Below, piece by piece: positions 1-64,000 of a stretch of DNA of 64,000 nt; positions within the stretch are counted from its first letter, which is position 1; each line of letters begins with the position of its first letter. The stretch covers positions 992,001-1,056,000 of the forward strand of contig CAWKNZ010000002.1 of NCBI GenBank assembly GCA_963851265.1. Direction: 5' to 3'. The notes beneath the pieces are model-generated. The model had not been told where the DNA came from. It searched no databases and saw nothing but the letters and a program-made list of their open reading frames with translations. Origin of the DNA: an uncultured Gemmatimonadales bacterium (GTDB lineage: Bacteria; Gemmatimonadota; Gemmatimonadetes; Gemmatimonadales; Gemmatimonadaceae). Position numbers and translations under genes: made by a program.

Positions 1-2
1 AG

Positions 3-251
3 GAACCGCCGGCGGCCGGACTCTCGTTCACAAACGGTTTGCGAACGGCGGTGAACGTGTACGTCCGCCCGGCGAGCGGCACCGAGATGTTCGTTCGCCA
101 GGTGCCCGCGGGCGCGACGGAGGCGCTGGTCGTGCGCGGCGTGAGTCCGGGCGCGCTCGTCTCGCTTCGCGCCGCGCCGGTCGACGGCGGGGCCACCTAC
201 AACCGCGACAACGTCGCGCTCGGCACGGGTGCGGCCTGGAGCATTCCCTGA
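3..251 (+). CDS. Hypothetical protein, C-terminal part (5' end lies outside the window)
   Basis: Frame is open from the window edge (EPPAAGLSFTNGLRTAVNVYV...WSIP*) with coding-like codon usage. Confidence 0.6.
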   Translation, partial: EPPAAGLSFTNGLRTAVNVYVRPASGTEMFVRQVPAGATEALVVRGVSPGALVSLRAAPVDGGATYNRDNVALGTGAAWSIP

Positions 252-483
252 TCCGCACTCGCGCGAGCGCAGGATCCGCCGCGGCGCGTCCGGGCGCCTC
301 GGCCGGCCTGCGGTTGCTCCGCGCCCGAACGCACGGCTAGCTTGGCGGGACCGGCGTACGGTCCGTACGCCGGCCCCACTCGCGTCCGCCCCGCTCCGTC
401 GTCCGCCCGCTCATCGAGCGCCCCGCGCGGGGCGCCCGCGCGCCGGTCATGGGTGGGGCGGACGCGCGTACACCGTGGTGGAC

Positions 484-1206
484 ATGCACCAGTCCTGGGA
501 ATGGATCAAAACCGTTTACCTGCGGATCATTGATCCACTCGCGGCCTGGCTCGTGCGGCACCGCGTCGGTCCGAACACGATCACGACGATCGGGACGCTC
601 ACGTACATCGTCGGCGGCGCGATCTACGCGAGCGGGCACATCCGGACCGCGGGCTGGTGGGTGGGCCTCACGGCGATGTTCGACGTCCTCGACGGTAAGG
701 TCGCGCGCGCGAGCGGCCGCAGCACGGTGTTCGGCGCGTTCTACGATTCGACGCTCGACCGCGTCGCGGACGGTGCCGTGCTCGGAGGACTTGCCGTGTT
801 CTTCGCCCGCAACAGCACGCTGCACGAGTTGCCGCACTGGGCCGGCACGCCGATGGTCACGGTCACCATCCTCGGGATCATCGGAACGTTTCTCACGTCA
901 TACACCCGGGCCCGCGCGGAATCGCTCGGTCTGGACGCGAAGGTCGGCCTCATGCAGCGGCCGGAGCGCGTCGTGCTCCTGTCCGCGCCGCAGGCGTTCT
1001 TCGGGCTGGCGCTGGACGGCTACGTGCTGATGGGCATCGTCGCGCTCCTGTGCGTCACGGCGTGGATCACGGCCGTACAGCGGGTGGCGTACGTTCACCG
1101 GGTGACGCGCGCGATCGACCGCGCGGTCGCCGCGGGAGAGCCGTCGCCGGTGCCCGTACCGCCGGCGCTCGCGGTCGCGCCGCGCGGTCCCGGGCAGCGG
1201 GCGTGA
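484..1206 (+). CDS. CDP-alcohol phosphatidyltransferase, phosphatidylinositol-phosphate synthase-like
   Basis: Family motif DVLDGKVARASGRSTVFGAFYDSTLD, plus SYTRARAE and RPER motifs typical of PIP/AIP synthases; hydrophobic helices; directly upstream of ino1. ATG 484 chosen over the Arg/Pro-rich upstream extension. Confidence 0.88.
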   Translation: MHQSWEWIKTVYLRIIDPLAAWLVRHRVGPNTITTIGTLTYIVGGAIYASGHIRTAGWWVGLTAMFDVLDGKVARASGRSTVFGAFYDSTLDRVADGAVLGGLAVFFARNSTLHELPHWAGTPMVTVTILGIIGTFLTSYTRARAESLGLDAKVGLMQRPERVVLLSAPQAFFGLALDGYVLMGIVALLCVTAWITAVQRVAYVHRVTRAIDRAVAAGEPSPVPVPPALAVAPRGPGQRA

Positions 1207-1275
1207 TCGACCGCTGCACCTGACGGACGACCGCCGACGCATCTACTTCTCCACACTTTCGCCGGTTCTCATACA

Positions 1276-2602
<1,327 letters not shown>

Positions 2603-2625
<23 letters not shown>

Positions 2626-3064
2626 GCGCCGCGCGGCGGCGCTCGCCCTCGGCGCCGTCACGGTGTTAGGCGCCGCGGCCGCCTGCGGTCCCTCGGGGCC
2701 GCCGGCGCTCCGCGCGTGGACGGACGCGTACGAGTTCCGCATCACCGCGGACCCGTCGCCGCCGCACGCGCGCGAGGCGACGCTCTACCACATCGTCGTG
2801 CTCGACAAGAAGTCGCACCAGGTGATCGACCGCGGCGAGGGCCAGATCTTCGCCACCAGCCAGGACCACGCGAACGTGTACGACTCGTTCACCCCCGCCC
2901 CGGAAGCGGGGACGTACACGGCGCGCCTGAACTTCATCACCGCCGGCGACTGGCACGAGGCCGTCCGGTTCCGCCGCGACTCGACCGCGAAGCTCGAGAA
3001 GACCGACGACTGGGTGCAGACCGTCTACGGCGCGCGCCCGATCGGCGAGCGCCCGATCCAGTAG
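2603..3064 (+). CDS. Hypothetical lipoprotein (YtkA/FixH-like beta domain possible)
   Basis: Basic N-terminus, hydrophobic stretch and lipobox-like AAAC; GTYTARLNFITAGDW resembles Ig-like YtkA segments. Confidence 0.7.
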
Positions 3065-3101
3065 GCCGGCACCACCGACCCGCCAATTTCGTTTCAGCGT
3101 C

Positions 3102-3395
3102 ATGCGCCATTTCCACCGCACGAGCGGGCCGCCGGACGGCGTTCTTCGGAACGCCGACGCGTTCTTTGCGGCGCTCGGCCTGTCCGCCACGAACGTCGCA
3201 CCGCGCGGTCGCGACTACGCCGGCCCACTCGGCGCGATGCGCATCGCGGTGCGGATGGAGGGCGGACACTACACGCTGGTCGAGGTCTACACCGACCAGA
3301 TGGGGGAGAGCCGGCTCGACAAGAACGTGAAGAAGTTCTTCGTCTCGCTCCACCGCGCTGCGGACGCGCGGCACGCGCTCAAGTCGGGCTTCTGA
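3102..3395 (+). CDS. Hypothetical protein (97 aa)
   Basis: Fills the gap between flanking + genes, has normal composition, and ends 8 nt before E1-alpha. Confidence 0.75.
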   Translation: MRHFHRTSGPPDGVLRNADAFFAALGLSATNVAPRGRDYAGPLGAMRIAVRMEGGHYTLVEVYTDQMGESRLDKNVKKFFVSLHRAADARHALKSGF

Positions 3396-3403
3396 CCGGG
3401 CCC

Positions 3404-4600
3404 GTGGCGACGCGTACCCGACCGCGCGCGGCCCGACGCGCGCAGACCGACGAGGCAGTGCCCGCGCCGGCGGCCGAGCCGTCCGCGGCGCTCTCGCGCG
3501 CGCAGCTGGTCGAGCTGTATTACTGGATGCGCCTCACGCGCACGCTCGAGGAGCGGCTCGTGGCCCTCTACCGCCAGACCAAAGTCGTCGGCGGGCTATT
3601 CCGCTCGTTGGGCCAGGAAGCCGACGCCGTGGGCAGCTGCTTCGCGCTCGAGCGGCGTGACATCATGTCGCCGCTCATACGCAATCTCGGCGCGATGCTC
3701 GTCAAGGGCGCGACGCCGGTCGAGGTACTCAAGCAGTACATGGCGAAGGCCGACTCGCCGACGCGCGGGCGTGAGCTGAACATCCACTTCGGCGACCTCG
3801 AGCGCGGGTTCGTCGGCCAGATCTCGCCGCTCGGCGACATGGTCCCCGTCATGGCCGGGGTCACGCTCAGCTTCAAGGTTCGGGGCGAGCCGCGCGTGGG
3901 GCTCGTCTACGTGGGCGACGGCGCGACGTCGACGGGCGCGTTCCACGAAGGGATCAACTTCGCGGCCGTGCAGGGCTGCCCGCTCGTCGTGATCGTCGAG
4001 AACAACGGGTATGCCTACTCCACGCCGACGAACAAGCAGACGCGGGCCGAGCGCTTCGTCGACAAAGCCGTCGGCTACGGCGTGCCAGGTGAGCGCGCCG
4101 ACGGCAACGACGTACTCGCCGTCTACTCCGCGACGAAACGCGCGGTCGACCGGGCGCGCGCCGGCGGTGGCGTTACGCTCGTCGAGCTCCTGACGTACCG
4201 CCGCAAGGGGCACGCCGAACACGACAACCAGAGCTACGTCCCGGCGGGGGAGATCGAGCGCTGGGCCGCGGACAACGATCCGATCGATCGCTACCGCGTC
4301 CGACTCACCGGCGAATTCGGGTTCGCGCCGACCGTGGTCGACGACGTGGACGCGCGCGTCCGCGTCGAGGTGGACGCCGCGACCGAGGTGGCCGAGGCCT
4401 CGCCATTTCCCGAGGCGCTCGACTGCCTGACCGGCATCTACGCCGAGCCCGCGGCCGAGCGACCGCTCTGGTTTCGCGAGGGTGTCGAGCGCGCGGTGGA
4501 ACGCAACGAGCGCGCGGACGGCTGGGGCACCTACGCGGGCGCACCGGCGGTCACCAACGGCCGCGCGCCGGAAACGCGCGTCGCGGCCGGCAACGATTGA
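3404..4600 (+). CDS. 2-oxoacid dehydrogenase E1 alpha subunit (pyruvate or branched-chain)
   Basis: TPP-binding motif GDGATSTG...ENNGYAYST; GQEA; YRRKGH. Confidence 0.93.
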   Translation: MATRTRPRAARRAQTDEAVPAPAAEPSAALSRAQLVELYYWMRLTRTLEERLVALYRQTKVVGGLFRSLGQEADAVGSCFALERRDIMSPLIRNLGAMLVKGATPVEVLKQYMAKADSPTRGRELNIHFGDLERGFVGQISPLGDMVPVMAGVTLSFKVRGEPRVGLVYVGDGATSTGAFHEGINFAAVQGCPLVVIVENNGYAYSTPTNKQTRAERFVDKAVGYGVPGERADGNDVLAVYSATKRAVDRARAGGGVTLVELLTYRRKGHAEHDNQSYVPAGEIERWAADNDPIDRYRVRLTGEFGFAPTVVDDVDARVRVEVDAATEVAEASPFPEALDCLTGIYAEPAAERPLWFREGVERAVERNERADGWGTYAGAPAVTNGRAPETRVAAGND

Positions 4601-5589
4601 TGTCAGCGCCCGCCGCCGAGATCACGTACCTCGAAGCGATCCGCGAGGCCCTGTTCGAGGAGATGGCGCGCGACGCCGACGTGCTCTGCTTGGGTGAGGA
4701 TATCGGGGCGTTCGGCGGCGCGTTCAAGGTCACCGAGGGCCTCCTCGCGCGATTCGGGGAATCGCGCGTGATCGACACGCCGATTTCGGAAATCGGCATC
4801 GTCGGCGCGGCCGCGGGCGCGGCGCACATGGGGATGCGTCCCGTGGTGGAGATGCAGTTCATCGACTTCATCGCCAACGCGTACGACATGCTCACCAACT
4901 ACGTCGCGACGGCACGCTACCGTGCGTTCCTGCCGTGCCCGATGGTGGTCCGCGGACCGAGCGGCGGGTACGTGCGCGGCGGCCCGTTCCATTCGCAGAA
5001 TCCGGAGGCGGGGTTCGTCCACACGCCCGGACTCAAGGTCGTCTATCCAGCGACCGCGGAAGACGCAAAGGGGCTGATGAAGGCGGCAATTCGCGACGAC
5101 GACTGCGTGCTGTTTTTCGAGCACAAGTACCTGTACCGTCGCGTCAAGGCCGTGATGCCCGCGGGCGATCACGTGGTGCCGATCGGCCGCGCGCGCGTCG
5201 CCCGCGAGGGGACGGACCTCTCGATCATCACCTACGCGGCGACGGTGTGGAAGGCCCTCGACGCGGCCGAGCAGCTGGAGCGCGAGGACGGGCTGTCGAT
5301 CGAGGTGCTTGATCTACGCACGCTTGCGCCGCTCGACGACGCAGCGATCCAGGCGACGGTGCGGAAGACGAACCGCGTGCTCGTGGTGCACGAGGACACG
5401 CGCACCGGCGGACTCGCGGGCGAGATCACGGCGCGCATCAGCGAGACGTGCTTCGAGTGGCTCGACGCGCCGGTGCTGCGCGTGACCGCGCACGACGTGC
5501 CGCTCCCGTACGCGCCGGCGCTCGAGGACTTCGTGCTGCCGCAGACCGCCGACCTCGTCCGGGCCGCGCGGCGGCTCGCCGCGTACTGA
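4600..5589 (+). CDS. 2-oxoacid dehydrogenase E1 beta subunit
   Basis: GEDIG, DTPISE, EMQFIDF, HSQ, FFEHK motifs; TGATG overlap with E1-alpha. Confidence 0.95.
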   Translation: MSAPAAEITYLEAIREALFEEMARDADVLCLGEDIGAFGGAFKVTEGLLARFGESRVIDTPISEIGIVGAAAGAAHMGMRPVVEMQFIDFIANAYDMLTNYVATARYRAFLPCPMVVRGPSGGYVRGGPFHSQNPEAGFVHTPGLKVVYPATAEDAKGLMKAAIRDDDCVLFFEHKYLYRRVKAVMPAGDHVVPIGRARVAREGTDLSIITYAATVWKALDAAEQLEREDGLSIEVLDLRTLAPLDDAAIQATVRKTNRVLVVHEDTRTGGLAGEITARISETCFEWLDAPVLRVTAHDVPLPYAPALEDFVLPQTADLVRAARRLAAY

Positions 5590-5596
5590 GCGGCGC

Positions 5597-5896
5597 ATGG
5601 CCCGAAACCCCGATGTGAAGCGCAACGCGGCAATCGGCTGCTTCGTCACGCCGTTAGGCTTCTTCAGCGGCGCGATGATCGGCGTCCTGCTCTCGATGGT
5701 CGCGGCGTACTTCACCCGCGCCCCAGGCTGCTCGGAGCTGCCCAGCTGCAACTGGTACGTGTACGCCGGCTACGGCGGGCTACTCGGCGCGGTTTCGCTC
5801 CCGTTCCTCGTGCTGCGGCAGCTGCTGCGGCCACCCGCCGACCCGTCGCGACGCGACGAGCCCGCGTCGGCCCCCGACGCCAACTCGTCGTTCTGA
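5597..5896 (+). CDS. Small two-helix membrane protein
   Basis: Two hydrophobic segments flank a CSELPSC loop; sits between E1-beta and E2. Confidence 0.7.
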   Translation: MARNPDVKRNAAIGCFVTPLGFFSGAMIGVLLSMVAAYFTRAPGCSELPSCNWYVYAGYGGLLGAVSLPFLVLRQLLRPPADPSRRDEPASAPDANSSF

Positions 5897-5938
5897 CCGC
5901 GCGGCGGCCGTTCGACTCCCTTACGTGAGGTTCCCGCA

Positions 5939-7381
5939 GTGGCACGCATAGACGTCATCATGCCCCAGATGGGCGAGTCGATCGCCGAGGGCACGCTCTC
6001 CCGGTGGCTCAAGAAGGTCGGCGACGAGGTGAAGCGCGACGAGGCGATGTTCGAGATCTCGACCGACAAGGTCGACGCCGAGATCCCGTCACCCTCGGCG
6101 GGGATCCTCGCCGAAGTGAGCGTGATCGAAGGGCAGACGGTCGCCGTCGGGACGGTCGTCGCGCGGATCGAGAGCGACAAGGCGGCGTACGTTCCGGGCG
6201 GGGCGGCGCCCGCTGCCGTGGGCGCCGCGGGCGCGGGGCTCGCGGCGACACCGGCCGCGGCGAGCGCGGACGCGGGCGCCGGCGGAGCCGCGGTGTGGAG
6301 CGGCGTCCCGGACGCAGCGGCGCCAGCATCAAACGGGAATTCGTTCGAGGACCGCGTGCGCACCAAGAGTTCGCCGCTGGTACGCAAGATGGCCGCGGAG
6401 CACGGAATCGAGCTCGGGGGGCTTCAGGGCACCGGTATCGCCGGGCGCGTGACGAAGCGCGACCTCGTCGGCCTGCTGGAGAGCGGCGCGGCGATGACGA
6501 CGGCGGCGCCCGGAACCTCGCCGGCAGCGGCCTCGGCAGCGCCCGAGGTGCCGGCGCAAGCCGCCGTCGCGAGCGCCGCGGTCACCGGCAAGGGCGCGAA
6601 CGGCGCCGCGGTACCGGCTGGCGCCGGCGCGCTCGCCGGAGACCTGCACGCGCCCGCGGTCGAATCGATGCCGGGCGACGTGGTCGAGCCGATGAGCCGC
6701 ATCCGCCAGCTCACCGCGGAGCACATGGTGCTCTCGCGCCGCTGGAACGCGCACGTCACGAGCTTCTTCGAGGTCGATCTGACCCGTGTCGCCCGCATCC
6801 GCGCCAAGCAGCGCAACGAGTTCGAACGGGCGACGGGCGAGAAGCTCACCTTCCTGCCGTTCATCATCAAGGCGGTCGTCGACGGTCTCAAGCAGTTCCC
6901 GACGATGAACGCCGCCGTGCGCGGCAACGAGATCGTGCTTCGCAAGCAGTACAACGTCGGCATCGCCGTGGCGCTCGACTGGGGGCTGATCGTGCCGGTG
7001 ATCAAGAACGCCGACGATCTCTCGCTCACCGGACTCACGCGCAACCTCAACGACCTCGCGAACCGGGCGCGGTCGAAGAAGCTGCAGCCGAACGAGGTGC
7101 AGGGCGCGACGTTCACGATCACCAATCCGGGCGTGTTCGGCTCCCTCATGGGCACGCCAATCATCCCAGTGCCCACGTCGGGAATCATGGGCGTCGGTGC
7201 GATCGAGAAGCGCCCGAAGGTCATCACCGGCCCGGATGGCGAGGACACGATCGCGGTGCGCACGTGCAGCTACTTCTCCAACTCGTTCGACCACCGGATC
7301 GTCGACGGCGCGGACGCCGACAAGTTCATGGCGTACGTGAAGAAGTCGCTCGAGACGTTCCCCGAAACCGGTCTCTTCTAG
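5939..7381 (+). CDS. Dihydrolipoamide acyltransferase E2 (one lipoyl domain)
   Basis: Lipoyl motif EISTDKVDAEIPSP, E3-binding SPLVRKMA...GTGIAGRVTKRD, catalytic DHRIVDG. Confidence 0.95.
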   Translation: MARIDVIMPQMGESIAEGTLSRWLKKVGDEVKRDEAMFEISTDKVDAEIPSPSAGILAEVSVIEGQTVAVGTVVARIESDKAAYVPGGAAPAAVGAAGAGLAATPAAASADAGAGGAAVWSGVPDAAAPASNGNSFEDRVRTKSSPLVRKMAAEHGIELGGLQGTGIAGRVTKRDLVGLLESGAAMTTAAPGTSPAAASAAPEVPAQAAVASAAVTGKGANGAAVPAGAGALAGDLHAPAVESMPGDVVEPMSRIRQLTAEHMVLSRRWNAHVTSFFEVDLTRVARIRAKQRNEFERATGEKLTFLPFIIKAVVDGLKQFPTMNAAVRGNEIVLRKQYNVGIAVALDWGLIVPVIKNADDLSLTGLTRNLNDLANRARSKKLQPNEVQGATFTITNPGVFGSLMGTPIIPVPTSGIMGVGAIEKRPKVITGPDGEDTIAVRTCSYFSNSFDHRIVDGADADKFMAYVKKSLETFPETGLF

Positions 7382-7399
7382 GCTCCGAGGGCGCTGCGA

Positions 7400-7729
7400 A
7401 TGCCGATCCGCACGATCACCGTGGGCGGGCGCGCCTGGCGCGTCCTGCCGTCCGGCTTCACGACCGCCAACGGCGACGACGAGCACGGCGTCCTGTTCAT
7501 CAACGGCGAGGGCGAGGCGCGCGAGGTGCGCGTGAGTCGCTTCTCGCCACAGGGCGTCCGCTCGCGCGAGCGCGCGCTCGCGGGGCTGAGCGACGCGTAC
7601 CTCGCGCAACTCCTGGCCGAGTCGCAGCCGAGCGCGACGGCTCCGGAGACGGGCTACCGCAAGAGTCCGCCGAATTCCGCCGCAGGCTCCACGCCGGGCG
7701 CCCCGCCCGGGACTCCGCCGCGCACGTGA
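7400..7729 (+). CDS. Hypothetical protein (109 aa)
   Basis: ORF between E2 and the PHP gene, with a GTGA overlap to the latter. Confidence 0.7.
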   Translation: MPIRTITVGGRAWRVLPSGFTTANGDDEHGVLFINGEGEAREVRVSRFSPQGVRSRERALAGLSDAYLAQLLAESQPSATAPETGYRKSPPNSAAGSTPGAPPGTPPRT

Positions 7730-8616
7730 GCGACGCGTCTCCTTCCGCGGCCGACGCCGCGGCGCCGGTCGACGACGTCGCGGGCACGGTCGACCTGCAT
7801 ACGCACTCGACCGCGTCCGACGGCGTGCTCCCGCCGGAGGCTGTGGTGTCCGCCGCGCACGCGGCGGGACTCGCCGCGATGGCGCTCACCGACCACGACT
7901 CGGTCGCCGGGGTCGCCGAGGCGCGCGCGGCCGGTGCGCGGCTCGGCGTCGACGTGGTCGCCGGGGTGGAGCTGTCCGCGCACCTCGGCGGCGACGAAAT
8001 CCATCTGCTCGCGCTGCATCTGTCCGACGTGAGCACGATCGCCGGCGAGCTCGCGCGCTTCCGTGACGACCGCGTCTCGCGCGCCGAACGAATGGTCGCG
8101 CGGCTCAACACCCTGGGCGTCCCCGTCACGATGGACGACGTGCTGCGGGAAGCGGGCAACGGCGCGGTCGGTCGCCCGCACGTCGCGCGCGCGGTGGTCG
8201 CGCGCGGCGGCGCGCTTGATGTGCGCGACGCGTTCGACCGATTCCTCGGGGACGGCCGCCCTGCGGCGGTCGAGAAACCCCGCCTGGACGTGCGCGACGC
8301 AATCGCACTCGCTCACGCCGCGGGGGGGATCGCGGTATGGGCGCACCCCGGCTCGGCCGGCCGCCGTGATCGCGTCGAGCCGCTGGTCGCCGCCGGGCTG
8401 GACGGGCTCGAGGTGCTCCACCCGCGGCACTCCGGTGAGGATCGGCTGCGCCTCAACGCACTCGTCGACTTCTTCGGCCTGGTCACCTCGGGTGGTTCCG
8501 ACTGGCACGGGCCGACGGACTCGTGGCGCACGCTCGGCATGATGCGCGTGCAGCCGTCGGTGCTCGAGGCACAGCGCGAGCGGGTCGCCCGGCGCACGAC
8601 GGCGCGCGCCGCCTAA
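7726..8616 (+). CDS. PHP-domain phosphoesterase (YciV/TrpH-like)
   Basis: DLHTHSTASDG, LTDHD, GRPH, AHP, GGSDWHG. The likely start is GTG 7726 within the track ORF 6004..8616. Confidence 0.92.
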   Translation: MSDASPSAADAAAPVDDVAGTVDLHTHSTASDGVLPPEAVVSAAHAAGLAAMALTDHDSVAGVAEARAAGARLGVDVVAGVELSAHLGGDEIHLLALHLSDVSTIAGELARFRDDRVSRAERMVARLNTLGVPVTMDDVLREAGNGAVGRPHVARAVVARGGALDVRDAFDRFLGDGRPAAVEKPRLDVRDAIALAHAAGGIAVWAHPGSAGRRDRVEPLVAAGLDGLEVLHPRHSGEDRLRLNALVDFFGLVTSGGSDWHGPTDSWRTLGMMRVQPSVLEAQRERVARRTTARAA

Positions 8617-8633
8617 CGGTCGCACACCCGCAC

Positions 8634-9362
8634 ATGGAACTGGCCGGACGGGTCGCGCTGGTCACCGGGGCCGGCCATCGCGTCGGCCGCGCACTTGCCG
8701 TCGCGCTCGGCGCGCGCGCGATGCGGGTGGCCGTCCACTACCGGAGCGATCCCGTCGAGGCCGCCGAAACGTGTCGCCTGGTCGAAGCGGCGGGCGGTCG
8801 CGCGGAGCCGTTTTCGGGCGACCTCGCCGAGCCGGCCGTACCGGGAACGCTGATCGCGGCCGTCGTCTCGCACTTCGGCGCTCTCGACGTGCTCGTCAAC
8901 TCGGCCGGTGTGATGGAGCGAACGCCCGTGGGAGAGGTCACGCCCGCGGCGTGGGACGCAATGTTCGCCGTGAACCTGCGCGCGCCGTTCTTCTGCGCGC
9001 AGGCCGCCGCGGCCGTGATGCCCGACGGCGGCGCGATCGTGAACATCGCCGATCTCGCGGCGCTCGAGACGTGGCCCGCGTACGTGCCGCACGGTATCAG
9101 CAAGGCCGGCGTGGTGCAGATGACGCGCGGACTCGCACGCGCACTCGCGCCGCGAATCCGGGTGAACGCCATCGCCCCTGGTACCGTCCTCCTCCCGGCG
9201 GGATGGGACGAGTCGAGCGGCGAGCGGCTGCGCGACACGACCCCGCTCCAGCGCAACGGCACCCCCGACGATGTCGCGCGCGCGATGCTCTACCTGCTCG
9301 ACGCCGACTTCGTGACCGGCGACCTGCTCGTCGTCGACGGCGGGCGGCACGTTCGCGTGTAA
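8634..9362 (+). CDS. SDR oxidoreductase, pteridine reductase/FolM-like
   Basis: TGAGHRVG, VHY, LVNSAG, RVNAIAPG, VDGG motifs. Confidence 0.88.
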   Translation: MELAGRVALVTGAGHRVGRALAVALGARAMRVAVHYRSDPVEAAETCRLVEAAGGRAEPFSGDLAEPAVPGTLIAAVVSHFGALDVLVNSAGVMERTPVGEVTPAAWDAMFAVNLRAPFFCAQAAAAVMPDGGAIVNIADLAALETWPAYVPHGISKAGVVQMTRGLARALAPRIRVNAIAPGTVLLPAGWDESSGERLRDTTPLQRNGTPDDVARAMLYLLDADFVTGDLLVVDGGRHVRV

Positions 9363-9570
9363 CGCAGCCCGCGTTCGAGTGGGCGGTGTCCAGCCGCGCG
9401 AGAACTGATTCGTAACGGATGCGTCAGTGCGGATGACGCCGCATCAAGAGCGCTGGCGCGAGCGCCGCAGACGGCGCATCTTCGCGCGCACGTGACGTTC
9501 CGGGCGGCTCGTGGCTCCGGTGGCCTACGCCGCCGGTCAGCCGTTTCTCAACCGTCGAGAGGGTTCAACG

Positions 9571-10338
9571 ATGGCAGGCTCCACGCCCATGCGGATGTGC
9601 GCGACCGTCGCATTGCTGATTGCGGGCTCCGCGGCGACGGCACGCGCCCAGGAGTATGAGCTGATCATGCAGGGCGCGCTGGACGGACGCTCGGGGATCA
9701 TGTCGGGCGGCACGATGACGCCGCTCTCGGGTTCGACGGAGTTCACGATCGAGGCGTTCTTCGATCGCGCGGGCCGGAACCTCGTCGCACCGGTCGGCAT
9801 GCCCGGGTTCGTCGCGTACACGCCCAGCTCGATCTTCCTAACGATGGGCGGTCGCACGTACACGGTCGACGCCTACGACGCGACGCATCCGACAGGCTTC
9901 TCGGTCGCGGTCTTCGACGGCACCACGCCGTTCGGGCCGCCCGGCCACTACGCCGTTGGAGTGATTCAGAATCCCCTCGCCGACGGGGCGGGGATCGTAG
10001 CAGACTACGTCGGCGCGTCGCCCGCGTTCATTCTCGGGTCGACCGGGGTGGTCCCGGCGACCTTCACCGGGTACTTCGGCGTCGGACTGCAGAGCGGCGT
10101 GTGCACGCAGGGTTCGGGCGGTAACTGCCAGGAGAACGCGGTCACTCCGGTTCCACTGACGTGGTCGGGCCAGAGCTTCGGCCTCGTCCTCGGCAACTAC
10201 GACGAGGACGCGTCGCCGACGACGCCGACGTACACCGCGAGCATCCAGGCCGTACCCGAGCCGGGTGCCGTCGCCCTCGTCGCTGCCGGGCTGCCCGCGG
10301 TGATCATGCTGGCGCGGCGGCGGTCACGGCGCGGCTGA
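9571..10338 (+). CDS. PEP-CTERM sorting-domain exported protein
   Basis: N-terminal signal peptide (ATARA-Q) and C-terminal VPEP + hydrophobic helix + RRRSRR; GAGAGG precedes ATG 9571. Confidence 0.88.
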   Translation: MAGSTPMRMCATVALLIAGSAATARAQEYELIMQGALDGRSGIMSGGTMTPLSGSTEFTIEAFFDRAGRNLVAPVGMPGFVAYTPSSIFLTMGGRTYTVDAYDATHPTGFSVAVFDGTTPFGPPGHYAVGVIQNPLADGAGIVADYVGASPAFILGSTGVVPATFTGYFGVGLQSGVCTQGSGGNCQENAVTPVPLTWSGQSFGLVLGNYDEDASPTTPTYTASIQAVPEPGAVALVAAGLPAVIMLARRRSRRG

Positions 10339-10375
10339 GCGGTTCGCGCCGGCGCGACCAGACCGGCGCGTGACG

Positions 10376-10415
10376 GCGCGCGCGGCGGCCCGCATGAGGG
10401 GGCCGCCGCGCGCGC
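10376..10415. terminator. GC-rich stem-loop after the PEP-CTERM gene
   Basis: 16-bp perfect inverted repeat gcgcgcgcggcggccc / gggccgccgcgcgcgc with an 8-nt loop; no U-tract. Confidence 0.55.
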
Positions 10416-10545
10416 GTGGTCGACTCGATGTCGTGAACTGCTCTCGGCCGCGCGATGGGATCTCCGCGCACTTTCGGGCCTAGATTACGGGCAGCAACGC
10501 GGCCGCCCCGCTGTTACAGCCCGGCCGCCCACGACAGGAGATCCA

Positions 10546-11574
10546 GTGGCGACAACGCACGAGTACGAGGTAGTGGTCGTCGGCGCCGGCCCGGCCGGCA
10601 TGACGGCGGCCATGTACGCCGGCCGCTCCATGCTCAAGAGCGTGATCATCGAGAGTGGCGAGCCCGGCGGCGAGCTGCTCAAGACCGAGGTGATCGAGGA
10701 CTATCCGGGTTTCGAGCACGTGCTCGGCCGCGACCTGGCCGAGAAGTTCGCGAGCCACGCGAAGAAGTTCGGATGCGAGTTCCACGAGTTCACCGACGTG
10801 CTCCACGTGCGGCGGATGGCCGACGGCTCGTTCGAGACGACGGCGCAGAGCAAGATCACTGAGGAACTGCACGTCTATCGGTCACCCACGGTGATCGTCA
10901 CGGCGGGCGGCACGCCCGTGTACCTCAACGTGCCGGGCGAGAGCGAGTACGCGGGGAAGGGCGTCAGCTACTGCGCCATCTGCGACGGCGCGTTCTTCCG
11001 CGGGCAGACGATCGCCGTCGTCGGCGGCGGCGACGCCGCCGTCGAGGAGGCCGATTTCCTCACGCGCTACGCCGAGAAGGTGTACCTCGTGCACCGCCGC
11101 GGGGAGCTGCGCGCCTCGAAGATCCTGCAGCAGCGCCTGTTCGAGAACCCGAAGATCGAGATGGTCTGGAACAAGGCCGTCGACGAGATCGCCGGCGAAC
11201 TTCCCGATGGCGTCAAGTCGCTGCGGCTGCGCGACACGGTCACCGGCGAGAAGAGCACGCTCGACGTCACCGGCGTGTTCATCTTCGTCGGCTTCAAGCC
11301 CAACACGGGCGTGATCGACATGCACTACGATCACGACGAGATGGGCTACGTGAGGACCGACGTGAACATGATGGCGTCGGTACCGGGCCTCTTCGCGGCC
11401 GGCGACCTGCGCTCGCAGCTCGTCCGGCAGGTGACGACGGCGGTCGGCGACGCGACGACCGCGGCGATCGCCGCCGAGAAGTACCTGAAGGCGTTGGAGG
11501 ACACGCACGGCGACACCGAGCAGGCCGCGCACGAGCCGCAGGTCGTCGTCGGCACCGGCGGGTACGCGGTCTGA
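10546..11574 (+). CDS. trxB: Thioredoxin-disulfide reductase
   Basis: GAGPAG, KGVSYCAICDG, VGGGDAAVEEA, HRR, GLFAAGD; AGGAG ribosome-binding site. Confidence 0.95.
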   Translation: MATTHEYEVVVVGAGPAGMTAAMYAGRSMLKSVIIESGEPGGELLKTEVIEDYPGFEHVLGRDLAEKFASHAKKFGCEFHEFTDVLHVRRMADGSFETTAQSKITEELHVYRSPTVIVTAGGTPVYLNVPGESEYAGKGVSYCAICDGAFFRGQTIAVVGGGDAAVEEADFLTRYAEKVYLVHRRGELRASKILQQRLFENPKIEMVWNKAVDEIAGELPDGVKSLRLRDTVTGEKSTLDVTGVFIFVGFKPNTGVIDMHYDHDEMGYVRTDVNMMASVPGLFAAGDLRSQLVRQVTTAVGDATTAAIAAEKYLKALEDTHGDTEQAAHEPQVVVGTGGYAV

Positions 11575-11588
11575 CGGCCCCGGCGACC

Positions 11589-12248
11589 GTGACACCGCGC
11601 GTCGAGTCCTGGGTACTCGGCGCGTTCCAGGAGAACGGCTACCTCGTTTCGGACCCCTCGACCGGGGCGGCCGTGCTCGTCGACCCGGGCGACGACGGCG
11701 AGCGCCTCGTCGCGGCCGTGCGCGCATCGCTCCGGGCGCACGACCTGCGGCTCGAGGGGGTGTGGCTCACGCACGCGCACCTCGACCACGTCGGCGCGCT
11801 CGCGGACGTCAAGCGGGCGTTCGACGTGCCCGTGCACCTGCACCCGCTGGACCGACCGACGTTCGACTATGCGCCGCGCGCGGCCGCGATGTACGGACTT
11901 CCGTGGACGCCCCAACCCGCCCCCGACCAGGACTTCACCGAGGGCCAGGAGCTCGCGCTCGGCGACCTGCGCTTCCACGTGATGCACGCGCCGGGGCACG
12001 CGCCCGGGCACGTCGTGATCCACGGTCATGGCATCGTGCTCGGTGGCGACGTGCTGTTCCAGGGCTCCGTGGGGCGCGTCGACCTGCCCGGCGCGGACCC
12101 GCGGGCGTTCTCGCGCACGCTCGAACGCGTGGCCGCGCTGCCGCCCGAGACGGTCGTTTACCCGGGGCACGGGCCGCCGACGGCGATCGGCCGCGAGCTC
12201 GCGTCCAACCCGTTCCTGAACGGCGGCGCGCGCGTCCGCGGCGGATGA
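11589..12248 (+). CDS. MBL-fold metallo-hydrolase (glyoxalase II/YcbL-like)
   Basis: THAHLDHVG, PGHAPG, GDVLF, PGHG motifs. Confidence 0.92.
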   Translation: MTPRVESWVLGAFQENGYLVSDPSTGAAVLVDPGDDGERLVAAVRASLRAHDLRLEGVWLTHAHLDHVGALADVKRAFDVPVHLHPLDRPTFDYAPRAAAMYGLPWTPQPAPDQDFTEGQELALGDLRFHVMHAPGHAPGHVVIHGHGIVLGGDVLFQGSVGRVDLPGADPRAFSRTLERVAALPPETVVYPGHGPPTAIGRELASNPFLNGGARVRGG

Positions 12249-12742
12249 CGACCGCTGCGTCCGCGACGGCCCCGGTCGGCCGACTCATGCTGTCCGGCAC
12301 GGTGCTCGCGCTATGGCTCGGCGCGGCGCTGCTCACGGCCGCGGTGGTTGCCCCGGCGGCTTTCGCCGTGCTGCCCACGCGGGCACTTGCCGGCGCGCTC
12401 GTTGGGCGCGTGCTGCCGACGATATTCGTCGGCGGCGTTGTCGTCGGGATCGCGGGCGCCGTGCTCGCGGCGGGGGCGGGGGGCGCGTACGCCCGCGGCC
12501 GCATCGCGTTGCCCGCGCTCTGCGCGGTTCTCTGCGGCGCGGCCCAGTTCGGCGTGACGCCCCGCATTCAGACGCTCCGCGCGCAGATGGGGCCCGACAT
12601 CGAAGCGCTGCCCAGGGACGACCCGCGCCGCGCGGAGTTCGGCAAGCTGCACGGCGTGTCGGTGCTCTTCATGGGGGCCGCCGGGCTCGCCGCCGGCGCG
12701 GCGATCATGCTCACGGCCGTCGCCGCGACGCGCGACCCGTGA
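12245..12742 (+). CDS. DUF4149-like membrane protein
   Basis: Four hydrophobic helices, VAPAAF and FGKLHGVS motifs; ATGA overlap with the upstream gene. Confidence 0.75.
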   Translation: MTTAASATAPVGRLMLSGTVLALWLGAALLTAAVVAPAAFAVLPTRALAGALVGRVLPTIFVGGVVVGIAGAVLAAGAGGAYARGRIALPALCAVLCGAAQFGVTPRIQTLRAQMGPDIEALPRDDPRRAEFGKLHGVSVLFMGAAGLAAGAAIMLTAVAATRDP

Positions 12743-12924
12743 CGCGCGAGCCGTGACGCTGCGCGGCTGACGACACGCACCTCGTCATCGGTCGCCGCGC
12801 GTCGATTGAAGGATCGCCTCCCGGCGAACGCGCGCCCGGCGCCGCGTTTGCGGGAGGTTCGCGAGCGGCGCCGACCCGCAGCCGCGCTCGGGACGACCGC
12901 TCGTACTCCACACACCTCCGCATC

Positions 12925-14358
12925 ATGACGACCACGACTGCCACCCGCACCGAAAAGGACCCCCTCGGCGAGCTGCAGGTGCCGGCCGACGCGCTATACG
13001 GCGTTCAGACGCTGCGCGCCCGCCAGAACTTTCCGATCAGCGGACTCCAGCCCCTCTGGCCGTTCGTGCAGGCGCAGGTGTGGATCAAAAAGGCAGCGGC
13101 ACTCACCCACAAGGAAACGGGGCGCCTCGACGCGGAGCGCGCCGACGCGATCGTGCGCGCGGCCGACGAGGTGCTCGCGCATCAGTGGGACGACCAGTTC
13201 GTCGTCGACCCGTACCAGGCGGGCGCGGGCACGTCGCACAACATGAACGTGAACGAGGTGCTCGCGAATCGCGCGAACGAGTTGTTAGGCGGCGAGCGCG
13301 GGACGTACAAGCCCGTGCACCCCAACGACCACGTCAACATGGCGCAGTCGACCAACGACACGATCCCGACCAACATCCGGTTGGCCGCGCTGTCGCAGCT
13401 CGGAGGGCTCGTCGGGGCGTTCGAGGCGCTGCGCGACGCGCTCGCGGACAAGGGGCGCGAGTTCGACCACGTCGTCAAGGCCGGTCGTACCCACCTGCAG
13501 GACGCCATGCCGATCCGCCTCGGGCAGGAGTTCACCGCGTACGCCGGATCGATCGACCGCGCGCTGCGCCGCGCGGTACAGGCGGCAGACTATCTGCGCG
13601 ACCTCGGCATCGGCGGATCGGCCGTCGGGACCGGAGTCACGGTCGAGGAGCAGTACCCGGCGCTGATGAATCGATATCTGCGCGAGATCACCGGACTCGA
13701 ACTTCGCGTCGGCGAGGATCGCATCCAGTTGATGCAGAGCATGGGCGACGCCGCCGCGTTCAGCGCAACCCTGCGCGGGCTCGCCATCGACCTGTCCAAG
13801 ATCGTGAGCGACCTGCGCCTCATGGTGATGGGCCCGCGCACCGGAATCGACGAGATCAAGCTTCCCGCCGTTCAGCCGGGCAGTTCGATCATGCCGGGGA
13901 AGATCAATCCGTCGATCCCCGAAATGGTCAACCAGGTGTGCTTCCAGGTGATCGGGTGCGACACGACCGTCGCGGTGGCCAGCGAGCACGGGCAACTCGA
14001 GCTGAACGTGATGATGCCGGTCATCGCGCACAACCTGCTGCTCAGCATGCGGATCCTGACGAACGCGGCCGCGGTGCTCACCGAACGCACGGTTCGCGGG
14101 ATCGAGGCGAACGAGGACATGTGCGCGTACTGGGTCGAGCGATCGGCCGCGCTCGCGACCGCGCTCATGCCGCACATCGGTTATGCCCGCGCGGCGGAAC
14201 TCAGCAAGCAGTCGGTCAAGGAGGGCGTGCTCATCCGCGAGATGGTCAAGCGCGATCGGATACTGCCCGACGCCCAAGCGGACGACGTGCTCGACCTTCG
14301 CAAGATGACCGAAATCGGCGTCCCCGGGGGTGCGCACGGCATGGTCGCCGGCGGTTGA
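12925..14358 (+). CDS. aspA: Aspartate ammonia-lyase (fumarase/aspartase superfamily)
   Basis: GSSIMPGKINP signature; GAGTSHNMN and QSTND are aspartase-type rather than FumC-type. Confidence 0.85.
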   Translation: MTTTTATRTEKDPLGELQVPADALYGVQTLRARQNFPISGLQPLWPFVQAQVWIKKAAALTHKETGRLDAERADAIVRAADEVLAHQWDDQFVVDPYQAGAGTSHNMNVNEVLANRANELLGGERGTYKPVHPNDHVNMAQSTNDTIPTNIRLAALSQLGGLVGAFEALRDALADKGREFDHVVKAGRTHLQDAMPIRLGQEFTAYAGSIDRALRRAVQAADYLRDLGIGGSAVGTGVTVEEQYPALMNRYLREITGLELRVGEDRIQLMQSMGDAAAFSATLRGLAIDLSKIVSDLRLMVMGPRTGIDEIKLPAVQPGSSIMPGKINPSIPEMVNQVCFQVIGCDTTVAVASEHGQLELNVMMPVIAHNLLLSMRILTNAAAVLTERTVRGIEANEDMCAYWVERSAALATALMPHIGYARAAELSKQSVKEGVLIREMVKRDRILPDAQADDVLDLRKMTEIGVPGGAHGMVAGG

Positions 14359-14559
14359 CGCGCTCCGTGGACACCGTCCGTCCGGAAGTTGGGACGGGCC
14401 GGGCGACGCGGTTCCGGCGTTGAGCCCGTAACTCCGCGTAGCCGTTGGAGTTCGCCGGCCGCCGGGGCGGCGCCCGGCCCGGGTATGGACGGTGCGAGTG
14501 GTAGGACCGTGGGCCGAAGCCTTGGCCCTCGGTCGTCCCTCACAGCCCCGGAGTTTCCC

Positions 14560-14970
14560 ATGCGTGCTCGCGCGTATCTCTCCCTACTCTCCCTCGCCGC
14601 CGCGGCGTCGACCGCCGCCGCGTCGGTCGCGGCGGCGCAGCCCGGCCGCTCCGCATTCGTCTGCCGCGATGGCGCGCGTGTTTTCGGCCGCAACCCGAGC
14701 GCGTGCGCTGGACACCACGGGTTCGACGCGCGCGCCACGCAGGCGCTCCGCGACGGGGTGTTACGTCGTGACGCCGGTTATCAAGCCGGGCGCTACCCGG
14801 ACGGCCAGCGGACGGACGGCGTGTACGATCAGCGCCGCACCGACGTCGACTCTCGCGGCCGCGATGCGCGTCGCGACGAGACCCGTCGCGACGATCGCCG
14901 CGATGCGCGCCGCGACGACCGGCACGATGACCGCCAAAACAACCGGCACGAACGCGACGGCCGGCCGTAG
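14560..14970 (+). CDS. Small secreted protein with a DUF3761-like Cys/His module and an Arg/Asp-rich tail
   Basis: Signal peptide, CRDG-x9-CAGHHG, then repeated RRDD-type units. Confidence 0.7.
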   Translation: MRARAYLSLLSLAAAASTAAASVAAAQPGRSAFVCRDGARVFGRNPSACAGHHGFDARATQALRDGVLRRDAGYQAGRYPDGQRTDGVYDQRRTDVDSRGRDARRDETRRDDRRDARRDDRHDDRQNNRHERDGRP

Positions 14971-15046
14971 CTCCGCGGCGGTGCACTCGGGGTGATCTGT
15001 GCCCGCTCGACCGCGTCGGGGGCTGACCCACGTGTCGCCGGGCGTC

Positions 15047-15052
15047 TACCTT
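15047..15052 (+). promoter_or_regulatory. Putative -10 box (TACCTT) of a leaderless Rrf2 transcript
   Basis: TAnnnT 6 nt before GTG 15059; CTGACC 18 nt further upstream; no Shine-Dalgarno sequence. Confidence 0.5.
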
Positions 15053-15058
15053 GAACGG

Positions 15059-15586
15059 GTGCGCATCACCACCTGGGCCGAATACGGACTGATCTGTGCT
15101 CTCCACCTCGCGCGCCGGGCCGACGACGGCCCGGTGACCGGGCGCGACATCGCGGCGAAGGAGCGGCTGCCGGCGGACTACGTCGAGCAGATTCTGCTTC
15201 GGCTCCGACGCGCCGAGATCGTCCGCAGCACGCGGGGCGCGCGAGGCGGCTACGCCCTCGCGCGCCCCGCGGACGAGGTCACCGTTCGCGAGATCATCCA
15301 GGCAAGCGAACTCTCGACGTTCGACCTGCACTGCGTGTCGAATCCGGTCGAGGAAGGGCGCTGCGCCGAGTCGCACAGCTGCAGCATCCGCCCAGTCTGG
15401 CAGATGCTCCAGCGGCGCATCGACGACGTTCTCGAGTCGGTCCGCCTCTCAGACCTGCTCATGGAGGAGGCGGCGGTCCGCGAGCGCGTCGGCCTTCCAC
15501 CGCGGGTCGCCGTGCCCGACCTGGCGGGCGTCTCCGGCGGCGTCGACGCTGAGGATCCACGCCGGCTCCCGGTGCTCCAACGCTGA
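15059..15586 (+). CDS. Rrf2-family transcriptional regulator, IscR-like
   Basis: MRITTWAEYG start, YVEQIL, RGARGGYAL, and three Cys (C-x9-C-x5-C). Confidence 0.92.
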   Translation: MRITTWAEYGLICALHLARRADDGPVTGRDIAAKERLPADYVEQILLRLRRAEIVRSTRGARGGYALARPADEVTVREIIQASELSTFDLHCVSNPVEEGRCAESHSCSIRPVWQMLQRRIDDVLESVRLSDLLMEEAAVRERVGLPPRVAVPDLAGVSGGVDAEDPRRLPVLQR

Positions 15587-16089
15587 CGCCCCGCCGCGGC
15601 GATCAGGCGCGCGGGGCGCGGGCGTTCGTCGCGGGCGCGTTCGCCGAGCCGGACGAGTCGGACGTGCAGCAGCTCGCCGAGCTGGCGACGCGCGGCGATG
15701 TGGATCACGCGCGGTGGGAGCTCCGCTACGCGAGCCGCGCGCTGGCGGTGCTGGTGGCCGAGCGCCGCGGCCACGACGATCGAACACCGTCGCTCGTGGC
15801 TGCGGCGGTCCACGACGCCTTCGTGATCGATCCGCGCGTTGCCGCGGATGCGCGCCCGCTCGCCGAGCGCCAGTTCAACGACAGGCTCGCGGCGTACCGC
15901 GACGAGTTCAGAGCGCGGACGCGTGAGCCGGCCGCCACCCGCCTCGCGCGCGTGCTCCTCGTGTTCGCCGGCGCGGTGCGCGTGGCGCGCGGGCAGGGGC
16001 TCGCCACCATCTCCGGTCTCATGGCGCGGCTGCTCGACCACACCGCCGCGGAGTTCGATCGGACGCTCGGCGTCTCGGCGAACGCGTAG
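15583..16089 (+). CDS. Hypothetical protein; start is either CTG 15583 (coupled) or GTG 15664
   Basis: Helical-looking ORF; frame is open and protein-like upstream of GTG 15664. Confidence 0.65.
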   Translation: MTPRRGDQARGARAFVAGAFAEPDESDVQQLAELATRGDVDHARWELRYASRALAVLVAERRGHDDRTPSLVAAAVHDAFVIDPRVAADARPLAERQFNDRLAAYRDEFRARTREPAATRLARVLLVFAGAVRVARGQGLATISGLMARLLDHTAAEFDRTLGVSANA

Positions 16090-16110
16090 CCGCAGCAGCG
16101 CGCGGCGTCG

Positions 16111-16154
16111 AAAACGTCGACGAGGGGCGCACCGCTATGGCGCGCCCCTCGTCG
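16111..16154 (-). terminator. Intrinsic terminator of tRNA-Leu (possibly bidirectional)
   Basis: 13-bp stem cgacgaggggcgc/gcgcccctcgtcg, followed on the minus strand by ACGTTTT. Confidence 0.7.
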
Positions 16155-16158
16155 TCAG

Positions 16159-16242
16159 TGCTCGGGGGGGGACTTGAACCCCCACGTCGTCTCCGACACA
16201 GGCTTCTGAGACCTGCGTGTCTACCAGTTCCACCACCCGAGC
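16159..16242 (-). tRNA. tRNA-Leu(CAG), CCA not encoded
   Basis: Reverse complement folds with acceptor GCTCGGG/CCCGAGC-A, D-loop GGAACTGGTAGAC, anticodon arm CAGGT-CTCAGAA-GCCTG, long variable arm and T-loop GGTTCAAGTCC. Confidence 0.96.
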
Positions 16243-16433
16243 GGCGGTCGCCGCGCGTGACTTCGCCGACGAGCTCCGTGGCGGGTCGCGATGCACCGGG
16301 CCGCGGAGAGCGGGGTAACGTAGTCGCGGCCGTTCGGAGCGTCAACGGAACCGCCGCGGCCCCACTCGATGTAGCTTCGCCGTAACGCGGCCGCGGTCGC
16401 GTCAGCTTCCCTCGTAATCGTCCGAACGTTCTC

Positions 16434-16931
16434 ATGGCCAAGTCGTCGCCCGCGGGCAAGACCGCCGCCGACAAGGCGCGCGCACAAGACGGCCCGATCG
16501 CGCGCCACAAGCGGGCGCGGTTCGACTATCACGTCGTCGAGACGTGGGAGGCGGGCATCGTGCTGACCGGCACGGAGGTCAAGGCGCTCCGAGCCGGCAA
16601 GGCGACGCTCACCGACGCGTTCGGCATCGTCAAGGACGGCGAGGTGTTCCTGCTCAACCTGCACATCGGGCAGTACGAGCAGGGGAACGTGTTCAACCAC
16701 GAGCCCACGCGCACGCGCAAGCTGCTCCTGCACCAGAAGGAGATCCGCCGCATGATCGGCGCCGTCGAGCGCGAGGGGCTCACGCTCGTCCCGCTCGACC
16801 TCTACCTGAAGGGGGGGCGCGTCAAGGTCACGCTGGCCCTCGCGAAGGGTAAGAAGCAGCACGACAAGCGCGAGGACCTCCGCCGCAAGGACGACGAGCG
16901 CGAGATGGCGCGCGTCGCCCGCGCCCGTTAG
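16434..16931 (+). CDS. smpB: SsrA-binding protein
   Basis: KRARFDY, EAGIVLTGTEVKALR, RTRKLLLH, KGKKQHDKRE. Confidence 0.97.
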   Translation: MAKSSPAGKTAADKARAQDGPIARHKRARFDYHVVETWEAGIVLTGTEVKALRAGKATLTDAFGIVKDGEVFLLNLHIGQYEQGNVFNHEPTRTRKLLLHQKEIRRMIGAVEREGLTLVPLDLYLKGGRVKVTLALAKGKKQHDKREDLRRKDDEREMARVARAR

Positions 16932-16935
16932 GCAC

Positions 16936-18348
16936 GTGGCGCGCGCGGGGCGCGTACGGGGGTGTGGCGCCGCGTTCGCAGTCGTGGCGCTCGCGGCGGC
17001 GGCGCCGCGCGCGCGCGCGCAGACGACGCCCGACCTCGTCGTGCGCACGCCCGCCGGCGCAGAGCGGCGCGTACCGGTCGTGAGCGTCGAGACGGCGGCC
17101 GGACCGCGCGACTTCGTTCGGCTCGACGCGTTCGCGACGGCCGTCGGCGCGCAGGTCACGCTGCGCGCTGATGGCGAGAGCGCGCGCTTCGAGTTCGGCG
17201 GCGCGGCCGTCGAGGTGCGTGATGGTCTGCCGTACGTCCGTGCGGGGACGACCGAGTTGCCGCTCGCCGCGGCGCCGACGCGTGACGCGCGTGGCCTGCT
17301 CGTCCCGACGCAGTTCGCCGTCGACCTCGTGCCGCGGCTCGTCCGGTCGGTCGCCTATGACGCGTCCACGCGTACGCTCGCGCCGGTCCGGATCGCCGCG
17401 CGCGCGACGGCGCGGGGCGCGCGCTCGGGCGCGCGCACGCCGACGGTCGCGGCCGCACCAACGCATGCCGCCGAGAGCGCGGCCGACTCGACCGCCCCAG
17501 TGGCGGCGGCCGTGCGCCTCGCGTCACCGCCACCCCGCGCGCGCCCCGCCGCGGACGCGAGCACGGCCGTGACCGCGGACGCGACCGCCGACGCACGACT
17601 CGACGCCGTCGGCGACGCCTCGGCGCGCGCGCATCGCATCGTAGCGGTGGACGCCGGGCACGGCGGTCCGGACGCCGGCATGCGTGGCGTGCTCGTCGAC
17701 GGCACACCGCTCGTCGAGAAGGACGTCACGCTCGGCGTCGCGCGCGCACTGCGTGGCGCGCTCATGGCGCGCGGCATCGGCGTGGTGATGACTCGCACGA
17801 CCGATACCCTCATCTCGCTCGGCGACCGGGGTCGAATTGCGAACGCACGGCACGCCGACCTGTTCGTCTCCGTGCACGTGAACGCGGCGAACCCGGGCTG
17901 GCGCGACCCGTCGGCCGCGCGCGGCTTCGAGACGTATTTCCTGTCGGAGGCGCGCACCGAAGAGGCCCGCCAAGTCGCGGACCGGGAAAACGCCTCGACG
18001 CGCTTCGAGACGGGGCTGGCTCCCAACGGCGTTGCCGACCCGCTGCGGTTCGTGATGAGCGACCTCGCGTCGAACGCGCACTTACGCGAATCCAGCCGAC
18101 TCGCCGCGGACGTGCAGACGCAACTCGAGCGCGTGCATCCGGGCCCCAACCGACGCGTCCATCAGGCCGGCTTCAAGGTGCTCGTGACCGCCGCGATGCC
18201 CGCGGTGCTCGTCGAGGTCGGGTTCGGCTCCAACCCGGAGGATGCCGCGTACCTCGCCAGCGTGCGCGGCCGCCGCGAGCTCGCCGAGGCGATCGCGAGC
18301 GCGGTCAGCGACTTCCTCGTCCGGTACGTCCGGAAGCCCGCTGAATGA
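16936..18348 (+). CDS. N-acetylmuramoyl-L-alanine amidase (Amidase_3)
   Basis: Signal peptide; VDAGHGG, EKD, SVHVNA, GFETY, PAVLVEVGF motifs. Confidence 0.92.
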   Translation: MARAGRVRGCGAAFAVVALAAAAPRARAQTTPDLVVRTPAGAERRVPVVSVETAAGPRDFVRLDAFATAVGAQVTLRADGESARFEFGGAAVEVRDGLPYVRAGTTELPLAAAPTRDARGLLVPTQFAVDLVPRLVRSVAYDASTRTLAPVRIAARATARGARSGARTPTVAAAPTHAAESAADSTAPVAAAVRLASPPPRARPAADASTAVTADATADARLDAVGDASARAHRIVAVDAGHGGPDAGMRGVLVDGTPLVEKDVTLGVARALRGALMARGIGVVMTRTTDTLISLGDRGRIANARHADLFVSVHVNAANPGWRDPSAARGFETYFLSEARTEEARQVADRENASTRFETGLAPNGVADPLRFVMSDLASNAHLRESSRLAADVQTQLERVHPGPNRRVHQAGFKVLVTAAMPAVLVEVGFGSNPEDAAYLASVRGRRELAEAIASAVSDFLVRYVRKPAE

Positions 18349-19292
18349 CGACGTCGTCCGACGCACGCCTCCGCGTCAGCGCGGCCGGACTCGAATTCCG
18401 AAACCCGATCGTCCTGGCCTCGGGAACGGCCGGCTACGGGCACGAACTTGCCGACGTCATGGACTTCGCGCGGCTCGGCGGTATCGCGACCAAGGCGGTC
18501 AGCGTGGCCCCACGCGCCGGAAACGCCGCGCCGCGCGTCGCGGAGTTTCCGGGCGGTATGCTCAACGCCGTCGGACTGGCAAATCCCGGCCTCGACCGGG
18601 TGCGCGCCGAGCACTTGCCGCGGCTCGCGGCGTGTCGCGCCGGCATGCGCGTTCTGGTCAACGTCGTCGGATTTGCCGTTTCGGATTTCGCGACGGTCGT
18701 GTCCGGGCTCGACGGCGTGGGCGCCGTGGACGCGTTCGAGCTGAACGTGAGCTGCCCGAACGTGAAGGCGGGTGGTCTCGAGTTCGGGGCCGACCCGACC
18801 GCCCTCGCGCAGGTGGTTCGGAGCGCGCGCGAGGTGACGCGACGACCGATCTTCGTCAAGCTCTCGCCCACGCTTCCCGACGTCGCGCGTGCCGCGCTCA
18901 CGGCGGCCGAGGCCGGGGCGAACGGAGTCACCCTGGTCAATACGATGCCTGGTCTCGTCATCGACACCACACGCCGGCGTCCGGCGCTCGGGTATGGAAG
19001 CGGCGGCGCGAGCGGGGCGGGGCTCCTGCCGGCCGGCGTGCTCGCCACGTGGCGAGTTCGCCGCGCGACCGAGGGACGGCTGCCGATCGTTGGGCTCGGG
19101 GGTGTTCGTTCGGCGGACGATGCGCTGCAGTACCTGCTGGCCGGCGCCGCGCTGGTCGGCGTTGGCACGGCGTCGATGCAGGACCCCCGCGCGCCGGAGC
19201 GAATCGCCCGCGGGCTCGAGGCGTGGGCCGAACGGGAGGGGGTTCGGTCGATCGCGGACGTGGTCGGGACCGTCGAGTGGCCGACGTCGTGA
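18345..19292 (+). CDS. pyrD: Dihydroorotate dehydrogenase, family 1
   Basis: NPIVLASGT, GMLNAVGLANPG, ELNVSCPNV, VKLSP, LVNT. Confidence 0.95.
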   Translation: MTTSSDARLRVSAAGLEFRNPIVLASGTAGYGHELADVMDFARLGGIATKAVSVAPRAGNAAPRVAEFPGGMLNAVGLANPGLDRVRAEHLPRLAACRAGMRVLVNVVGFAVSDFATVVSGLDGVGAVDAFELNVSCPNVKAGGLEFGADPTALAQVVRSAREVTRRPIFVKLSPTLPDVARAALTAAEAGANGVTLVNTMPGLVIDTTRRRPALGYGSGGASGAGLLPAGVLATWRVRRATEGRLPIVGLGGVRSADDALQYLLAGAALVGVGTASMQDPRAPERIARGLEAWAEREGVRSIADVVGTVEWPTS

Positions 19293-20017
19293 CCGAGCGC
19301 GCGTCCCCGGTCGACTTGATCGTCGCGCTGGACCGGCCGACGCTGGCCGGCGCCCTCGAGATCGTCGACGCGCTCGGCGACGCGTGCCGGTTCTACAAGG
19401 TCGGACTCGAGCTGTTCACCGCGAGCGGGCCGAGCGCGGTCGACGCCGTGCGGGCGCGTGGAGCGGAGGTGTTCCTCGACCTCAAGCTGCACGACATTCC
19501 CGCGACGGTGCGTGGCGCGGCGGCGCGCGCGGCCGCGCTTGGCGCACGGCTTCTGACCGTGCATGCGAGCGGCGGGACCGCGATGGTCCGCGCCGCCGTC
19601 GATGGCTCGGCGTCGGAAGGCGGCGCGTGTGACATTCTCGCGGTCACGGTCCTGACGTCGCTCGACGGGCCCGCGCTGGCGACGGCTTGGGGCCGGCCGG
19701 ATGTGCAACCGCCCGCTGAGGTCGTGCGACTCGCGGGGCTAACGGCCGAGGCTGGTGCGCACGGCGTCGTGTGTTCCGGGGCGGAGGTCGCCGGCGTGCG
19801 GGCCGCCGTGCCGGGCCTCGCGACGCTCGTTCCCGGGCTTCGGATGCCGGGGGATGCGGCGAACGACCAGGCGCGGGTCGTCACGCCAGCGGCGGCGTTC
19901 GCGTCGGGTGCTCGGTACCTGGTGCTGGGGCGGGCGGTCACGGCGGCGGCCGAACCACGCGCGGCGATGGCGCGGGTGCGGGCGTCGTTGGGGGCGAGCG
20001 CTCCCGCGACAATTTGA
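19289..20017 (+). CDS. pyrF: Orotidine-5'-phosphate decarboxylase
   Basis: IVALD, KVGLEL, FLDLKLHDIPAT, VTVLTS, PGLR, DQ; GTGA overlap with pyrD. Confidence 0.95.
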   Translation: MTERASPVDLIVALDRPTLAGALEIVDALGDACRFYKVGLELFTASGPSAVDAVRARGAEVFLDLKLHDIPATVRGAAARAAALGARLLTVHASGGTAMVRAAVDGSASEGGACDILAVTVLTSLDGPALATAWGRPDVQPPAEVVRLAGLTAEAGAHGVVCSGAEVAGVRAAVPGLATLVPGLRMPGDAANDQARVVTPAAAFASGARYLVLGRAVTAAAEPRAAMARVRASLGASAPATI

Positions 20018-20103
20018 CGCGCCGGCCCCTTGCATGTGGGGCCTAACTCCCGTTAATTGCGGGACTTGGCCGCAAATCTCCCTCGCATGGACGGAGCGTT
20101 ACT

Positions 20104-20220
20104 GTGAAAGTCCGCAGCAGCGTGAAGCCGATCTGCGAGCACTGCAAGGTCGTGAAGCGCGACGGCGTGACTCGCATCATCTGCTCTCGTAATCCCAAGC
20201 ACAAGCAGCGTCAGGGCTGA
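20104..20220 (+). CDS. rpmJ: 50S ribosomal protein L36 (not in the ORF track)
   Basis: Manual translation [42 protein letters not shown] upstream. Confidence 0.97.
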
Positions 20221-20225
20221 CTGGA

Positions 20226-20603
20226 ATGGCTCGTATCGCAGGCGTCGATCTCCCTCGTGACAAGAAGGTCGAGATCGGGCTCACTTACATTTTCGGCATC
20301 GGCCGCACTACGGCGCTCAAGATCCTCGAAGGTTCGGGGGTGAGTGCCGACCAGCGCGTGCGTGACCTGAGCGACGCGGACGTCGCCCGCCTGCGCGCCG
20401 AGATTGAGCGCAGCCACAAGGTCGAGGGGGCGCTTCGGACCGAGGTGTCCATGAACGTCAAGCGGCTCATGGACATTGGGTCGTATCGCGGCATCCGCCA
20501 CCGTCGCGGGCTGCCGGTGCGCGGCCAGCGGACGCACACGAACGCCCGGACGAAGCGTGGCCCGCGCCGCGCCATCGCCGGCAAGAAGAAGGTCACGAAG
20601 TAA
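20226..20603 (+). CDS. rpsM: 30S ribosomal protein S13
   Basis: [36 protein letters not shown]. Confidence 0.98.
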
Positions 20604-20605
20604 CC

Positions 20606-20983
20606 ATGGCTACCGCGAAGAAGACCAAGAAGGTCGTCGAGGCGGAGGGCGTCGCCCACATTCAGGCGACGTTCAACAACACGACGATCACCATCACCGA
20701 CCCGCGTGGCAACACCGTGTCGTGGGGCTCCTCGGGGAAGGCCGGCTTCAAGGGCTCGAAGAAGAGCACGCCGTTCGCCGCGACCGTCGCCTCCGAGCAG
20801 GCCGCGAAGGAAGCGATGACGGCCGGCGTTCGCCGCGTGCACGTGCGCGTGCAGGGTCCGGGCTCGGGCCGCGAGAGCGCCGTGCAGGCGCTCGCGGCGG
20901 CCGGACTCACGGTCAAGTCCATCAAGGACGTGACGCCGATCGCGCACAACGGTTGCCGGCCGCCCAAGCGGCGGAGGGTCTGA
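20606..20983 (+). CDS. rpsK: 30S ribosomal protein S11
   Basis: [40 protein letters not shown]. Confidence 0.98.
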
Positions 20984-20986
20984 CCG

Positions 20987-21619
20987 ATGCGTTACACGGG
21001 TCCCAGCTGCCGGCAGTGCCGGCGTGAAGGCACCAAGCTGTTTCTGAAAGGGACGAAGTGCTTCACCGAGAAGTGCCCGGTCGAGCGTCGTCCCTACGCT
21101 CCCGGCCAGCACGGCCAGGCGACCGCTCGCCGTCGTAAGGTGAGCGAGTACGCCAAGCAGCTGCGCGAGAAGCAGAAGATCAAGCGCATCTACGGGCTGT
21201 CCGAGCTGCAGTTCCGCAACACGTTCGAACGGGTCGCGACGCAGCAGGGCATCACGGGCCACAACCTGTTGGCCGCGCTCGAGAGCCGGCTCGACAACGT
21301 GATCTACCGCATGGGCTTCGCGCCGAGCCGAAAGGCGGCGCGTCAGCTGATCCGGCACGGGCACGTGGACGTGAAGCAGCGCCGCATGGACGTGCCGAGC
21401 TATCAGGTACGCCCGGGTGAGGAGATCCGCGTGCGCGAGTCGGCGCGTGAGATGCCGCTCGTCGTCGGCGCGATGGACCAATCGTCGCGCGGGGCGCCGC
21501 TCGCCTGGATCGCGGTCGACAAGGAGTCGTTCTCGGGGCGGATGCTCGAGAAGCCGCAGCGCCAGAGCATCCCGATCGCCGCGCAGGAGCAACTGGTCGT
21601 CGAATTGTACAGCAAGTAA
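20987..21619 (+). CDS. rpsD: 30S ribosomal protein S4 (Zn-ribbon type)
   Basis: CRQCRREG...C...C, QLREKQK, LESRLDN, VVELYSK. Confidence 0.98.
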   Translation: MRYTGPSCRQCRREGTKLFLKGTKCFTEKCPVERRPYAPGQHGQATARRRKVSEYAKQLREKQKIKRIYGLSELQFRNTFERVATQQGITGHNLLAALESRLDNVIYRMGFAPSRKAARQLIRHGHVDVKQRRMDVPSYQVRPGEEIRVRESAREMPLVVGAMDQSSRGAPLAWIAVDKESFSGRMLEKPQRQSIPIAAQEQLVVELYSK

Positions 21620-21929
21620 CGGCCGTTGCAGGGCTGCGCTCCGGAATGTCGTTCCGAGGGCATGCAGCGACCGAAGGATCGCTGTCCCTGCACGCAGTTC
21701 CGCGCGGCGTCGTCCGTGCCGGCGCTGTGAGCCCGGGCAGCGATCCTTCGCTGCGATCGGGGCGAGGGGTTTCAGAAGCACACATTACGCACGACCGTCG
21801 GACTGCACGACCGTAGTACCTGATTCACAGGTCGGGACCTTCACTCCCCAACGAGCCTGCCGCGCGTGAAGGGCGGGGCAGGGCGTCGCCTGGTCGTACA
21901 GACCGGGTGAGACCAATCCACGAGACATC
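21620..21929 (+). ncRNA. Candidate structured cis-regulatory RNA between rpsD and rpoA
   Basis: 310-nt spacer with multiple hairpins and a 7/7 complementary loop pair, CCTTCAC (21838-21844) and GTGAAGG (21866-21872). Confidence 0.55.
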
Positions 21930-22991
21930 ATGGCAGCAATCGATCTTCGCGGGCTCGTTCGCCCGCAACTCGTCGAATCGACGAAGCGCGACGACCAGCC
22001 CAACGTGGCCGAGTTCCGACTGCAGCCGCTCGAGCGCGGCTTCGGTCACACGCTCGGTAACGCCATGCGGCGGCTCCTGCTGTCGTCGCTGCGCGGCGCC
22101 GCCGTGTGGGGCTTCCGCATCGACGGCGTCCTCCACGAGCACCAGACCATTCCGGGCGTCGTCGAGGACGTGCACCAGATCATCGGTCAGCTCAAGACGC
22201 TCGTGCTCGCGCTCGACGCCGACGTTGACACGTCGGTGCTGCGCATCCGCAAGACCGAATCGGGTCCGGTCACGGGCGCGGACATCCAGCAGGCGCCGGG
22301 CGTGCGGGTCGTCGACCCGTCGCACCACATCCTGACCCTGCAGGAGGACCGCGAGCTCAACGTCGAGCTCTACGTCAACAAGGGCCGCGGCTACGTCGAG
22401 AGCGACCAGCACCCGGTCGACCGCGGACTGCCGGTCGACCTCGTGCGCATCGACGCGATCTACAACCCCGTGCGCCGCGCCAATTTCTCGGTTGCCGAGA
22501 CTCGCGTGGGGCAGCGGACCGACTACGACCGCCTGACGCTCACCGTCGAGACGAACGGCACGCTCTCGCCCGAGGAGGCCGTGAGCTACGCCGCCGCCCT
22601 GGCGCAGACGCATTTCCAGTACTTCGCGAGCTTCGGCCCGCACGGCGGGAGCAGCAACGGGACCGCGCTCGAGGGCGGCGACGCCCGCCGGACGGCCGAG
22701 CTGCTGCGCACGCCGATCGACGACCTCGAGTTGTCCGTGCGGAGTGTGAACTCGCTCAAGAACTCGAGCGTCCGTACGCTCGGGGACCTGGTTCGTCTCA
22801 ACGAGAGCCAGATTTTGCAGGTCAAGAACTTCGGCAAGAAGTCCCTCCAGGAGATCGCCGACCTCCTCGAGCGCGAGGGACTCAACTTTGGCATGCGCTA
22901 CGAGGAGACCGGCGAAGGCGTGCGGATCACCGATTGGGGAACCGCACCGAGCCGCGCCGCCGCGAACGCGCCTGAAGACGACGAGGATTAG
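21930..22991 (+). CDS. rpoA: RNA polymerase subunit alpha
   Basis: [54 protein letters not shown]. Confidence 0.98.
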
Positions 22992-22999
22992 GAACCACC

Positions 23000-23353
23000 A
23001 TGCGTCACCGGAAGGCCGGACGGCAGCTCCGCCGCACGAGTGAGCAGCGCCTCGCGCTGCTCCGCAACCTCGCGACCTCGCTCATCGAGCAGGGCGCCAT
23101 CGAGACCACCGAGGCCAAGGCCAAGGAGCTCCGTCCCTTCGTCGAGAAGCTCGTGACGAAGGCGCGGCGCGGTACCCTGCACGCGCGCCGCCTCGCGGGC
23201 CGCCACGTGCAGAAGCGCGAGGCCGCGGACAAGCTGTTCCAGGAGTGGGGCCCGAAGTTCGCGGCCCGGCCGGGCGGCTACACCCGCATCCTCAAGACCG
23301 GCCACCGTCGCGGCGACGGGGCCGAGATGGCGCGGATCGAGTTCGTCAGCTGA
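23000..23353 (+). CDS. rplQ: 50S ribosomal protein L17
   Basis: [28 protein letters not shown]...RRGDGAEMA. Confidence 0.98.
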
Positions 23354-23368
23354 CCGGAGACGCATTCC

Positions 23369-24659
<1,291 letters not shown>

Positions 24660-24666
24660 GGACCGC

Positions 24667-25614
24667 GTGACGCGCTCGGCGCTCGTGACGGGCGCTGCGG
24701 GGTTCGTCGGCACGCGGCTCGTTCGCGCGTTGTGTGCGGCGGGGTGGCGCGTCACGGGGACGGCGCAGGGCACCGATCAGATCGCCGTTCGCGATCCGGA
24801 CGTGGAGTGGTTGACGGGCGACGTGCGGGACGTCGCGCACCTGGGGACCGCGTTGGACGTGGCGTCTCCGGACGCCGTATTCCACCTCGCGGGCGTGTCG
24901 TTCGTACCGGCGGCCGCGGCCGACCCGGGATACGCGGCCGAGGTCAACGCGGTGGCCGCAGCGCGGCTGGTCGGGCTCGTCGCCCAACGGCGGCGCGCGG
25001 GGACGCTGGACCCCGTCGTGGTCGTCGTCGGGAGTGGCGAGCAGTACGGCCGGCACGATCCTGCCGAGTTTCCGCTGACCGAGTCGGCGGAGCAACGGCC
25101 GCACACGGTGTACGCGGCCACCAAGGTGGCGCAGGAGACGCTCGCGATGCAGGCGTGGCGGGGCGAAGGCGTGCGAGTGGTCGCGACGCGGAGCTTCAAC
25201 CACAGCGGTCCGGGCCAGGCGTTCCGCTTCCTTCTCCCCGGCCTCGTCGGGCGAACGCGCGCGCTCCGCGCGCAGCCGCTAGGCGCGCCGCTCGTGTTGG
25301 GCAATCAGACGACCGTCCGCGACTTCCTTCACGTGGACGATGTCGTTGCGGCCTATATTGCGCTCGCCGAACGCGGCCGGCCCGGTGAGGCGTACAACGT
25401 TGCGAGCGGGGCCGGCCACTCCGTCGTCGACCTTGCGCGACGCGTTCTGGCGCGTGCCGGGACCGACGCCGACCTCCGGAGCGATCCGACGCTCGTCCGG
25501 CCGGCCGAAGTTCCAGCGCTCGTCGGGAGCGCGGCGAAGCTCGCCGCAGACACCGGTTGGGCGCCCCGCCGCACGCTCGACGACCTCATCGATGACCTGA
25601 TCGCGGCGGCGTGA
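24667..25614 (+). CDS. NAD-dependent epimerase/reductase, Rmd-like (GDP-4-keto-6-deoxymannose reductase)
   Basis: TGAAGFVG, GSGEQYG, YAATK, RSFNHSGPGQ, RDFLHV; adjacent to gmd. Confidence 0.8.
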   Translation: MTRSALVTGAAGFVGTRLVRALCAAGWRVTGTAQGTDQIAVRDPDVEWLTGDVRDVAHLGTALDVASPDAVFHLAGVSFVPAAAADPGYAAEVNAVAAARLVGLVAQRRRAGTLDPVVVVVGSGEQYGRHDPAEFPLTESAEQRPHTVYAATKVAQETLAMQAWRGEGVRVVATRSFNHSGPGQAFRFLLPGLVGRTRALRAQPLGAPLVLGNQTTVRDFLHVDDVVAAYIALAERGRPGEAYNVASGAGHSVVDLARRVLARAGTDADLRSDPTLVRPAEVPALVGSAAKLAADTGWAPRRTLDDLIDDLIAAA

Positions 25615-25650
25615 CGACGCCGCGGTCGTGTACCGCGCCCAGAAACCGCT

Positions 25651-28600
25651 ATGCCCCGCCGCACCGACCTGCACCGCATCCTCGTCATTGGCTCCGGCCC
25701 GATCGTCATCGGACAGGGTGCCGAATTCGACTACTCGGGGACGCAGGCCGTGAAGGCGCTGCGCGAAGAGGGATACGAAGTCGTCCTGGTGAACTCGAAT
25801 CCGGCGACGATCATGACCGACCCCGAGATCGCCGACCGGACGTACATCGAACCCGTCACGCCCGATTTCGTCGAGCGGATCATCGCGCGCGAGCGTCCCG
25901 ACGCCCTGTTACCGACGATGGGCGGCCAAACGGCGCTCAACGTCGCGATGACGCTTGCCGAGCGCGGAGTGCTCGCGCAGTACGAGTGCGAGCTGATCGG
26001 TGCGAACGCGCGCGCGATCAAGATGGCCGAGGATCGGCAGGAGTTCGATCACGCGATGCGCAGGATCGGGCTGCGGACGCCGGCGGGTCGGATCGCGACC
26101 ACGTGGGACGAGGCGGCCGCGATCGCGGAGTGGGCGGGCTTTCCGGCGATCGTGCGTCCGTCGTTCACGCTCGGCGGTTCGGGCGGCGGCATCGCATACA
26201 ACCGAGACGAGTACGAGCAGATCGTCCGCCGCGGACTCGATCTCTCGCCGGTGTCCCAGGTTCTCATCGAGCGGTCGCTGATCGGCTGGAAGGAGTTCGA
26301 GCTCGAGGTCATGCGCGACTCGGCGGACAACGTCGTGATCGTCTGCTCGATCGAGAACTTCGACCCGATGGGCGTGCATACGGGCGACTCGATCACCGTC
26401 GCGCCGGCGATGACGCTGACCGACCGCGAGTACCAGACCATGCGCGATGCGGCCGTGGCGATCATCCGGGAGATCGGCGTCGACGCCGGCGGGTGCAACA
26501 TCCAGTTCGCGGTGAATCCCGCGGACGGCGAGCTGGTGGTGATCGAGATGAACCCGCGCGTGTCGCGATCGTCCGCGCTCGCGTCCAAGGCGACCGGCTT
26601 CCCGATCGCGCGCATCGGCGCGAAGCTCGCGGTCGGGTACCGCCTCGACGAGATCCCGAACGACATCACCCGCACGACCCCGGCATCGTTCGAGCCGGTG
26701 CTCGATTACGTGATCGTGAAGTGCCCGCGATTCGCGTTCGAGAAGTTCCCGGGCGCCGACGCGCGGCTCACGACGCAGATGCACAGCGTCGGCGAGAGTA
26801 TGGCCATCGGGCGCACGTTCAAGGAAGCGTTTCAGAAGGCGCTCCGCGCGCTCGAAAACGGGCGCTCCGGCTGGACCACTGGCGAGACGTTGGGCGACGA
26901 TCGCCTAGCGGATGCCGAGCCGGCGACGCTGCGGTCGGCGCTCCGGCAGCCGACCCCTGAGCGCGTGTATCAGCTCAAGCGCGCGTTCCTCGCGGGGATG
27001 ACCGTCGAGGAAATCGCCGAGCTGACCGGCATCGACCCGTGGTTTCTCGCGCAGCTCGACGAGATCGTCGCGGCCGAGCGCGCATACGCGGCGTCCGACT
27101 CGGCCGCTGCCACGAGCGCGGCGACGCTCCGGCGGATGAAGCGGCTCGGTTTCTCCGACCGGCAGCTCGCCGCGTTGAGTGGGACCAGCGAGGACGCAGT
27201 GCGCGCCGCGCGCCACGCGGCCGGCGTGCGGCCGGCGTACAAGATGGTCGACACGTGCGCGGGCGAGTTCCCGTCGGCCACGCCGTACCTGTACGGCAGC
27301 TACGACGAAGAGGGCGAGGCGCCCCGCTCCGAGCGCGCGTCGGTGGTGATCCTCGGCTCCGGGCCCAACCGCATCGGACAGGGCGTCGAGTTCGACTACT
27401 GCTGCGTGCGCGCGGCGCTCGCACTTCGCGACGCGGGCTACGAGACGATCATGGTCAACTCGAACCCCGAGACCGTCTCGACCGACTTCGACACGTCGGA
27501 CAAGCTGTACTTCGAGCCGCTCACCCTCGAGGACGTGCTCGAGATCGTCGAACGCGAGCGGCCGCTCGGCGTGATCGTGCAGCTCGGCGGGCAGACGCCG
27601 CTCAAGCTCACGCGCGCGCTCGAGCGCGCGGGCGTCCGCATTCTGGGCACGCCGCCCGACGCAATCGACATTGCGGAGGACCGCCGCCGCTTCGACGCGG
27701 TCGCCCGCGAGCTCGGGCTGGAGCAGCCCCCCAACGGCACGGCGACGAGCGTCGAGGAGGCGGTCGGCGTCGCGGAGCGCGTCGGGTACCCCGCGCTCGT
27801 CAGGCCGTCGTACGTGCTCGGCGGGCGCGCGATGGAAATCGTGTACGACGAGCCCTCGTTGCGCGACTACTTCGTGCGCGCGGTGCGGGTGAGCGAGGAT
27901 CGCCCGGTGCTGATCGACCGCTTCCTCGAGGACGCGGTGGAGGTCGACGTCGACGCGATCGCGGACGGGCACGACGTCGTGATCGGGGCCGTGATGCAGC
28001 ACGTCGAGGAAGCCGGGATCCACTCCGGCGACTCGGCGTGCGTGCTCCCGCCGCCGACCATCGAGCCCGCCGTGCTCGACCGCATGCGCGAGCAGACGGT
28101 CGCGCTCGCGCGCCGGCTCGGCGTCGTGGGGCTGATGAACGTGCAGTACGCGGTCCGCGACAACCGCGTCTACGTGCTCGAAGCGAACCCGCGGGCCAGC
28201 CGCACGATCCCGTTCGTCAGCAAGGCGATCGGCGTCCCGCTCGCGGCCCTCGCCGCGCGCGTCATGCTCGGCGAACGGCTCGCCGACCTGGGCCTCGCGC
28301 ATGAAATCGTTCCGCCGTACGTGAGCGTCAAGGAGGCGGTCTTCCCCTTCAACAAGTTCCGCGCGTTCGACCCCGTGCTGGGCCCCGAGATGCGGTCGAC
28401 CGGTGAGGTGATGGGTGTCGCGGCGACGTTCGGCGCGGCGTTCTGGAAGTCGCAGCTCGCAGCCGACAACCGGCTGCCGTCGCGTGGCGCCGTGTTCATC
28501 TCGGTGAACGACCGCGACAAGGGGAACGTGGTCGCGGTAGCGCGCCGGTTCCACGACATGGGCTTCGTGCTCCACGCGACCGAAGGGACCGGCGCCGCGC

Positions 28601-28914
28601 TGGCGAGGGCCGGCGTGCCGAGCGAACGCGTGTACAAGTTGAGTGAGGGGCGGCCGAACGGGATCGACCTGCTCGTCAACGGCACGGTGGGGCTGCTGGT
28701 GAATACGCCGCGCGGGAAGTCGGCCCAGGAGGACGACCTCTCGCTCCGTCAGGCCGCCGTCTCGCGACGTGTCGCGTACACGACGACGCTGGCAGCCGCG
28801 ATGGCGGTCGCCGACGGGATCGAGGCGTCGCGGGCCGACGCCGTCGACGTGCGGTCGCTGCAGGAGTGGCACGCGGGACTCGGCGCGGTCGCGCCGGCCG
28901 AGGCCACGGCATGA
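25651..28914 (+). CDS. carB: Carbamoyl-phosphate synthase large subunit
   Basis: MPRRTD...[18 protein letters not shown], two ATP-grasp halves and a C-terminal MGS domain. Confidence 0.98.
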
Positions 28915-29564
28915 GCGCGGCGCCGGAGAGTCCGGACGTGCACCCGACGGCGTGGGTGCACCCGTCGAGCTACGTCGATGCGGGAGCGCGAGTGGGCGCG
29001 CGATCGAAGGTGTGGCACTTCTGCCACCTCATGCCAGGGTCCGAGGTCGGCGAGGACTGCTCGTTGGGCCAGAACGTGGTCGTGATGTCGGGCGTGCGCG
29101 TTGGGCGCAACGCGAAGATCCAGAACAATGTCAGCCTCTACGAGGGCGTCGAACTCGAAGCAGACGTGTTCTGCGGCCCGTCGATGGTGTTCACGAACGT
29201 GCACAACCCGCGAAGCCACGTCTCGCGGAAACACGAATACCGACGCACGCTCGTAGAACGCGGCGCGTCGATCGGCGCGAACGCGACCGTCGTGTGCGGC
29301 AACTCGATTGGTGCCTACGCGCTCGTGGGTGCCGGCGCCGTCGTCACGCGCGACGTGCCGGCGTACGCGGTCGTCGCGGGCGTGCCGGCGCGACAACGCG
29401 GCTGGGCGTGCGCATGCGGCGAACTGCTCGATGCGCCGCTCGCGGCGGTGGACTCGGAGCTGGCCGTCGTGTGTCCGGCGTGCGGTGAGCGGTACCTCCT
29501 GGTCGGCGACGTGCTCCGCCCCGTCGCGCCCGACGTACCGCGCGACGTCGGGGTGGCCGCGTGA
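28911..29564 (+). CDS. Hexapeptide N-acetyltransferase, WbpD/WlbB-like
   Basis: [31 protein letters not shown]-terminal CACG...CPAC; ATGA overlap with carB. Confidence 0.88.
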
Positions 29565-30613
29565 CGCCGCTCGCTCACGACGCCGTCGTGCGCGTCGGCC
29601 TCGTCGGCTGCGGACGGATCAGCCGCAACCACGTCGATGCGATCGCCAAAGTCGACGGGCTCGAACTCGCGGCGGTGAGCGACATGGTCGAGGCCCGGGC
29701 GCGTGAGGTTGGCGCCGCGAACGGTGTTCCGTCGTACACGTCCCTCGACGCGATGCTCACGGGCACGCCGTTCGACCTGCTCGCGGTGTGCACGCCTTCG
29801 GGGTTGCACCCGGCGCACGGGACGGCCGGAGCCCGCGCGGGCAAGCACGTGTTGAGCGAGAAGCCGATGGCGATCTCGCTGGCCGGCGCGGACGCGCTCG
29901 TCCGCGCGTGTGACGACGCCGGCGTGCAGCTGTTCGTCGTCAAGCAGAACCGGCTCAACCCGGCCGTGCAGCTGCTCAAGCGCGCGATCGACAAGGGGCG
30001 GTTCGGGCGGCTCTTTCTCGCCAACTCGACCGTGCGTTGGACCCGCCCCCAGGACTACTACGACCAGGCGCCGTGGCGTGGCACGTGGGAGTTCGACGGC
30101 GGCGCGTTCATGAACCAGGCATCGCACTACGTCGATCTCGTGCAGTGGCTCATGGGTCCGGTCGAGAGCGTGGTCGCGAAGACCGCGACGCTCGCGCGGC
30201 GCATCGAGGCCGAGGACGTCGGGGCCGCGGTGATGCGCTTCCGGAATGGCGCGCTCGGCGTGATGGAGGTTTCGATGTTGACGTACCCGCGCAACCTCGA
30301 AGGCTCGGTCACGTTGATGGGTGAACGCGGCACGGCGAAGGTCGGCGGGACCGCCGTCAACAAGATCGAGACCTGGCAGTTCGCAGACTACGACGACGAC
30401 GACAAGCTCGTCGACGCGACCGCGACGAATCCGCCGACCGTCTACGGCTTCGGTCACGAGGCGTATTACCGCAACGTGCTCGCGGTGCTCCGAGGTGAGG
30501 CACCGGCCGAAACCGACGGGCGCGCCGGGAGGAAGTCGCTCGAATTGATCCTGGGCATCTACGAGAGCGCGCGCACCGGGCGCGAGGTGCCGCTGCCGTT
30601 GCGAACGGGCTGA
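29561..30613 (+). CDS. Gfo/Idh/MocA oxidoreductase, WlbA/WbpB-like sugar 3-dehydrogenase
   Basis: GCGRIS, CTPSGLH, EKPMA, VVKQNR, WRGTWEFDGGAFMNQASHYVD. Confidence 0.88.
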   Translation: MTPLAHDAVVRVGLVGCGRISRNHVDAIAKVDGLELAAVSDMVEARAREVGAANGVPSYTSLDAMLTGTPFDLLAVCTPSGLHPAHGTAGARAGKHVLSEKPMAISLAGADALVRACDDAGVQLFVVKQNRLNPAVQLLKRAIDKGRFGRLFLANSTVRWTRPQDYYDQAPWRGTWEFDGGAFMNQASHYVDLVQWLMGPVESVVAKTATLARRIEAEDVGAAVMRFRNGALGVMEVSMLTYPRNLEGSVTLMGERGTAKVGGTAVNKIETWQFADYDDDDKLVDATATNPPTVYGFGHEAYYRNVLAVLRGEAPAETDGRAGRKSLELILGIYESARTGREVPLPLRTG

Positions 30614-30707
30614 GCGTCGGCGTCGCGTTGACATGATCTCGGGGCGGGCGCAGCTTTGGGGGTTCCGGCGCGGTGGCGCGCCGGCGACCCGCCTCGACCC
30701 TCCCCGT

Positions 30708-31820
30708 ATGGCCGTTCCCCTCCTCGACCTCCGCGCGCAGCACGCGACCATCCGCGACGCCGTTGTCGCCGCGCTCATGCGCGTGGTCGACGATCAGGCC
30801 TTCATTCTCGGCGAGCCAGTGGCGCAGCTCGAGGCCGAGGTCGCGGCGCTCTCGCACGCCGCCCACGCCGTGGGCTGCGCGAACGGCACCGACGCGATTC
30901 TGCTCGCGCTGCGCGCGCTCGATGTCGGCCGTGGCGACCGCGTCATCACCACGCCGTTCACGTTCTTCGCGACCGCGGGCACGATCCACAACGTGGGGGC
31001 GACGCCCGTGTTCGTCGACATCGACCCCGACACGTTCAACATCGCGCCCGACGCGATCGCGGCCGCACTCGCCCCCGACGTGCGTGCGGTGGTGCCGGTC
31101 GATCTGTTCGGCCAGATGGCGGCGATCGAGCGCGTGGAAGCGGCCGCGCCGGGGGTCCCGATCATCGAGGACGCCGCGCAGTCGATCGGCGCGCGGCGCT
31201 TCATCGACGGCGCGTGGCGCATGGCCGGCGAGGCCGCGACCATCGGCACGTTCAGCTTCTTCCCGTCCAAGAACCTTGGCGGGTATGGCGACGGTGGGAT
31301 GCTCGTGACGCAGGACGCGGCACTCAATGAGCGCCTGCTCCGGCTGCGCACGCACGGATCACGCAAGACGTACTACCACGAGGAAGTGGGGTACAACAGC
31401 CGGCTCGACGCGTTGCAGGCGGCGGTGCTTCGCGCGAAGCTGCCAAACCTCGCCGCGTGGAGCGAGCGGCGACGCGAGAACGCCGCGTATTACGACGCGG
31501 CGTTCGCCGACATGGCCGACGTCCGCACGCCGACCATCGATCCGGCCAACGAGTCGATCTACAACCAGTACACGCTACGGGCCGAGCGGCGGGATGCGTT
31601 GCAGGCGCACCTCAAGCAGTCTGGCATCGGCACGTCGGTGTACTACCCGCTCCCGCTGCATCTGCAGCCGTGCTTCGCTTATCTCGGGTATCGCGAAGGG
31701 CAGTGTCCCGAGGCCGAGCGCGCGGCGCGCGAGGTGCTTTCGTTGCCGGTGTTCCCGGAGCTCACTCGCGATCAGCTGGACGAGGTCGTCGGGGCCGTGC
31801 GCACGTTCTACGGACGCTGA
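30708..31820 (+). CDS. DegT/DnrJ/EryC1/StrS aminotransferase, WbpE/WlbC-like
   Basis: NGTDA, FTFFAT, EDAAQS, SFFPSKNLGGYGDGG, NSRLD. Confidence 0.92.
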   Translation: MAVPLLDLRAQHATIRDAVVAALMRVVDDQAFILGEPVAQLEAEVAALSHAAHAVGCANGTDAILLALRALDVGRGDRVITTPFTFFATAGTIHNVGATPVFVDIDPDTFNIAPDAIAAALAPDVRAVVPVDLFGQMAAIERVEAAAPGVPIIEDAAQSIGARRFIDGAWRMAGEAATIGTFSFFPSKNLGGYGDGGMLVTQDAALNERLLRLRTHGSRKTYYHEEVGYNSRLDALQAAVLRAKLPNLAAWSERRRENAAYYDAAFADMADVRTPTIDPANESIYNQYTLRAERRDALQAHLKQSGIGTSVYYPLPLHLQPCFAYLGYREGQCPEAERAAREVLSLPVFPELTRDQLDEVVGAVRTFYGR

Positions 31821-31905
31821 CCGACCGATGTGCGCCGGCGCGTCGGCGCCGCGGACCTCCCAATCCCTCGTACCACCCGCGCGGCCCACACCACGCCGCG
31901 ATTGC

Positions 31906-33294
31906 ATGAAAGATCAGTTGCTCAATCGGATCGCCGGCCGTACGGCCACGGTCGCGGTCGTCGGACTCGGCTACGTGGGGCTCCCGCTCGCGATCGAGTT
32001 CGCGCGCGCCGGATTCCGCGTCGTGGGGTTCGACGTGAGTCCTCGAGTGGTCGACTTGCTCAACGCGGGCGAATCGCACATTCGAGACGTCGCGCGCGAG
32101 ACCGTCGCCGAACAAATCGCCGCCGGACGCTTCGTCGCGACGACTGACGAGGCGCGCCTGAGCGAGTGCGACGCGATCTCGATCGCCGTGCCGACGCCGC
32201 TGTCGAAGACGCGCGACCCCGATATGGCGTACGTGATCTCGGCGGCGGATACGATCCAGCGGCAGGTGCGGCCGGGCACCGTGGTGATCCTCGAGAGCAC
32301 CACGTATCCCGGCACCACGCGCGAACTGCTACAGCCGCGGATGGAGGCGGCCGGGCTCACTGTGGGCGGCGATGTGTTCCTCGCGTTCAGCCCCGAGCGG
32401 GTCGACCCGGGGAATTCGACGTGGCACACCAAGAACACGCCGAAGGTGCTAGGCGGCGTGACGCCGGCGTGCGTCGAGGTCGCGACGGCGCTCTACGAGT
32501 CGTGCATCGACCGCGTCGTGCCCGTCACGTCGCCCGAGGCGGCGGAACTCGTCAAGTTGCTCGAGAACACGTTCCGCGCCGTGAACATCGGACTCGTGAA
32601 CGAAATCGCGATCGTCTGCGACAAGCTCGGCGTTGACGTCTGGGAGGTCATCGAGGCCGCAGCGACGAAACCGTTCGGGTTCATGAAGTTCACGCCCGGA
32701 CCCGGGATCGGTGGGCACTGCATTCCGCTCGACCCGCACTACCTCGCGTGGAAGATGCGCACGCTCAACTACAAGACTCGCTTCATCGACCTCGCGAGTG
32801 ACATCAACTCCTCGATGCCCGACTACGTCGTCGAGAAGGTCGCGCGCGCGCTGAACGACGACCGCAAGGCCGTCAACGGCAGCCGCGTGCTCGTCATCGG
32901 CGTCGCCTACAAGAAGGACATCGACGACATGCGTGAGAGCCCGGCGCTCGACGTAATCCGACTTCTCGAGCAGCGTGGCGCGTCCGTCGTGTACCACGAC
33001 CCCTACGTGCCGCACTACCGTGAGGACGGCGAAGTGCGGGACGGTGTCGCGCTCACGCCCGACGAACTCCGCTCGGCGGACGCCGTGGTGATCGTGACCG
33101 ACCACACGTCCGTCGACTGGTCACTGGTCATGGACCACGCCGGGCTCGTCGTCGACACCCGCAACGCGATCGCGCGGTGGCGTGGCGCGACGCCACGCGA
33201 GGGTGGACGAGCGCGCGTCGTGCCGCTGGCCGCGACCGACGGGAGAGGGCTTCGCTCGAATCCGCGGGATGCCCACAGCCACCAGCCGGCGTGA
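31906..33294 (+). CDS. UDP-GlcNAc 6-dehydrogenase, WbpA/WecC family
   Basis: GLGYVGLP, LESTTYPGTT, FSPERVDPG, KLLENTFR, GIGGHCIP, AYKKDIDDMRESP. Confidence 0.93.
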   Translation: MKDQLLNRIAGRTATVAVVGLGYVGLPLAIEFARAGFRVVGFDVSPRVVDLLNAGESHIRDVARETVAEQIAAGRFVATTDEARLSECDAISIAVPTPLSKTRDPDMAYVISAADTIQRQVRPGTVVILESTTYPGTTRELLQPRMEAAGLTVGGDVFLAFSPERVDPGNSTWHTKNTPKVLGGVTPACVEVATALYESCIDRVVPVTSPEAAELVKLLENTFRAVNIGLVNEIAIVCDKLGVDVWEVIEAAATKPFGFMKFTPGPGIGGHCIPLDPHYLAWKMRTLNYKTRFIDLASDINSSMPDYVVEKVARALNDDRKAVNGSRVLVIGVAYKKDIDDMRESPALDVIRLLEQRGASVVYHDPYVPHYREDGEVRDGVALTPDELRSADAVVIVTDHTSVDWSLVMDHAGLVVDTRNAIARWRGATPREGGRARVVPLAATDGRGLRSNPRDAHSHQPA

Positions 33295-33347
33295 CGCGTC
33301 CGACGAACGCGCGAACCCTGTTCGGGGCGGGCGGGTATAGCTCGGCC

Positions 33348-34430
33348 ATGACGTCGATCTTCGCTTCACACGTCGCCGCGTGTTCGTCCGGCGGCCAGGT
33401 CGCGCGGCCCGCACGGCGGCTTGCGCGTCTCGCGATCGCCGCCGTCGGGCTCGCCGCCGCTTGCGCACCGGGCTTCGAGGCGGCGAAGTACACGAATCCG
33501 GTCGACCTGTACCGCGCGGCCGGGAACCGGATGCAGCGCCACAAGTGGGGTGACGCGCTCGCCGGGTACGACCGGCTCGCTTCGCAGCTTCCGGCGCGCG
33601 ATACGCTGTTGCCGCGCGTCTACTTCGCGCAGGGGCAGGCGCACGCGAAGCAGGGCGAGCACCTGCTCGCCGCGCAGGCCTACGCTCGCATCCAGGACGC
33701 GTTCCCGGACGACTCCCTCGCGCCCGAGGCGCTGTTTCAGGAAGGGCGGGAGTATCAGCGGCTGTGGGACAAGCCGTCGCTCGATCCGCAGTACGGCCAG
33801 ACCGCGCTCGCCACGTTCCGCCAGTTGCTGCAGCTCTACCCCGACGCGCCGCGGGTTCCCGATGCGACGAAGGCCGTTGCCGACGTCAACCAGATGTTCG
33901 CGGCCAAGGACCTCGAAACCGGGATGCATTATCTGCGGCGGAAGGCGTACGACCCGGCACTGATCTACTTCAAGGATGTCGTGCGCCTCTACCCCGGCAC
34001 GCCCGCGGCCCGGACGGCGTATCTGCGAATGGTGCAGTCGTACAAGGCGATCAACTACAAGGAAGAAATCGCCGAGGCGTGCACCGACATGCGGCGGGCG
34101 TACCCGACAGATGTCGACATCACGACGACATGCGCGGGCGCGCCGACGACGACCGCAGCGACAACGGCCGCGACCACCGGCGCGGCCCCGAGCGGAGCTG
34201 CGGCACGCGGTGCGAGCACAGGTGCCGCGGCGGGCTCGGCCTCCGCTCCGTCCTCGCCGACGACCTCATCGCCGACCACGTCGGGTCCAGGCACCGCGGC
34301 GCCGGGTACGGCGGCACCAGCCGCGCGTCCGAGTGCGGGAACTCCCGCATCAGCACCCGTGCCGACACGGCCGCCGGGTGCCCCGCACTCGGCGGAGTCG
34401 CCCACGAGCGCGGGTGCGAGCAGCCCGTGA
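33348..34430 (+). CDS. bamD: Outer-membrane protein assembly lipoprotein BamD with a low-complexity tail
   Basis: Lipobox LAAAC, TPR-like repeats with FP/YP turns, DPQYGQTAL...YP pattern; Ala/Thr/Ser/Pro-rich C-terminus. Confidence 0.8.
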   Translation: MTSIFASHVAACSSGGQVARPARRLARLAIAAVGLAAACAPGFEAAKYTNPVDLYRAAGNRMQRHKWGDALAGYDRLASQLPARDTLLPRVYFAQGQAHAKQGEHLLAAQAYARIQDAFPDDSLAPEALFQEGREYQRLWDKPSLDPQYGQTALATFRQLLQLYPDAPRVPDATKAVADVNQMFAAKDLETGMHYLRRKAYDPALIYFKDVVRLYPGTPAARTAYLRMVQSYKAINYKEEIAEACTDMRRAYPTDVDITTTCAGAPTTTAATTAATTGAAPSGAAARGASTGAAAGSASAPSSPTTSSPTTSGPGTAAPGTAAPAARPSAGTPASAPVPTRPPGAPHSAESPTSAGASSP

Positions 34431-35043
34431 CACGGCGGGCCCGGCAGGGCCGGCACGCGTCGGGATCTTCGGCGGTAGTTTCGACCCTCCGCACGTTGGA
34501 CACCTGCTCGCGGCGTCGGACGCATCCGACGCTCTCGGGCTCGACCGCCTGCTCTTCGTTCCGGCCGCGGCTCAGCCGCTGAAGCACGGGACGCGGGGTG
34601 CCGCCCCTGCCGCCACCCGCGTGGCGATGGTCGAAGCGCTCGTCGGCGACGATCCGCGCTTCGCGGTCGACGCGCTCGAAATCGCCCGCGGCGGATTATC
34701 ATATACCGTCGATACGCTGGAAACCCTTGCCGCGCGCTGGCCCGGTGCGCAGCGGATGCTCCTCGTCGGCGCCGACGTGCTCGACACGTTCGTGCGGTGG
34801 CGCGATCCGCTGCGAATTCGTGCGCTTGCCACCCTCGTCGTGCTCGTGCGCGCCGTGGACGGGGCGGTTCCCGGCGCCGTGCCGTCGGATTTCCCCGGTG
34901 GGTTGCCTCAGCTGTTGCCCACGCGTCGCATCGATCTGTCGTCGACCGAGGTGCGGGAACGCGTAGCCGCCGGGCGACCGATCCGCGGATTCGTCCCCGA
35001 CGCGGTCGCGACGATCATTCGCGACGCCAGATTGTATCAGTAG
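34414..35043 (+). CDS. nadD: Nicotinate-nucleotide adenylyltransferase
   Basis: GIFGGSFDPPHVGH, SYTVDTL, GAD, LSSTEVR. Start GTG 34414 is uncertain. Confidence 0.93.
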   Translation: MRAARDTAGPAGPARVGIFGGSFDPPHVGHLLAASDASDALGLDRLLFVPAAAQPLKHGTRGAAPAATRVAMVEALVGDDPRFAVDALEIARGGLSYTVDTLETLAARWPGAQRMLLVGADVLDTFVRWRDPLRIRALATLVVLVRAVDGAVPGAVPSDFPGGLPQLLPTRRIDLSSTEVRERVAAGRPIRGFVPDAVATIIRDARLYQ

Positions 35044-35089
35044 GACCGTCCGCCCGCGCTGCGTCCGCAGCGTTCCGTCAGGAGACCCG

Positions 35090-38377
<3,288 letters not shown>

Positions 38378-38405
38378 CCCGCGCGGCGCGCAGCGCAAAT
38401 CGGCG

Positions 38406-38455
38406 ACGACGCGAACGGCCCGGCGCTCACGTGAGCGCCGGGCCGTTCGCGTCGT
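38406..38455. terminator. Perfect 50-bp spacerless palindrome after secA
   Basis: acgacgcgaacggcccggcgctcac|gtgagcgccgggccgttcgcgtcgt, followed by TT. Confidence 0.7.
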
Positions 38456-38614
38456 TTGCGGCCATGGTCGGTAGCGGCCCACGCCGGTGCGAGCCCCGCG
38501 GCATAATGGACCAGTTCGCACGATTCTGCGGCCGTGCGCGCCTCATTGCGCGAGTAACGTCGTGTGCCGGCGGAGCCCGTCCGTGCCGGCGCGTTCTCGC
38601 TTGAATGCCCGCTC

Positions 38615-39331
38615 ATGCCTTCGTTTCTCCCGACCGACCACGCGCCGACCGCCGCCCGGATCCGCGAGATGCCGCGCACCGAACGTCCTCGGGAGCGGTT
38701 GCGCGCGCATGGCCCGCACGCGCTCAGCGCCGCGGAGTTGCTGGCGGTCGTGGTCGGATCCGGCACCGGGACCGGGTCCGCGCTCGACGTGGCGCGGACG
38801 GTGCTGGGCCGATACGACGGGTCTCTCCGCCGCCTGGCCGGCCAGCCGATCGCCGCACTGACCGCGGTGCGTGGCGTCGGTCCGGCGCGGGCGGTCGCGA
38901 TACACGCGGCGCTCGAACTCGGGCGGCGACTCGCCGCGGAGAGTCGCGACGAGGGTGCGCCGATCCGAACGCCGCGTGACGTGTATGAGATGTACGCGCC
39001 GCGGCTGCAGGACTTGGCGGTGGAGGAGTTCCACGTCGCGGTGCTCGATGCGCAGCACCGGCTCGAGCGCGACGTGCTGGTCACGCGGGGGATCCTGAAC
39101 TCGTCACTCGTGCACCCGCGCGAGGTGTTCCGCGAAGCGATCGCCGAGCGTGCGGCGGCGCTGGTCCTGGTGCACAATCACCCGAGTGGCGACCCGACGC
39201 CGAGCGTCGAGGACCGGATGGTCACCGAACAACTCGTCGCGGCCGGGCGCTTGCTCGACATCCCGGTCCATGACCACGTCATCGTCGGCCGCGGACGGTA
39301 CGCGAGCTTCGCGGAAGCCGGCCTGTTGTAG
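38615..39331 (+). CDS. radC: RadC family JAB/MPN protein
   Basis: RPRERL, ELLA, HhH GVGPA, VHPREVF, HNHPSGDPTPS..D, DHVIVG. Confidence 0.95.
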   Translation: MPSFLPTDHAPTAARIREMPRTERPRERLRAHGPHALSAAELLAVVVGSGTGTGSALDVARTVLGRYDGSLRRLAGQPIAALTAVRGVGPARAVAIHAALELGRRLAAESRDEGAPIRTPRDVYEMYAPRLQDLAVEEFHVAVLDAQHRLERDVLVTRGILNSSLVHPREVFREAIAERAAALVLVHNHPSGDPTPSVEDRMVTEQLVAAGRLLDIPVHDHVIVGRGRYASFAEAGLL

Positions 39332-39493
39332 CGACGCGTCTCGCGGACCATCTCGCGCCGTCTCTAGCGAGTTTCGTGGCCGCACGTCGACCGATGCGCC
39401 GCCGCGCGCGCGCGGAGTTCGTATTTTCCAGAGGCGGCGGCCCGCGGCGGGCGCCCGAGCGGCGCGCCTACACAGGCGGCAGGAGGTTAGCGC

Positions 39494-41728
39494 GTGGGCA
39501 CGACGGCGGACCCGACGGTGAGCACGACCGTGAGCACGAGCGTGAGTACGAGCGCGCTGAGCGACGTCATCCCCGGGTGGGATGGCGTGCCCGAGTCCGC
39601 GCGCGAGCGCCTCGACCCGGCGCTCCTCACGCGCGCGTACCGCTTCAGTGAGCGGGCGCACGAGGGGCAGACACGGTCGTCGGGCGAACCGTACGTGACG
39701 CACTGCGTCGAGGTCGCGAAGATCCTCGCCGACCTGCAACTCGACACGGTGACCGTAGCCGCCGGGCTGATGCACGACGTGGTCGAGGACACGCCCACCA
39801 CGGTGGCCGACATCGAGCGTGAGTTCGGCGGCGAGATCGCGCAGATCGTCGACGGGCTGACCAAGATCGGCAACCTGCCGATGCACTCGAAGGAGGAGCG
39901 GCAGGTCGAGAACTACCGCAAGCTGCTGCTCTCGGTCGCGAAGGACGCGCGCGTGATCCTCATCAAGCTCGCGGACCGGCTGCACAACATGCGCACGCTG
40001 GACTATCTGCCTCCGGAGAAGCGCCGCCGCATCGCCCAGGAGACGCGCGACCTGTACGCGCCCCTCGCGCACCGCTTCGGGATGGCGCGCCTCCGGTGGG
40101 AGCTGGAGGACCTCGCGTTCAAGCACCTCGAGCCCGACGACTACAAGGCGCTCGCCCGCCTCGTCGCGACCAAGCGCGGCGAGCGCGAGTCGCTGATCTC
40201 GCAGCTCCGCGAGCCGCTCGAACGGCAGCTGCGTGCGGCGGGGATCGACGTCGTGGAGGTCTCGGGCCGGCCGAAGCACCTCTGGTCCATCCACAAGAAG
40301 ATGGCCAAGCGCGACAAGTCGTACGAAGACATCTACGACCTGCTGGCCATCCGCGTGCTCGTCACGTCGGTGCCCGAGTGCTACCACGCGTTAGGCGTCA
40401 TCCACGAGTGGTGGACGCCGCTGCAGGAGCGCATCAAGGACTACATCGCGCAACCCAAGTCGAACGGCTACCAGTCGCTGCACACGACCGTGTTCGGGCC
40501 GGGGCGGCAGCTCTTCGAGATCCAGATCCGCACGCGCGAAATGCACCGCACGGCCGACTACGGCATCGCGGCGCACTGGCTGTACAAGGAATCCGGCAAG
40601 GAGCAGGGCGCGCAGGACGAGCTGGACCGCCAGCTCGCGTGGTTCCGCCAGGTGCTGGAGCTGCAGCTCGACGCGGAGGACCCGAAGGAGTTCCTCGAGT
40701 TCCTGAAGCTCGACCTGTACCAGGACGAGATCTTCGTGTTCACCCCCACGGGCGACGTCATCCAGCTCCCGAAGGGCGCGACGCCGATCGACTTCGCGTT
40801 CGCGGTGCACACCGAGGTCGGCCTGCACTGCGCGGGCGCGAAGGTGAACGGGCGGATCACGCCGCTCGCGCGACATCTGAAAAACTCGGAGACGGTCGAG
40901 ATCCTCACGGCGCCCGTGGCCAAGCCGAGCCGCGACTGGCTGGCCCACGTGCGGACGAGTCGCGCGCGCCACAAGATTCGCGGGTGGCTCAAGCAGGAGG
41001 AGCAGAAGACGGCCGCGACGGTCGGCCGCGAGATTCTGGACCGGGAGCTGCGCAAGCGGAAGCTCCCGAAGCCGGACGACGCGCAGTTGGCGGCGGCGGC
41101 GAAACAGTTCAAGCTCACCGACCCGGCGCACCTGATCGCGTCGATCGGACAGGGTGACGTTCCGGTCCTGCAGGTGTTGCGCGCCCTGCATCCGAGTCTC
41201 GAGCAGGCGCCCGATCCGAAGCCGGCGGGCGCGCTGGACCGCCTCGTGGACCGCGTGCGCGGCACCGGCAAGGGCGTCCGCATCCACGGCGCCGACGGCT
41301 TGATGGTTCGGTACGCGCAGTGCTGCCAACCGGTGCCCGGCGACCCCGTCGTCGGCTACGTAACGAAAGGGCGCGGCGTCAGCATCCACCGCTCGGATTG
41401 CGCCAACCTGCTGACCCTCGTGCAGGACCCGGAGCGCCGCCTCGACATCGACTGGCAGCAGATGGCGGGGGAGCGCTTCACGGTGCGCCTGACGATGGAA
41501 GGCTTCGACCGTCGCGGCCTCTACGCCGACGTCGCGTCCGCGGTCACCGCGACGGGCACCGACATCCGGCACATGGAGTTACACACGACGGACGGACGCG
41601 CGACGGGCTCGGTCGTCGTCGAAGTCGAGAACCTGGACCATCTGCAGAAGATCATGCGTGCCGCGCGCCGAGTGAAAGGAATCAACGAGGTCTCGCGCCG
41701 CGAGCGCGTGGACGTGGTGGATGAATAG
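39494..41728 (+). CDS. Bifunctional (p)ppGpp synthetase/hydrolase (long RSH)
   Basis: HD domain MHDVVED and IKLADRLHNMRT, synthetase RIKDY and YQSLHT, TGS and ACT domains; AGGAGG 7 nt before the GTG. Confidence 0.96.
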   Translation: MGTTADPTVSTTVSTSVSTSALSDVIPGWDGVPESARERLDPALLTRAYRFSERAHEGQTRSSGEPYVTHCVEVAKILADLQLDTVTVAAGLMHDVVEDTPTTVADIEREFGGEIAQIVDGLTKIGNLPMHSKEERQVENYRKLLLSVAKDARVILIKLADRLHNMRTLDYLPPEKRRRIAQETRDLYAPLAHRFGMARLRWELEDLAFKHLEPDDYKALARLVATKRGERESLISQLREPLERQLRAAGIDVVEVSGRPKHLWSIHKKMAKRDKSYEDIYDLLAIRVLVTSVPECYHALGVIHEWWTPLQERIKDYIAQPKSNGYQSLHTTVFGPGRQLFEIQIRTREMHRTADYGIAAHWLYKESGKEQGAQDELDRQLAWFRQVLELQLDAEDPKEFLEFLKLDLYQDEIFVFTPTGDVIQLPKGATPIDFAFAVHTEVGLHCAGAKVNGRITPLARHLKNSETVEILTAPVAKPSRDWLAHVRTSRARHKIRGWLKQEEQKTAATVGREILDRELRKRKLPKPDDAQLAAAAKQFKLTDPAHLIASIGQGDVPVLQVLRALHPSLEQAPDPKPAGALDRLVDRVRGTGKGVRIHGADGLMVRYAQCCQPVPGDPVVGYVTKGRGVSIHRSDCANLLTLVQDPERRLDIDWQQMAGERFTVRLTMEGFDRRGLYADVASAVTATGTDIRHMELHTTDGRATGSVVVEVENLDHLQKIMRAARRVKGINEVSRRERVDVVDE

Positions 41729-42023
41729 CGCCGGGCAGGTCGGCGGCGCGGATGGGGGCGCGTCCAACCGACATCGGCCCGTGGACGTCGCGGACGCGAG
41801 GCTCTCGAGCGCGAGCCGCTCCGACGTGCGCGCGCACGGGCGCGGGGCGCTGATCGCACTCGGCGTCGCCGCGGTCGGCACGGTCGCGTTCGTCGTCGGG
41901 CTGCGCGTCGCGCTGCAGCACCTGCCGCCGGAGCGGCGCGCGGCGGCCGTGGACACGGTCCGCCAGCGACGGTTCGCCCCGCCCGCGCCCAACCAGCCCG
42001 ACGAGTATCCTCGCCTCCGCTGA
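41721..42023 (+). CDS. Hypothetical single-pass membrane protein
   Basis: One hydrophobic helix; start overlaps the rel stop codon. Confidence 0.5.
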   Translation: MNSAGQVGGADGGASNRHRPVDVADARLSSASRSDVRAHGRGALIALGVAAVGTVAFVVGLRVALQHLPPERRAAAVDTVRQRRFAPPAPNQPDEYPRLR

Positions 42024-42093
42024 GACGCGGCGGAGGACGCAGCGGCGTGCCGGAGCGCCCGAATACAGACCGGCAAGGCGTTAGATTGTGAGC

Positions 42094-44322
42094 ATGACCG
42101 AGCGCGCCCATTTCGACCTGCAAGCCCCGTTCGCGCCGGCCGGCGACCAGCCGCGCGCCATCGAGGAACTCACCGCCGGCCTGCGCCGCGGCGATCGCTT
42201 CCAGACCCTCCTCGGCGTCACGGGCTCGGGCAAGACGATGACGGTCGCCAACGTCATCGCGCGGCACGGCAAGCCCGCCCTCGTGCTGTCGCACAACAAG
42301 ACGCTTGCGGCACAGCTGTACGGGGAGCTGAAGAGCTTCTTCCCGCACAACGCGGTCGAGTACTTCATCTCGTACTACGACTATTACCAGCCCGAGGCGT
42401 ACGTTCCGTCGAGCGACACCTACATCGAAAAGGACGCGTCGATCAACGAGGACATCGACCGGCTGCGGCTGCGCGCGACCTCGTCGCTCATGGAGCGCTC
42501 CGACGTGATCATCGTGTCGACGGTGAGCGCGATCTACGGCCTGGGCGATCCGGTCGAGTACCGCAAGCGGATGGTGCAGCTCGAGCGCGGGCAGCGGGTT
42601 TCGCGCGACGACGTGCTCCGGCAACTCGTCGGCATTCAGTACCAGCGCAACGACGTCGCGTTCGAGCGCGGCACGTTCCGGGTGCGCGGCGACACGGTCG
42701 AAATCCTCCCCGCGTACGAGGAGCAGGGCGTACGCGTCGAGCTGTGGGGCGACGAGGTCGAGCGCCTGTCGAAGATCAACCCGCTCACCGGCGAGACGAT
42801 CGCCACGCTCGAGCGCGCGGCGATCTACCCGGCCAAGCACTTCATCACGAGCCGTCCGTCGCTCGAACGCGCCGTGGGCGCCATCCGCGAGGAGCTCGCC
42901 GAGCGACTCGCGGTGTTGCGGTCGGAGCAGAAGCTGCTCGAAGCGCAGCGGCTCGAGAGCCGCACGAATTTCGACATCGAGATGATGCTCGAGATCGGGA
43001 CGTGCGCCGGCATCGAGAACTACTCGCGACAGCTGGCGGGACGCACCGTCGGCGAGCGCCCGGCCTGCCTGTTCGACTACTTTCCGGACGACTTCCTCGT
43101 CGTCGTCGACGAGAGCCACGTCACGCTGCCGCAGATCCGCGGCATGTACAACGGCGACCGCGCGCGGAAGCTCACGCTCGTCGATTACGGATTCCGGCTC
43201 CCGAGCGCGCTCGACAACCGCCCGCTCGTGTTCGACGAGTTCCTCGCGCTCACGCCGGAGATGATCGCGGTGAGCGCGACGCCGGGCGAGCTCGAGTTGC
43301 AGCTGTCGGAGGGGGCCGTCGTCGAGCAGGTGATCCGCCCGACGGGGCTCGTCGACCCGGAGATCGAAGTGCGGCCGGTCCGCGGGCAGGTGGACGATCT
43401 CCTGCAGGAAATCCGGATCCGCGAGCGGAAGGGGGAGCGCGTGCTCGTCACTACGCTCACCAAGCGCATGTCGGAGGACCTCACCGACTACCTGCAGCAG
43501 GTCGGCGTGCGCGTGAAGTACATGCACTCGGACATCGAGGCGATCGAGCGCGTCGAAATCGTGCGCGGGCTGCGCCTGGGCGAGTTCGACGTGCTCGTCG
43601 GGATCAACCTGCTCCGCGAAGGGCTCGACATGCCCGAGGTCTCGCTCGTCGCAATCCTCGATGCGGATCAGGAGGGGTTCCTGCGGTCGGACCGTTCGTT
43701 GATCCAGACCGTCGGACGCGCCGCCCGCAACGTGAACGGCCGCGCGATCTTCTACGCGGACCGCATCACCGGATCGATGCAGCGCTGCATGGAGGAGACC
43801 GCGCGGCGCCGCGAGATCCAAACGCAGCACAACCTCGACCATGGCGTCACTCCCCGCGGCGTCGAGAAGAGCGTCGAGCACGTACGGTTCGTCACGCGCG
43901 TGGCGGACGCGCGCGAGGAGCGGGACGAGGCGGCCGATTCGGGCAAGAAGGGGCGCGGAAGGGACCGCAAGCCGGCGAAGGTGTCCGAGGCGAACGCGCC
44001 GGCGTACGGCGTCGCGGCGCCGTACGACACGTCGGACCCGGTCGCGCTGGTCGCGCGGCTCGAGGGCGAGATGCGCGAGGCGGCGAAGGCGCTCGACTTC
44101 GAGCAGGCCGCCCGCGTGCGCGATCAGCTGTTCGAGGTGCGCACGCGTTTCGGCGCGCAGCTCGCCGCCCCGGGCAACGCGACCGCGCCGGGCGCGCCGA
44201 CCGGAGCTACGGGCGGCGCGTCCGGCGCCCCCGCCGGCGGCGACGCGGGGAAGGGCGCGGCGCGCCGAGGCGGCAAGAAGGCGGCCGCGAGCGGGCTCGC
44301 GCGGTTGCGCGCCGAGCGCTGA
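42094..44322 (+). CDS. uvrB: Excinuclease ABC subunit B
   Basis: [38 protein letters not shown]-terminal UVR domain. Confidence 0.98.
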
Positions 44323-44335
44323 TCGAGCGCCCGCG

Positions 44336-44776
44336 GTGCGCGTCCCACCGGCCGCCGCGCGCTCGCGCATCGCGCTCACTCGCGACGAACTCGTCGCGTG
44401 GGGCGAGGCGTTCGGGCGGTCGGCGCAGGCCCCGCTCGTCGTCGCGTTAGGCGGCGACCTCGGCGCGGGGAAGACCACTCTCGTGCAGGCGATCTGCCGC
44501 GGGTACGGCGTCGCCCAGGCGGTGACGAGTCCGACGTACGCCCTCGTCCACGAGTACGACGCGCCGCGCGGTCGCGTGTGGCACGCGGACCTGTACCGTC
44601 TCCGCGGCCCCGAGGACCTCGACGCGTTGGGATGGGACGAACTCGTCGCCTCGGACAGGGTCGGGCTCGTGGAGTGGCCGGCGCGCGCGGGCGAGCGGCT
44701 TCCTTCGGGCACGGTGCCAATCGACCTGGAGCACATCCCGGGCGACCCGAGTCGACGCGTCCTCCTCGCGGGATGA
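44336..44776 (+). CDS. tsaE: tRNA threonylcarbamoyladenosine biosynthesis ATPase
   Basis: GDLGAGKTT, VTSPTY, HADLYRL, VEW. Start GTG 44336 is inferred. Confidence 0.92.
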   Translation: MRVPPAAARSRIALTRDELVAWGEAFGRSAQAPLVVALGGDLGAGKTTLVQAICRGYGVAQAVTSPTYALVHEYDAPRGRVWHADLYRLRGPEDLDALGWDELVASDRVGLVEWPARAGERLPSGTVPIDLEHIPGDPSRRVLLAG

Positions 44777-45552
44777 TCGCGGTGCCGACGCGGGCCGGCC
44801 GACTCCTGCTCGCGCTCGACGCGGCGCCCGGGGTGGGGTCCGTCGCGCTCGTCACGATGCTCGACGGGGGCGAGCCGGCGACGGTCGTCAGCGCCCGCGC
44901 CGTCGCGATGCGAGCGCCGCCGAAGCACGCCGGGCACGCGGCCCCGCCACCCGACGACGATCCGCTCATGCTCGCGCTCGTCGCGCTGCTCGAGGAGGCG
45001 GGCGTAGCCGTTCGATCGCTCGCCGGCGTGGCGTGCGGCGCGGGCCCGGGCGGATTCACGAGCCTGCGCATCGCCGCGGCGCTCGCGAAAGGAATCGCGC
45101 ACGGTGCGGGTTGCCCGCTGCTCAGCGCACCGTCGCTCGCGTGGGCCGCCGCGGTGCGCGCGCCGGCGCCTGGCCGTTGGCTCGTGACGCTCGACGCACT
45201 CCGCGGTGAGCACTACGTCGCGGCCGTGACGCTCGTCGGTGCAGGCGAGCGCACACGCCGCGTGACGTCGTACGAGTACCTCGGCGTGCACACCGGCGAG
45301 GCGCTGAGAGCTGTAGGTTCGCTACACGGCGCCGCCGAGGTACTCGAAATCGGTCCGGGCTCGAGCGCAGCGCCGATCGCGGCGGGCGCGGTCGCGCTCG
45401 CGCCGACGCCGGTCGACCTCGCGCGCTGGGAGCCCGTGTACGGTCGACTCGCGGAGGCGCAGGTGCGTTGGGAGGAGACACACGGCCCGTTACCGGCCGA
45501 TCCGCCTCCCACGGACGCGTCCTCCGTGCGGCCCGTGGTCGAGTCGCGGTGA
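44773..45552 (+). CDS. tsaB: tRNA threonylcarbamoyladenosine biosynthesis protein TsaB
   Basis: LLALD, GPGGFTSLRI, LDALRGEHY, EPVY; lies between tsaE and rimI. Confidence 0.88.
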   Translation: MIAVPTRAGRLLLALDAAPGVGSVALVTMLDGGEPATVVSARAVAMRAPPKHAGHAAPPPDDDPLMLALVALLEEAGVAVRSLAGVACGAGPGGFTSLRIAAALAKGIAHGAGCPLLSAPSLAWAAAVRAPAPGRWLVTLDALRGEHYVAAVTLVGAGERTRRVTSYEYLGVHTGEALRAVGSLHGAAEVLEIGPGSSAAPIAAGAVALAPTPVDLARWEPVYGRLAEAQVRWEETHGPLPADPPPTDASSVRPVVESR

Positions 45553-46064
45553 CGTCGATGCCGGTCGAACTCCGCGCGGCCCGCCACGCCGACGTCGACG
45601 CGGTTGCAGCGATCGAGCGAATCGCCTTCTCGGATCCGTGGAGCCGGAACGCGTTCGCGACGCTCGTCGCGAATCCGGCCGTCCTGTTCCTCGTCGCGCG
45701 GTCGGCCGATGGAGCCTTCGAATCGGTCGTGGGCTACATCGTCGCGTGGTTCGCCGCGGACGAATCGGAGATCGCCAACGTTGCCGTGACGCCAACGGCT
45801 CGCGGCCGCGGGGTCGGCGCGATGCTCCTCGACGCCGCTCTCGACGAGGCGGTGCGTCGCGGTGCAGCGATGACGTACCTCGAGGTTCGCGAGTCGAACA
45901 CGGCCGCGCAACGGCTTTACACCTCGCGGGGATTCACCACGCTCGGACGCCGGCGCAACTACTATCACGATCCGCTCGAAGACGCGCTCGTCCTCGGCCG
46001 CCCGACCGCCGGTGCGCTGCCGCGCGCGACCGGCGGCGGCGTCGAATCAGCCCACCGCGCGTAG
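45549..46064 (+). CDS. rimI: Ribosomal-protein alanine N-acetyltransferase
   Basis: FSDPWS, IANVAV, RGRGVG, LEVRESN, RRNYY..EDA. Confidence 0.92.
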   Translation: MTSMPVELRAARHADVDAVAAIERIAFSDPWSRNAFATLVANPAVLFLVARSADGAFESVVGYIVAWFAADESEIANVAVTPTARGRGVGAMLLDAALDEAVRRGAAMTYLEVRESNTAAQRLYTSRGFTTLGRRRNYYHDPLEDALVLGRPTAGALPRATGGGVESAHRA

Positions 46065-46188
46065 ATTCGATACGGGCGGAACAACCGACCCGTGCTAGGC
46101 TGCCCGGCGTGGCCGTACCATCACGGCCGCGGCATTCCGGGTCGCCGCACGACAACCTGGACTGGACCCTTTCGGACGGAGGATGATC

Positions 46189-46758
46189 ATGAGTCGGAGC
46201 CTGAACAAAGTCACGCTGATCGGTAACCTGGGGAGCGACCCCGAAATTCGCTCCACGCCCGGCGGCGGGCGCGTCGCGCAATTCTCGCTCGCCACGAGCC
46301 GTACCTGGAACGACCAGACCGGCGGGAAGCAGGAGAAGACCGAGTGGCACCGTTGCGTGGTGTGGAACAGCAAGGGGTCCCAGCTCGCCGACATCGTCGA
46401 GAAGTACGTGAAGAAAGGGGACAAGCTCTACCTCGAGGGTCGCATCGAGTACCGTCAATGGCAGGACAAGGACGGCCAGACGAAGTACTCGACCGAGATC
46501 AACGTCCGCGAGCTGATCCTCCTCGGCGGCGGCAAGCGTGACGGGATGGACGCCGAAATGGACGCGGGCGCATCGTCGTTCGGTGGTGGAGGTGGTGGAG
46601 GTGGTGGAGGCGGCGGGATGGGCGGTGGCGCACGCCGCAACGCGCCGCCCCCGGCGCGCGCCAAGCAACCGGCCGGCGCCAACAACGCGGGTGGGAACGA
46701 GGATTTCGAAGACTTCCCGGGCGCCCTCGCGGACGACGACGACGACCTTCCGTTCTGA
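46189..46758 (+). CDS. ssb: Single-stranded DNA-binding protein
   Basis: SLNKVTLIGNLG, TEWHR, Gly-rich linker, DDDLPF tail; GGAGG 6 nt upstream. Confidence 0.98.
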   Translation: MSRSLNKVTLIGNLGSDPEIRSTPGGGRVAQFSLATSRTWNDQTGGKQEKTEWHRCVVWNSKGSQLADIVEKYVKKGDKLYLEGRIEYRQWQDKDGQTKYSTEINVRELILLGGGKRDGMDAEMDAGASSFGGGGGGGGGGGGMGGGARRNAPPPARAKQPAGANNAGGNEDFEDFPGALADDDDDLPF

Positions 46759-46767
46759 CGGTCGCCA

Positions 46768-46815
46768 GGGGGTGACACGCGCCGGCTGCTCGGACCGGCG
46801 GCGCGTGTCACCCCC
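46768..46815 (+). terminator. Stem-loop after ssb
   Basis: 16-bp inverted repeat gggggtgacacgcgcc / ggcgcgtgtcaccccc. Confidence 0.6.
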
Positions 46816-46980
46816 GGCCGGTATCACCCCCGGCCCGTGTCGGGCCGCGCCGCGCGGTCCCGCGCCGGCGTCGCGGCCCATATCGGCGGTCCCATGTCGG
46901 CCGGGTTCGCGTAGATTCCGCGGCCCGACCGCGCCCGGGGCCCTCCCGACGCGCGGCGATCCGCACCGATCATCGCTGCA

Positions 46981-47964
46981 ATGCTCTCACGCGCGCTCGT
47001 CACCGGTGGCGCTGGCTTCATCGGCTCCCACGTCGCCGACCTCTGCCTCTCACACGGCTGTGAGGTCACCATCGTCGACAATTTCGCGACGGGTCGCCGC
47101 GAGAACGTCCCGGCGGCCGCCACGCTCCAGGAGGCCAGCATCGGCGACCCGTCGACGCGTGCCCTCATCCGCGACGGCAACTTCGACGTCGTGTTCCACC
47201 TCGCCGCCCAGATCGACGTCCGCAAGAGCGTGACCGATCCGGTGTTCGACGCGACGCAGAACGTCCTCGGTTCGCTCAACGTGCTCGAGGGCGTGCGCGA
47301 GGCGAAGGTGAACCACGGGCGCGCACCGCGCGTCGTCTTCGCGAGTACGGGCGGCGCGCTGTACGGCGACTTCGTGCAGCCGCCCAACGTCGAGACGTAC
47401 CCGAAGGACCCGGAGTCGCCGTACGGCATCGCGAAGCTCAGCGTCGAGCTCTACATGGGATACTACGCGCGCCAGCAGGGCCTGGAGTGCGCGACGCTCC
47501 GGTACGCCAACGTCTACGGTCCGCGCCAGGATCCGCACGGCGAGGCGGGCGTCGTCGCGATCTTCTGCGACCGGATTCTCGACGCTCGGGCGATGACGAC
47601 GTTCGGCGACGGGACACAGACGCGCGACTACGTGTTCGTGAAGGACGTCGCGCGCGCCAACTGGCGGGCGGCGACGACTGCACTCCCGCCGGTCGGGACG
47701 GTCGACGCCCGGGCGTTCAACATCGGCACGGGCATCGAGACGTCGGTGAACGACCTCGCCGAAGCGCTGCGCCACGTCGCCGGAGCGAGCACGCCGATCG
47801 AGCGCGCGCCCGCGCGCGCAGGCGAGCTCCAGCGAAGCGCGGTCGTGATCGACAAGGCGCGCGACGTCCTCGGGTGGACGCCGCAGGTCGCCCTGCACGA
47901 CGGGCTCCGCGAAACGTTCGAGTTCTTCGCCGCGCGCCGCGGAGCCGCGCCGGCGGCCGCCTAA
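46981..47964 (+). CDS. NAD-dependent epimerase, UDP-glucose 4-epimerase-like
   Basis: TGGAGFIGSH, HLAAQ, ASTGGALYG, SPYGIAK, NVYGPRQDPHGEAGVV. Confidence 0.9.
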   Translation: MLSRALVTGGAGFIGSHVADLCLSHGCEVTIVDNFATGRRENVPAAATLQEASIGDPSTRALIRDGNFDVVFHLAAQIDVRKSVTDPVFDATQNVLGSLNVLEGVREAKVNHGRAPRVVFASTGGALYGDFVQPPNVETYPKDPESPYGIAKLSVELYMGYYARQQGLECATLRYANVYGPRQDPHGEAGVVAIFCDRILDARAMTTFGDGTQTRDYVFVKDVARANWRAATTALPPVGTVDARAFNIGTGIETSVNDLAEALRHVAGASTPIERAPARAGELQRSAVVIDKARDVLGWTPQVALHDGLRETFEFFAARRGAAPAAA

Positions 47965-47974
47965 CGCGACACGC

Positions 47975-48658
47975 ATGTCCGGTAGTGTGGTCGACCTCGT
48001 GCTGGCCGGTTCGCCGGCCACGCGCGCGGTGCTCGTGCTCCTGCTGGTTCTCTCGCTGCTCAGTTGGGGCGTGACGTTCGCTAAGACGGTCGAGTTTCGT
48101 CGCGTCGAGGCGGCGGGGCGCGCGTTCGTCCGCTCGGTCGAGGCGTCGGCCACGCTCGCCGGGGCCGAGGACGCCGCCGCTCGCGCCACCCCGACGCCGT
48201 TCACGGACGTGTTCCGCCGCGCGCGACGGTTCCTCGCCGAAACGCGCCCTGCGCTCGGCGGCACCGCCGACCGCGCGCCGCGTCTCAGCCAGTCGCAGGT
48301 CGAAGCGCTCCGCCTCGTCCTCGACGCCGAAGCCGACCTCGGCCGCGACCGACTCGGCAGGTTCGTGGGCTGGCTCGCCACGATCGGCTCCGTGAGTCCG
48401 CTGATCGGGCTGTTCGGCACCGTGCTGGGCGTCATCTCCGCGTTCGCCGGGATCGCCCGTCAGGGCTCGGGCAACCTCGCGGCGGTGGCGCCCGGCGTCG
48501 CCGAGGCGCTCGTTGCGACGGCGGCGGCGCTCGCCGTCGCGATTCCCGCGGTCTTCGCGTACAACGTCTTCGCGACCCGGCTCAACCGCGTTGCGGGCGA
48601 ACTCGATGGGTTCGGTTCCGAACTCGTCGCGCTCCTCGTACGCGAGGAACGAATTTGA
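47975..48658 (+). CDS. tolQ: TolQ (MotA/TolQ/ExbB family)
   Basis: LATIGSVSPLIGLFGTVLG, VAPGVAEALVATA; first gene of the tol-pal cluster. Confidence 0.9.
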   Translation: MSGSVVDLVLAGSPATRAVLVLLLVLSLLSWGVTFAKTVEFRRVEAAGRAFVRSVEASATLAGAEDAAARATPTPFTDVFRRARRFLAETRPALGGTADRAPRLSQSQVEALRLVLDAEADLGRDRLGRFVGWLATIGSVSPLIGLFGTVLGVISAFAGIARQGSGNLAAVAPGVAEALVATAAALAVAIPAVFAYNVFATRLNRVAGELDGFGSELVALLVREERI

Positions 48659-48712
48659 CGCGCCCCCCGCCGCAGCCGGTAGCACGGCCCGGCCGGGCGA
48701 TGCAGCCCTGAC

Positions 48713-49123
48713 GTGGCGACGCGACGCCGGCGCGAACGCGCCTCGCTGAACGCAGACATCAACGTCGTCAGCCTGATCGACGTGATGATGTTGCTGATGA
48801 TCATCTTCATGCTCACGGCGCCCATGATGCAGGGCGGCGTCGACGTCGCGCTCCCGCGCGCGGAGGCGCGCCCGCTCACGACGCGCTCGGGCGTCACGGT
48901 CACGCTCGCGCGCGACGGTCAGGCGTACGTGGACGAGGCGCCGGTCGCCGCCGAGCGACTCGCGGCGGTCCTGGGGACGCGCGCGGATGCGCGCGCGGGC
49001 GGCGTATTCCTCCGCGCCGACAGCGGCGTCGCGTACGGCGCGGTGGTGCGTGTCCTGGCCGGCCTCCGCGCGGCCGGACTCGAAAACGTCGGACTCGTCG
49101 CCACCACCGACGCGGCGCCGTGA
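48713..49123 (+). CDS. tolR: TolR (ExbD/TolR family)
   Basis: INVVSLIDVMMLLMIIFMLTAP, LRAD, YG.VV. Confidence 0.9.
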   Translation: MATRRRRERASLNADINVVSLIDVMMLLMIIFMLTAPMMQGGVDVALPRAEARPLTTRSGVTVTLARDGQAYVDEAPVAAERLAAVLGTRADARAGGVFLRADSGVAYGAVVRVLAGLRAAGLENVGLVATTDAAP

Positions 49124-50325
49124 ACACGGCGACTCTCGCCAGCGCCGACGCGCCGGCATATCGCGCGCGCATCGCGCGCGGCATTTCGGTTTCCGGCGTC
49201 GCGCACGCGTGCGTCATCGTGGGCGCGGTCCTCGTTGCGCGCGCGCATCCGGCACGCACGGTCCCACCCGTCTACCGGGTGTCGCTAGTCGCCGCACCGG
49301 CGGGGGGCCGCGGCGCCCGAATCGCAACGGGCGCGACCGCACCCGCACGAGACGTCACCGCGCGGAACTCCGGGACGGCGATCGCGGCGCCCACGGCGCC
49401 CGACCTGGCGGGAGCGCGGCCGAAGGCGGCGACCGCGACGCCGCACTCGCTCATCGCGGAGCCGAAGGCCGCGGTGCGGCCGAGTACACCGCACCCTGGA
49501 ACGCATCCGACGTCGGCCGCGCACCCGCTCGGGGCGGCTCCGCACGTGCCGGCGCCGTCGCTCGCGCCGTCGCACGGAGCTCGTACACCGGCTCCGAACT
49601 TGGCGGCGTCGCACGCGTCCTCGGCGCGCATCGCTCCGTCGCGCGCGCCGGCAACGCCCGAACGACCTGCTCCGGCGCCCACCGCGCCCCCTCGGTACGT
49701 GGCCGCGACTCCGCGCGCGACGCACGCGGCGCCGTCACTGCCGCACACGAGCCCTGCGCCGTCGATTAAGCCCGCGTCGCGACCGAGCGCGTCGACTGCA
49801 TCGAGCGCGTCGACCTCGCGCGACGCGTCGACTCGTACGCGACGGGCTGTCGCGAGTTCGGCAACGTCGGAGACGCCCGAGGAGAACTCCGGATCGCGCG
49901 GGGCCACGTCGTCCCGCGCGGCACCCGCGCCGCAGACCGCGGCCCACCCCGCGGGCTCCGGCACCGAACATGGGGCGGGTACGGCAGCGGCCCGCGGACA
50001 CGACGTCGCCGACGCCCGCGTCGTCGGACTCGAGTTTCCGTATCCGGGGTACCTCGCGAACCTCGTGCGGCAGGTGCGGCTTCGCTTCGCGCCGTCGGAG
50101 GCGCGTGCCGGACTTCACGCCGACCTCGCTTTCATCGTCGCCCGCGACGGGTCGATCACTGACATCCGCGTCGTGCGAAGCTCGGGCAACTACGCGTTCG
50201 ACCTCGAAGCGCAGGGCGCCGTCGAGGCCGCGGGGTCCGCGCGCGCCTTCGGTCCGCTCCCCGACGCGTTCCGACCGTCCTCGCTTCCCGTGAATTTCAG
50301 CTTCGATCCGCGCACCGCCCCGTGA
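49120..50325 (+). CDS. TolA/TonB-like energy transducer
   Basis: N-terminal TM helix with S-x3-H, long Pro/Ala/Ser/Thr linker, TonB_C-like domain (SSGNYAFD). Confidence 0.8.
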   Translation: MNTATLASADAPAYRARIARGISVSGVAHACVIVGAVLVARAHPARTVPPVYRVSLVAAPAGGRGARIATGATAPARDVTARNSGTAIAAPTAPDLAGARPKAATATPHSLIAEPKAAVRPSTPHPGTHPTSAAHPLGAAPHVPAPSLAPSHGARTPAPNLAASHASSARIAPSRAPATPERPAPAPTAPPRYVAATPRATHAAPSLPHTSPAPSIKPASRPSASTASSASTSRDASTRTRRAVASSATSETPEENSGSRGATSSRAAPAPQTAAHPAGSGTEHGAGTAAARGHDVADARVVGLEFPYPGYLANLVRQVRLRFAPSEARAGLHADLAFIVARDGSITDIRVVRSSGNYAFDLEAQGAVEAAGSARAFGPLPDAFRPSSLPVNFSFDPRTAP

Positions 50326-51647
50326 CGTCCGACGTTCCCTCGATCGCGCGCCGCGGCCGGCGCTACGCCCGCGCACTCGGGGCGTCGGTCTCGCTGTGCG
50401 CCGCCTTCCGCGCAGCCGCACAGGACACCACGACCACGCCCGCGGGCGTGAGTGTGCGCCTCGCGTACGACGCGCGGACGCGCCCCACCATTCTCGTCCC
50501 TCGTGTCGCCGGCCCCGGCGGCGACTCGCTCACCGCGATGCTGCGTCGTGACCTGACGTACGGCGGTCGTGTGGTCGTCGCACCGTCGGCTGCCGCGGAC
50601 GCGGGCGGCGGCGTGGCAAATGTGGACTACGCAGCGGCGGCCCGCGCCGGCGCAGCGGGGATAGTTCGGGCGACCGTCGCCGGCAACCTGCTCCACCTCG
50701 TCCTGGCCGACGTGAGCGCCGGTCGCGTCACCGCGACGCGCGACGTCACGCTTCCCGCGAACACGCTCGGTCCAGAGTGGCGACTCGCGGTCCACTCGGC
50801 GGCGGACGAAGCGGAGCGTTGGGCGACGGGCGTGCGCGGGATCGCCGCGACTCGCGTGCTGTTCGTGCGGGCCGGGCGGGTGTGGAGCGTCGACGCCGAC
50901 GGCGAAAACGTCCGCCCGCTCACCCCGTCGGGCGCGCTTTCGCCCGCCTGGGTGCCGTCGGGGCGCGGCATCGTCCACGGCACGCTCGACGCTGACGGGG
51001 CGCAGCGAATCGTCGCGCGCGCGTACGACGGCGCGACCGCCGGCCCGCCACGCACGATCGCGTCCGGCGGCGTGCTGAATCTCACGCCGGCCGTGTCGCC
51101 GGACGGCGCGACTGTCGCGTACGCGCACGGCGAGGAGGACGGTACCGACCTATACGTGGTCGGCATCGACGGCGGCGGCGCGCGTCGCATCACCGTCGGG
51201 CGCGGGACGGACAACGTGTCGCCCGCGTACTCGCCCGACGGGCGGCGCATCGTGTTCACGTCAGGCCGTTCCGGACACCCCGAGGTGTATATTGCCGACG
51301 CGGACGGGACGAATGCGGAGCTGCTCACCGACTTCGATTTCTCGCCCCGGAACTACCGCTCCAACCCGAGTTGGTCGCCCGACGGCCGCCTCGTCGCGTT
51401 CCAGTCGCTGATCGGCGGCCGTTTCCAGCTCTGCACGATCGAGGTGCGTGGGCGATCGGCGCGCTGTCTCTCGACCGCGGATCGCACCGAGGATCCGTCG
51501 TGGGCGCCCGATTCCCGCCACCTCGTCGCGACCGTCAGTCAGGGCGCGCCGCGTCTCGTCGTGCTCGACGTTGAGACCGGTCAGTCACGTACGCTCGTCG
51601 GCGGGCGCGCGCCTCGCATGCCCGCGTGGTCGCCGCCCCTGCGCTGA
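50322..51647 (+). CDS. tolB: TolB beta-propeller protein
   Basis: PD40 repeats (SPAYSPDG, PSWSPDG, PSWAPD); lies upstream of pal. Confidence 0.88.
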   Translation: MTSDVPSIARRGRRYARALGASVSLCAAFRAAAQDTTTTPAGVSVRLAYDARTRPTILVPRVAGPGGDSLTAMLRRDLTYGGRVVVAPSAAADAGGGVANVDYAAAARAGAAGIVRATVAGNLLHLVLADVSAGRVTATRDVTLPANTLGPEWRLAVHSAADEAERWATGVRGIAATRVLFVRAGRVWSVDADGENVRPLTPSGALSPAWVPSGRGIVHGTLDADGAQRIVARAYDGATAGPPRTIASGGVLNLTPAVSPDGATVAYAHGEEDGTDLYVVGIDGGGARRITVGRGTDNVSPAYSPDGRRIVFTSGRSGHPEVYIADADGTNAELLTDFDFSPRNYRSNPSWSPDGRLVAFQSLIGGRFQLCTIEVRGRSARCLSTADRTEDPSWAPDSRHLVATVSQGAPRLVVLDVETGQSRTLVGGRAPRMPAWSPPLR

Positions 51648-51699
51648 GCGCGCTACGCACCCTGTTCCGGCGCGGACGCGCCAGCCTTTTCCCGCCTGC

Positions 51700-52341
51700 A
51701 TGACGACGTTCACCCCGCGGCCTCGCGTCGCGCTGTTCACCGTACTCGCCCTCGTCAGTGCAGGGGCGTGTCATCATGCCAAGCCGACAGCCGGCGCGCC
51801 GAGTCCCACGCCGGACGGCCCATCGGCGGCGCAACTCGACAGCATCGCCCGGGCGCGGGCGCGCGACTCGCTCGACGCCGCGCAGCGCGCGCGCGCCGCG
51901 CGAGACTCGGCCGCGGAAGCGCGCCGCCGCGCCAGCGCGCGGCAGGGTGCGGTCGACAGCGCCGTCGCGTCGAGGCGCTCGGTGCTGCTCGCGCCCGTGT
52001 ATTTCGATTACGACCAGTCGGAGCTGCGCGACGACACGCGGGCAGCGCTCGAGGCGAAGCTCGCCATCCTCTCGCAGATCCCCGACCTCCGCGTGCGCGT
52101 GGCGGGGCACACGGACGACCGCGGCGCGGACGAGTACAACCTTGCGTTAGGCGGACGGCGCGCGGCCGCCGTGAAGCGGTTCTTCGCCGAGCGCGGCATC
52201 GGCCCGGAGCGGATCACCGTCGTGAGCTTCGGGAAGGAGCGTCCGACCTGCGAGACGGACGACGAGTCGTGTTGGGGCCGGAACCGGCGCGCGGAATTTT
52301 CGGTCGTGCGCGGCGGCGCGACGTTGGGCACCGAGCAATGA
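51700..52341 (+). CDS. pal: Peptidoglycan-associated lipoprotein
   Basis: Lipobox AGAC, VYFDYD, GHTDDRG..EYNLALG, SFGKERP, NRRAEF. Confidence 0.93.
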   Translation: MTTFTPRPRVALFTVLALVSAGACHHAKPTAGAPSPTPDGPSAAQLDSIARARARDSLDAAQRARAARDSAAEARRRASARQGAVDSAVASRRSVLLAPVYFDYDQSELRDDTRAALEAKLAILSQIPDLRVRVAGHTDDRGADEYNLALGGRRAAAVKRFFAERGIGPERITVVSFGKERPTCETDDESCWGRNRRAEFSVVRGGATLGTEQ

Positions 52342-53222
52342 TCGGACGCGCCCGCCTGACCCGCATCGGACGCGGCGCGCGGGCGTGCGTCGTGCTCGCC
52401 GCCGCGGCGGCCGGACCGACAGGCTGCCTGGCCACGCGCAACGACGTACAGGCGCTGCAACTCGACCTGGCCAACGCGCGACGAGACGCGTCGCGTGCGG
52501 ACTCGACACGCGCGGCGTCGCTCGATGCGCGGATCGCGGCACTCGACGGCGCCCTCCGCGCCCTTTCCGACACCGTCGCCGGGGCGGGGCAGCGCGCGGC
52601 CCGCTTCGAAGGCGACGCGCGCGAGCAACTCCGCGCCGTCCGCGAGCAGCTCATCCAGGTGCAGGAGCTCACGGGCCAGAGCCAGCGGCGCCTGCAGGAC
52701 TTGCGCGCGTCTCTCGACGCGCGCGCCGATGCGGGCACCCCTGCGGCCGCCGCGCCCACCGCGCCCGCGCCGGCGCCGCGCCCCGCCGCGGCGCCCGATA
52801 GCGACGCTCCGCGGCCGCGCACCGGGCCGAGCGCGGCGGAGCTGTACCGGATCGCCTCCGATCAGCTGCGACGCGGTAGCTACGGCGCCGCACGCACCGC
52901 GTACACCGACCTGCTCCGCCGGTACCCCGACTCCGATCTCGCCGCCGACGCGCAGTACGCGCTCGCGGAAGCGTACGCGGGAGAGCGCAATTCCGCCGTC
53001 GCCGATTCGGCGTACGCCGCGGTGGTCGCGCGCTACCCCGAGTCCCACCGCGCGGCGACCGCGCTGTACAAGCGCGCGCGCATGCGGCACGAGGCCGGGC
53101 GCAAGGCCGACGCGCGCGCGCTGTACGACGAGTTGCTGCGTCGCTACCCACGCGCGGACGAGGCGACGCTCGCGCGCGACGCGCTGCGCTCACTCGGCAC
53201 GACGACGCGGAGAGGCCCGTGA
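52338..53222 (+). CDS. cpoB: CpoB/YbgF-like coiled-coil + TPR protein
   Basis: Signal ending in TGC, coiled coil, TPRs with YP turns; ATGA overlap with pal. Confidence 0.85.
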   Translation: MIGRARLTRIGRGARACVVLAAAAAGPTGCLATRNDVQALQLDLANARRDASRADSTRAASLDARIAALDGALRALSDTVAGAGQRAARFEGDAREQLRAVREQLIQVQELTGQSQRRLQDLRASLDARADAGTPAAAAPTAPAPAPRPAAAPDSDAPRPRTGPSAAELYRIASDQLRRGSYGAARTAYTDLLRRYPDSDLAADAQYALAEAYAGERNSAVADSAYAAVVARYPESHRAATALYKRARMRHEAGRKADARALYDELLRRYPRADEATLARDALRSLGTTTRRGP

Positions 53223-54139
53223 CCGCTCCGGCCCCTCGCCGCGGCACTTCCGACGAGATGCCGTTCCTCGAACACCTCGAGGAACTGCGGTGGCGCCTCG
53301 TCTGGTCCCTCGGCGCGCTCGGGGCCGGATTCCTCGTCGCGTTCGCGGTCGTGTCGAAGGTCGACATCATCCGCATGCTCGAGCGTCCGGTGCTGCCGTA
53401 CCTGCACGGGCACAAGCTCGTCTACACGCATCCGGGCGACCCATTCACGATCGTTCTGAACGCGGCCCTCGTGCTCGGCGTGCTCATCGCGTCGCCGATC
53501 ATCGCGTACCAGGTGTGGGCGTTCATCTCGCCCGCGCTGCACCGCCACGAGAAGCGCATCGTCATCCCGGTCATGGTCGGCGCGGCCGGGCTGTTCGCCG
53601 CGGGCGTCGCGTTGGCGTTCTTCGCGGTGCTGCCGTTCACGCTCGGCTTCCTACTCAACTTCCAGACGGCATCGCTCGACCCGATGCTGACGGCCAACGA
53701 GTACTTCGGGTTCGCCATCAACCTGGCCCTCGCGTTCGGCGTCGTCTTCGAGCTGCCGATCCTGATCCTCGCCCTGACCGCGCTGGGGATCGTGACACCG
53801 CCGACGCTCAAGCGGTTCCGGCGGCATTCGCTGGTGCTCTGCGTCATCGGCGCGGCGTTCGTCACGCCCGGCGCGGACCCGACGTCGCTTTTCGCGCTCG
53901 CGATCCCGCTGTACCTGCTGTACGAGGTGAGCATCCTCCTCTCGATCGTCGTCTTCCGCCGCCGCGAACGCCGCGCGGCCGCCGCGGCGCAGGCCGAGGT
54001 GTCGGCGTCGGGGCAGGCGGACGCTCTGGTGTCCACTCTGGGGCCCGGGTCGTCCGAGTCGGTGGGGGCGCCGCGCTCGCTCGTGGCCGCCGCGCCCGCC
54101 GCCGCGAGCCCGACCCGACTGGACCAAGACGGACTGTGA
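53219..54139 (+). CDS. tatC: Twin-arginine translocase subunit TatC
   Basis: MPFLEHLEELRWRL, YQVWAFISPAL...EK, FGVVFELP, TP..D, LYEVSI. Confidence 0.96.
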   Translation: MTAPAPRRGTSDEMPFLEHLEELRWRLVWSLGALGAGFLVAFAVVSKVDIIRMLERPVLPYLHGHKLVYTHPGDPFTIVLNAALVLGVLIASPIIAYQVWAFISPALHRHEKRIVIPVMVGAAGLFAAGVALAFFAVLPFTLGFLLNFQTASLDPMLTANEYFGFAINLALAFGVVFELPILILALTALGIVTPPTLKRFRRHSLVLCVIGAAFVTPGADPTSLFALAIPLYLLYEVSILLSIVVFRRRERRAAAAAQAEVSASGQADALVSTLGPGSSESVGAPRSLVAAAPAAASPTRLDQDGL

Positions 54140-57100
54140 CCGAGACGCACTCCCGTGGAACCCTCGCGCCCGCGCGCTCGCGCGCGGATGCCGCGCGCGG
54201 GTGTGCCGTCGCGGTGATAGTCGTCGTCGCGTGCGGCAGCGCACCCGGCGCGCTCGCGGCACAGCAGCCCTCGGCCGTGCCGGTACCCCCGCGGGTGCCC
54301 CGCGCCGCTGCGGCGCGCGACTCCTCGCTGCCGCGTGACACCACGGTGCGTGACACCTCGGTGCGTGCTCTCGTAGCGCGCGACACCGTCGGACGTCGCG
54401 ACAGCACCCGCCGCGCACCGCGCGACAGCACGGGGCGCGACACCTCGCTGTTCGTCTTCGCGCCCGAAGATTCGATCATCAAGGCGTTGCGCGCGCGGCC
54501 CAACTACAACGTCGTGCGATATCAGGGCGACACGGTCCGCTTCGGCGCGCGCGACCACGTCCTGACGTTGCGCGGCAAGCCGAGTGCGGTCGAGCGGGAC
54601 AAGGCGCTCCTGGTCGGACCGACGATCCGGTACGACGACTCGACCCAGGTCGTGACCGCGAGCGCCGACAGCGCGGGCCGTGACAGTGTCGTCCTGCGTG
54701 ACCCGACGCAGGGCTCCGACGTCGTCGTTCGCACCTCCGTCCGCTACGACCTCAATGAGCGGCGCGGCATCGTGCGCGGGTTCAGCACCTCGGCCACGCA
54801 GGGCGAGACGTGGTACGTGGTCGGAGGCACCGGCGCGATCGCCGCGGCCGACAGTCTCACCACCCCCAACGTGCCGCGCGGCGCCGAGGGGCAGCGCGTG
54901 TTCTACGCGCACGACGCTTCCGTGACGAGCTGTAACGAGGAGCGGCCGCACTACCACTTCGTCGCGCGCGACGTGAAGATGGTGAGCAAGCGGCTGCTCG
55001 TCATCCGCCCCGCCACGCTTTACATCGGCGACGTGCCGGTGCTGTGGCTTCCCTTCGTGTACCAGGACACGCGGCCGGGTCCGCGCAGCGGCCTGCTGCG
55101 CCCCGTGTTCGGCCCCGCGGAGCTCCTCCGCAACAGCCCGACGTACCAGCGTTCGGTCCGCCATTTCGGGTACTACACCGCGATCAACGACTACGCCGAC
55201 GCGAGCACGTGGATCGACTACCGCAGCGGCGCGCGCCCCGGCGGCTTCTACGGCTTTGGCGAGTTCACCGTCAACGCGGAGACGCGGTACCGCTCGATCG
55301 ACCGCCAGCTGAGCGGCGACCTCGCGATCAAGCGCACGTCGCTCTCCAACGGGCAGCGGAGCTTCGACGTCTACTTCAACCACCAGCAGCAGTTCACGCA
55401 GGACCGCAACCTCCGCGCGTCGATCAATTACTCGCAGAATACGACGATTCAGCGGATCAACCAGTTCGACCCGAACGCGGTGCTCGGCAGCATCCGGTCG
55501 AACGCGTCGTACAGCGACCGCTTCGGCCCGGTCTCCGCGTCGGTGAGCGCGGCGGCGACCGAGTACGCGGGGCGCCCCGACCGGCAGCTCGACTTTCCGA
55601 CGCTGACGCTCAATTCGCGGACGATCAGCGTGACGCCGTGGCTCGACTGGACGCCGACGCTGTCGCTGAACAACTCCCAGCAGTTCAAGATCCTCAACCC
55701 CGGCGCGTACTCCTACAACTACTCGGTCAACGCCGCCGGCACCGTCGACAGCACGCGCATCAACGCGTCGACGCGCCAGACGACGCTGGCGTTCGGGACG
55801 CCGATCAAGATCTTCGGCTTCCAGATCTCGCTCCCGATCAACTACAACGAGCAGGTCACGAGCGCGCCCACGCGTCTCCAGATCTACACGAACATCCGCG
55901 ACACGAGCTCGCGGCAGTTCCGCACGTTCAACCAGACGTTCAACAGCAACTTCGACGTCCAGCCGAGCATCTCGCTCCCGGCGGCGTTTCAGGGCACCTG
56001 GAACCTGTCGCCGAACGTGAACCTCGTGAACGTCGACCAGGGGGGCCTGTTCTACCGCTCGCAGTACACGGGCGGCCGGTACGTGTCGGGCGCCAAGCGT
56101 TTCACGTACGGCCTCACGGCCACGCCGACGCTGTACGCGTTCCTCCCCGGGTTCGGGCCAATCGAGCGCATTCGAAATTCGATCAACCCGACGCTCTCGT
56201 ACACATACTCCCCGACGAAGACGGTGAGCGACGAGTATCTCTCGGCGATTGGCGCCGCGCGCCAGACGTACCTCGGCTCGCTCAAGCAGAACCGCGTTAC
56301 GCTCGGCTTCTCGACCAACTTCGAGGCCAAGATGCGCGCGCGTCCCGTGTCGCCGGTGACACCGGGGCCGGCGCCGGAAGCGGGCGTCGGCACGGTGGGC
56401 GTGACCGCGGGCGCGTCGCCCGCCTCACCGCCCGCGTCGGACAGCACGTCGGCCAACGCGGCGCTCGCGGGTGGGCCGCCGATCCCGAACGCGCCCGTCA
56501 TCCCGACGAGCGGCGGGTCGGCGAACGCGGAGCAGCGCAAGGTCAAGTTGCTTTCGCTGCAGTTCTCGTCGATCAGCTACGACTTCGCGCGCGCGGACTC
56601 GACCGGCCGCGGGTTCGTCGACCCGAGTTTCAGCTATACCGCGACCACCGACCTCATCCCGGGGTTCACGTTCCGCAGCGACTACTCGCTCTACCGCGGC
56701 GACCCGACGGCTGACACCGCGGTGTTCAAGCCGTACCGCACCGGCACGAGCGTGACGTTCCAGCTCGATCGCAACAGCGCGGTGTTCGGCGCGCTCTCGC
56801 GGCTGTTCGGGTTGCGGAGCGGGAATACCGCGCCCGTGCCGTCGCCGACGCAGAATACGGCCGAGCAGGTCGCTGGCGGCGACCCGTTCTTCGGGAGAAA
56901 CGCGGTCGCGTCGCGGGTGGCCGGCAGCGCGCCGTACGACGCGCGCAACACGCTCGCGCCGCAGAACTTCACGATGAGCGTGACGTACACGGAGTCGCGG
57001 CAACGCCCCGACATCGTCGGCGCGACGCAGCTGCTCAACCCCGCGGCGCAGTGCGTCGGGTACGCCGGCCTCGCCTTCGCGTACGACCAGTGCGTGCTCA

Positions 57101-57444
57101 ACGCGCGCAACAACCCGGTCGGCAACGCGACGCAGCTCGGGTCGACCGTCCGCGGCTCGTCGATCTTCATCGCGCCCCCGCAGCGGTCGCTGTCGCTCAG
57201 TACCGGGTTCCACATCACGCAGAAATGGGCGGCGACGTGGCAGACGCTGTACGACGCGGAGCGCAAGCAGTTCGCGAGCAACACGGTCTCGCTGCAGCGC
57301 GAGCTGCACGACTGGCGCGCGAGCTTCAACTTCACGCAGTCGCCGAACGGGAACTTCGCCTTCTCGTTCAACATCGCGCTGAAGGCCGAGCCCGACCTCA
57401 AGTTCGACTACAACCGGCAGACCGTGCGCGGCGCGGTGCCCTGA
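54136..57444 (+). CDS. lptD: LPS-assembly outer-membrane protein, LptD-like
   Basis: Signal peptide, TSC...PHYHF, PVLWLPF, SGLL.P pattern, beta-strand-rich barrel ending RELHDW...FSFNIAL. The likely start is GTG 54136 within the track ORF 52495..57444. Confidence 0.82.
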   Translation: MTETHSRGTLAPARSRADAARGCAVAVIVVVACGSAPGALAAQQPSAVPVPPRVPRAAAARDSSLPRDTTVRDTSVRALVARDTVGRRDSTRRAPRDSTGRDTSLFVFAPEDSIIKALRARPNYNVVRYQGDTVRFGARDHVLTLRGKPSAVERDKALLVGPTIRYDDSTQVVTASADSAGRDSVVLRDPTQGSDVVVRTSVRYDLNERRGIVRGFSTSATQGETWYVVGGTGAIAAADSLTTPNVPRGAEGQRVFYAHDASVTSCNEERPHYHFVARDVKMVSKRLLVIRPATLYIGDVPVLWLPFVYQDTRPGPRSGLLRPVFGPAELLRNSPTYQRSVRHFGYYTAINDYADASTWIDYRSGARPGGFYGFGEFTVNAETRYRSIDRQLSGDLAIKRTSLSNGQRSFDVYFNHQQQFTQDRNLRASINYSQNTTIQRINQFDPNAVLGSIRSNASYSDRFGPVSASVSAAATEYAGRPDRQLDFPTLTLNSRTISVTPWLDWTPTLSLNNSQQFKILNPGAYSYNYSVNAAGTVDSTRINASTRQTTLAFGTPIKIFGFQISLPINYNEQVTSAPTRLQIYTNIRDTSSRQFRTFNQTFNSNFDVQPSISLPAAFQGTWNLSPNVNLVNVDQGGLFYRSQYTGGRYVSGAKRFTYGLTATPTLYAFLPGFGPIERIRNSINPTLSYTYSPTKTVSDEYLSAIGAARQTYLGSLKQNRVTLGFSTNFEAKMRARPVSPVTPGPAPEAGVGTVGVTAGASPASPPASDSTSANAALAGGPPIPNAPVIPTSGGSANAEQRKVKLLSLQFSSISYDFARADSTGRGFVDPSFSYTATTDLIPGFTFRSDYSLYRGDPTADTAVFKPYRTGTSVTFQLDRNSAVFGALSRLFGLRSGNTAPVPSPTQNTAEQVAGGDPFFGRNAVASRVAGSAPYDARNTLAPQNFTMSVTYTESRQRPDIVGATQLLNPAAQCVGYAGLAFAYDQCVLNARNNPVGNATQLGSTVRGSSIFIAPPQRSLSLSTGFHITQKWAATWQTLYDAERKQFASNTVSLQRELHDWRASFNFTQSPNGNFAFSFNIALKAEPDLKFDYNRQTVRGAVP

Positions 57445-57499
57445 GGCGATGCGCCGAGGCGGGGCGCGGCTTCGGGGCGGGTCGACTACACTCCGCCCC

Positions 57500-58489
57500 A
57501 TGCTCTCGGCCCGCTTCAAGCCGTACCACGTCCCGCTGTTCATCGCGAAGTACGCGTACCTCAAGGCCCGGCGCCGGCCGGTACTCGTGCACTTCGAGGT
57601 GACCGAACGGTGCAACGCGCGTTGCGGGTTCTGCGACTACTGGAAGACGCCGGCGGCGGCCCGCGATGCGGAGTTGGCGAGCTTCGTCGATGCGGCGCGC
57701 TTCTTCGACCCGATGCTCGTCACCTGGACGGGGGGCGAGCCGCTGCTTCGGCGCGACCTCGAACGTCTCGTCGCGGGCGTCGGGGCGGCGGTGCGGCTCA
57801 AGTACGTCACCCTGATCACGCACGGCGGACTGTTGAACGTCGAGCGCGCGCGGTCGTTGTGGGACGCGGGCGTGCACCAGTTCAACATCTCGCTCGACTA
57901 CCTCGATGCTCGGCACGATGAAGCGCGCGGCATCCCCGGGCTCTCGGCGAAGATCCTGCGCACGGTGCCCGCGATGCGGGAGGCCGGGATCGACAACGTC
58001 CGGTTCAACACCGTCATCAAGGACGACAACCTCGACGCGATCCTGCCGATCGTGCGGACGGCCGAGGAGCTCGGGTGCGGCGTGAACCTGAGCGTCTACA
58101 CCGACGCGAAGAACGGGAACCGCGAGCACCTGGTCGCCGACGACCGGCACGCGGCGGTCGACGCGCTGGTGGCGGAGTTGCTCGCCTTCAAGCGGCGGCG
58201 GCGCGGCGTCATCACGAACTCGGACTACTACCTCGAACAGTTGCCCCGCTACGTGCGGGGCGAGATGCGCGAGCCCTGTCGGTCCGGGCGCGACACCGTG
58301 CACATCAACCCGACCGGGCACGTCCGGCGGTGCCCGGACTTCCCGGCCGACGGCCACTGGTCCACGTACCGAGGCTACGACCCGATCGCGTGCAACGCGT
58401 GCTACTACGCCTGCCGTGGTGAAGCGCAGGCCCCGCTCCGCCTTTCGCGCGTCGCCGACGTGATGGGATCGACCGCGCACCGCGCGTGA
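57500..58489 (+). CDS. Radical SAM protein with a SPASM/twitch-like C-terminal domain
   Basis: CNARCGFC, GGEPLLR, ISLD, then C..G...INPTG.V..CP and CNACYYAC. Confidence 0.92.
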   Translation: MLSARFKPYHVPLFIAKYAYLKARRRPVLVHFEVTERCNARCGFCDYWKTPAAARDAELASFVDAARFFDPMLVTWTGGEPLLRRDLERLVAGVGAAVRLKYVTLITHGGLLNVERARSLWDAGVHQFNISLDYLDARHDEARGIPGLSAKILRTVPAMREAGIDNVRFNTVIKDDNLDAILPIVRTAEELGCGVNLSVYTDAKNGNREHLVADDRHAAVDALVAELLAFKRRRRGVITNSDYYLEQLPRYVRGEMREPCRSGRDTVHINPTGHVRRCPDFPADGHWSTYRGYDPIACNACYYACRGEAQAPLRLSRVADVMGSTAHRA

Positions 58490-58497
58490 GCGGCGTG

Positions 58498-58539
58498 GCG
58501 TCGGTGGGCGGGCTGAGAGGATGCCCACGCTGACGTTTT
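58498..58539 (+). terminator. Possible intrinsic terminator after the radical SAM gene
   Basis: Bulged stem gcgtcg-gtgggc / gcccac-tgacgt followed by TTT. Confidence 0.4.
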
Positions 58540-58746
58540 GGCGGGCGACGCGTCCTGCGAGGGACGGGCGTGCGGCGCCGCGCGGGAACCGCGGCCACGC
58601 TGCCTGCGCTTGCCTGTGGTCGCGTCCGACGCGGACGAGGGCGGCGCGGCGGCTCGCTTGTCCGTGATTTCAGCGAGGGGTAGTATTCGCGGCGCCCGCC
58701 CCCGACGCCGCGGTGCCCCTCCTCCCTCGGAGCTCCGCACCCGGTG

Positions 58747-60591
58747 ATGTCCGCCCTCGCAAAGATCAAGAAAGCCGCGGCTCAACACGAACAGGATCGC
58801 CACTACGACAAGGCGCTCGCGCAGTACGCGCGCCTGCTCGACGGCGCAGCCGATGCGGACGAGGACGTCGATGTCACGCTCTACAACCGGGCGGGTGACC
58901 TGGCGTTGCGCGCGGGCGACGTGCCGCGCGCGGTTACGTATTTCGAGCGTGCGATCGACCTGTACGCGGCGGGCGGATTCCTGAACAACGCCGTCGCGCT
59001 CGCGGTCAAGATCCTTCGCCACGCGCCGGGGCACCTCGCCGCCCACCACACGCTCGGTGTCCTGTACGGGCGGAAGGGATTTCGGGCGGAAGCACGGCAG
59101 CACCTGGCCGACTACGCGGCCCAGATGCACCGCGCGGGGCGCGCGGACGAGGTCCGTCGCACGCTCGGCGAGTTGGCGGCGCTCGGGTCGGGGGCCGACG
59201 AGGTCGCGGCGGTCGGCGAGCTGCTGACAGCGCGCGCTGCGACGCCGGACGATGCCGGCGCGCTCGTCAAGGCTTTTGCCGCGGCCGTCGGTGTCCAGGA
59301 ACCTCGCGCAGCCGCTGACGCAGCGCCCGCCGCGGGAATCCCGCTGTCCGAGCTCATCGAGTTCGAGATCCGCGGCCCGCGCCTCGCGCCCGTGTCGGCG
59401 GATGCGGCGTCCGCCGCGGTTCGCTGGCTGACCGCGCTCCCGGGCGACCCGGCGCCGCTGCGCGTTTCGACGCTGCGCAGGACTGCTCCCCCGCGCGAGC
59501 TCGAGTTCTCGTCGTTTGCTCCACCCGCTCCGGTGGGCGCGGATGAAGGCTCGAGTCAGCTGGCGCTGCTCGATCTGACCGGGTTCGAGCCAACCCCGGA
59601 TGCGCCGACGCGAGCGGACGCGTTCGACCCGACCGGATTCGCGTTGGGCGATGGTGACCCCCACGCGCCCGCACACGAATCGCGCGACTTCGCCGCGACG
59701 GTGCTTGCAACGTCTGGTTTCGAGGTCGGCGGGTTCGACGTCGGAGGGATCGACGTCCCGATGTTCGACGCGCCGGTCACTCCGACGTCCCCGCTCACGG
59801 GCCCTACCCGCGCGGCGCCGCTCTTCGACGCGCCCGAGATCGACATGGTCCCGGTCGGCGCGGAGTTGCCGGCGGAGGTCGAGTCGCCGCACTTCGATCT
59901 GCTGGAGCCCGAAGCGGCCCAACTCGCGACCCGAACGACCGACGACGAAACGGCCGCCCTCGGCGTCGTGATGCTCGACGTCGAACCGGCCACGACAACG
60001 CCCGCGCCGGCTCCCGCCTACGTCGCGCCGGAACGCGACGCGCCGACTGACCTCGGCGAGTGGCTGCGGAGCACGGAATTGCCCGCGTCTACCCGGCTCG
60101 TCACGCAGGCCCCGCGCGAGACCGGGGACGAGGATGCCGACTTCGACGCGGCGTTGCACGCGTTCACCTCTGGCCTCGCGCAGGCGGTGGACGCCGGCGA
60201 CCGCGAGAGCCACTACGACCTCGGCGTGGCGTTCCGCGAGATGGGGCTGCTGACCGACGCGGTGCGCGAGTTTCAGCGCGCGCTCGCTGCCCCGGGTAGC
60301 GGGCTCCGCGAGCGTGAAGCGCTCGCCCAGTGCTTCCTCGACCTGAACCGCCCGGAGCTGGCCCTCGCGACGTTGGAGCCGGCCGCCGACGCTGCGGCTG
60401 CGGCCGGCGTCCCGCCCGAAACGCTCGTCGGCGTGCACTACGTGCTCGCCGAAGCCGCACGCGCGGTCGGGCGAGTCGACGTGGCGCGCGCGTGGTACGT
60501 CCGTGTGCTCGCTACCGATTACGGTTTTCGCGACGCGGCGACCCACCTGGCCGCGCTGCCACCGCCGATTCAGCGCGCCCCGTCCCGATGA
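58747..60591 (+). CDS. TPR protein with an acidic low-complexity linker and C-terminal TPRs
   Basis: N-terminal TPR helices, Pro/Asp/Phe-rich middle, C-terminal SHYDLGVAFREMGL..DAVREFQ. Confidence 0.8.
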   Translation: MSALAKIKKAAAQHEQDRHYDKALAQYARLLDGAADADEDVDVTLYNRAGDLALRAGDVPRAVTYFERAIDLYAAGGFLNNAVALAVKILRHAPGHLAAHHTLGVLYGRKGFRAEARQHLADYAAQMHRAGRADEVRRTLGELAALGSGADEVAAVGELLTARAATPDDAGALVKAFAAAVGVQEPRAAADAAPAAGIPLSELIEFEIRGPRLAPVSADAASAAVRWLTALPGDPAPLRVSTLRRTAPPRELEFSSFAPPAPVGADEGSSQLALLDLTGFEPTPDAPTRADAFDPTGFALGDGDPHAPAHESRDFAATVLATSGFEVGGFDVGGIDVPMFDAPVTPTSPLTGPTRAAPLFDAPEIDMVPVGAELPAEVESPHFDLLEPEAAQLATRTTDDETAALGVVMLDVEPATTTPAPAPAYVAPERDAPTDLGEWLRSTELPASTRLVTQAPRETGDEDADFDAALHAFTSGLAQAVDAGDRESHYDLGVAFREMGLLTDAVREFQRALAAPGSGLREREALAQCFLDLNRPELALATLEPAADAAAAAGVPPETLVGVHYVLAEAARAVGRVDVARAWYVRVLATDYGFRDAATHLAALPPPIQRAPSR

Positions 60592-61604
60592 CGTCTGGAG
60601 CGTTCGCTCGCGGGCCGTCGACGCGCACGACCGTCGTGACCTTGCAAGACGTGCAGGCGCCGATCCGCGCCTCGCTCGACCGCGTGGTCGACGAACTCGG
60701 GCGCATCCTCGCGACGGACGACGTGGTCGCGGCGGAAGTGACGTCGCATCTCGCCGCGTTGCGGGGCAAGCTGTTCCGTCCCACGCTACTGCTGCTCGCG
60801 AGCGGCGTGATGGACCGGCCGGAGGCGCGTGCGGTGTCGGTCGCGGCGGCGCTCGAAGTGTTGCACCTCGCGAGCCTCGTGCACGACGACGCGGTCGATC
60901 ACTCGGTGATGCGCCGCGGCATGCCGACGATCAATGCCCTGTTCAGTCACCAGACCGCGGTGCTGATGGGCGACCTGCTCTACGCACGCGCGCTCACCGA
61001 ACTCGTGCGGCTGGGCGATTGGGACGTCGCGCGGGTGTTCGCCGACGTGTCCACGCGGATGACCGTCGGCGAACTTCGCCAACTCGGCGCGGCCGACGCG
61101 CTCGCGTTCAGCGAAGCCGACTACGACCAGTTGATTCGCGCCAAGACGGCCTCGCTGTTCCGGGCCGCGTGCGACCTCGGCGCGCTCTGCGGCGCTCCCG
61201 CCTTCCGTGGTCAGCTCGCGCGGTACGGCGAGCGACTCGGGATGCTGTTCCAAGTCATCGACGACCTGCTGGACTATACCGAAGTGCAGGAAGTCACTGG
61301 GAAGCCGAGCGGTCTCGATCTACGCGAACACAAGGTGACGTTGCCGCTCATCGCGGCGCTCCCGGCCCTCGACCGGGCCGGACGGCGGCGCGTCGACGAG
61401 CTCTTCACGGCCGCGGATCCGGATGATCAGCTCGTGGCGGAGGTCGTGGCACTCGTCGCGCAACACGGCGGGCTGGATTACGCGCGCCGACGAGTCGATC
61501 GCCTCGCCGCGGAGGCCGAGGACGCGCTCGTGACGCTGCCCGACACCGCCGCGCGTGCGGCACTTGCCGACGCGATCGCCTACGCTCAGGAGCGTCGCTC
61601 CTGA
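60588..61604 (+). CDS. Long-chain polyprenyl diphosphate synthase (IspB/HepT-like)
   Basis: GKLFRP, LVHDDAVD..RRG, KTASLF, FQVIDDLLD, GKP; ATGA overlap with the TPR gene. Confidence 0.93.
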   Translation: MTSGAFARGPSTRTTVVTLQDVQAPIRASLDRVVDELGRILATDDVVAAEVTSHLAALRGKLFRPTLLLLASGVMDRPEARAVSVAAALEVLHLASLVHDDAVDHSVMRRGMPTINALFSHQTAVLMGDLLYARALTELVRLGDWDVARVFADVSTRMTVGELRQLGAADALAFSEADYDQLIRAKTASLFRAACDLGALCGAPAFRGQLARYGERLGMLFQVIDDLLDYTEVQEVTGKPSGLDLREHKVTLPLIAALPALDRAGRRRVDELFTAADPDDQLVAEVVALVAQHGGLDYARRRVDRLAAEAEDALVTLPDTAARAALADAIAYAQERRS

Positions 61605-61638
61605 GCGCCATCCCGCCACCGCTCGAGTTCGTTCCGTC

Positions 61639-61917
61639 ATGTCGCCCCGCACATCGTCCCGGCCGTCGCGATTCTACGTCATCGTTCTCGCGACGGGGTT
61701 CATCGCCGGTGGCGTCCTGACGCAGGTCGCGCGGCTGTTCATGCCCCCCGGCGCTGTGAAGCAATTCTTGACGACCGGCGTGACACCGTCGGTCGGCCCG
61801 CTGCAGATCGATCTCGTTATCTTGAAGTTCGCCGTTGGGCCCGTCGCGCTCGATGTGTCGTTGCTGAGTCTCGTGGGCGTCCTGCTCGCGTACCTGATCG
61901 CGCGGTCCCTCTTCTGA
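61639..61917 (+). CDS. Small membrane protein, DUF4321-like
   Basis: Hydrophobic helix, IDLVILKFAVG strand pattern, second hydrophobic helix. Confidence 0.7.
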   Translation: MSPRTSSRPSRFYVIVLATGFIAGGVLTQVARLFMPPGAVKQFLTTGVTPSVGPLQIDLVILKFAVGPVALDVSLLSLVGVLLAYLIARSLF

Positions 61918-61966
61918 CGCCGCGCCGGCTCGGCCGCACGGCCGCGGCGATCACGATCGGAGGCGC

Positions 61967-62284
61967 ATGTTAGGAAATCTGGGGCTCGGCGAGATTCTGA
62001 TCATCCTGGTGATGATCCTGGTGCTGTTCGGGCCCAAGAAGATCCCCGAGCTCGCCGGCACGGTCGGCCGCTACGTCAACCAGTTCCGGCGGCAGATGCA
62101 GGAGGCGCAGCGCGCAGTCATCGACCCGCTACGCGCCGACCTGACGGGCGGCACTCCGCCCGACGGTGGCTACCCGCCGAACGGGTACACGAATGCGCCG
62201 CCGTACGTCCCGCCGCCATACGCGCCCGTCCCGCTCACCGAGGAAGAAGAGCGAGCGCGCCAGCCGAAGCGGTTGCTCGACTGA
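61967..62284 (+). CDS. TatA/TatB family subunit
   Basis: LGLGEILIILVMILVLFGPKKIPELA; GGAGG upstream. Confidence 0.92.
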   Translation: MLGNLGLGEILIILVMILVLFGPKKIPELAGTVGRYVNQFRRQMQEAQRAVIDPLRADLTGGTPPDGGYPPNGYTNAPPYVPPPYAPVPLTEEEERARQPKRLLD

Positions 62285-62330
62285 CGCGCGGGGTAACGCC
62301 GGGCCGGCGACGCGCCGGCCCGGCGCTCGG

Positions 62331-64000
62331 TCAGCCGTTGGCCTGTCGCCGCTGCGCGGCCTCGACCTCGGCGCGGCGGTCGTCGATCTTCGCCGTCGAG
62401 CGCAGGTCGGCGAGGAATTCGCGCACGCGGGCCTGGCGGAGTGCCTGTGCGACCTGCTGGCGCTGTACGGCCTTCTGCGCCTGCCACGCGCCCTTGTCGG
62501 CAGCGACGCGACGGTCCACGCGCAACACGTACACGCCGTCGCGCGACGTGACCGGGGCGGTGAGCGTCCCCTGCGGCACGCCGAACGCGGCCCCGATAGC
62601 CTCGGTGTACTGACCGAGCCCCGGCACGAGCATCCCGCGGGTGAACGGACCGGCGTGCTGCACGGCAAGGTGCTGTGCCGCGGCGGCCTGCTCGAGCGTC
62701 GACGTCGCGGCCGCCTGCCGGAGTTGCTGCGCGCGCGGCACGAGGGCTTGGAGCTTCTTGTCCGTGAGCAGGCGCTGCTGAATCTCCCCGCGTACTTCAG
62801 CCAGCGGCTGCGGCCCGCCCGGGGTAAGCGAGTCGAGCCGCGCGAGGTAGTACGCGTCGGGTGCGTCGAACAGCTCGCTCGTTTCGCCCGGATGCACCCC
62901 GCCGAACGCCCACGCGCTCACGCTCGGGACCGGGCGGCCGTTCACACTGAGGGGCTGGTTGGCGAACACGGGCACGCGCCGGGGCGTGAGGCCGAAGCGC
63001 TTCGCGGCCGCGTCGAACTTGCGCGGGTCGTCACTGGACCCCGCCGCGCTCGCGAGCGCATCGGCCTCGCGGTCCACGAGCTTGGCGTTCGAATCGCTCT
63101 GTGCGATCGGGATCAGGATGTGCCGCAGCGCGAGTGTGTCGCCCTTACGCTCGTCGACGCGGATGATGTGATAGCCGAACTGTGTGGCAACGGGCTCCGA
63201 AATCTGACCCGGCTGCAGCGCGTAGGCGGCCCGTTCGAACTCCGGCACGAAACGTCCACGCCCGCCGCGCCCGAGCGCGCCGCCCTGTGCCGCGGAGCCC
63301 GAGTCGGAACTCTCGCGCTTCGCGACGTCCTCGAACTTGGCACCGCCCACGAGTTCCGCGCGGATGCGGAGCGCGCGATCGCGCGCCGCGGCGCTGTCCT
63401 GCGCCGTGATCGCGCGCGGGAGCGTGAGCAGCGAAACCAGGGCGCGCCCGGGCCGTTCGAACGTCTTGCGGTGCGCGTCGTAGTACGCCTGCACCTCGGC
63501 CGGACTCACCGAGACGGCGTTGTCGGCGACGAGGTCGGGGCGGAACACCACGTAGGACACCTGCGCCGAGTCGTGCTCATCCTGGTAGAGCTGCCAGAGC
63601 CGGGCGTCGGACGCGTATGCGCCGCTCGCGACCTCGTCCAGCAGCTTCTCGCGCGGGATCCCGGTGCGGTAGTAAGCCTCAAGTTGAAGCAGGAGTCCCC
63701 CTCCGCGAGCGGTCGGGCTCGAGAGGAAGCGGCGGTACTTTTCGGGGTCGAACTGCCCGTTTGTCTGCAACTCCGGGCTGTCCCGCAGCTCCGGCGGGGG
63801 CTGGTTCTGCGCCGCGGCCCGGATCTCGTCGTCGGTCACGCCGATGTTGCGCTTCGCGATTTCCTGCGAGACGAGGCGATCGCCGATCATCTGATCGAAC
63901 GTCGCCTGCTCGACCTCGCGGCGCTCGTCGAGCGTCAGGGCGCGGCCGAGGCGCTGGCTTTCCTGTTGCGCACGGGCCTCGACGGCGCGAAGGTAGTCGG
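62331..64000 (-). CDS. PpiD/SurA-like peptidyl-prolyl isomerase chaperone (5' end lies outside the window)
   Basis: Parvulin motifs FEDVAKRESSD..SAAQGGALG, VPEFERAA, PVATQFGYHII; frame stays open to the window edge. Confidence 0.9.
   Translation of the reverse strand, partial: DYLRAVEARAQQESQRLGRALTLDERREVEQATFDQMIGDRLVSQEIAKRNIGVTDDEIRAAAQNQPPPELRDSPELQTNGQFDPEKYRRFLSSPTARGGGLLLQLEAYYRTGIPREKLLDEVASGAYASDARLWQLYQDEHDSAQVSYVVFRPDLVADNAVSVSPAEVQAYYDAHRKTFERPGRALVSLLTLPRAITAQDSAAARDRALRIRAELVGGAKFEDVAKRESSDSGSAAQGGALGRGGRGRFVPEFERAAYALQPGQISEPVATQFGYHIIRVDERKGDTLALRHILIPIAQSDSNAKLVDREADALASAAGSSDDPRKFDAAAKRFGLTPRRVPVFANQPLSVNGRPVPSVSAWAFGGVHPGETSELFDAPDAYYLARLDSLTPGGPQPLAEVRGEIQQRLLTDKKLQALVPRAQQLRQAAATSTLEQAAAAQHLAVQHAGPFTRGMLVPGLGQYTEAIGAAFGVPQGTLTAPVTSRDGVYVLRVDRRVAADKGAWQAQKAVQRQQVAQALRQARVREFLADLRSTAKIDDRRAEVEAAQRRQANG

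What the first reader, a model, noticed from the sequence alone, without database searches (positions are those of the whole stretch)
21818..21914. Kissing-loop RNA module immediately upstream of rpoA
Seen: hairpin A is GGGA-[CCTTCAC]-TCCC (21834-21848). Hairpin B is CCTGCC.CGC-[GTGAAGG]-GCG.GGCAGG (21856-21882). Their 7-nt loops are exact reverse complements over the whole loop. Hairpin C (TCGCCTGGTC-gtaca-GACCGGGTGA, 21886-21910) follows. GGTC (21830-33) / GACC (21911-14) could close a multiway junction ending 15 nt before the rpoA ATG, and a competing hairpin ACCTG-attca-CAGGT (21818-21832) would disrupt that helix. Known: rpsD and rpoA are usually closely spaced, and ribosomal-protein operons are often autoregulated by structured leaders. 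Inference: a cis-regulatory RNA I cannot assign to a known family, possibly controlling rpoA-rplQ-rpmB separately from rpsMKD by binding S4, L17, L28 or RNA polymerase.
Basis: partly seen in the sequence, partly recalled or inferred. Interest (0 to 1): 0.8.

Follow-up and report, generated by a model that had tools for sequence, protein, structure and literature searches.

The report
Conserved kissing-loop RNA leader before rpoA
Just upstream of the RNA polymerase alpha-subunit gene lies a folded RNA of about 85 bases whose two hairpin loops pair with each other; nearly every genome of one bacterial family has it, no catalogue lists it, and it probably controls how much of the downstream proteins is made.

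Summary
Window 21830-21914 is a four-way junction. It has a closing helix P1 (GGUC/GACC) and hairpins A, B and C, and the 7-nt loops of A and B pair with each other.

In 100 homologues all five helices covary. The loop-loop helix was not part of the search model. It is 99.5% paired, and 6 of its 7 pairs change on both sides.

The element is single-copy. It lies 14-33 nt upstream of the rpoA start in 95 of 100 hits. I found it in 141 of the 142 sampled genomes of the window's family that hold the rpoA 5' end. The family is most likely Gemmatimonadaceae. I found it in 0 of 119 genomes of 11 other families of the phylum, apart from one false hit. In sister families rpsD and rpoA are 10 nt or less apart.

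Rfam 15 has no match, and I found no description in print. Hairpins A and B with their kissing loops form the conserved core; P1 and hairpin C are missing in some genera.

Function is inferred only. The most likely role is a protein-bound translational operator for rpoA-rplQ-rpmB, with L17 or L28 favoured as ligand.

The parts
21830..21914 (+). Whole conserved element: four-way junction RNA with kissing loops
   Evidence: Covariance model R1 match, 98.5 bits. This is the only part of the 310-nt spacer conserved across genera.
21830..21833 (+). P1 5' strand (GGUC), pairs with 21911-21914
   Evidence: 97.6% of cells paired; all 4 pairs show two-sided changes in 96 distinct sequences. Absent in the minimal variants.
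21834..21848 (+). Hairpin A: 4-bp stem GGGA/UCCC, 7-nt loop 21838-21844 (CCUUCAC)
   Evidence: Stem 99.2% paired, all 4 pairs covary; same result on a MAFFT alignment not fitted to the model.
21849..21855 (+). Linker A-B (CAACGAG), with near-invariant A-C-G
   Evidence: Column counts: A 82, C 94, G 92 of 96 distinct rows.
21856..21882 (+). Hairpin B: CCUGCC / G.G mismatch (21862, 21876) / CGC, 7-nt loop 21866-21872 (GUGAAGG)
   Evidence: Outer pairs covary, inner CGC/GCG is invariant, and the mismatch is purine-purine in 96 of 96 rows.
21838..21872 (+). Loop-loop (kissing) helix: 21838-21844 pairs with 21866-21872
   Evidence: 99.5% paired; 6 of 7 pairs have two-sided changes; 0 of 500 shuffles reach this; slid partners pair in 21-64% of cells. 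This helix was not part of model R1.
21883..21885 (+). Linker B-C (GCG), near-invariant
   Evidence: G 89, C 93, G 95 of 96 rows.
21886..21910 (+). Hairpin C: 10-bp stem, loop GUACA. Sequence varies, the hairpin is kept.
   Evidence: All 8 modelled pairs show two-sided changes, 89% paired. Missing in some genera.
21911..21914 (+). P1 3' strand (GACC)
   Evidence: See the P1 5' strand.
21915..21932 (+). Ribosome-binding region and rpoA start codon (ATG at 21930)
   Evidence: In 89 full-length relatives a purine-rich Shine-Dalgarno-like run appears (by eye) to begin about 0-9 nt after P1. The element-to-start distance is 14-33 nt in 95 of 100.
20987..21619 (+). rpsD (S4), upstream gene
   Evidence: ORF. 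rpsD lies upstream of the element in 97 of 100 relatives.
21930..22991 (+). rpoA, first gene downstream of the element
   Evidence: ORF. rpoA lies downstream in 100 of 100.
23000..23353 (+). rplQ (L17)
   Evidence: ORF. Follows rpoA in 23 of 23 family genomes checked.
23369..23590 (+). rpmB (L28), co-directional last gene of the unit
   Evidence: ORF. Co-directional after rplQ in 23 of 23 family genomes; on the opposite strand in 5 of 5 sister-family genomes.
21620..21829 (+). Non-conserved 5' part of the spacer, including a long palindrome at 21672-21750. Not part of the element.
   Evidence: No conservation beyond the genus. Inverted repeat I1. In relatives the gap from the rpsD stop to the element ranges from 0 to 210 nt.

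Best explanation
Window 21830-21914 encodes a cis-acting structured segment of the rpsD-rpoA intercistronic mRNA. It is specific to one bacterial family, most likely Gemmatimonadaceae.

Shown: the RNA folds into a four-way junction (P1, hairpins A, B, C) in which the complete 7-nt loops of A and B pair with each other. Hairpins A and B with their kissing loops, the ACG linker and a purine-purine mismatch in stem B form the invariant core.

Inferred: the Shine-Dalgarno region of rpoA begins right after the fold, and the fold itself does not sequester it. So the element most likely works as a translational operator of the ribosomal-protein-leader type. A protein made from the unit it precedes (rpoA-rplQ-rpmB), when in excess over its normal partner, would bind the folded RNA. 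That would block or trap the 30S subunit at the rpoA start and lower translation of rpoA and of the closely following rplQ and rpmB. L17 or L28 are the favoured ligands.

My confidence that this is a genuine conserved kissing-loop RNA is about 0.95. The figure below is for the operator mechanism with an L17 or L28 ligand.
For: Structure:
- All five helices covary in 96 distinct sequences: 96.7% of cells paired, 27 of 32 pairs with two-sided changes, 0 of 500 shuffles as high, slid controls 39-52% paired.
- The loop-loop helix was not in the search model and still gives 99.5% paired, with 6 of 7 pairs covarying.
- The same holds on a MAFFT alignment of 73 sequences.

Position:
- rpoA lies downstream in 100 of 100 hits, 14-33 nt away in 95.
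- A Shine-Dalgarno-like run follows P1 by about 0-9 nt, judged by eye.
- The element stays with rpoA in 2 genomes where rpsD has left the operon.

One copy per genome.

Distribution:
- Model R1 hits 139 of 151 family genomes. Two more carry the A+B core. Nine lack any detectable rpoA 5' end. One (G046) has rpoA without the element.
- 0 of 119 genomes of 11 other families with R1, and 1 false hit of 119 with R2.
- Sister families have rpsD and rpoA 10 nt or less apart, so the element came with a loss of tight coupling.

No room for a promoter or terminator: in several genomes only 0-10 nt separate the rpsD stop from P1, so the element must be read as part of a polycistronic RNA. RNA-seq contigs of 4 runs from 4 studies run unbroken from rpsD through the element into rpoA in one family member.

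The ribosome-binding site is not sequestered by the fold: mean unpaired probability is 0.573 native against 0.540 with the element shuffled. No promoter or terminator consensus was found. Both points favour a trans-acting factor.

Precedents: S4 represses the E. coli alpha operon through an mRNA pseudoknot (passages of PMC10931766). An L17 leader has been predicted upstream of rplQ (passages of PMC7247131).

rpmB is co-directional after rplQ in 23 of 23 family genomes but convergent in 5 of 5 sister-family genomes.
Against: - No binding, probing or expression data exist; the function rests on position and analogy.
- No resemblance to the organism's own 16S or 23S rRNA beyond chance (best E 0.26 for 10 nt), so the usual mimicry argument for a ribosomal-protein ligand is missing.
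- Repressing rpoA together with two large-subunit proteins is not an obvious regulatory logic.
- G046 keeps rpoA-rplQ-rpmB without the element.
- The first gene after the element is not a ribosomal-protein gene.
- Sterically, a 7-nt linker must connect stem A to the far end of a 10-bp stem B while both loops pair fully. Whether all three helices coexist, perhaps by bending at the purine-purine mismatch, or alternate, was not testable.
- RNA-seq was available only as contigs, which cannot show transcript ends or a single transcript.
Confidence: 0.42

Rival explanations
1. A ligand-free structural element. The rigid fold would insulate the rpoA ribosome-binding site from the GC-rich, variable spacer, or set a fixed translation rate or mRNA half-life for rpoA-rplQ-rpmB after tight coupling to rpsD was lost. 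It could also mark a processing site or protect the downstream RNA's 5' end.
For: - The ribosome-binding window is slightly more open with the native element than with a shuffled one (0.573 against 0.540; higher in 64 of 89).
- The spacer 5' of the element is highly variable and carries inserted repeats and hairpins.
- Sister families need no such element because rpsD and rpoA abut.
Against: - An insulator or stabiliser would not need invariant unpaired nucleotides (ACG, GCG), an invariant CGC/GCG stem, an always purine-purine mismatch, or a covarying 7-bp loop-loop helix.
- The accessibility effect is small, and the sequences are related.
Confidence: 0.2
2. An S4 (rpsD) operator. Excess S4 would bind the element and repress the distal genes of the alpha operon, as a second S4 site.
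For: - S4 is the established repressor of the alpha operon in E. coli, and a second S4 site near rpoA-rplQ was proposed long ago (passages and reference list of PMC10931766).
- S4 leaders predicted in other phyla list rpoA and rplQ among the regulated genes (Table 1 of PMC7247131).
- rpsD is the upstream neighbour in 97 of 100.
Against: - The element lies after rpsD, so it cannot autoregulate rpsD itself.
- It is retained in 2 genomes whose operon lacks rpsD and whose only S4 homologue is 44-45% identical and lies elsewhere, with no second copy of the element there.
- No similarity to 16S rRNA beyond chance, and no Alpha_RBS match on the element.
Confidence: 0.12
3. An autoregulatory site for the RNA polymerase alpha subunit or for an RNA polymerase assembly intermediate. 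This would be feedback on rpoA by its own product.
For: rpoA is the gene immediately controlled in 100 of 100, and the element follows rpoA when rpsD is lost.
Against: I found no precedent for alpha binding mRNA in the passages shown by the searches. By recall, alpha binds DNA UP elements and proteins, not RNA. Nothing here tests it.
Confidence: 0.07
4. A riboswitch or other small-molecule or ion sensor that tunes RNA polymerase and ribosome synthesis, for example in response to a growth-rate signal.
For: Compact junction with near-invariant unpaired nucleotides and a tertiary loop-loop contact, as in several aptamers (recalled). Sits directly before a ribosome-binding site.
Against: - No expression platform: no terminator-like site, no conserved alternative pairing with the 5' flank, and the ribosome-binding site is not sequestered.
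- The gene context is not metabolic.
- One copy per genome and one family only.
Confidence: 0.07

Closest known systems
E. coli alpha-operon S4 translational operator (Rfam RF00140, Alpha_RBS)
   Same: A pseudoknotted mRNA structure next to a ribosome-binding site in the same conserved gene cluster (rpsM-rpsK-rpsD-rpoA-rplQ). An operon-encoded protein represses translation through it (passages of PMC10931766).
   Different: That operator sits at the rpsM start, not before rpoA, and is a nested double pseudoknot (recalled), not a four-way junction with kissing hairpin loops. cmscan gives no match on the element; the only Alpha_RBS hit is 14.6 bits (cut-off 38) at 20218-20258. The ligand here is unknown.
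Predicted L17 ribosomal-protein leader of Actino- and Proteobacteria (Eckert and Weinberg 2020, PMC7247131)
   Same: A candidate leader for a unit containing rplQ, supported by covariation only, with the ligand inferred from gene context (passages).
   Different: That motif precedes rplQ alone and occurs in other phyla. Here the element precedes rpoA. No Rfam family, including the ribosomal leaders deposited there, matches. I did not see its structure drawing, so the folds were compared only through cmscan.
Fully paired 7-nt loop-loop ('kissing') complexes, e.g. ColE1 RNA I/RNA II recognised by Rop (recalled, not from a call)
   Same: Two hairpins whose entire 7-nt loops form a 7-bp helix. There is precedent for a protein reading the shape of such a complex.
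   Different: Those are intermolecular antisense pairs on plasmids. Here both hairpins lie in one mRNA, 7 nt apart, inside a junction.
Riboswitch aptamers organised by intramolecular loop-loop contacts (purine riboswitch L2-L3; guanidine-II hairpin pair; recalled, not from a call)
   Same: Adjacent hairpins in one leader, held together by loop-loop pairing just upstream of a ribosome-binding site.
   Different: Those use 2-4 loop pairs and bind metabolites, with an expression platform. Here there are 7 pairs, no platform was found, and the context is an RNA polymerase and ribosomal-protein unit.

Membership tests
Any Rfam 15 family (4227 models) | cmscan score at or above the family's gathering score | tested here: not met
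   No hit on 21830-21914 at E up to 10 in a 5-kb scan. In a 156-nt scan the only hit is a 12-nt serC-leader match of 12.7 bits against a cut-off of 35.
Alpha_RBS (S4 operator of the alpha operon) | Located at the rpsM translation start | tested here: not met
   The element lies between rpsD and rpoA.
Alpha_RBS (S4 operator of the alpha operon) | Binds S4 | not testable with these tools
   No binding assay possible. Indirect evidence against: the element persists where the operon's rpsD is gone.
Ribosomal-protein leader (functional class) | Conserved structure with covariation, directly upstream of a unit containing ribosomal-protein genes | tested here: met
   covariation; rpoA-rplQ-rpmB downstream.
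Ribosomal-protein leader (functional class) | Bound by a ribosomal protein encoded in the regulated unit, with repression of translation | not testable with these tools
   Needs binding and reporter experiments.
Ribosomal-protein leader (functional class) | Resemblance to the protein's rRNA site (frequent, not obligatory) | tested here: inconclusive
   blastn-short and motif search against the genome's own 16S and 23S rRNA gave only short matches with E of 0.26 or higher. Structural mimicry could escape this test.
Kissing-hairpin (loop-loop) pseudoknot | Both hairpin stems supported independently | tested here: met
   Stem A: 4 of 4 pairs covary. Stem B: 5 of 9 covary, 3 invariant.
Kissing-hairpin (loop-loop) pseudoknot | Loop-loop complementarity maintained by compensatory change | tested here: met
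   6 of 7 pairs with two-sided changes, 99.5% paired, 21 different fully complementary loop pairs.
Kissing-hairpin (loop-loop) pseudoknot | All three helices form at the same time in the RNA | not testable with these tools
   Needs chemical probing or a 3D structure. The 7-nt linker makes the geometry non-trivial.
Riboswitch | Expression platform: terminator, or alternative pairing that hides the ribosome-binding site | tested here: not met
   No terminator-like site. The upstream competing hairpin is at chance level. The ribosome-binding site is not sequestered.
tRNA-like element | Recognised as a tRNA or tmRNA cloverleaf | tested here: not met
   ARAGORN finds nothing in 21600-21960. The minimal variants lack P1 and hairpin C.

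The most novel reading that the evidence does not exclude
The element is the first dedicated RNA sensor controlling synthesis of the RNA polymerase alpha subunit. The kissing-loop junction would be read directly by alpha, by an RNA polymerase assembly intermediate, or by a small growth-rate signal, rather than by a ribosomal protein. That would give this family an RNA-based feedback on RNA polymerase dosage with no known counterpart.
Probability: 0.13. Interest if true: 0.8.

Novelty: new variant of a known kind. Interest (0 to 1): 0.62.

Why it matters
Structured leaders in ribosomal-protein operons are a known kind, but I found none described directly in front of rpoA. A junction organised by a complete 7-bp intramolecular loop-loop helix also seems an unusual design for such a leader; this is from recall.

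The motif is near-universal and single-copy in a large, poorly studied family that is abundant in soils and waters. It arose together with a rearrangement of the alpha operon: a spacer was inserted and rpmB was turned into the unit.

It offers three things. It is a compact natural kissing-loop RNA for structural work. It is a handle on how RNA polymerase and ribosome synthesis are balanced outside model phyla. It is also a candidate new Rfam family whose ligand can be found with simple pull-downs, because cultured members with RNA-seq data exist.

Tried and rejected
- **Rfam.** No family matches.
- **rRNA mimicry.** I compared the element with the genome's own 23S and 16S rRNA by blastn-short and motif search. 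Only chance-level short matches came up.
- **Competing hairpin 21818-21832.** It is present in 4 of 5 spacers of the window's genus with the same stem. Across 89 full-length relatives, the P1 5' strand pairs with upstream sequence in 34 cases, against 41.5 expected from shuffles. I rejected it as a conserved switch.
- **Promoter or terminator consensus in 20900-22100.** None found. The scan covers only sigma-70-type and U-tract sites.
- **tRNA-like reading.** ARAGORN finds nothing.
- **Ancestral copy upstream of the free-standing rpmB of sister families.** Nothing similar was seen by eye in 5 loci.
- **Hit outside the family.** The R2 hit in G315 (38.1 bits) is not near rpoA or rpsD and has no loop complementarity, so it is a false positive.
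- **Pattern scan of genome contigs.** Of the 80 loci listed (out of 120 stretches), 9 are true hits by R1 and 71 are chance. It served only to name the lineage. The other 40 stretches were not examined.
- **RNA-seq.** Only assembled contigs were available. They bridge rpsD, the element and rpoA but cannot show transcript starts, ends or a single transcript.
- **Ribosome-binding-site accessibility.** The effect was small.
- **Earlier notes of this scan.** Nothing by place, sequence or words.
- **Literature.** Five full-text searches and term look-ups in four papers found no description of an rpoA leader in this lineage. Supplements were not opened.

Full report
**What is in the window.** The window carries rpsM (20226-20603), rpsK (20606-20983), rpsD (20987-21619), a 310-nt spacer, rpoA (21930-22991), rplQ (23000-23353) and rpmB (23369-23590), all on the + strand. 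Every string and coordinate in the finding is correct:
- P1: GGTC 21830-33 with GACC 21911-14.
- Hairpin A: 21834-48.
- Hairpin B: 21856-82, with a G.G mismatch at 21862/21876.
- Hairpin C: 21886-21910.
- The two 7-nt loops (21838-44 and 21866-72) are exact reverse complements.
- 15 nt separate P1 from the ATG.

On its own this is weak evidence. 7-nt inverted repeats are common in the spacer. The 112-nt segment folds only mildly better than shuffles (z -2.07). The nested minimum-free-energy fold does not even contain hairpin A.

**Conservation.** I ran blastn with the whole spacer against 41 relatives. Outside the window's genus, only the stretch around hairpins A and B is conserved (spacer positions about 174-274, window about 21793-21893). 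This held in 5 further genera. In all 10 loci recovered, the match lies between rpsD and rpoA, in spacers of 144-310 nt. The loops already differed between genera while staying complementary.

From these 10 sequences I built covariance model R1, containing P1 and hairpins A, B and C but no pseudoknot. One of the 10 (G011) is an unpublished genome.

**Distribution.**
- R1 finds one match per genome in 139 of 151 genomes of the window's family f1. One genome has two, on separate contigs.
- In the order: f1 59 of 62, f2 0 of 61, f3 0 of 27.
- In the phylum: f1 28 of 31, and 11 other families 0 of 119.
- A second model of the A+B core alone (R2) gives f1 30 of 31 and one weak hit among the same 119. 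That hit is not near rpoA or rpsD and has no loop complementarity, so it is a false positive.

Of the 12 f1 genomes missed by R1:
- Two (G092, G143) carry the A+B core without P1 and hairpin C.
- Nine have no detectable rpoA 5' end in the assembly.
- One (G046) has rpoA behind a 137-nt spacer without the element.

So 141 of the 142 sampled family genomes that hold the rpoA 5' end have the element.

Five genomes of the two sister families have rpsD and rpoA overlapping or at most 10 nt apart. The spacer and the element are therefore an innovation of f1.

Named public records that match R1 number 9 of the 80 listed loci of a loose pattern scan. All 9 are labelled Gemmatimonadaceae, Gemmatimonadales or Gemmatimonadetes; the other 71 are chance matches in GC-rich genomes. 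So f1 is most likely Gemmatimonadaceae.

**Structure.** I aligned 100 hits to R1 to give alignment A3. This was 100 of the 109 published loci I held by then; I left out 9 near-duplicates from genera already represented, and I excluded the unpublished G011 locus.
- Whole structure, 96 distinct rows: 96.7% of cells form standard pairs, 27 of 32 pairs have changes on both sides, 0 of 500 shuffles reach any measure, and sliding the partners by 1-3 columns drops pairing to 39-52%.
- Loop-loop helix, which the model did not contain: 99.5% paired, 6 of 7 pairs with two-sided changes, 84 such cells against 18.5 expected, slid controls 21-64%.
- 90 of 100 sequences have all 7 loop pairs and 7 have 6. 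The remaining 3 include one cut by a contig end and one mis-aligned by the model. There are 21 different fully complementary loop pairs.
- A MAFFT alignment of the core, not fitted to any model, gives the same picture at 99.5% paired. It has 73 rows: 72 of the 84 distinct core segments, after dropping 12 that have indels, plus G143.

Unpaired positions are also constrained, out of 96 rows:
- A-C-G in the A-B linker: 82, 94 and 92.
- GCG after hairpin B: 89, 93 and 95.
- The inner CGC/GCG of stem B is invariant.
- The mismatch in stem B is always purine-purine: G.G 80, G.A 12, A.G 2, A.A 2.

Some genera lack P1 and hairpin C and go from hairpin B straight to the Shine-Dalgarno region. So A+B with the kissing loops is the core.

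**Context.**
- rpoA follows in 100 of 100 hits. The distance from the element to the start is 14-33 nt in 95; in the other 5, which are minimal variants, the model alignment runs into the start region.
- By eye, a purine-rich Shine-Dalgarno-like run begins about 0-9 nt after P1.
- rpsD precedes in 97 of 100. One locus is cut by a contig end. In two (G057, G093) rpsK is the direct neighbour, and the only S4 homologue, 44-45% identical, lies elsewhere. The element goes with rpoA, not with rpsD.
- The gap from the rpsD stop to the element ranges from 0 to 210 nt, and is 0-10 nt in several genomes. This leaves no room for a promoter or terminator, so the element is part of a polycistronic RNA there.
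- rplQ and a co-directional rpmB follow rpoA in 23 of 23 family genomes checked. In 5 of 5 sister-family genomes rpmB is on the opposite strand.

**Transcription.** For one complete family genome (G212, locus L280) the operon maps as rpsM, rpsK, rpsD, then a 10-nt gap, the element, rpoA, rplQ and rpmB.
- 16 RNA-seq runs of one organism, from 4 studies, hold at least 77% of the sampled words of this 5-kb stretch.
- I laid the contigs of 4 runs, one per study. Three cover all 5 kb in one piece. In the fourth, one contig (depth 44) runs from beyond rpsM to 66 nt past the last aligned rpmB residue, just after a hairpin followed by TTGTGT (read by eye). Beyond that point cover is patchy, at depth 5-9.
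- This fits a highly expressed unit that includes the element and ends after rpmB. Contigs cannot prove a single transcript or show RNA ends.

**Mechanism.** Shown: a conserved fold with a tertiary loop-loop helix, abutting the rpoA ribosome-binding site, inside an mRNA. Secondary-structure prediction does not hide the ribosome-binding site (unpaired probability 0.573 native against 0.540 shuffled). No terminator-like or promoter-like site is present.

Inferred: a trans-acting factor reads the folded RNA and blocks or traps the 30S subunit, as in ribosomal-protein leaders. I favour L17 or L28 because they are the ribosomal proteins of the controlled unit, because an L17 leader has been predicted elsewhere (PMC7247131, passages), and because rpmB joined the unit in this family. 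S4, alpha or RNA polymerase, a metabolite, and a ligand-free structural role remain open. I found no rRNA mimicry to point to a ligand.

The geometry is an open point. A 7-nt linker must join stem A to the base of a 10-bp stem B. The invariant purine-purine mismatch could be the hinge, but that is speculation.

**Comparison and novelty.** No Rfam 15 family matches. The E. coli S4 operator lies at rpsM and has a different fold. The predicted L17 leader lies before rplQ in other phyla. I found no paper describing an rpoA leader in this lineage (searches; term look-ups; supplements not opened). I rate it a new, structurally distinct variant of the known kind 'structured leader of a translation or transcription-machinery operon', well supported as an RNA structure and untested as to function.

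Noticed in passing
window 21672-21750 (arms 21672-21702 / 21720-21750); also window 49328-49383: A long imperfect palindrome in the non-conserved part of the spacer folds into a hairpin of about 77 nt. Related copies occur at 9 other places in a congeneric genome (G004), but only 2 weak ones in the window's own genome. It looks like a dispersed REP- or MITE-like palindromic repeat inserted between rpsD and the element.
   Followed up: partly
window 23369-23590 (rpmB); loci L072-L076 and L257-L279: rpmB (L28) is co-directional right after rplQ in 23 of 23 family genomes but on the opposite strand in 5 of 5 sister-family genomes. The gene was turned into the rpoA-rplQ unit in the same lineage that gained the element.
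   Followed up: partly
L026 (G057), L049 (G093), L298, L299: Two family genomes have rpsK directly upstream of the element and no rpsD in the operon. Their only S4 homologue is 44-45% identical to the window's and lies elsewhere. This may be a replacement of the native S4 gene.
   Followed up: partly
window 21789-21819: A tandem direct repeat of 15 nt (GCACGACCGTCGGAC / GCACGACCGTAGTAC, 87% identical) lies just upstream of the element.
   Followed up: no
L076 (sister-family genome G026), upstream of rpmB: A run of GGGGTTA-like repeats (four G4 tracts) lies in the intergenic region before rpmB. It has G-quadruplex potential.
   Followed up: no
window 20218-20258: A weak, non-significant Alpha_RBS (S4 operator) hit at the rpsM start: 14.6 bits against a cut-off of 38, E 5.7. 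Whether this lineage has an S4 operator there is open.
   Followed up: no
L280 about 1080-1150 (G212): A GC-rich hairpin followed by TTGTGT lies after rpmB, and one RNA-seq contig ends right after it. It is a likely 3' end of the unit.
   Followed up: partly
window 23369-23590: The L28 encoded here has two CxxC pairs (CYVC and CTGC), which by recall marks the zinc-ribbon form of the protein (translation).
   Followed up: no
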